The notes under the pieces were generated by a model. That model had not been told where the DNA came from. It was given only the letters and a program-made list of their open reading frames with translations, and searched no databases. Positions 1 to 12,784 of a DNA stretch of 12,784 nt are shown here, piece after piece. Positions within the stretch are counted from its first letter, which is position 1. Every line of letters begins with the position of its first letter. The translations under genes and the position numbers were made by a program. This stretch comes from a virus. Its lineage: Duplodnaviria; Heunggongvirae; Uroviricota; Caudoviricetes. Where the stretch lies: IMG/VR virus record IMGVR_UViG_2648501669_000007; one strand, 5' to 3'.

Positions 1-113
1 TTTAGTTGACCACAACAAAGTGCATTTATCATCTCCATAAAACAAAACCCGCCGTAGCGAGTTCAGATAAAATAAATCCCCGCGAGTGCGAGGATTGTTA
101 TGTAATATTGGGT

Positions 114-395
114 TTAATCATCTATATGTTTTGTACAGAGAGGGCAAGTATCGTTTCCACCGTACTCGTGATAATAATTTTGCACGGTATCAGTCATTTC
201 TCGCACATTGCAGAATGGGGATTTGTCTTCATTAGACTTATAAACCTTCATGGAATATTTGTATGCCGACTCTATATCTATACCTTCATCTACATAAACA
301 CCTTCGTGATGTCTGCATGGAGACAAGACACCGGATCTGCACAACATTGATAACGCCCAATCTTTTTGCTCAGACTCTAACTCATTGATACGCAT
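114..395 (-). CDS. ea8.5: Ea8.5 protein (lambda early-left accessory gene), 93 aa
   Basis: Intact 93-aa ORF in track; sequence MRINELESEQKDW... recognised as lambda Ea8.5; position relative to ea22 as in lambda. Confidence 0.88.
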   Translation of the reverse strand: MRINELESEQKDWALSMLCRSGVLSPCRHHEGVYVDEGIDIESAYKYSMKVYKSNEDKSPFCNVREMTDTVQNYYHEYGGNDTCPLCTKHIDD

Positions 396-586
396 TTATA
401 AACTCCTTGCAATGTATGTCGTTTCAGCTAAACGGTATCAGCAATGTTTATGTAAAGAAACAGTAAGATAATACTCAACCCGATGTTTGAGTACGGTCAT
501 CATCTGACACTACAGACTCTGGCATCGCTGTGAAGACGACGCGAAATTCAGCATTTTCACAAGCGTTATCTTTTACAAAACCGATC

Positions 587-1135
587 TCACTCTCCTTTGA
601 TGCAAATGCCAGCGTCAGACATCATATGCAGATACTCACCTGCATCCTGAACCCATTGACCTCCAACCCCGTAATAGCGATGCGTAGTGATGTCGATAGT
701 TACTAACGGGTCTTGTTCGATTAACTGCCGCAGAAACTCTTCCAGGTCACCAGTGCAGTGCTTGATAACAGGAGTCTTCCCAGGATGGCGAACAACAAGA
801 AACTGGTTTCCGTCTTCACGGACTTCGTTGCTTTCCAGTTTAGCAATACGCTTACTCCCATCCGAGATAACACCTTCGTAATACTCACGCTGCTCGTTGA
901 GTTTTGATTTTGCTGTTTCAAGCTCAACACGCAGTTTCCCTACTGTTAGCGCAATATCCTCGTTCTCCTAGTCGCGGCGTTTGATGTATTGCTGGTTTCT
1001 TTCCCGTTCATCCAGCAGTTCCAGCACAATCGATGGTGTTACCAATTCATGGAAAAGGTCTGCGTCAAATCCCCAGTCGTCATGCATTGCCTGCTCTGCC
1101 GCTTCACGCAGTGCCTGAGAGTTAATTTCGCTCAC
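587..1135 (-). pseudogene. ea22: ea22 homolog, 182 codons, interrupted by in-frame TAG at codon 56
   Basis: GTG start at 1133-1135 overlapping orf73 stop; frame runs 182 codons to TGA at 587-589; codon 56 (968-970) reads TAG, so no long ORF appears in the track; flanking residues ...IKRRD*ENEDIALTVGKLRVE... recalled as lambda Ea22. Confidence 0.8.
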
Positions 1136-1353
1136 TTCGAACCTCTCTGTTTACTGATAAGTTCCAGATCCTCCTGGCAACTTGCACAAGTCCGACAACC
1201 CTGAACGGCCAAGCGTCTTCGTTCATCTATCGGATCGCCACACTCACAACAATGAGTGGCAGATATAGCCTGGTGGTTCAGACGGCGCATTTTTATTGCT
1301 GTGTTGCGCTGTAATTCTTCAATTTCTGATGCTGAATCAATGATGTCTGCCAT
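1132..1353 (-). CDS. 73-aa TraR/DksA-like C4 zinc-finger protein (lambda orf73 equivalent)
   Basis: Intact 73-aa ORF; CxxC-(17)-CxxC motif (CCECGDPIDERRRLAVQGCRTCASC) typical of TraR/DksA family; stop overlaps ea22 start. Confidence 0.8.
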   Translation of the reverse strand: MADIIDSASEIEELQRNTAIKMRRLNHQAISATHCCECGDPIDERRRLAVQGCRTCASCQEDLELISKQRGSK

Positions 1354-1408
1354 CTTTCATTAATCCCTGAATTGTTGGTTAATACGCTTGAGGGTGAATG
1401 CGAATAAT

Positions 1409-1429
1409 AAAAAAGGAGCCTGTAGCTCC
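1409..1429 (-). terminator. Intrinsic terminator-like hairpin on the leftward transcript (possibly a lambda tL terminator)
   Basis: Stem GGAGC/GCTCC (1415-1419 / 1425-1429) followed on the minus strand by a T6 run (plus-strand A6 at 1409-1414); lies between two leftward ORFs. Confidence 0.5.
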
Positions 1430-1451
1430 ATGATGATTTTGTTTTTCATGC

Positions 1452-1733
1452 TCACCGTTCCTTAAAGACGCCGTTTAACATGCCGATCGCCAGGCTTAAA
1501 TGAGTCGGTGTGAATCCCATCAGCGTTACCGTTTCGCGGTGCTTCTTCAGTACGCTACGGCAAATGTCATCGACGTTTTTATCCGGAAACTGCTGTCTGA
1601 CTTTTTTGATTTCAGAATTAGCCTGACGGGCAATACTGCGAAGGGCGTTTTCTTGCTGAGGTGTCATTGAACAAGTCCCATGTCGGCAAGCATAAGCACA
1701 CAGAATATGAAGCCCGCTGCCAGAAAAATGCAT
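1452..1733 (-). CDS. Hypothetical small protein in the lambda orf61 region (93 aa from the first ATG; 71 aa if started at MTPQQ, 1452-1667)
   Basis: ORF in track; non-repetitive composition; the MTPQQ start at 1665-1667 overlaps the stop of an upstream 27-codon ORF (ATGA); an in-frame TGA at 1734-1736 separates it from an ATG at 1761-1763. Confidence 0.5.
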   Translation of the reverse strand: MHFSGSGLHILCAYACRHGTCSMTPQQENALRSIARQANSEIKKVRQQFPDKNVDDICRSVLKKHRETVTLMGFTPTHLSLAIGMLNGVFKER

Positions 1734-1747
1734 TCAGTGGTTGTCAT
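1664..1747 (-). CDS. Possible 27-aa hydrophobic peptide (MTTTECIFLAAGFIFCVLMLADMGLVQ)
   Basis: ATG at 1745-1747 overlaps the orf63 stop (ATGA) and its stop overlaps the next ATG (ATGA), suggesting translational coupling; strongly hydrophobic; not in the track because it is short. Confidence 0.3.
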   Translation of the reverse strand: MTTTECIFLAAGFIFCVLMLADMGLVQ

Positions 1748-1935
1748 ACCTGGTCTCTCTCATCTGCTTCTGCTTTCGCCACCATCATTTCCAGCTTTTG
1801 TGAAAGGGATGCGGCTAACGTATGAAATTCTTCGTCTGTTTCTACTGGTATTGGCACAAACCTGACTCCAATTTGAGCGAGGCTATGTGCCATCTCAATG
1901 CTCGTTCTTAACTCAACAGGAGATGCTTTGTGCAT
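1744..1935 (-). CDS. Lambda orf63-like protein, 63 aa
   Basis: Intact 63-aa ORF in track; size and position match lambda orf63 between orf60a and the orf61 region. Confidence 0.8.
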   Translation of the reverse strand: MHKASPVELRTSIEMAHSLAQIGVRFVPIPVETDEEFHTLAASLSQKLEMMVAKAEADERDQV

Positions 1936-2090
1936 ACAGCTCCCCGTTTATTATTTATCTCCTCAGCCAGCCGCTGTGCTTTCAGTGGATTTCGGGTAAC
2001 AGAAAGGCCGGGAAATACCCAGCCTCGCTTTGTAACGGAGTAGACGAAAGTGATCGCACCTACCCGGATATTATCGTGAGGATGCTTCAT
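1908..2090 (-). CDS. Lambda orf60a-like protein, 60 aa
   Basis: Track ORF 1908-2096; start chosen at the second ATG (2088-2090), which overlaps the exo stop as ATGA and gives 60 aa. Confidence 0.7.
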
Positions 2091-2767
2091 CGCCATTGTT
2101 CCCCAAATACAAAACCAATTTCAGCCAGTGCCTCGTCCATTTTTTCGATGAACTCCGGCACCATCTCGTCAAAACTCGCCATGTAATTTTCATCCCGCTC
2201 AACCACGACATAATGCAGGCCTTCACGCTTCATTCGTGGGTCATAGTTGGCAAAGTACCAGGCATCTTTTCGTGTCACCCACATGCTGTACTGCACCTGG
2301 GCCATGTAAGCCGACTTTATGGCCTCGAAACCACCGAGCCGGAACTTCATGAAATCCCGGGAGGTAAACGGGCATTTCAGCTCAAGGCCGTTGCCGTCAC
2401 TGCATAAACCATCGGGAGAGCAGGCGGTGCGCATACTTTCGTCGCGATAGATGATCGGGGATTCAGTAACATTCACGCCGGAAGTAAACTCAAACAGGGC
2501 TCTGGCGTCGTTCTCGTACTGTTTTCCCCAGGCCAGTGCTTTAGCGTTAACTTCCGGAGCCACACCGGTGCAAACCTCGGCAAGCAGGGTGTGGAAGTAG
2601 GACATTTTCATGTCAGGCCACTTCTTTCCTGAGCGGGGCTTTGCTATCACGTTGTGAACTTCTGAAGCGGTGATGACGCCGAGCCGTAATTTGTGCCATG
2701 CATCATCCCCCTGTTCGACAGCTCTCACGTCGATCCCGGTACGCTGCAGGATAATGTCCGGTGTCAT
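2087..2767 (-). CDS. exo: Lambda exonuclease (Red alpha), 226 aa
   Basis: Intact 226-aa [43 protein letters not shown]... recognised as lambda Exo; ATGA overlap with bet. Confidence 0.97.
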
Positions 2768-3549
2768 GCTGCCACCTTCTGCTCAGTGGCTTTCTGTTTC
2801 AGGAATCCGAGAGCTTTCACTGCTTCGGCCTGTGTCAGTTCTGACGATGCGCGAATGTCGCGGCGAAATATCTGGGAACAGAGCGGCAATAAGTCGTCAT
2901 CCCATGTTTTATCCAGGGCAATCAGCAGAGTGTTAATCTCCTGCATGGTTTCATCGTTAACCGGAGTGATGTCGCGTTCCGGCTGACGTTCTGCAGTGTA
3001 TGCGGTATTTTCGACAATGCGCTCGGCTTCATCCTTGTCATAGATACCAGCAAATCCGAAGGCCAGACGGGCACACTGAATCATGGCTTTATGACGTAAC
3101 ATCCGTTTGGGATGCGACTGCCACGGCCCCGTGATTTCTCTGCCTTCGCGGGTTTTGAATGGTTCGCGGCGGCATTCATCCATCCACTCGGTAACGCAGA
3201 TCGGATGATTGCGGTCCTTGCGGTAAATCCGGCATGTGCAGGATTCATTGTCCTGCTCAAAGTCCATACCATCAAACTGCTGGTTTTCATTGATGATGCG
3301 GGACCAGCCATCAACGCCCACCACCGGAACGATGCCGTTCTGCTTATCAGGGAAGGCGTAAATTTCTTTCGTCCACGGATTAAGGCCGTACTGGTTGGCG
3401 ACGATCAACAATGCGATGAACTGCGCATCGCTGGCATCACCTTTAAATGCCGTCTGGCGAAGAGTGGTGATCAGTTCCTGTGGGTCGACAGAATCCATGC
3501 CGACACGTTCAGCCAGCTTCCCTGCCAGCGTTGCGAGTGCTGTACTCAT
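2764..3549 (-). CDS. bet: Bet single-strand annealing protein (Red beta), 261 aa
   Basis: Intact 261-aa [40 protein letters not shown]... recognised as lambda Bet. Confidence 0.97.
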
Positions 3550-3554
3550 CCGTT

Positions 3555-3972
3555 TTATACCTCTGAATCAATATCAACCTGGTGGTGAGCAATGGTTTCA
3601 ACCATGTACCGGATGTGTTCTGCCATGCGCTCCTGAAACTCAACATCGTCATCAAACGCACGGGTAATGGCTTTTTTGCTGGCCCCGTGGCGTTGCAAAT
3701 GATCGATGCATAGCGATTCAAACAGGTGCTGGGGCAGGCCTTTTTCCATGTCGTCTGCCAGTTCTGCCTCTTTCTCTTCACGGGCGATCTGCTGGTAGTG
3801 ACGCGCCCAGCTCTGAGCCTCAAGACGATCCTAAATGTAATAAGCGTTCATGGCTGAACTCCTGAAAATGGCTGTGAAAATATCGCCCGCGAAATGCCAG
3901 GCTGATTAGGAAAACAGGAAAGGGGGTTAGTGAATGCTTTTGCTTGATCTCAGTTTCTGTATTAATATCCAT
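3555..3972 (-). pseudogene. gam: gam (RecBCD inhibitor) homolog, disrupted: TAG at codon 7 of the GamS frame and the long-form start out of frame
   Basis: Track holds only the C-terminal 64 aa ([26 protein letters not shown]...). Upstream in the same frame: ATG 3849-3851, MNAYYI, then TAG at 3831-3833. The [13 protein letters not shown] at 3970-3972 is 121 nt upstream, so it is in a different frame. Confidence 0.85.
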
Positions 3973-4070
3973 TTTTTATAAGCGTCGACGGCCTCACGAA
4001 ACATCTTTTCATCGCCAATAAAAGTGGCGATAGTGAATTTAGTCTGGATAGCCATAATTGTTTGATCCAT
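3927..4070 (-). CDS. kil: Kil (host cell-division inhibitor), 47 aa
   Basis: [47 protein letters not shown] forms the C-terminal 47 aa of track ORF 3927-4196; start overlaps the cIII 3' end as in lambda. Confidence 0.85.
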
Positions 4071-4203
4071 TTTTCGGGACTCCTGGCTGATTAAGTATGT
4101 CGATAAGGCGTTTCCATCCGTCACGTAATTTACGGGTGATTCGTTCAAGTAAAGATTCGGAAGGGCAGCCAGCAACAGGCCACCCTGCAATGGCATATTG
4201 CAT
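4039..4203 (-). CDS. cIII: CIII (FtsH inhibitor that stabilises CII), 54 aa
   Basis: Hand translation from ATG 4201-4203 gives [54 protein letters not shown] then TAA; too short for the track. Confidence 0.9.
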   Translation of the reverse strand: MQYAIAGWPVAGCPSESLLERITRKLRDGWKRLIDILNQPGVPKNGSNNYGYPD

Positions 4204-4275
4204 GGTGTGCTCCTTATTTATACATAACGAAAAACGCCTCGAGTGAAGCGTAATTGGTATGCGGTAACGCCGCGC

Positions 4276-4644
4276 TCAGGCGGCTTTGATAGTCATATCA
4301 TCTGGATCAAATATTCCTGATGTATCGATATCGGTAATTCTTATTCCTTCGCTACCATCCATTGGAGGCCATCCTTCCTGACCATTTCCATCATTCCAGT
4401 CGAACTCACACACAACACCATATGCATTTAATTCGCTTGAAATTGCTATAAGCAGAGCATGTTGCGCCAGCATGATTAATACAGCATTTAATACAGAGCC
4501 GTGTTTATTGAGTCGGTATTCAGAGTCTGACCAGAAATTATTAATCTGGTGAAGTTTTTCCTCTGTCATTACGTCATGGTCGATTTCAATTTCTATTGAT
4601 GCTTTCCAGTCGTAATCAATGATGTATTTTTTGATGTTTGACAT
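4276..4644 (-). CDS. ea10: Ea10 protein, 122 aa
   Basis: Intact 122-aa ORF; size and position between cIII and ral match lambda ea10. Confidence 0.85.
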   Translation of the reverse strand: MSNIKKYIIDYDWKASIEIEIDHDVMTEEKLHQINNFWSDSEYRLNKHGSVLNAVLIMLAQHALLIAISSELNAYGVVCEFDWNDGNGQEGWPPMDGSEGIRITDIDTSGIFDPDDMTIKAA

Positions 4645-4662
4645 CTATTCATATCCTCATAG

Positions 4663-4690
4663 ATAAAAAATCGCCCTCACACTGGAGGGC
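4663..4690 (-). terminator. Intrinsic terminator-like hairpin on the leftward transcript, between ral and ea10
   Basis: Stem GCCCTC/GAGGGC (4673-4678 / 4685-4690) followed on the minus strand by a T6 run (plus-strand A6 at 4665-4670). Confidence 0.45.
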
Positions 4691-4826
4691 AAAGAAGATT
4701 TCCAATAATCAGAACAAGTCGGCTCCTGTTTAGTTACGAGCGACATTGCTCCGTGTATTCACTCGTTGGAATGAATACACAGTGCAGTGTTTATTCTGTT
4801 ATTTATGCCAAAAATAAAGGCCACTA

Positions 4827-5027
4827 TCAGGCAGCTTTGTTGTTCTGTTTACCAAGTTCTCTGGCAATCATTGCCGTCGTTCGTATTGCCCATTTATCGA
4901 CATATTTCCCATCTTCCATTACAGGAAACATTTCTTCAGGCTTAACCATGCATTCCGATTGCAGCTTGCATCCATTGCATCGCTTGAATTGTCCACACCA
5001 TTGATTTTTATCAATAGTCGTAGTCAT
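4827..5027 (-). CDS. ral: Ral restriction-alleviation protein, 66 aa
   Basis: Intact 66-aa ORF MTTTIDKNQWCGQFKRCNGCKLQSECMVKPEEMF... recognised as lambda Ral. Confidence 0.9.
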   Translation of the reverse strand: MTTTIDKNQWCGQFKRCNGCKLQSECMVKPEEMFPVMEDGKYVDKWAIRTTAMIARELGKQNNKAA

Positions 5028-5097
5028 ACGGATAGTCCTGGTATTGTTCCATCACATCCTGAGGATGCTCTTCGAACTCTTCAAATTCTTCTTCCAT
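5011..5097 (-). CDS. orf28-like acidic peptide (MEEEFEEFEEHPQDVMEQYQDYPYDYDY), 28 aa
   Basis: Hand translation from ATG 5095-5097 to TGA 5011-5013; overlaps the ral start as lambda orf28 does; below track threshold. Confidence 0.55.
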   Translation of the reverse strand: MEEEFEEFEEHPQDVMEQYQDYPYDYDY

Positions 5098-5221
5098 ATA
5101 TCACCTTAAATAGTGGATTGCGGTAGTAAAGATTGTGCCTGTCTTTTAACCACATCAGGCTCGGTGGTTCTCGTGTACCCCTACAGCGAGAAATCGGATA
5201 AACTATTACAACCCCTACAGT

Positions 5222-5776
5222 TTGATGAGTATAGAAATGGATCCACTCGTTATTCTCGGACGAGTGTTCAGTAATGAACCTCTGGAGAGAACCATGTATA
5301 TGATCGTTATCTGGGTTGGACTTCTGCTTTTAAGCCCAGATAACTGGCCTGAATATGTTAATGAGAGAATCGGTATTCCTCATGTGTGGCATGTTTTCGT
5401 CTTTGCTCTTGCATTTTCGCTAGCAATTAATGTGCATCGATTATCAGCTATTGCCAGCGCCAGATATAAGCGATTTAAGCTAAGAAAACGCATTAAGATG
5501 CAAAACGATAAAGTGCGATCAGTAATTCAAAACCTTACAGAAGAGCAATCTATGGTTTTGTGCGCAGCCCTTAATGAAGGCAGGAAGTATGTGGTTACAT
5601 CAAAACAATTCCCATACATTAGTGAGTTGATTGAGCTTGGTGTGTTGAACAAAACTTTTTCCCGATGGAATGGGAAGCATATATTATTCCCTATTGAGGA
5701 TATTTACTGGACTGAATTAGTTGCCAGCTATGATCCATATAATATTGAGATAAAGCCAAGGCCAATATCTAAGTAA
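5222..5776 (+). CDS. sieB: SieB superinfection-exclusion protein (membrane protein), 184 aa
   Basis: Intact 184-aa ORF with hydrophobic segments; only rightward gene in the pL operon region; ends one base before the N stop codon, as in lambda. Confidence 0.88.
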   Translation: MMSIEMDPLVILGRVFSNEPLERTMYMIVIWVGLLLLSPDNWPEYVNERIGIPHVWHVFVFALAFSLAINVHRLSAIASARYKRFKLRKRIKMQNDKVRSVIQNLTEEQSMVLCAALNEGRKYVVTSKQFPYISELIELGVLNKTFSRWNGKHILFPIEDIYWTELVASYDPYNIEIKPRPISK

Positions 5777-6100
5777 CTAGATAAGAGGAATCGATTTTCC
5801 CTTAATTTTCTGGCGTCCACTGCATGTTATGCCGCGTTCGCCAGGCTTGCTGTACCATGTGCGCTGATTCTTGCGCTCAATACGTTGCAGGTTGCTTTCA
5901 ATCTGTTTGTGGTATTCAGCCAGCACTGTAAGGTCTATCGGATTTAGTGCGCTTTCTACTCGTGATTTCGGTTTGCGATTCAGCGAGAGAATAGGGCGGT
6001 TAACTGGTTTTGCGCTTACCCCAACCAACAGGGGATTTGCTGCTTTCCATTGAGCCTGTTTCTCTGCGCGACGTTCGCGGCGGCGTGTTTGTGCATCCAT
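5777..6100 (-). CDS. N: N transcription antiterminator, 107 aa
   Basis: Track ORF 5777-6178 contains MDAQTRRRERRAEKQAQWKAANPLLVGVSAKPVNRP... (arginine-rich motif); start assigned to ATG 6098-6100. Confidence 0.95.
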   Translation of the reverse strand: MDAQTRRRERRAEKQAQWKAANPLLVGVSAKPVNRPILSLNRKPKSRVESALNPIDLTVLAEYHKQIESNLQRIERKNQRTWYSKPGERGITCSGRQKIKGKSIPLI

Positions 6101-6258
6101 CTGGATTCTTCTGTCAGTTAGCTTTGGTGGTGTGTGGCAGTTGTAGTCCTGAACGAAAACCCCCCGCGATTGGCACATTGGCAGCTAATCCGGAATCGCA
6201 CTTACGGCCAATGCTTCGTTTCGTATCACACACCCCAAAGCCTTCTGCTTTGAATGCT

Positions 6259-6289
6259 GCCCTTCTTCAGGGCTTAATTTTTAAGAGCG
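6259..6289 (-). promoter_or_regulatory. nutL (boxB hairpin plus boxA) N-utilisation site
   Basis: Minus strand reads CGCTCTTA (boxA, 6282-6289) and GCCCTGAAGAAGGGC (boxB, 6259-6273), downstream of the pL start. Confidence 0.8.
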
Positions 6290-6319
6290 TCACCTTCATG
6301 GTGGTCAGTGCGTCCTGCT

Positions 6320-6391
6320 GATGTGCTCAGTATCACCGCCAGTGGTATTTATGTCAACACCGCCAGAGATAATTTATCACCGCAGATGGTT
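6320..6391 (-). promoter_or_regulatory. pL promoter with operators OL1, OL2 and OL3
   Basis: OL1 TATCACCGCCAGTGGTA 6331-6347, OL2 CAACACCGCCAGAGATA 6355-6371, OL3 TATCACCGCAGATGGTT 6375-6391; minus-strand -35 TTGACA (6352-6357) and -10 GATACT (6329-6334). Confidence 0.9.
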
Positions 6392-6540
6392 ATCTGTATG
6401 TTTTTTATATGAATTTATTTTTTGCAGGGGGGCATTGTTTGGTAGGTGAGAGATCTGAATTGCTATGTTTAGTGAGTTGTATCTATTTATTTTTCAATAA
6501 ATACAATTGGTTATGTGTTTTGGGGGCGATCGTGAGGCAA

Positions 6541-6566
6541 AGAAAACCCGGCGCTGAGGCCGGGTT
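6541..6566 (-). terminator. Intrinsic terminator after rexB (tImm-like)
   Basis: GC-rich hairpin AACCCGGC-CTCAGC-GCCGGGTT on the minus strand followed by TTTCTTT, immediately past the rexB stop. Confidence 0.6.
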
Positions 6567-6999
6567 ATTCTTGTTCTCTGGTCAAATTATATAGTTGGAA
6601 AACAAGGATGCATATATGAATGAACGATGCAGAGGCAATGCCGATGGCGATAGTGGGTATCATGTAGCCGCTTATGCTGGAAAGAAGCAATAACCCGCAG
6701 AAAAACAAAGCTCCAAGCTCAACAAAACTAAGGGCATAGACAATAACTACCGATGTCATATACCCATACTCTCTAATCTTGGCCAGTCGGCGCGTTCTGC
6801 TTCCGATTAGAAACGTCAAGGCAGCAATCAGGATTGCAATCATGGTTCCTGCATATGATGACAATGTCGCCCCAAGACCATCTCTATGAGCTGAAAAAGA
6901 AACACCAGGAATGTAGTGGCGGAAAAGGAGATAGCAAATGCTTACGATAACGTAAGGAATTATTACTATGTAAACACCAGGCATGATTCTGTTCCGCAT
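6565..6999 (-). CDS. rexB: RexB (membrane ion-channel component of Rex abortive infection/exclusion), 144 aa
   Basis: Intact 144-aa highly hydrophobic ORF MRNRIMPGVYIVIIPYVIVSICYLLF... recognised as lambda RexB. Confidence 0.95.
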   Translation of the reverse strand: MRNRIMPGVYIVIIPYVIVSICYLLFRHYIPGVSFSAHRDGLGATLSSYAGTMIAILIAALTFLIGSRTRRLAKIREYGYMTSVVIVYALSFVELGALFFCGLLLLSSISGYMIPTIAIGIASASFIHICILVFQLYNLTREQE

Positions 7000-7014
7000 A
7001 ATTACTCCTGATAA

Positions 7015-7854
7015 TTAATCCTTAACTTTGCCCACCTGCCTTTTAAAACATTCCAGTATATCACTTTTCATTCTTGCGTAGCAATATGCCATCTCTTCAG
7101 CTATCTCAGCATTGGTGACCTTGTTCAGAGGCGCTGAGAGATGGCCTTTTTCTGATAGATAATGTTCTGTTAAAATATCTCCGGCCTCATCTTTTGCCCG
7201 CAGGCTAATGTCTGAAAATTGAGGTGACGGGTTAAAAATAATATCCTTGGCAACCTTTTTTATATCCCTTTTAAATTTTGGCTTAATGACTATATCCAAT
7301 GAGTCAAAAAGCTCCCCTTCAATATCTGTTGCCCCTAAGACCTTTAATATATCGCCAAATACAGGTAGCTTGGCTTCTACCTTCACCGTTGTTCGGCCGA
7401 TGAAATGCATATGCATAACATCGTCTTTGGTGGTTCCCCTCATCAGTGGCTCTATCTGAACGCGCTCTCCACTGCTTAATGACATTCCTTTCCCGATTAA
7501 AAAATCTGTCAGATCGGATGTGGTCGGCCCGAAAACAGTTCTGGCAAAACCAATGGTGTCGCCTTCAACAAACAAAAAAGATGGGAATCCCAATGATTCG
7601 TCATCTGCGAGGCTGTTCTTAATATCTTCAACTGAAGCTTTAGAGCGATTTATCTTCTGAACCAGACTCTTGTCATTTGTTTTGGTAAAGAGAAAAGTTT
7701 TTCCATCGATTTTATGAATATACAAATAATTGGAGCCAACCTGCAGGTGATGATTATCAGCCAGCAGAGAATTAAGGAAAACAGACAGGTTTATTGAGCG
7801 CTTATCTTTCCCTTTATTTTTGCTGCGGTAAGTCGCATAAAAACCATTCTTCAT
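7015..7854 (-). CDS. rexA: RexA (sensor/activator component of Rex exclusion), 279 aa
   Basis: Intact 279-aa ORF MKNGFYATYRSKNKGKDKRSINLSVFLNSLLADNHHLQ... recognised as lambda RexA; sits in the cI-rexA-rexB operon. Confidence 0.95.
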   Translation of the reverse strand: MKNGFYATYRSKNKGKDKRSINLSVFLNSLLADNHHLQVGSNYLYIHKIDGKTFLFTKTNDKSLVQKINRSKASVEDIKNSLADDESLGFPSFLFVEGDTIGFARTVFGPTTSDLTDFLIGKGMSLSSGERVQIEPLMRGTTKDDVMHMHFIGRTTVKVEAKLPVFGDILKVLGATDIEGELFDSLDIVIKPKFKRDIKKVAKDIIFNPSPQFSDISLRAKDEAGDILTEHYLSEKGHLSAPLNKVTNAEIAEEMAYCYARMKSDILECFKRQVGKVKD

Positions 7855-7966
7855 AATTCAATCCATTTACTATGTTATGTTCTGAGGGGAGTGAAAATTC
7901 CCCTAATTCGATGAAGATTCTTGCTCAATTGTTATCAGCTATGCGCCGACCAGAACACCTTGCCGA

Positions 7967-8683
<717 letters not shown>

Positions 8684-8690
8684 TTAAATC

Positions 8691-8764
8691 TATCACCGCA
8701 AGGGATAAATATCTAACACCGTGCGTGTTGACTATTTTACCTCTGGCGGTGATAATGGTTGCAT
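8691..8764. promoter_or_regulatory. Right operator region: OR3, OR2, OR1 with divergent pRM and pR promoters
   Basis: OR3 TATCACCGCAAGGGATA 8691-8707, OR2 TAACACCGTGCGTGTTG 8714-8730, OR1 TACCTCTGGCGGTGATA 8738-8754; pR -35 TTGACT 8728-8733 and -10 GATAAT 8751-8756. Confidence 0.92.
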
Positions 8765-8771
8765 GTACTAA

Positions 8772-8981
<210 letters not shown>

Positions 8982-8988
8982 ATAACCC

Positions 8989-9020
8989 CGCTCTTACACA
9001 TTCCAGCCCTGAAAAAGGGC
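8989..9020 (+). promoter_or_regulatory. nutR (boxA CGCTCTTACA plus boxB hairpin GCCCTGAAAAAGGGC)
   Basis: boxA at 8989-8998 and boxB at 9006-9020 just downstream of cro; the rho-dependent tR1 region follows. Confidence 0.8.
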
Positions 9021-9074
9021 ATCAAATTAAACCACACCTATGGTGTATGCATTTATTTGCATACATTCAATCAA

Positions 9075-9121
9075 TTGTTATCTAAGGAAATACTTACATA
9101 TGGTTCGTGCAAACAAACGCA
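9075..9121 (-). promoter_or_regulatory. pRE (CII-activated promoter for repressor establishment)
   Basis: CII recognition repeat TTGC-N6-TTGC on the minus strand within the first cII codons (about 9105-9118), oriented leftward. Confidence 0.6.
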
Positions 9122-9393
9122 ACGAGGCTCTACGAATCGAGAGTGCGTTGCTTAACAAAATCGCAATGCTTGGAACTGAGAAGACAGCGGAAGCTGTGGG
9201 CGTTGATAAGTCGCAGATCAGCAGGTGGAAGAGGGACTGGATTCCAAAGTTCTCAATGCTGCTTGCTGTTCTTGAATGGGGGGTCGTTGACGACGACATG
9301 GCTCGATTGGCGCGACAAGTTGCTGCGATTCTCACCAATAAAAAACGCCCGGCGGCAACCGAGCGTTCTGAACAAATCCAGATGGAGTTCTGA
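9100..9393 (+). CDS. cII: CII transcriptional activator, 97 aa
   Basis: Track ORF 9040-9393 contains MVRANKRNEALRIESALLNKIAMLGTEKTAEAVGVDKSQISRWKRDWIPKFSMLLAVLEWG...; start assigned to ATG 9100-9102. Confidence 0.95.
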   Translation: MVRANKRNEALRIESALLNKIAMLGTEKTAEAVGVDKSQISRWKRDWIPKFSMLLAVLEWGVVDDDMARLARQVAAILTNKKRPAATERSEQIQMEF

Positions 9394-9415
9394 GGTCATT
9401 ACTGGATCTATCAAC
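9339..9415 (-). ncRNA. oop: Probable oop antisense RNA overlapping the cII 3' end (coordinates approximate)
   Basis: Minus-strand hairpin plus T6 (GTTGCCGCCGGGCGTTTTTT) at about 9339-9358 inside the cII 3' end; placement follows known lambda organisation. Confidence 0.5.
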
Positions 9416-9425
9416 AGGAGTCATT

Positions 9426-10325
9426 ATGACAAATACAGCAAAAATACTCAACTTCGGCAGAGGTAACTTTGCCGGACAGGAGCGTAATGTGGCAGATCTC
9501 GATGATGGTTACGCCAGACTATCAAATATGCTGCTTGAGGCTTATTCGGGCGCAGATCTGACCAAGCGACAGTTTAAAGTGCTGCTTGCCATTCTGCGTA
9601 AAACCTATGGGTGGAATAAACCAATGGACAGAATCACCGATTCTCAACTTAGCGAGATTACAAAGTTACCTGTCAAACGGTGCAATGAAGCCAAGTTAGA
9701 ACTCGTCAGAATGAATATTATCAAGCAGCAAGGCGGCATGTTTGGACCAAATAAAAACATCTCAGAATGGTGCATCCCTCAAAACGAGGGAAAATCCCCT
9801 AAAACGAGGGATAAAACATCCCTCAAATTGGGGGATTGCTATCCCTCAAAACAGGGGGACACAAAAGACACTATTACAAAAGAAAAAAGAAAAGATTATT
9901 CGTCAGAGAATTCTGGCGAATCCTCTGACCAGCCAGAAAACGACCTTTCTGTGGTGAAACCGGATGCTGCAATTCAGAGCGGCAGCAAGTGGGGGACAGC
10001 AGAAGACCTGACCGCCGCAGAGTGGATGTTTGACATGGTGAAGACTATCGCACCATCAGCCAGAAAACCGAATTTTGCTGGGTGGGCTAACGATATCCGC
10101 CTGATGCGTGAACGTGACGGACGTAACCACCGCGACATGTGTGTGCTGTTCCGCTGGGCATGCCAGGACAACTTCTGGTCCGGTAACGTGCTGAGCCCGG
10201 CCAAACTCCGCGATAAGTGGACCCAACTCGAAATCAACCGTAACAAGCAACAGGCAGGCGTGACAGCCAGCAAACCAAAACTCGACCTGACAAACACAGA
10301 CTGGATTTACGGGGTGGATCTATGA
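9426..10325 (+). CDS. O: O replication initiator, 299 aa
   Basis: Intact 299-aa ORF MTNTAKILNFGRGNFAGQERNVADLDDGYARLSNMLLEAYSGADLTKRQF... recognised as lambda O; contains the ori iterons. Confidence 0.97.
   Translation: MTNTAKILNFGRGNFAGQERNVADLDDGYARLSNMLLEAYSGADLTKRQFKVLLAILRKTYGWNKPMDRITDSQLSEITKLPVKRCNEAKLELVRMNIIKQQGGMFGPNKNISEWCIPQNEGKSPKTRDKTSLKLGDCYPSKQGDTKDTITKEKRKDYSSENSGESSDQPENDLSVVKPDAAIQSGSKWGTAEDLTAAEWMFDMVKTIAPSARKPNFAGWANDIRLMRERDGRNHRDMCVLFRWACQDNFWSGNVLSPAKLRDKWTQLEINRNKQQAGVTASKPKLDLTNTDWIYGVDL
9774..9900. repeat. ori-lambda: four about 19-bp iterons (O binding sites) followed by an AT-rich unwinding region
   Basis: Direct repeats ATCCCTCAAAACGAGGG, ATCCCCTAAAACGAGGG, ACATCCCTCAAATTGGGGG, ATCCCTCAAAACAGGGGG at 9774-9860, then an A-rich tract 9861-9900, all inside O. 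Confidence 0.88.
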
Positions 10326-11023
10326 AAAACATCGCCGCACAGATGGTTAACTTTGACCGTGAGCAGATGCGTCGGATCGCCAACAACATGCCGGAACAGT
10401 ACGACGAAAAGCCGCAGGTACAGCAGGTAGCGCAGATCATCAACGGTGTGTTCAGCCAGTTACTGGCAACTTTCCCGGCGAGCCTGGCTAACCGTGACCA
10501 GAACGAAGTGAACGAAATCCGTCGCCAGTGGGTTCTGGCTTTTCGGGAAAACGGGATCACCACGATGGAACAGGTTAACGCAGGAATGCGCGTAGCCCGT
10601 CGGCAGAATCGACCATTTCTGCCATCACCCGGGCAGTTTGTTGCATGGTGCCGGGAAGAAGCATCCGTTACCGCCGGACTGCCAAACGTCAGCGAGCTGG
10701 TTGATATGGTTTACGAGTATTGCCGGAAGCGAGGCCTGTATCCGGATGCGGAGTCTTATCCGTGGAAATCAAACGCGCACTACTGGCTGGTTACCAACCT
10801 GTATCAGAACATGCGGGCCAATGCGCTTACTGATGCGGAATTACGCCGTAAGGCCGCAGATGAGCTTGTCCATATGACTGCGAGAATTAACCGTGGTGAG
10901 GCGATCCCTGAACCAGTAAAACAACTTCCTGTTATGGGCGGTAGACCTCTAAATCGTGCACAGGCTCTGGCGAAGATCGCAGAAATTAAAGCTAAGTTCG
11001 GACTGAAAGGAGCAAGTGTATGA
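10322..11023 (+). CDS. P: P replication protein (DnaB helicase loader), 233 aa
   Basis: Intact 233-aa ORF MKNIAAQMVNFDREQMRRIANNMPEQYDEKPQVQQVAQIINGVF...; ATGA overlap with the O stop. Confidence 0.97.
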   Translation: MKNIAAQMVNFDREQMRRIANNMPEQYDEKPQVQQVAQIINGVFSQLLATFPASLANRDQNEVNEIRRQWVLAFRENGITTMEQVNAGMRVARRQNRPFLPSPGQFVAWCREEASVTAGLPNVSELVDMVYEYCRKRGLYPDAESYPWKSNAHYWLVTNLYQNMRANALTDAELRRKAADELVHMTARINRGEAIPEPVKQLPVMGGRPLNRAQALAKIAEIKAKFGLKGASV

Positions 11024-11310
11024 CGGGCAAAGAGGCAATTATTCATTACCTGGGGACGCATAATAGCTTCTGTGCGCCGGACGTTGCCGCGCTAACAGGC
11101 GCAACAGTAACCAGCATAAATCAGGCCGCGGCTAAAATGGCACGGGCAGGTCTTCTGGTTATCGAAGGTAAGGTCTGGCGAACGGTGTATTACCGGTTTG
11201 CTACCAGGGAAGAACGGGAAGGAAAGATGAGCACGAACCTGATTTTTAAGGAGTGTCGCCAGAGTGCCGCGATGAAACGGGTATTGGCGGTATATAGAGT
11301 TAAAAGATGA
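11020..11310 (+). CDS. ren: Ren protein (relieves Rex exclusion), 96 aa
   Basis: Intact 96-aa ORF MTGKEAIIHYLGTHNSFCAPDVAALTGATVTSINQAAAKMARAGLLVIEG...; ATGA overlap with the P stop. Confidence 0.9.
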   Translation: MTGKEAIIHYLGTHNSFCAPDVAALTGATVTSINQAAAKMARAGLLVIEGKVWRTVYYRFATREEREGKMSTNLIFKECRQSAAMKRVLAVYRVKR

Positions 11311-11335
11311 CCATCTATATTACTGAGCTAATAAC

Positions 11336-11366
11336 AGGCCTGCTGGTAATCGCAGGCCTTTTTATT
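11336..11366 (+). terminator. Intrinsic terminator (tR2-like) between ren and ninB
   Basis: Stem AGGCCTGC/GCAGGCCT (11336-11343 / 11352-11359) followed by TTTTTATTT. Confidence 0.7.
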
Positions 11367-11383
11367 TGGGGGAGAGGGAAGTC

Positions 11384-11824
11384 ATGAAAAAACTAACCTT
11401 TGAAATTCGATCTCCAGCACATCAGCAAAACGCTATTCACGCAGTACAGCAAATCCTTCCAGACCCAACCAAACCAATCGTAGTAACCATTCAGGAACGC
11501 AACCGTAGCTTAGACCAAAACAGGAAGCTATGGGCCTGCTTAGGTGACGTCTCTCGTCAGGTTGAATGGCATGGTCGCTGGCTGGATGCAGAAAGCTGGA
11601 AGTGTGTGTTTACCGCAGCATTAAAGCAGCAGGATGTTGTTCCTAACCTTGCCGGGAATGGCTTTGTGGTAATAGGCCAGTCAACCAGCAGGATGCGTGT
11701 AGGCGAATTTGCGGAGCTATTAGAGCTTATACAGGCATTCGGTACAGAGCGTGGCGTTAAGTGGTCAGACGAAGCGAGACTGGCTCTGGAGTGGAAAGCG
11801 AGATGGGGAGATCGGGCTGCATGA
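11384..11824 (+). CDS. ninB: NinB (Orf recombination mediator), 146 aa
   Basis: Track ORF 11366-11824; start assigned to ATG 11384 after RBS GGAGAGGGAA; MKKLTFEIRSPAHQQNAIHAVQQILPDPTKPIVVTIQERNRSLDQNRKLW... recognised as lambda NinB. Confidence 0.9.
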   Translation: MKKLTFEIRSPAHQQNAIHAVQQILPDPTKPIVVTIQERNRSLDQNRKLWACLGDVSRQVEWHGRWLDAESWKCVFTAALKQQDVVPNLAGNGFVVIGQSTSRMRVGEFAELLELIQAFGTERGVKWSDEARLALEWKARWGDRAA

Positions 11825-12348
11825 CTATCAAATCAAATACGCCAGCACACGACAAGGACTGCTGGCAAACGCCGCTTTGGCTTTTTGATGCACTGGATAT
11901 TGAGTTTGGATTCTGGCTGGATTCGGCAGCGAGCGACAAAAATGCTCTGTGTGCTCACTGGCTAACTGAGGCCGACGACGCGCTCAATTCTGAGTGGGTA
12001 AGCCACGGTGCAATCTGGAATAACCCACCGTACAGCAATATCAGGCCGTGGGTGGAAAAAGCCGCTGAGCAGTGCATACAACAGCGACAGACGGTAGTTA
12101 TGCTTGTGCCAGAGGATATGTCAGTCGGATGGTTCAGCAAGGCTCTGGAGAGTGTCGACGAAGTTCGCATTATCACTGATGGACGGATTAATTTTATCGA
12201 ACCATCGACAGGGTTGGAGAAGAAGGGAAACAGCAAAGGCTCCATGCTGCTGATTTGGCGACCGTTCATCAGTCCTCGACGGATGTTTACTACCGTATCC
12301 AAAGCGGCATTGATGGCGATCGGGCAGGGCGTCAGGAGGGCGGCATGA
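11821..12348 (+). CDS. Phage-type DNA N6-adenine methyltransferase (Dam-like, orphan), 175 aa
   Basis: ATG 11821 overlaps the ninB stop (ATGA); catalytic NPPY(S) motif (WNNPPYSN) and N-terminal [24 protein letters not shown] typical of the phage Dam family; occupies the slot of lambda ninC/ninD. Confidence 0.85.
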
Positions 12349-12414
12349 GGCGACAGCGACGAAGTTTCACCGACATCATCTGCGAAAACTGCAAATACCT
12401 TCCAACGAAACGCT
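12345..12414 (+). pseudogene. ninE: ninE 5' fragment (23 codons) truncated by IS1 insertion
   Basis: ATG 12345 overlaps the methyltransferase stop; [23 protein letters not shown] matches the recalled lambda NinE N-terminus; the frame is cut at 12414/12415 by the IS1 terminal inverted repeat. Confidence 0.7.
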
Positions 12415-12784
12415 GGTGATGCTGCCAACTTACTGATTTAGTGTATGATGGTGTTTTTGAGGTGCTCCAGTGGCTTCTGTTTCTATCAGCTGTCCCTCCT
12501 GTTCAGCTACTGACGGGGTGGTGCGTAACGGCAAAAGCACCGCCGGACATCAGCGCTATCTCTGCTCTCACTGCCGTAAAACATGGCAACTGCAGTTCAC
12601 TTACACCGCTTCTCAACCCGGTACGCACCAGAAAATCATTGATATGGCCATGAATGGCGTTGGATGCCCGGCAACACCCCGCCTTATGGGCCTTGGCCTC
12701 AACACGATTTTACGTCACCTAAAAAACTCACGGCCCCAGTCGGTAACCCCCCCCATACACCCGCGCACTGACGACATCGTCAGC
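12415..12784 (+). mobile_element. IS1-family insertion sequence, left end and first about 370 bp, running off the window edge
   Basis: Terminal inverted repeat GGTGATGCTGCCAACTTACTGAT at 12415; InsA coding sequence and the A6C frameshift motif (CTAAAAAAC) present. Confidence 0.9.
12470..12784 (+). CDS. insA: IS1 InsA (partial in window; frame lacks the expected stop)
   Basis: GTG start at 12470; translation [66 protein letters not shown]... matches InsA, then diverges near 12640-12784 with an apparent extra base before the canonical stop. Confidence 0.6.

Follow-up and report, generated by a model that had tools for sequence, protein, structure and literature searches.

An amber codon at a former Dcm site in the ea22 gene of a lambda-type prophage region

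Results

The prophage region and its ea22 gene

We analysed a 12,784-nt stretch of viral DNA (Caudoviricetes; IMG/VR record IMGVR_UViG_2648501669_000007), which is called the window throughout. Alignment with bacteriophage lambda (NC_001416) showed that window positions 18-11824 are the counterpart of lambda 29278-41084, with 98 substitutions and two 1-bp indels. The divergence is patchy, reaching about 2.5% in window 1200-4660 (orf73 to ea10, including exo-bet-gam) and amounting to two differences within window 4660-10930, which contains N, rexAB, cI, cro, cII and O. Apart from an amber codon in gam, the genes for immunity, replication and recombination are intact. On the left, the lambda homology ends at lambda 29278, just within orf55, where the end of an IS3-family (ISEc52-like) element takes over. 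Towards the right end, ninC is replaced by a gene encoding a 195-aa Dam-family DNA N6-adenine methyltransferase (window 11761-12348, plus strand; PF05869, 217.8 bits), and a short return of lambda homology at 12352-12413 lies just before an IS1 element. No complete E. coli genome provided a better match to the whole window than lambda, and the closest relatives of the ea22 region are 99.6% identical to it. Because of this divergence, the Dam-family methylase in place of ninC and the IS boundaries, we regard the window as a natural lambda-immunity prophage region between IS elements and not as laboratory lambda. The features needed for the description of ea22 are listed below.

1-17, no strand assigned: terminus of an IS3-family (ISEc52-like) element, left boundary of the lambda-like DNA
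114-395, minus strand: ea8.5, which follows ea22 in the leftward operon; intact, with one substitution (S2R)
587-1135, minus strand: ea22 frame, orthologous to the lambda gene; 182 codons plus stop, with 546 of 549 nt identical to lambda 29847-30395
590-967, minus strand: 126 codons past the internal stop, in an open frame by translation, for the remaining coiled coil and the entire C-terminal domain
602-604, minus strand: codon 178, CGC to TGC (R178C), 3' of the stop and within the region of the conserved terminal R/K-G-E motif
686-688, minus strand: codon 150, ATT to ACT (I150T), 3' of the stop
967-971, no strand assigned: former Dcm site, CCAGG on the wild-type coding strand and CTAGG here, the changed base being window 970
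968-970, minus strand: amber TAG at ea22 codon 56, CAG (Gln) in lambda, in the context YIKRRD*ENEDIA
971-1135, minus strand: 55 codons that are still translatable, for the N-terminal segment and the first part of the coiled coil
1132-1353, minus strand: orf73 (TraR/DksA-type zinc finger; PF01258, 35.8 bits), intact, its TGA overlapping the ea22 GTG (GTGA)
12416-12784, plus strand: IS1 element, right boundary of the lambda-like DNA

The ea22 gene is placed in the exo-xis region, downstream of the TraR-like orf73 and upstream of ea8.5, which starts about 190 nt further on. Minus-strand translation reproduced the frame proposed in the initial annotation of this sequence, with 182 codons from a GTG start (1133-1135) to a TGA stop (587-589) as in lambda, and translation of 587-1135 showed that the TAG at codon 56 is its sole interruption. 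The lambda coordinates which that annotation had given (29847-30395, complement) match those of NC_001416, and the glutamine that it had placed at codon 56 is indeed encoded there, by CAG. Three of the 549 bases differ from lambda (99.5% identity), and they account for the codon 56 change from CAG to TAG and for I150T and R178C. In an orthologue of such high identity, the TAG is a specific derived difference and not a chance pattern. Lambda ea22 (lambdap83, NP_040612), the gene of a pro-lysogenic protein of the exo-xis region, shares with the window gene the position between orf73 and ea8.5, the GTG overlap and the TGA, but differs at codons 56, 150 and 178, and without suppression 55 of the 182 codons of the window gene are translatable.

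The first in-frame ATG, GTG or TTG past the TAG is at Met170/171, too late for a sizeable restart product. The 55-aa fragment, on the other hand, would still be translated, because the ea22 start overlaps the stop of orf73. An overlapping gene was rejected as an explanation of the stop, as no plus-strand ORF of at least 40 aa covers 968-970. Against the Ead_Ea22 profile (PF13935, cutoff 27), the lambda protein scored 100.9 bits and the 55-aa fragment of the window 54.6 bits, the latter matching profile positions 1-87 of 139. The uninterrupted frame for N-terminal segment, coiled coil and C-terminal domain is broken in the window by the TAG at codon 56, and the gene can be classified as a disrupted member of the Ead/Ea22 family, that is, a pseudogene allele.

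The same amber codon in other sequences

An exact-sequence look-up of the 55-aa product, combined with k-mer searches, revealed the same TAG in seven other public sequences (L003, L004, L005, L006, L007, MB53 and 2013C-3342). L006 (GCA_000754845.1) is the same element as the window; the two agree throughout ea22, I150T and R178C included, and have the gam amber in common. The other TAG carriers are without I150T. In L004 (GCA_002206965.1), L005 (ERR119547), L007 (SRR27315006) and the complete genome of MB53, the TAG is the sole difference from lambda ea22. The MB53 gene bears the PGAP note 'internal stop', and gene callers predict exactly the 55-aa product in other assemblies.

These carriers bear on whether the TAG could be a sequencing or assembly artefact of the window. 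Base-calling noise does exist at its right end: the 16 mismatches to IS1A are all confined to the final 115 nt (12669-12784), 12 being apparently spurious C calls, a pattern suggestive of poor sequence quality at the contig end and not of real variation. The TAG is located about 11.7 kb from this end, outside any homopolymer; the L006 allele is identical down to both downstream missense changes, and four more lambda-type assemblies from different runs and hosts, one of them a complete genome, carry the same codon. Since L006 and six other sequences all have the TAG, a base-calling error is very unlikely, and we consider an artefact of any kind scarcely credible.

The chromosomal ybhC gene next to attB is of the same allele in MB53 and L007, and of another in L004, about 1.4% different and nearly identical to that of strain 203740, whose prophage has CAG. 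The lambda-type TAG allele is therefore present in at least two host backgrounds. Several of the carriers are badly degraded prophages, the MB53 copy being part of a heavily IS-disrupted one, whereas the L004 prophage is apparently intact and complete.

Some of the sequences retrieved did not hold up as disrupted alleles. Six of the ten apparent carriers returned by the look-up (L008-L013) were rejected, as they are wild-type contigs that end at ...GACCA; the CAG/CAA polymorphism at this codon branches assembly graphs, which explains contig breaks after GACCA in six unrelated assemblies. The ea22 gene of strain 203740 was also rejected as a second disrupted allele: flagged by PGAP as 'pseudo; incomplete; missing C-terminus' (L002 12934-13188), it has 182 uninterrupted codons and encodes a protein identical to that of lambda, with Gln56. 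The same 'pseudo' label is attached to the intact Ead/Ea22-family genes of L015 and L016, and it appears to be an annotation artefact of a mosaic family.

The junction with the IS3-family element has its counterpart in L006 at 11111-11209. A similar junction in MB53 was rejected as a sign of common descent, since the insertions in the window and in MB53 lie at different positions in orf55 and are therefore independent. Between kil and the repressor, L004 and L005 have cargo encoding a 535-aa SIR2_2-domain protein (L004 4808-6415), and the prophage of strain 203740 has a DUF4411 gene and an ImmA/IrrE peptidase gene at that place (L002 16713-18361). These cargoes of related attB prophages are probably defence modules at the lambda rex/imm position.

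The amber codon lies on a Dcm site

Deamination of 5-methylcytosine yields thymine, and Dcm is near-universal in E. coli. Dcm is the CCWGG methylase of E. coli K-12 and methylates the second C of this sequence (PMC4924334), and amber hotspots of lacI are found at the second C of CCAGG (Coulondre et al. 1978, reviewed in PMC12606429). The wild-type context of ea22 codon 56 is GA-CCAGG-AG, and the altered base is the inner C of the CCWGG site, the change being from GACCAGGAG to GACTAGGAG. A C-to-T transition at the inner cytosine of the Dcm site, from CCAGG to CTAGG, created the TAG, and this is the change to be expected of spontaneous deamination of 5-methylcytosine, as in the lacI hotspots; we infer that the codon 56 site was methylated in the ancestral host. 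The likeness to the lacI amber hotspots A6, A15 and A34 (Coulondre, Miller et al. 1978) extends to the G:C to A:T change at the second C, to the CAG to TAG conversion and to the recurrence of the change, which here affects the same site in different genes. Unlike those hotspots, which came from laboratory selection, the ea22 allele comes from natural prophage genes across wild isolates.

Lambda ea22 offers 73 single substitutions that would create a stop codon, 15 of which are transitions. There are three CCWGG sites in the gene, and the codon 56 change from CAG to TAG is the sole nonsense target on a 5-methylcytosine position. The alternative is that the TAG is real and arose by ordinary random substitution, its Dcm context and its recurrence being due to coincidence or to the recombinational spread of a single event. 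That one of the three sites can yield a stop at all gives a prior chance between 1/15 (transitions) and 1/73 (all substitutions) for a random nonsense change to fall on it, which leaves this alternative some room. Across the lambda-homologous part of the window, C>T-type changes occur at 2 of 50 5-methylcytosine positions versus 33 of 5,391 other C:G positions, an enrichment that is marginal (one-sided Fisher p = 0.04) and assumes that lambda is ancestral.

The only other change from lambda to the window on the inner C of a CCWGG site is at window 1212 in orf73 (CCAGG to CCAAG, plus strand); beside it, the change at 1208 is accompanied by a V-to-A replacement in the TraR-like protein.

The methylated cytosine on the complementary strand of the codon 56 site pairs with the third codon base, and its deamination product is CAA, a synonymous codon. 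We found CAA at codon 56 in 27 IMG/VR contigs (L139-L165), where it removes the Dcm site. The two methylated positions of a single site are thus both polymorphic, which argues against a random substitution.

Recurrence in differently built Ead/Ea22 genes

The same C-to-T change at the homologous CCAGG was detected in two further Ead/Ea22 genes of different construction, in L003 and in the STEC strain 2013C-3342, which have only the central segment in common with lambda ea22. The L003 gene, from IMG/VR, has 225 codons. Its nearest relative, found in strain 2012EL-2448, has CAG at the site, and the two genes differ at 2 of 678 bases; about 66 nt around the TAG of L003 are identical to the lambda type. 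The 2013C-3342 gene represents a third architecture. Its frame is open past the TAG to the IRIKGE terminus of the family, and its sequence begins to diverge from that of lambda ea22 at 14 nt past the TAG.

For comparison, we used as control targets the other C-to-T nonsense sites of the conserved segment, namely codon 48 (CAG to TAG) and codon 49 (CAA to TAA). Neither control change occurred in 5,426 E. coli genomes or in IMG/VR. The Dcm-site TAG thus compares with the controls as 2 versus 0 in the E. coli genomes and 1 versus 0 in IMG/VR, counts that are small.

The spread of a single event is opposed by the three gene backgrounds, by the CAG of the nearest relative of the L003 gene and by the early divergence of the 2013C-3342 gene, and a random origin by the absence of matches at both control sites. 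In favour of spread, members of the family are very similar around the TAG, and such conservation would favour patch transfer. The low event counts and the gam amber, which demonstrates that nonsense changes outside Dcm sites occur in this element too, likewise speak for random substitution. Independent mutation seems the more economical reading; a short recombination patch is a less probable explanation of L003, and the independence of 2013C-3342 is suggested by its early downstream divergence alone. Taken together, these data make random substitution or the spread of one event unlikely, and a Dcm-hotspot origin of the TAG is well supported by the site and its recurrence, although the event counts are small. 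The ea22 amber can be placed among the Dcm-site amber hotspots already known, and no new mechanism is required.

Frequency of the allele

The frequency of the allele was estimated with a 35-mer centred on the codon 56 site in 5,426 complete E. coli genomes. TAG was found at two places versus CAG at 2,340 places in 1,587 genomes, that is, in about 0.09% of copies, and IMG/VR yielded one contig with TAG versus at least 120 with CAG. The initial annotation had also considered that the reference might have the same TAG; lambda and all 2,340 of these E. coli copies carry CAG. The exact TAG k-mer had no match in the GTDB species-representative genomes or in a scan of JGI metagenomes, and a literature search found no published description of an ea22 codon 56 amber allele. 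The rarity of TAG is consistent with purifying selection. Considered jointly, the rare nonsense codon and the common synonymous CAA suggest that ea22 is under purifying selection in nature.

Amber suppression

The TAG would be silent if the host carried a suppressor (such as a supE-type tRNA-Gln with a CUA anticodon, which would restore the glutamine), or if the element went back to an amber mutant of laboratory origin that had been maintained in a suppressor strain. In support of this alternative, the ambers in ea22 and gam are both CAG to TAG, so that a supE-type tRNA would insert glutamine and correct each exactly, and supE alleles do exist among sequenced E. coli. We searched for them with the sequence of the supE tRNA-Gln (CUA anticodon), which was confirmed by exact matches in C600, DH5alpha, DH1 and similar strains. 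Exact matches were obtained in 155 of 5,424 E. coli records, and among the matches listed, all 60 supE-bearing records were K-12 laboratory derivatives. The carrier MB53 has the wild-type CTG anticodon in both glnV and glnX and no supE in these two genes. The window contains no tRNA gene, and a phage-borne suppressor was therefore rejected. CAG to TAG is, moreover, the commonest transition route to an amber codon, and the diverged exo-bet-gam region, the Dam-family methylase and the IS boundaries are at odds with a laboratory origin. The host of the window itself presumably had no suppressor, and a silent amber is improbable overall.

A comparison can also be made with laboratory ambers of lambda such as Sam7, Pam80 and gam am210, which are grown on supE or supF hosts. 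Like them, the window has a TAG in place of a sense codon, and a second one in gam; unlike them, it is a diverged, IS-bounded natural prophage region, and the carrier MB53 is without a suppressor in glnV and glnX. To our knowledge, no ea22 amber mutant has been described.

Predicted consequence for Ea22

Ea22 has 182 residues, is tetrameric and pro-lysogenic, and has a coiled coil between a short N-terminal segment and a C-terminal domain, the latter being inactive alone (PMC10834534). The Ead_Ea22 profile spans residues 2-101 of the lambda protein, and PDB 8DSX covers the C-terminal domain, residues 102-182. Without an amber suppressor in the host, translation would end after 55 residues, and the product would stop midway through the Ead_Ea22 coiled coil and contain none of the C-terminal dimerisation domain. 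As the 55-aa product keeps profile positions 1-87 of 139 and no C-terminal domain, a null allele is expected, and on this domain map Ea22 has most probably lost its pro-lysogenic function; the fragment could nevertheless retain or gain some activity. Polarity on the genes further downstream would not be expected under N antitermination, and a resident prophage should be maintained equally well without ea22.

Deletion of ea22 in lambda shortens the latent period from 35 to 30 min and raises the burst from 68 to 96, and it reduces lysogens from 48% to 23% at an m.o.i. of 1 (PMC7093339). By analogy, a phage with the TAG is predicted to behave like the deletion mutant.

The two further changes in ea22 past the stop are both non-synonymous, in two events only. 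I150 is a dimer-interface residue of the C-terminal domain (PMC10834534), and R178 falls near the conserved terminal R/K-G-E motif (described in PMC7093339). The addition of I150T and R178C in the window and L006 would fit an order in which the stop came first and drift followed, two changes being all that this order is read from.

The shorter latent period and larger burst also raise the question of whether the truncation was selected, either because loss of Ea22 is advantageous or because the 55-aa coiled-coil fragment has an effect on the Ea22 homologues that co-resident prophages encode. Full-length Ea22 is a tetramer, up to six copies of the segment occur per E. coli genome, and the allele is present in the apparently intact L004 prophage and in at least two host backgrounds. 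Set against this are the very low share of TAG among copies in complete genomes, its absence from the metagenome scan with no sign of spread, and the badly degraded state of several carriers. We consider it highly improbable that selection drove the truncation. Barely more probable, and still a very slim chance, is a broader form in which the recurrent Gln-to-amber change is occasionally favoured, either because N-terminal coiled-coil fragments of 55-100 aa co-assemble with and poison the tetrameric Ea22 of co-resident or superinfecting lambdoid phages or because of a lytic advantage.

The gam amber and other lesions

The second amber codon, also CAG to TAG, is located in gam (window 3831-3833, minus strand), where it replaces Gln7 of the 98-aa protein, or Gln47 in the longer annotated form, and leaves only a 64-aa C-terminal ORF (3555-3749). 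It is common only to the window and L006, and Gam is intact in L004, L005 and L002. Its context, TTCAGG, is not a Dcm site, so that not every lesion here follows the hotspot logic.

Two other candidate lesions were rejected as private to the window. A 1-bp insertion at window 3865, an apparent frameshift in the 138-codon annotation of gam, is also present in L002, L004, L005 and L006. As relatives share it and its position is 5' of the GamS start (Met41), it can be considered a harmless natural variant. Two differences from lambda affect orf61 (minus strand, window ~1601 and ~1736): codon 10 has changed from GGA to TGA, and an A-run is shorter by 1 bp. The TGA is also found in L002, L004-L006, L009, L012 and L013, and since so many natural relatives have it, the lambda orf61 frame is not conserved in the lineage. 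The A-run deletion is private to the window and L006.

The signs of decay in the element comprise the gam amber, the IS1 at 12416, the IS3-family end at 1-17 and the two missense changes past the ea22 stop. The window resembles the pseudogenes of decaying (cryptic) E. coli prophages in that a dispensable accessory gene has acquired a nonsense codon, with lesions nearby and missense changes past the stop. It is unlike decayed cryptic prophages in that its immunity, replication and recombination genes are otherwise intact and the carrier L004 looks complete. For these two reasons, either decay would be at an early stage or the ea22 allele would predate it.

Discussion

Our analysis indicates that the window carries a real, inherited nonsense allele of ea22, produced by a C-to-T change at a Dcm site, and that it is probably a case of ordinary gene decay in a prophage, with a mutational hotspot as the starting point. 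Three features favour this reading: ea22 is an accessory gene that can be dispensed with, IS elements bound the region, and gam has an amber codon as well.

For annotation, ea22 of the window should be recorded as a pseudogene or an amber allele and not as an intact gene, and the same applies to gam. If the Gln-to-amber change were occasionally favoured after all, the Dcm site would be a built-in, methylation-dependent mutational switch for the bias between lysis and lysogeny. On the preferred reading of hotspot-seeded decay, the locus is a natural illustration of a textbook mechanism: a Dcm CCAGG in the conserved Ead/Ea22 segment, at which three genes of different construction show one and the same change from Gln to amber. 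The purifying selection on ea22 that is suggested by the rarity of nonsense alleles fits the pro-lysogenic role reported for its product.

Follow-up and report, generated by a model that had tools for sequence, protein, structure and literature searches.

A single C-to-T transition turns codon 7 (CAG, Gln) of the 98-codon gam frame of a λ-immunity lambdoid element into an amber codon (TAG), next to exo and bet genes that are intact. As judged from its sequence, the locus is a gam pseudogene, or amber allele, beside an intact Red pair. It is likely to be a sporadic gam-null allele produced by this one substitution, with a Red system that would lack its RecBCD inhibitor in a non-suppressor host. 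The whole stretch of DNA analysed, referred to below as the window, comprises 12,784 nucleotides of IMG/VR virus record IMGVR_UViG_2648501669_000007.

Origin and mosaic structure of the element

The window corresponds to a lambdoid element of λ immunity. Phage λ matches it over 93% of its length at approximately 99.1–99.2% identity; in the pairwise alignment, window positions 18–11824 and positions 29278–41084 of λ (NC_001416) are 99.15% identical, with 98 mismatches and two single-base gaps. These differences are unevenly distributed along the window. The N, rexAB, cI, cro, cII, O and P proteins are 100% identical to those of λ, and only two nucleotide differences from λ occur in 4661–10932. 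The block at 1208–4660, which extends from orf61 to ea10 and contains exo, bet and gam, diverges from λ by about 2.5%, and its boundary with 4661–11824 is sharp. The exo, bet and gam alleles of this divergent block are common among Escherichia coli prophages. Across 451 nt of the gam region there is one mismatch to E. coli SLK172, the closest complete genome, and to several poultry isolates, compared with seven differences from λ.

Positions 1–11135 match contig JRGD01000078.1 (L149; 12,580 bp), which belongs to the draft assembly GCA_000754845.1, at 100% identity, the TAG in gam included. The window exceeds this contig by 204 bp and was probably taken from a sister record. The wild-prophage alleles of the red region, together with the identity to a contig of a draft assembly, identify the element by sequence as a λ-immunity lambdoid prophage of a draft bacterial genome and not laboratory λ.

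Several further features of the element were recorded. At 11821–12348 (plus strand) the ninC gene of λ is replaced by a gene for a 175-residue phage DNA N-6-adenine methyltransferase (Pfam Dam PF05869, E = 9e-65), and the window beyond 12414 is likewise non-λ sequence. In the orf61 region (1452–1763, minus strand) codon 10 is TGA (1736–1734) when compared with λ, and a 1 bp deletion is present near 1601; together, these changes give a 93-residue ORF (1452–1733) beginning at Met11, with a weak, sub-threshold Pfam match to a ZapA-like family. Because ORFs of 93 residues are also called at the orf61 position in other prophages (e.g. L128 and L159), this one looks like a natural alternative gene form. 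The ren allele is indexed in 307 blocks of the gene collection. No tRNA genes were found in the window, Chi sites are absent both from the window and from the matching λ segment, and a promoter and terminator scan of 3400–4300 returned nothing relevant.

The gam locus and its Red neighbours

The features of the locus, in the direction of transcription, are as follows.

3927–4070, minus strand: kil, intact, 47 residues, two substitutions from λ
3820–3972, minus strand: 50-codon ORF from the upstream ATG (3972–3970), the out-of-frame counterpart of the λ GamL extension, overlapping kil
3865–3868, minus strand: run of four T (four A on the plus strand), three T in λ; a common polymorphism
3859–3863, minus strand: Shine–Dalgarno sequence AGGAG, 7 nt upstream of the GamS ATG, read directly
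3851–3849, minus strand: GamS ATG, read directly, encoding MNAYYI before the TAG
3831–3833, minus strand: TAG (amber) in place of CAG (Gln7), a C-to-T transition on the gene strand at 3833, equivalent to λ 33094
3555–3851, minus strand: gam (GamS) reading frame, 98 codons plus TAA, amber at codon 7
3555–3749, minus strand: residual 64-codon ORF (Met35–Val98 of GamS), the sole listed ORF in the gam frame
2764–3549, minus strand: bet, intact, 261 residues, 99.6% identical to λ with one substitution; Pfam RecT PF03837, E = 2.7e-33
2087–2767, minus strand: exo, intact, 226 residues, 97.8% identical to λ with five substitutions; Pfam YqaJ PF09588, E = 2.5e-30

The coordinates given in the first-pass annotation for the ATG, the TAG, the upstream ATG 121 nt away, the T run and the 64-codon ORF were all exact on the minus strand. 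The kil, gam and bet genes are collinear with those of λ. The gam gene is about 97% identical to that of λ and, the amber aside, its frame differs from λ GamS by two substitutions (L22I and S61A). Once Gln is put back at codon 7, the frame matches the whole of the Pfam Gam model (PF06064, positions 1–98, E = 3.4e-65) and the Gam structures 5MBV and 2UUZ (E = 2.5e-61). As it stands, the frame does not run uninterrupted from the AGGAG and ATG to the stop codon, as the homologous genes for proteins of 97–100 residues do, since TAG occupies codon 7.

No in-frame ATG is present 40 codons upstream of the GamS start. The upstream ATG lies within kil and, at an offset of 121 nt, is out of frame with gam. 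The 50-codon ORF that begins there has no Pfam match; an equivalent is annotated in phage 06-3462. The gene index has no entry for its exact product, in which Leu46 would be diagnostic of the TAG allele.

As the first-pass annotation had stated, exo and bet are free of stops; they overlap by 4 nt (ATGA, 2764–2767) and constitute a Red module. The exo allele occurs very often in E. coli prophages (7,691 blocks in the gene collection), and a Gam protein of 98 residues is present in all ten neighbourhoods listed for it. The bet gene has its own GAGG sequence 10 nt upstream of its ATG. The λ pL operon is read under N antitermination. Given these two features, the amber in gam would be expected to exert little polarity on bet and exo; some loss of gam–bet translational coupling may occur.

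Codon 7 in related loci

The window was aligned with λ NC_001416, PA28 and 06-3462. Codon 7 is CAG in all three and TAG in the window, and the T at 3833 is the sole mismatch to SLK172 across the 451 nt. The comparison was extended to 124 related loci, comprising λ, PA28, 06-3462, SLK172 and 120 IMG/VR loci fetched with a 31-nt pattern that takes in the ribosome-binding site and codons 1–6. Without exception (124/124), codon 7 reads CAG in these loci, which bears out the earlier proposal of a Gln-to-amber change. The AGGAG sequence is exactly conserved in the IMG/VR loci, as it is part of the pattern with which they were fetched. The 98-codon gam frame is intact in nearly all of the related loci, where the contig allowed it to be followed. 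A chance calculation is not applicable to a single-base variant such as this one.

Expected consequence for Gam and RecBCD

Position 7 itself is variable in the Gam family, in which Q, P, Y and F are found. The residues that follow it are more constrained: D8, E11, W15, Y19, E25, E26, E28 and L31-A32-D33 are invariant within residues 8–34. An AlphaFold (AF2) model of Gam, calculated from the family alignment, has moderate confidence (mean pLDDT 73.7) and places helix 1 at residues 2–36, followed by helices at 41–54, 59–68 and 70–97. In the cryo-EM structure of the complex with RecBCD, the long N-terminal helix of GamS inserts in the 3′-ssDNA channel of RecB (PMC5218532).

The first canonical in-frame start after the TAG is Met35, 82 nt downstream. 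The residual 64-codon ORF that begins there matches positions 35–98 of PF06064 and is without the predicted helix 2–36. No Shine–Dalgarno sequence lies at a usable distance from it; the nearby GAGG, 17 nt upstream of Met35, is too far away for such use.

With Gln7 of the 98-codon gene replaced by an amber codon, ribosomes that initiate at the AGGAG and ATG would, in a non-suppressor host, release a peptide of six residues. Met35 is the earliest point at which translation could restart, and a product begun there would have none of the N-terminal helix. The helix that plugs the ssDNA channel of RecB would be missing, and no functional RecBCD inhibitor would be expected. From the exo–bet–gam module of its pL operon the phage would thus be predicted to make Exo and Beta without an inhibitor of RecBCD, which is also the outcome that the first-pass annotation had proposed. 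We infer the loss of Gam activity, and the phenotypic consequences that would follow from it, from the sequence and the predicted model, as the conserved N-terminal helix cannot be made. A λ phage without Gam is viable and replicates and packages less well, since RecBCD attacks the tails of the rolling circle.

Other gam knockouts and possible selection

The 64-residue Gam product is called in 221 blocks of the gene index. The lesions in the ten listed loci with this product are independent in origin, and the codon 7 TAG allele is in none of these ten loci as inspected. The lesions found in gam in these loci and in the IMG/VR loci are given below.

L126 and L130: IS3-family insertions
L128 and L134: 1 bp deletion in a run of G
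L129: Q13 amber
L132: E11 amber
L131: W15 opal
L133: E30 ochre
L089 (IMG/VR): Q41 amber
L053 (IMG/VR): deletion at about codon 62 that fuses gam to int (integrase)

Two NCBI drafts (FZJD01000001.1, L125, and FZFE01000037.1, L127) have split gam calls arising from an apparent partial duplication of gam with an N base; this has the look of an artefact of assembly or scaffolding and not of a biological feature. In the loci with gam lesions, bet and exo (or an exo-type gene) are retained where present. The sporadic gam pseudogenes of E. coli prophages thus share with the window the module itself, the residual 64-residue C-terminal ORF and the retention of bet and exo; the position of the lesion, codon 7, is what differs here.

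The number of independent N-terminal gam lesions in loci that have kept bet and exo could be taken to mean that such knockouts are selected, through escape from defences that guard RecBCD or through the shedding of a protein that is harmful when leaky. Published observations are in line with this. Among λ-vir escapers of retron Ec48, a gam frameshift was the sole mutation in five of six, and the sixth also had one (10.1101/2020.06.21.156273). P2 Old is evaded by Gam-less λ, and Gam by itself slightly impairs growth (PMC12445682). An anti-RecBCD gene is absent from 43 of 246 lambdoid Rec modules (Zheng et al., 2025; PMC12315714).

These cases resemble the window in part. In the Ec48 escapers and in the Gam-less λ that evades P2 Old, gam is lost, the rest is functional and RecBCD is uninhibited; the escapers carry laboratory-selected frameshifts, whereas the window has a nonsense substitution in a lysogen. 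The lambdoid phages without an anti-RecBCD gene likewise combine a recombinase and a nuclease with no RecBCD inhibitor, but in those phages the gene is missing altogether, whereas here it is present and freshly inactivated, with no enrichment of Chi in the window.

The lesion rates argue against selection on gam. In the IMG/VR sample, which is small and unbiased, lesions were found in 2 of 110 gam, 3 of 91 bet and 2 of 88 exo genes, rates that are similar and show no enrichment specific to gam. The set of 64-residue-product loci is biased towards truncated gam, as it was found via a targeted search for such alleles, and no Chi sites that might compensate for the loss of Gam occur in the window. 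We therefore regard a selected knockout as unlikely. The lesion is most simply explained as a sporadic mutation of the kind that prophages accumulate, and the presence of a second nonsense allele in the same window, described below, fits a prophage that is accumulating nonsense mutations in accessory genes.

Provenance of the amber codon

The second nonsense allele is in ea22, codon 56 of which (970–968, minus strand) is also changed from CAG to TAG, truncating ea22 to 55 residues. E. coli MB53, a Cuban poultry isolate, carries this Q56 amber too, and its ea22 has been annotated as a pseudogene containing an internal stop. Other carriers are a second complete genome (E. coli 2013C-3342, for which the 41-mer has one mismatch), IMG/VR contig L135 and a number of contigs from drafts or Logan. 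In those ea22-amber relatives whose contig reaches gam, codon 7 is CAG and gam is intact. On the evidence of these relatives, the ea22 amber was inherited as a natural allele, on the background of which the gam amber would have arisen later. A look-up by the 55-residue ea22 fragment led to the identical contig JRGD01000078.1.

The gam TAG allele was searched for separately. The exact pattern containing the TAG had no match in GTDB representative genomes, IMG/VR or JGI metagenomes, and a megablast search with a 41-mer centred on the TAG had none in 5,426 complete E. coli genomes (the gam region being present in 3,210 of them) or in 50,697 phage records. The allele is present in contig JRGD01000078.1, which is listed for two samples and one similar place; a gene caller run on this contig called only the 64-residue Gam fragment.

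An allele confined to one lineage, and taken from a short draft contig, might be a sequencing or assembly error behind which the true gene is intact. A base-call error is nevertheless an unlikely source of the TAG, because the change is a substitution and not a homopolymer indel, because it stands in a deposited assembly, and because the ea22 nonsense allele of the same window is independently corroborated: its recurrence in independent assemblies, a complete genome among them, indicates that this assembly reports real nonsense alleles. The listing of the identical contig for two samples, plus the one similar place, and the occurrence of comparable natural gam nonsense alleles in other loci point the same way. 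An intact gene hidden by an error is accordingly rated as distinctly improbable. A nanopore error at a methylation motif, the GATC next to the TAG, was considered as well, but the short draft contig is probably older short-read data.

Suppression and laboratory amber alleles

A change from CAG to TAG is the classic route to an amber mutation. It is the exact change that is reverted by the Gln-inserting supE suppressor, so the amber might be conditional, with full-length Gam made in a suppressor host or in the setting of a laboratory amber such as gam210. The suppressed product would probably work, as position 7 accommodates Q, P, Y and F, and Tyr is found there naturally. The second CAG-to-TAG change, in ea22, could be read in the same way. 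The laboratory gam ambers share with the window an amber codon in gam, for which a null phenotype is expected in an Su− host, and are restored by supE or supF; gam210 is suppressible by SuII and SuIII (PMC2082072).

The background of the allele speaks against this explanation. Laboratory ambers are carried by laboratory λ, whereas here the red region is of wild-prophage type, with wild E. coli exo, bet and gam alleles in a natural prophage and red intact, as its closeness to SLK172 rather than to λ indicates. In the searchable literature, no nucleotide position for gam210 was found. The Cuban poultry isolate, whose prophage is riddled with insertion sequences, has the ea22 amber as well, which marks this amber as a natural allele, and the window contains no tRNA gene. 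A conditional amber from which full-length Gam is made is for these reasons considered very improbable. A reading of the two ambers as the product of mutagenesis or recoding was also considered and was rejected as the leading explanation, as the ea22 amber is common to unrelated natural isolates. The composite alternative, in which either the gam amber was selected in a Red+ Gam− prophage that evades abortive infection of the Ec48 or P2 Old type or both ambers are tolerated in a Gln-suppressor host, appears rather improbable.

The T run and the GamL extension

The first-pass annotation had described gam as doubly disrupted, by the amber codon and by a +1 insertion near the homopolymer. The first of these stands as a lesion; the second does not. 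The alignment with λ that had been proposed as a check gives CAG in λ where the window has TAG, and one T fewer in the run: the sequence is TATTTC in λ and CATTTTC in the window, PA28 and 06-3462. The four-T allele is the commonest state among the relatives (PA28, 06-3462, E. coli SLK172 and most of the IMG/VR loci), and the four-T relatives read here keep an intact Gam of 98 residues. The concern that the extra base might be a homopolymer artefact is moot, as the four-T state is shared with these relatives. A check against λ alone would have misled, because λ has the minority state of the T run.

Upstream sequence of sufficient length was available for 123 loci. An in-frame ATG is lacking upstream in 79 of these, and only 32 have the λ-type in-frame extension of 40 codons; in approximately half of the remaining loci the sequence upstream is altogether different and includes another kil-type gene. 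Phages of the four-T type cannot encode GamL. The gene product is annotated by PGAP as 98 residues in SLK172. In the Stx phages PA28 and 06-3462 (L002 and L003) the gam TAA is replaced by TAT, and Gam is extended by three residues and overlaps the bet start; in PA28 the annotated protein is accordingly one of 101 residues from the same ATG. This extension is probably benign.

The annotated gam product of λ is the 138-residue form. The Pfam Gam model has 98 positions and begins at the GamS Met, the solved Gam structures (2UUZ, 2UV1 and 5MBV) are all of the 98-residue protein, and Gam homologues down to 73% identity, from Escherichia, Salmonella, Citrobacter and Raoultella, are of 97–100 residues, with a few small clusters of 138 residues. 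GamS is thus indicated to be the conserved unit, and GamL a feature of the λ lineage. RecBCD is inhibited by either isoform upon expression, and the solved RecBCD complex contains GamS (PMC5218532).

Since the extra T is shared with relatives and the TAG is not, one lesion is indicated and not two. From this distribution the extra T is a majority natural polymorphism, and would remove just the non-conserved extension of the λ lineage. Inactivation of gam by two independent lesions can be put aside almost entirely: both differences exist relative to λ alone, with its 138-residue annotation, while the frameshift half is refuted by the four-T majority that keeps a 98-residue Gam, by the small share of loci with an in-frame extension and the unrelated upstream sequence in about half of the others, by the 98-residue protein of Pfam, the structures and the homologues across genera, and by the inhibition of RecBCD by GamS alone.

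Significance

The gam allele of the window is probably an ordinary sporadic knockout, and a new natural null allele of a classical and very well studied gene. Its analysis bears on annotation, in that use of the 138-residue GamL frame of λ as the reference leads to false 'frameshift' calls in the gam genes of lambdoid phages. A natural Exo+ Beta+ Gam− prophage of λ immunity, together with the independent gam knockouts collected here, would offer a means of asking whether defences that guard RecBCD select against Gam in nature.

Follow-up and report, generated by a model that had tools for sequence, protein, structure and literature searches.

The prophage analyzed here appears to carry a single copy of IS1 that cut into codon 24 of ninE, and the predicted outcome is loss of NinE with expression of Q at most moderately reduced or delayed. 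We place the probability of this reading at about 0.8. It draws on a stretch of DNA of 12,784 nt, referred to throughout as the window, which holds the left part of the insertion, and on a second viral contig that holds the right junction together with the genes beyond it. The finding is ordinary and of an already known kind, a textbook case of IS1 inserting into an accessory gene of a prophage. As such, it matters little beyond annotation, where the proper label is ninE::IS1 with a 9-bp duplication.

The host prophage and its antitermination system

By identity and gene content, the window reads as the early part of a lambdoid prophage that is closely similar to phage lambda. Positions 18 to 11824 are 99.15% identical to lambda (NC_001416), and in a comparison with 5,426 complete E. 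coli genomes, lambda lysogens come closest over the whole window, with 99.2% identity. The N, RexA, RexB, CI, Cro, CII, O, P, and NinB proteins are each 100% identical to their lambda counterparts, and sequence comparison finds oL, oR, nutL, and nutR identical as well. The parts of a lambda-type N antitermination system are all present in the sequence, namely N, the boxB elements of nutL and nutR, and a terminator that should require N to be passed (Table 1). The hairpin part of this terminator, in the interval between ren and ninB, occupies 11336-11359 and is followed by the T tract; it sits at the position of lambda tR2, which we take it to be.

The window also carries a Dam-family methyltransferase gene in place of lambda ninC/ninD, and this methyltransferase module is found commonly among the mosaic prophages of E. 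coli. At the other end, positions 1 to 17 are without a lambda match, as are the adjoining 74 nt on the left in a sister contig (L016, 11136-11209). A mosaic joint lies just left of ea8.5 at the window start, and the sister contig begins there. The sister contig, a draft sequence (JRGD01000078.1, GCA_000754845.1, 12,580 nt), is 100.000% identical to the window over positions 1 to 11135, the region compared; judging by its length, its end should lie about 92 nt inside the same IS1.

Table 1. Features of the window that bear on the insertion and on transcription across it.
Feature	Coordinates	Strand	Basis
N antiterminator gene	5777..6178	-	protein 100% identical to lambda N
nutR boxB	9005..9021	+	identical to lambda
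Intrinsic terminator, hairpin and T tract, ren/ninB interval	11336..11367	+	terminator scan, 8 pairs; identical to lambda
Dam-family N6-adenine methyltransferase gene, 175 aa	11821..12348	+	PF05869, E = 6.4e-65; annotation of relatives
ninE 5' fragment, 23 whole codons and base 1 of codon 24	12345..12414	+	PF05322, lambda NinE match
IS1 target site CGAAACGCT	12406..12414		copied after the IS1 right end on L041 as a 9-bp duplication
Fusion codons TGG-TGA, closing the cut ninE frame inside the IS1 inverted repeat	12414..12419	+	sequence; ORF 12255-12419
IS1 left terminal inverted repeat (IRL), GGTGATGCTGCCAACTTACTGAT	12415..12437	+	identical to the IS1 end in L001 (E. coli EC6868)
Visible IS1, element positions 1 to about 369	12415..12784	+ (pR direction)	leaves the window edge
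Promoter-like site within IRL	12422..12449	+	consensus scan, 9/12 matches; same site in L001
insA, GTG start	12470..12746	+	InsA domains, translation, alignment
Probable error-laden tail, 116 nt	12669..12784		alignment to the EC6868 IS1 copy
AAAAAAC motif	12721..12727	+	sequence; inside the low-quality tail

The left junction and the IS1 copy

The ninE start codon overlaps the TGA of the methyltransferase gene as ATGA, with its ATG at 12345. Codons 1 to 23 (12345-12413) match positions 1 to 23 of the 58 positions of the Pfam NinE family (PF05322, E = 1.7e-13), with a score of 50.7 bits for the 23-residue fragment against a gathering cut-off of 25, and the fragment is 95% identical to residues 3 to 23 of lambda NinE. 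The T at 12414 forms the first base of codon 24, and IS1 starts at 12415; the fused product consists of 23 NinE residues and a Trp and ends at the TGA of 12417-12419. An earlier note on this DNA had placed an IS1 in ninE, between the replication genes and Q, with the ninE frame broken after 23 codons at the terminal inverted repeat. That placement is borne out to the base, and the element is co-directional with rightward transcription.

The inserted element is assigned here to the IS1A/IS1B type, on a match far above chance. From 12415 to 12668 it is identical to the IS1 copy of E. coli EC6868 at 254 of 254 positions, and IS1 matches in E. coli genomes comprise 9,681 records. It shares with the IS1 of E. 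coli and Shigella (IS1A/IS1B/IS1R type) the same 23-bp IRL, the zinc-ribbon and HTH domains of InsA, a 9-bp target duplication, and, within the low-quality tail, the AAAAAAC motif, with full identity over the first third of the element. No biological difference is seen in this comparison, and only the last 116 nt deviate. Both domains of InsA are recognized in the insA frame (12470-12730; PF03811, 2.7e-21; PF12759, 9.4e-27), while insB' lies mostly past the window edge. The promoter-like site within IRL presumably corresponds to the IS1 transposase promoter, which is placed there, and the AAAAAAC motif is presumably the -1 frameshift site between insA and insB', which lies at this place in IS1.

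The deviating tail is probably low-quality contig-end sequence. Aligned to the EC6868 copy, it differs by 18 substitutions, in most of which the new base is C, and by one inserted nucleotide at 12731; this extra C breaks the insA frame and puts the usual insA TAA (12744-12746) out of frame. Four or five of the deviations are ordinary differences among IS1 types. We attribute the remainder to a poor contig end, not to biology, because the shift from 0 differences in 254 positions is abrupt, the base bias is one-sided, and a natural counterpart is lacking, the best natural match to 12655-12784 reaching 89.2% among more than 72,000 IS1 places in 5,426 complete E. coli genomes. The possibility of a genuine IS1 variant was rejected on the latter figure. 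The last 116 nt of the window thus deserve a flag as unreliable.

The right junction, target duplication, and empty site

The right junction was sought with a pattern in which the end of IS1 is followed by a duplication of 8 to 14 bp, with GAAACGCT as its last bases, and then by the continuation of ninE. It was found once, at the extreme end of viral contig IMGVR_UViG_2648501669_000006 (L041, 8,432 nt), and scans of genome and metagenome contig collections with this pattern gave no match. The reverse complement of L041 starts with AAGTTGGAGTCATTACC, the last 17 nt of IS1 and the part of its right inverted repeat that is seen, on a contig separate from the window. There follow CGAAACGCT and then CCAGAAATAAACGC, so that after the duplication L041 continues with ninE codons 24 to 58. 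Joined to the 5' part in the window, these restore an intact NinE of 58 aa, equal to the NinE of relatives. The IS1 right end holds no Met in the ninE frame, and no called ORF crosses the right junction.

An uninterrupted relative, L039 (GCA_012890055.1), provides the empty site. Window positions 11020-12414 correspond to L039 4001-5395 at 100% identity over 1,395 nt, L041 from the duplication onward corresponds to L039 5387-8291 at 99.35% over 2,905 nt, and the two flanks overlap there by exactly 9 bp (5387-5395). IS1 target duplications are 8 or 9 bp in length (PMC12428005). The event is therefore best read as a simple IS1 transposition, neither a chimera nor a truncation. The features that the earlier note had proposed to look for in the adjoining sequence, namely the IS1 right end, a target duplication (here of 9 bp), and the rest of ninE, are all on L041.

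The window and L041 are two contigs, and we infer that they belong to one genome because it is very unlikely that a separate event would have hit the very same base and left the complementary duplication. A single full-size IS1 is likewise the presumed content of the gap, the middle of the element being on neither contig; draft assemblies break at IS1 because it is a repeat. Searches with the left junction itself returned nothing: the exact 38-mer was absent from species-representative genomes, IMG/VR viral contigs, and metagenome contigs, a shorter left-junction pattern and a marker for the gam amber mutation described below were absent from the viral contigs, and none of the 5,426 complete E. 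coli genomes contained the left junction.

Genes beyond the insertion

In window orientation, L041 carries beyond ninE the genes for NinX, a 64-aa ORF, RusA, YlcG, and Q and an opposite-strand porin gene, followed by holin, lysozyme, Rz, a KilA-N protein, an SDH-type protease, and the start of the terminase small-subunit region, where its end matches the same region of the EC6868 sequence (L001). NinX, RusA, Q, porin, holin, lysozyme, and Rz were identified by Pfam. Q is intact (PF06530, E = 4e-53) and starts about 1.24 kb past the IS1 end, and the gene order Ren-NinB-Dam-NinE-NinX-RusA-YlcG-Q is also found in uninterrupted relatives. Of the genes that the earlier note had anticipated downstream, Q is thus in place, whereas NinX, RusA, and YlcG stand where ninF to ninI were expected. 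The thought that Q might be missing for unrelated reasons is contradicted by an intact Q and lysis genes beyond IS1. Truncation of the prophage at IS1 was rejected on the right junction and the downstream genes of L041.

Expected effect on Q expression

Classically, IS1 polarity arises where Rho terminates transcription on poorly translated RNA. Here the insA stop and the ninX start lie about 555 nt apart on the rightward transcript, and the RNA between them is poorly translated. One IS1 would have transposed into ninE codon 24 and generated the 9-bp duplication CGAAACGCT, in the orientation of pR transcription, leaving ninE reduced to 23 residues and a Trp and the rest of the operon intact. 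On ordinary transcripts, the 555-nt stretch would permit Rho termination, that is, polarity. Polymerases from pR, however, should already have been N-modified at nutR on reaching ninE, and most of them should read through to Q. Only N-modified polymerase is expected at ninE at all, because the terminator upstream of ninB must first be passed, and as N, the nut sites, and this terminator are identical to those of lambda, the transcripts arriving there are expected to be Rho-resistant. The phenotype would then be absence of NinE, with Q moderately lowered or delayed at the most, and the prophage would not be dead.

Adhya, Gottesman, and de Crombrugghe are said to have reported in 1974 that N releases the polarity of IS insertions. 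In lambda r32, the pR operon carries an IS2; this phage reportedly grows on hosts of wild type but is hypersensitive to nus defects. Read-through of an IS element under N is not complete in every case, and some weakening of Q expression may occur. A literature search on lambda r32 gave no result. Published work describes lambda-N complexes as processive and able to withstand Rho-dependent termination (PMC12360218), places all genes beyond cro under N antitermination, and finds the nin genes, ninE included, to be non-essential (PMC10695390). Overall, a near-neutral effect on Q is the outcome that we consider likely, a measurable attenuation has a clearly smaller chance, and a severe defect is the least probable of the three.

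The earlier note had instead drawn a chain from strong polarity through loss of Q to a defective prophage. In this alternative, IS1 would be strongly polar on the pR delayed-early transcript, leaving too little Q, the late genes off, and no lytic growth. The position of IS1 upstream of Q in the same operon would suit such an effect, and the poorly translated RNA after insA is a plausible Rho entry region, yet the chain leaves out antitermination. N and the two nut sites are those of lambda, as is the terminator upstream of ninB, which should let only N-modified polymerases reach ninE, where their complexes would withstand Rho (PMC12360218). A scan of the full IS1 found no intrinsic-terminator-like site in the rightward direction, and Shigella phage SfIV is inducible with an IS1 adjoining Q. 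We therefore regard strong polarity as unlikely and the claim of a defective prophage as unsupported.

The premise that a block in the nin region would starve Q holds for one kind of obstacle. Roadblocks of dCas12a in the nin region abolish plaque formation by Q starvation and are, according to the authors, insensitive to N (PMC10695390). These are hard roadblocks formed by a DNA-bound protein, unlike a Rho site, which is N-sensitive. Partial attenuation of Q by the IS1 may therefore occur. Any N-resistant block in the nin region would matter for Q.

It could also be speculated that IS1 acts as an added Rho-dependent obstacle, so that expression of Q comes to need full N/Nus function to an unusual degree, as reported for lambda r32, and that induction in turn boosts IS1 transposition, although we consider this doubtful. 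Were it true, the barrier would raise the threshold for commitment to lysis or delay it, stabilizing the lysogen. Prophage induction would at the same time flood the co-directional insA/insB' with antiterminated transcription, and a transposition burst might follow; upstream read-through is known to increase IS1 transposition (PMC12428005).

For an IS element in an operon under a processive antiterminator, polarity is not to be assumed, and a prophage is not to be called defective from such an insertion alone.

Comparison with known insertions

Lambdoid prophages commonly carry IS insertions, not all of which affect propagation (PMC9997748). The closest parallels are E. coli EC6868 (L001, 14563-15330) and S1-CAM-04-C (L002, 6563-7330), in which an IS1 lies in the same ninE allele and in the same orientation, with the same Dam-NinE-NinX-RusA-YlcG-Q surroundings, in a prophage that otherwise looks complete. 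In both, the element sits 46 nt further 3' than in the window, where it follows codon 39 and is flanked by a duplication of 8 bp, TAAAAACC, and the immunity region differs from that of the window. The insertion in these two genomes is accordingly read as an independent event. That a gene of only 177 bp has been hit twice might point to a preferred IS1 target.

Shigella phage SfIV similarly has a full IS1 adjoining Q and co-directional with rightward transcription. Its element (35186-35953; L030, 5001-5768) lies downstream of Q, between Q and the holin gene, whereas that of the window lies upstream of Q. It starts 238 nt past Q and is followed by two leftward low-GC genes and the lysis cassette. 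SfIV is UV-inducible and forms plaques (PMC3851460).

The lambda nin5 deletion shows that ninE and its neighbors are dispensable for plaque formation (PMC10695390). It differs from the insertion described here in that nin5 removes terminators and lowers the N dependence of Q, whereas IS1 adds a potential termination barrier. The insertions of lambda r14 (IS1) and r32 (IS2) resemble that of the window in placing an IS between nutR and essential downstream genes of the pR operon in the presence of lambda N and nut sites. Both reportedly precede O and P and were the subject of genetic studies, whereas with the IS1 of the window in the nin region only Q is at stake.

Alternative structures of the insertion

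Two IS1 ends flanking extra DNA, that is, a composite transposon with cargo inserted in ninE as a unit, would give the same 9-bp duplication, and what is seen of the element amounts to a left end of 370 nt in the window and a right end of 17 nt on L041. There is no sign of cargo, however, the insertion found in ninE of the two complete genomes described above consists of one 768-bp copy in each, and single IS1 insertions are far commoner, which makes a composite element quite improbable.

Still less probable is that L041 comes from another strain and that the IS1 of the window borders a deletion or inversion, with the prophage truncated at ninE. IS1 promotes adjacent deletions, the prophage has other lesions, the linkage of window and L041 rests on inference, and the viral collection in which L041 was found lacks the left part of the window. 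Against this stands the improbability, noted above, of a second insertion at the same base with a complementary 9-bp duplication. The junction occurs in 0 of 5,426 complete E. coli genomes, and IS1 in this ninE occurs in 2 of them, both at the other site.

An assembly chimera, with IS1 reads wrongly joined to the end of a prophage contig, was also named in the earlier note and is rejected here as hardly credible, since for all that the window end is error-laden and contigs stop inside the repeat, the join falls exactly at base 1 of the IRL, L041 supplies the corresponding right junction, complete with target duplication and the rest of ninE, and a second assembly (JRGD01000078.1) should, judging by its length, end inside the same IS1.

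Other lesions and rearrangements

Two early genes on the minus strand carry nonsense mutations private to this prophage. In gam (3555-3972), a G>A change at 3833 turns CAG into TAG at codon 7 of the 98-aa Gam, a codon that is intact in all 12 relatives covering the site; the gene also has a 1-nt insertion at 3868, and the open part is a 64-aa C-terminal fragment. In ea22 (587-1135), a G>A change at 970 leaves a 55-aa N-terminal fragment, which is rare (about 15 contigs in the protein collection) and is shared with JRGD01000078.1. Exact matches to Exo, to the Gam fragment, and to Ren, by contrast, belonged only to unrelated prophages. Together, the two mutations hint at prophage decay.

Substitutions private to the window among 13 relatives number 14, and 8 of the 14 are G>A or C>T (positions 970, 1212, 1600, 3833, 6110, 11318, 11506, and 12214). 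Most of these eight are C>T on the transcribed sense strand, rightward or leftward as the case may be; that at 6110, in N, is opposite, and that at 11318 is intergenic. The pattern could be a deamination signature, for which the numbers are too small to judge.

Several assemblies (L031, L032, L036, L037, and L040) share a rearranged prophage in which ren-NinB, together with a truncated copy of the Dam gene, has become fused to DUF1382, ea22, xis, and int, with NinE-NinX-RusA-YlcG-Q inverted on the other side. This arrangement looks like an inherited internal inversion.
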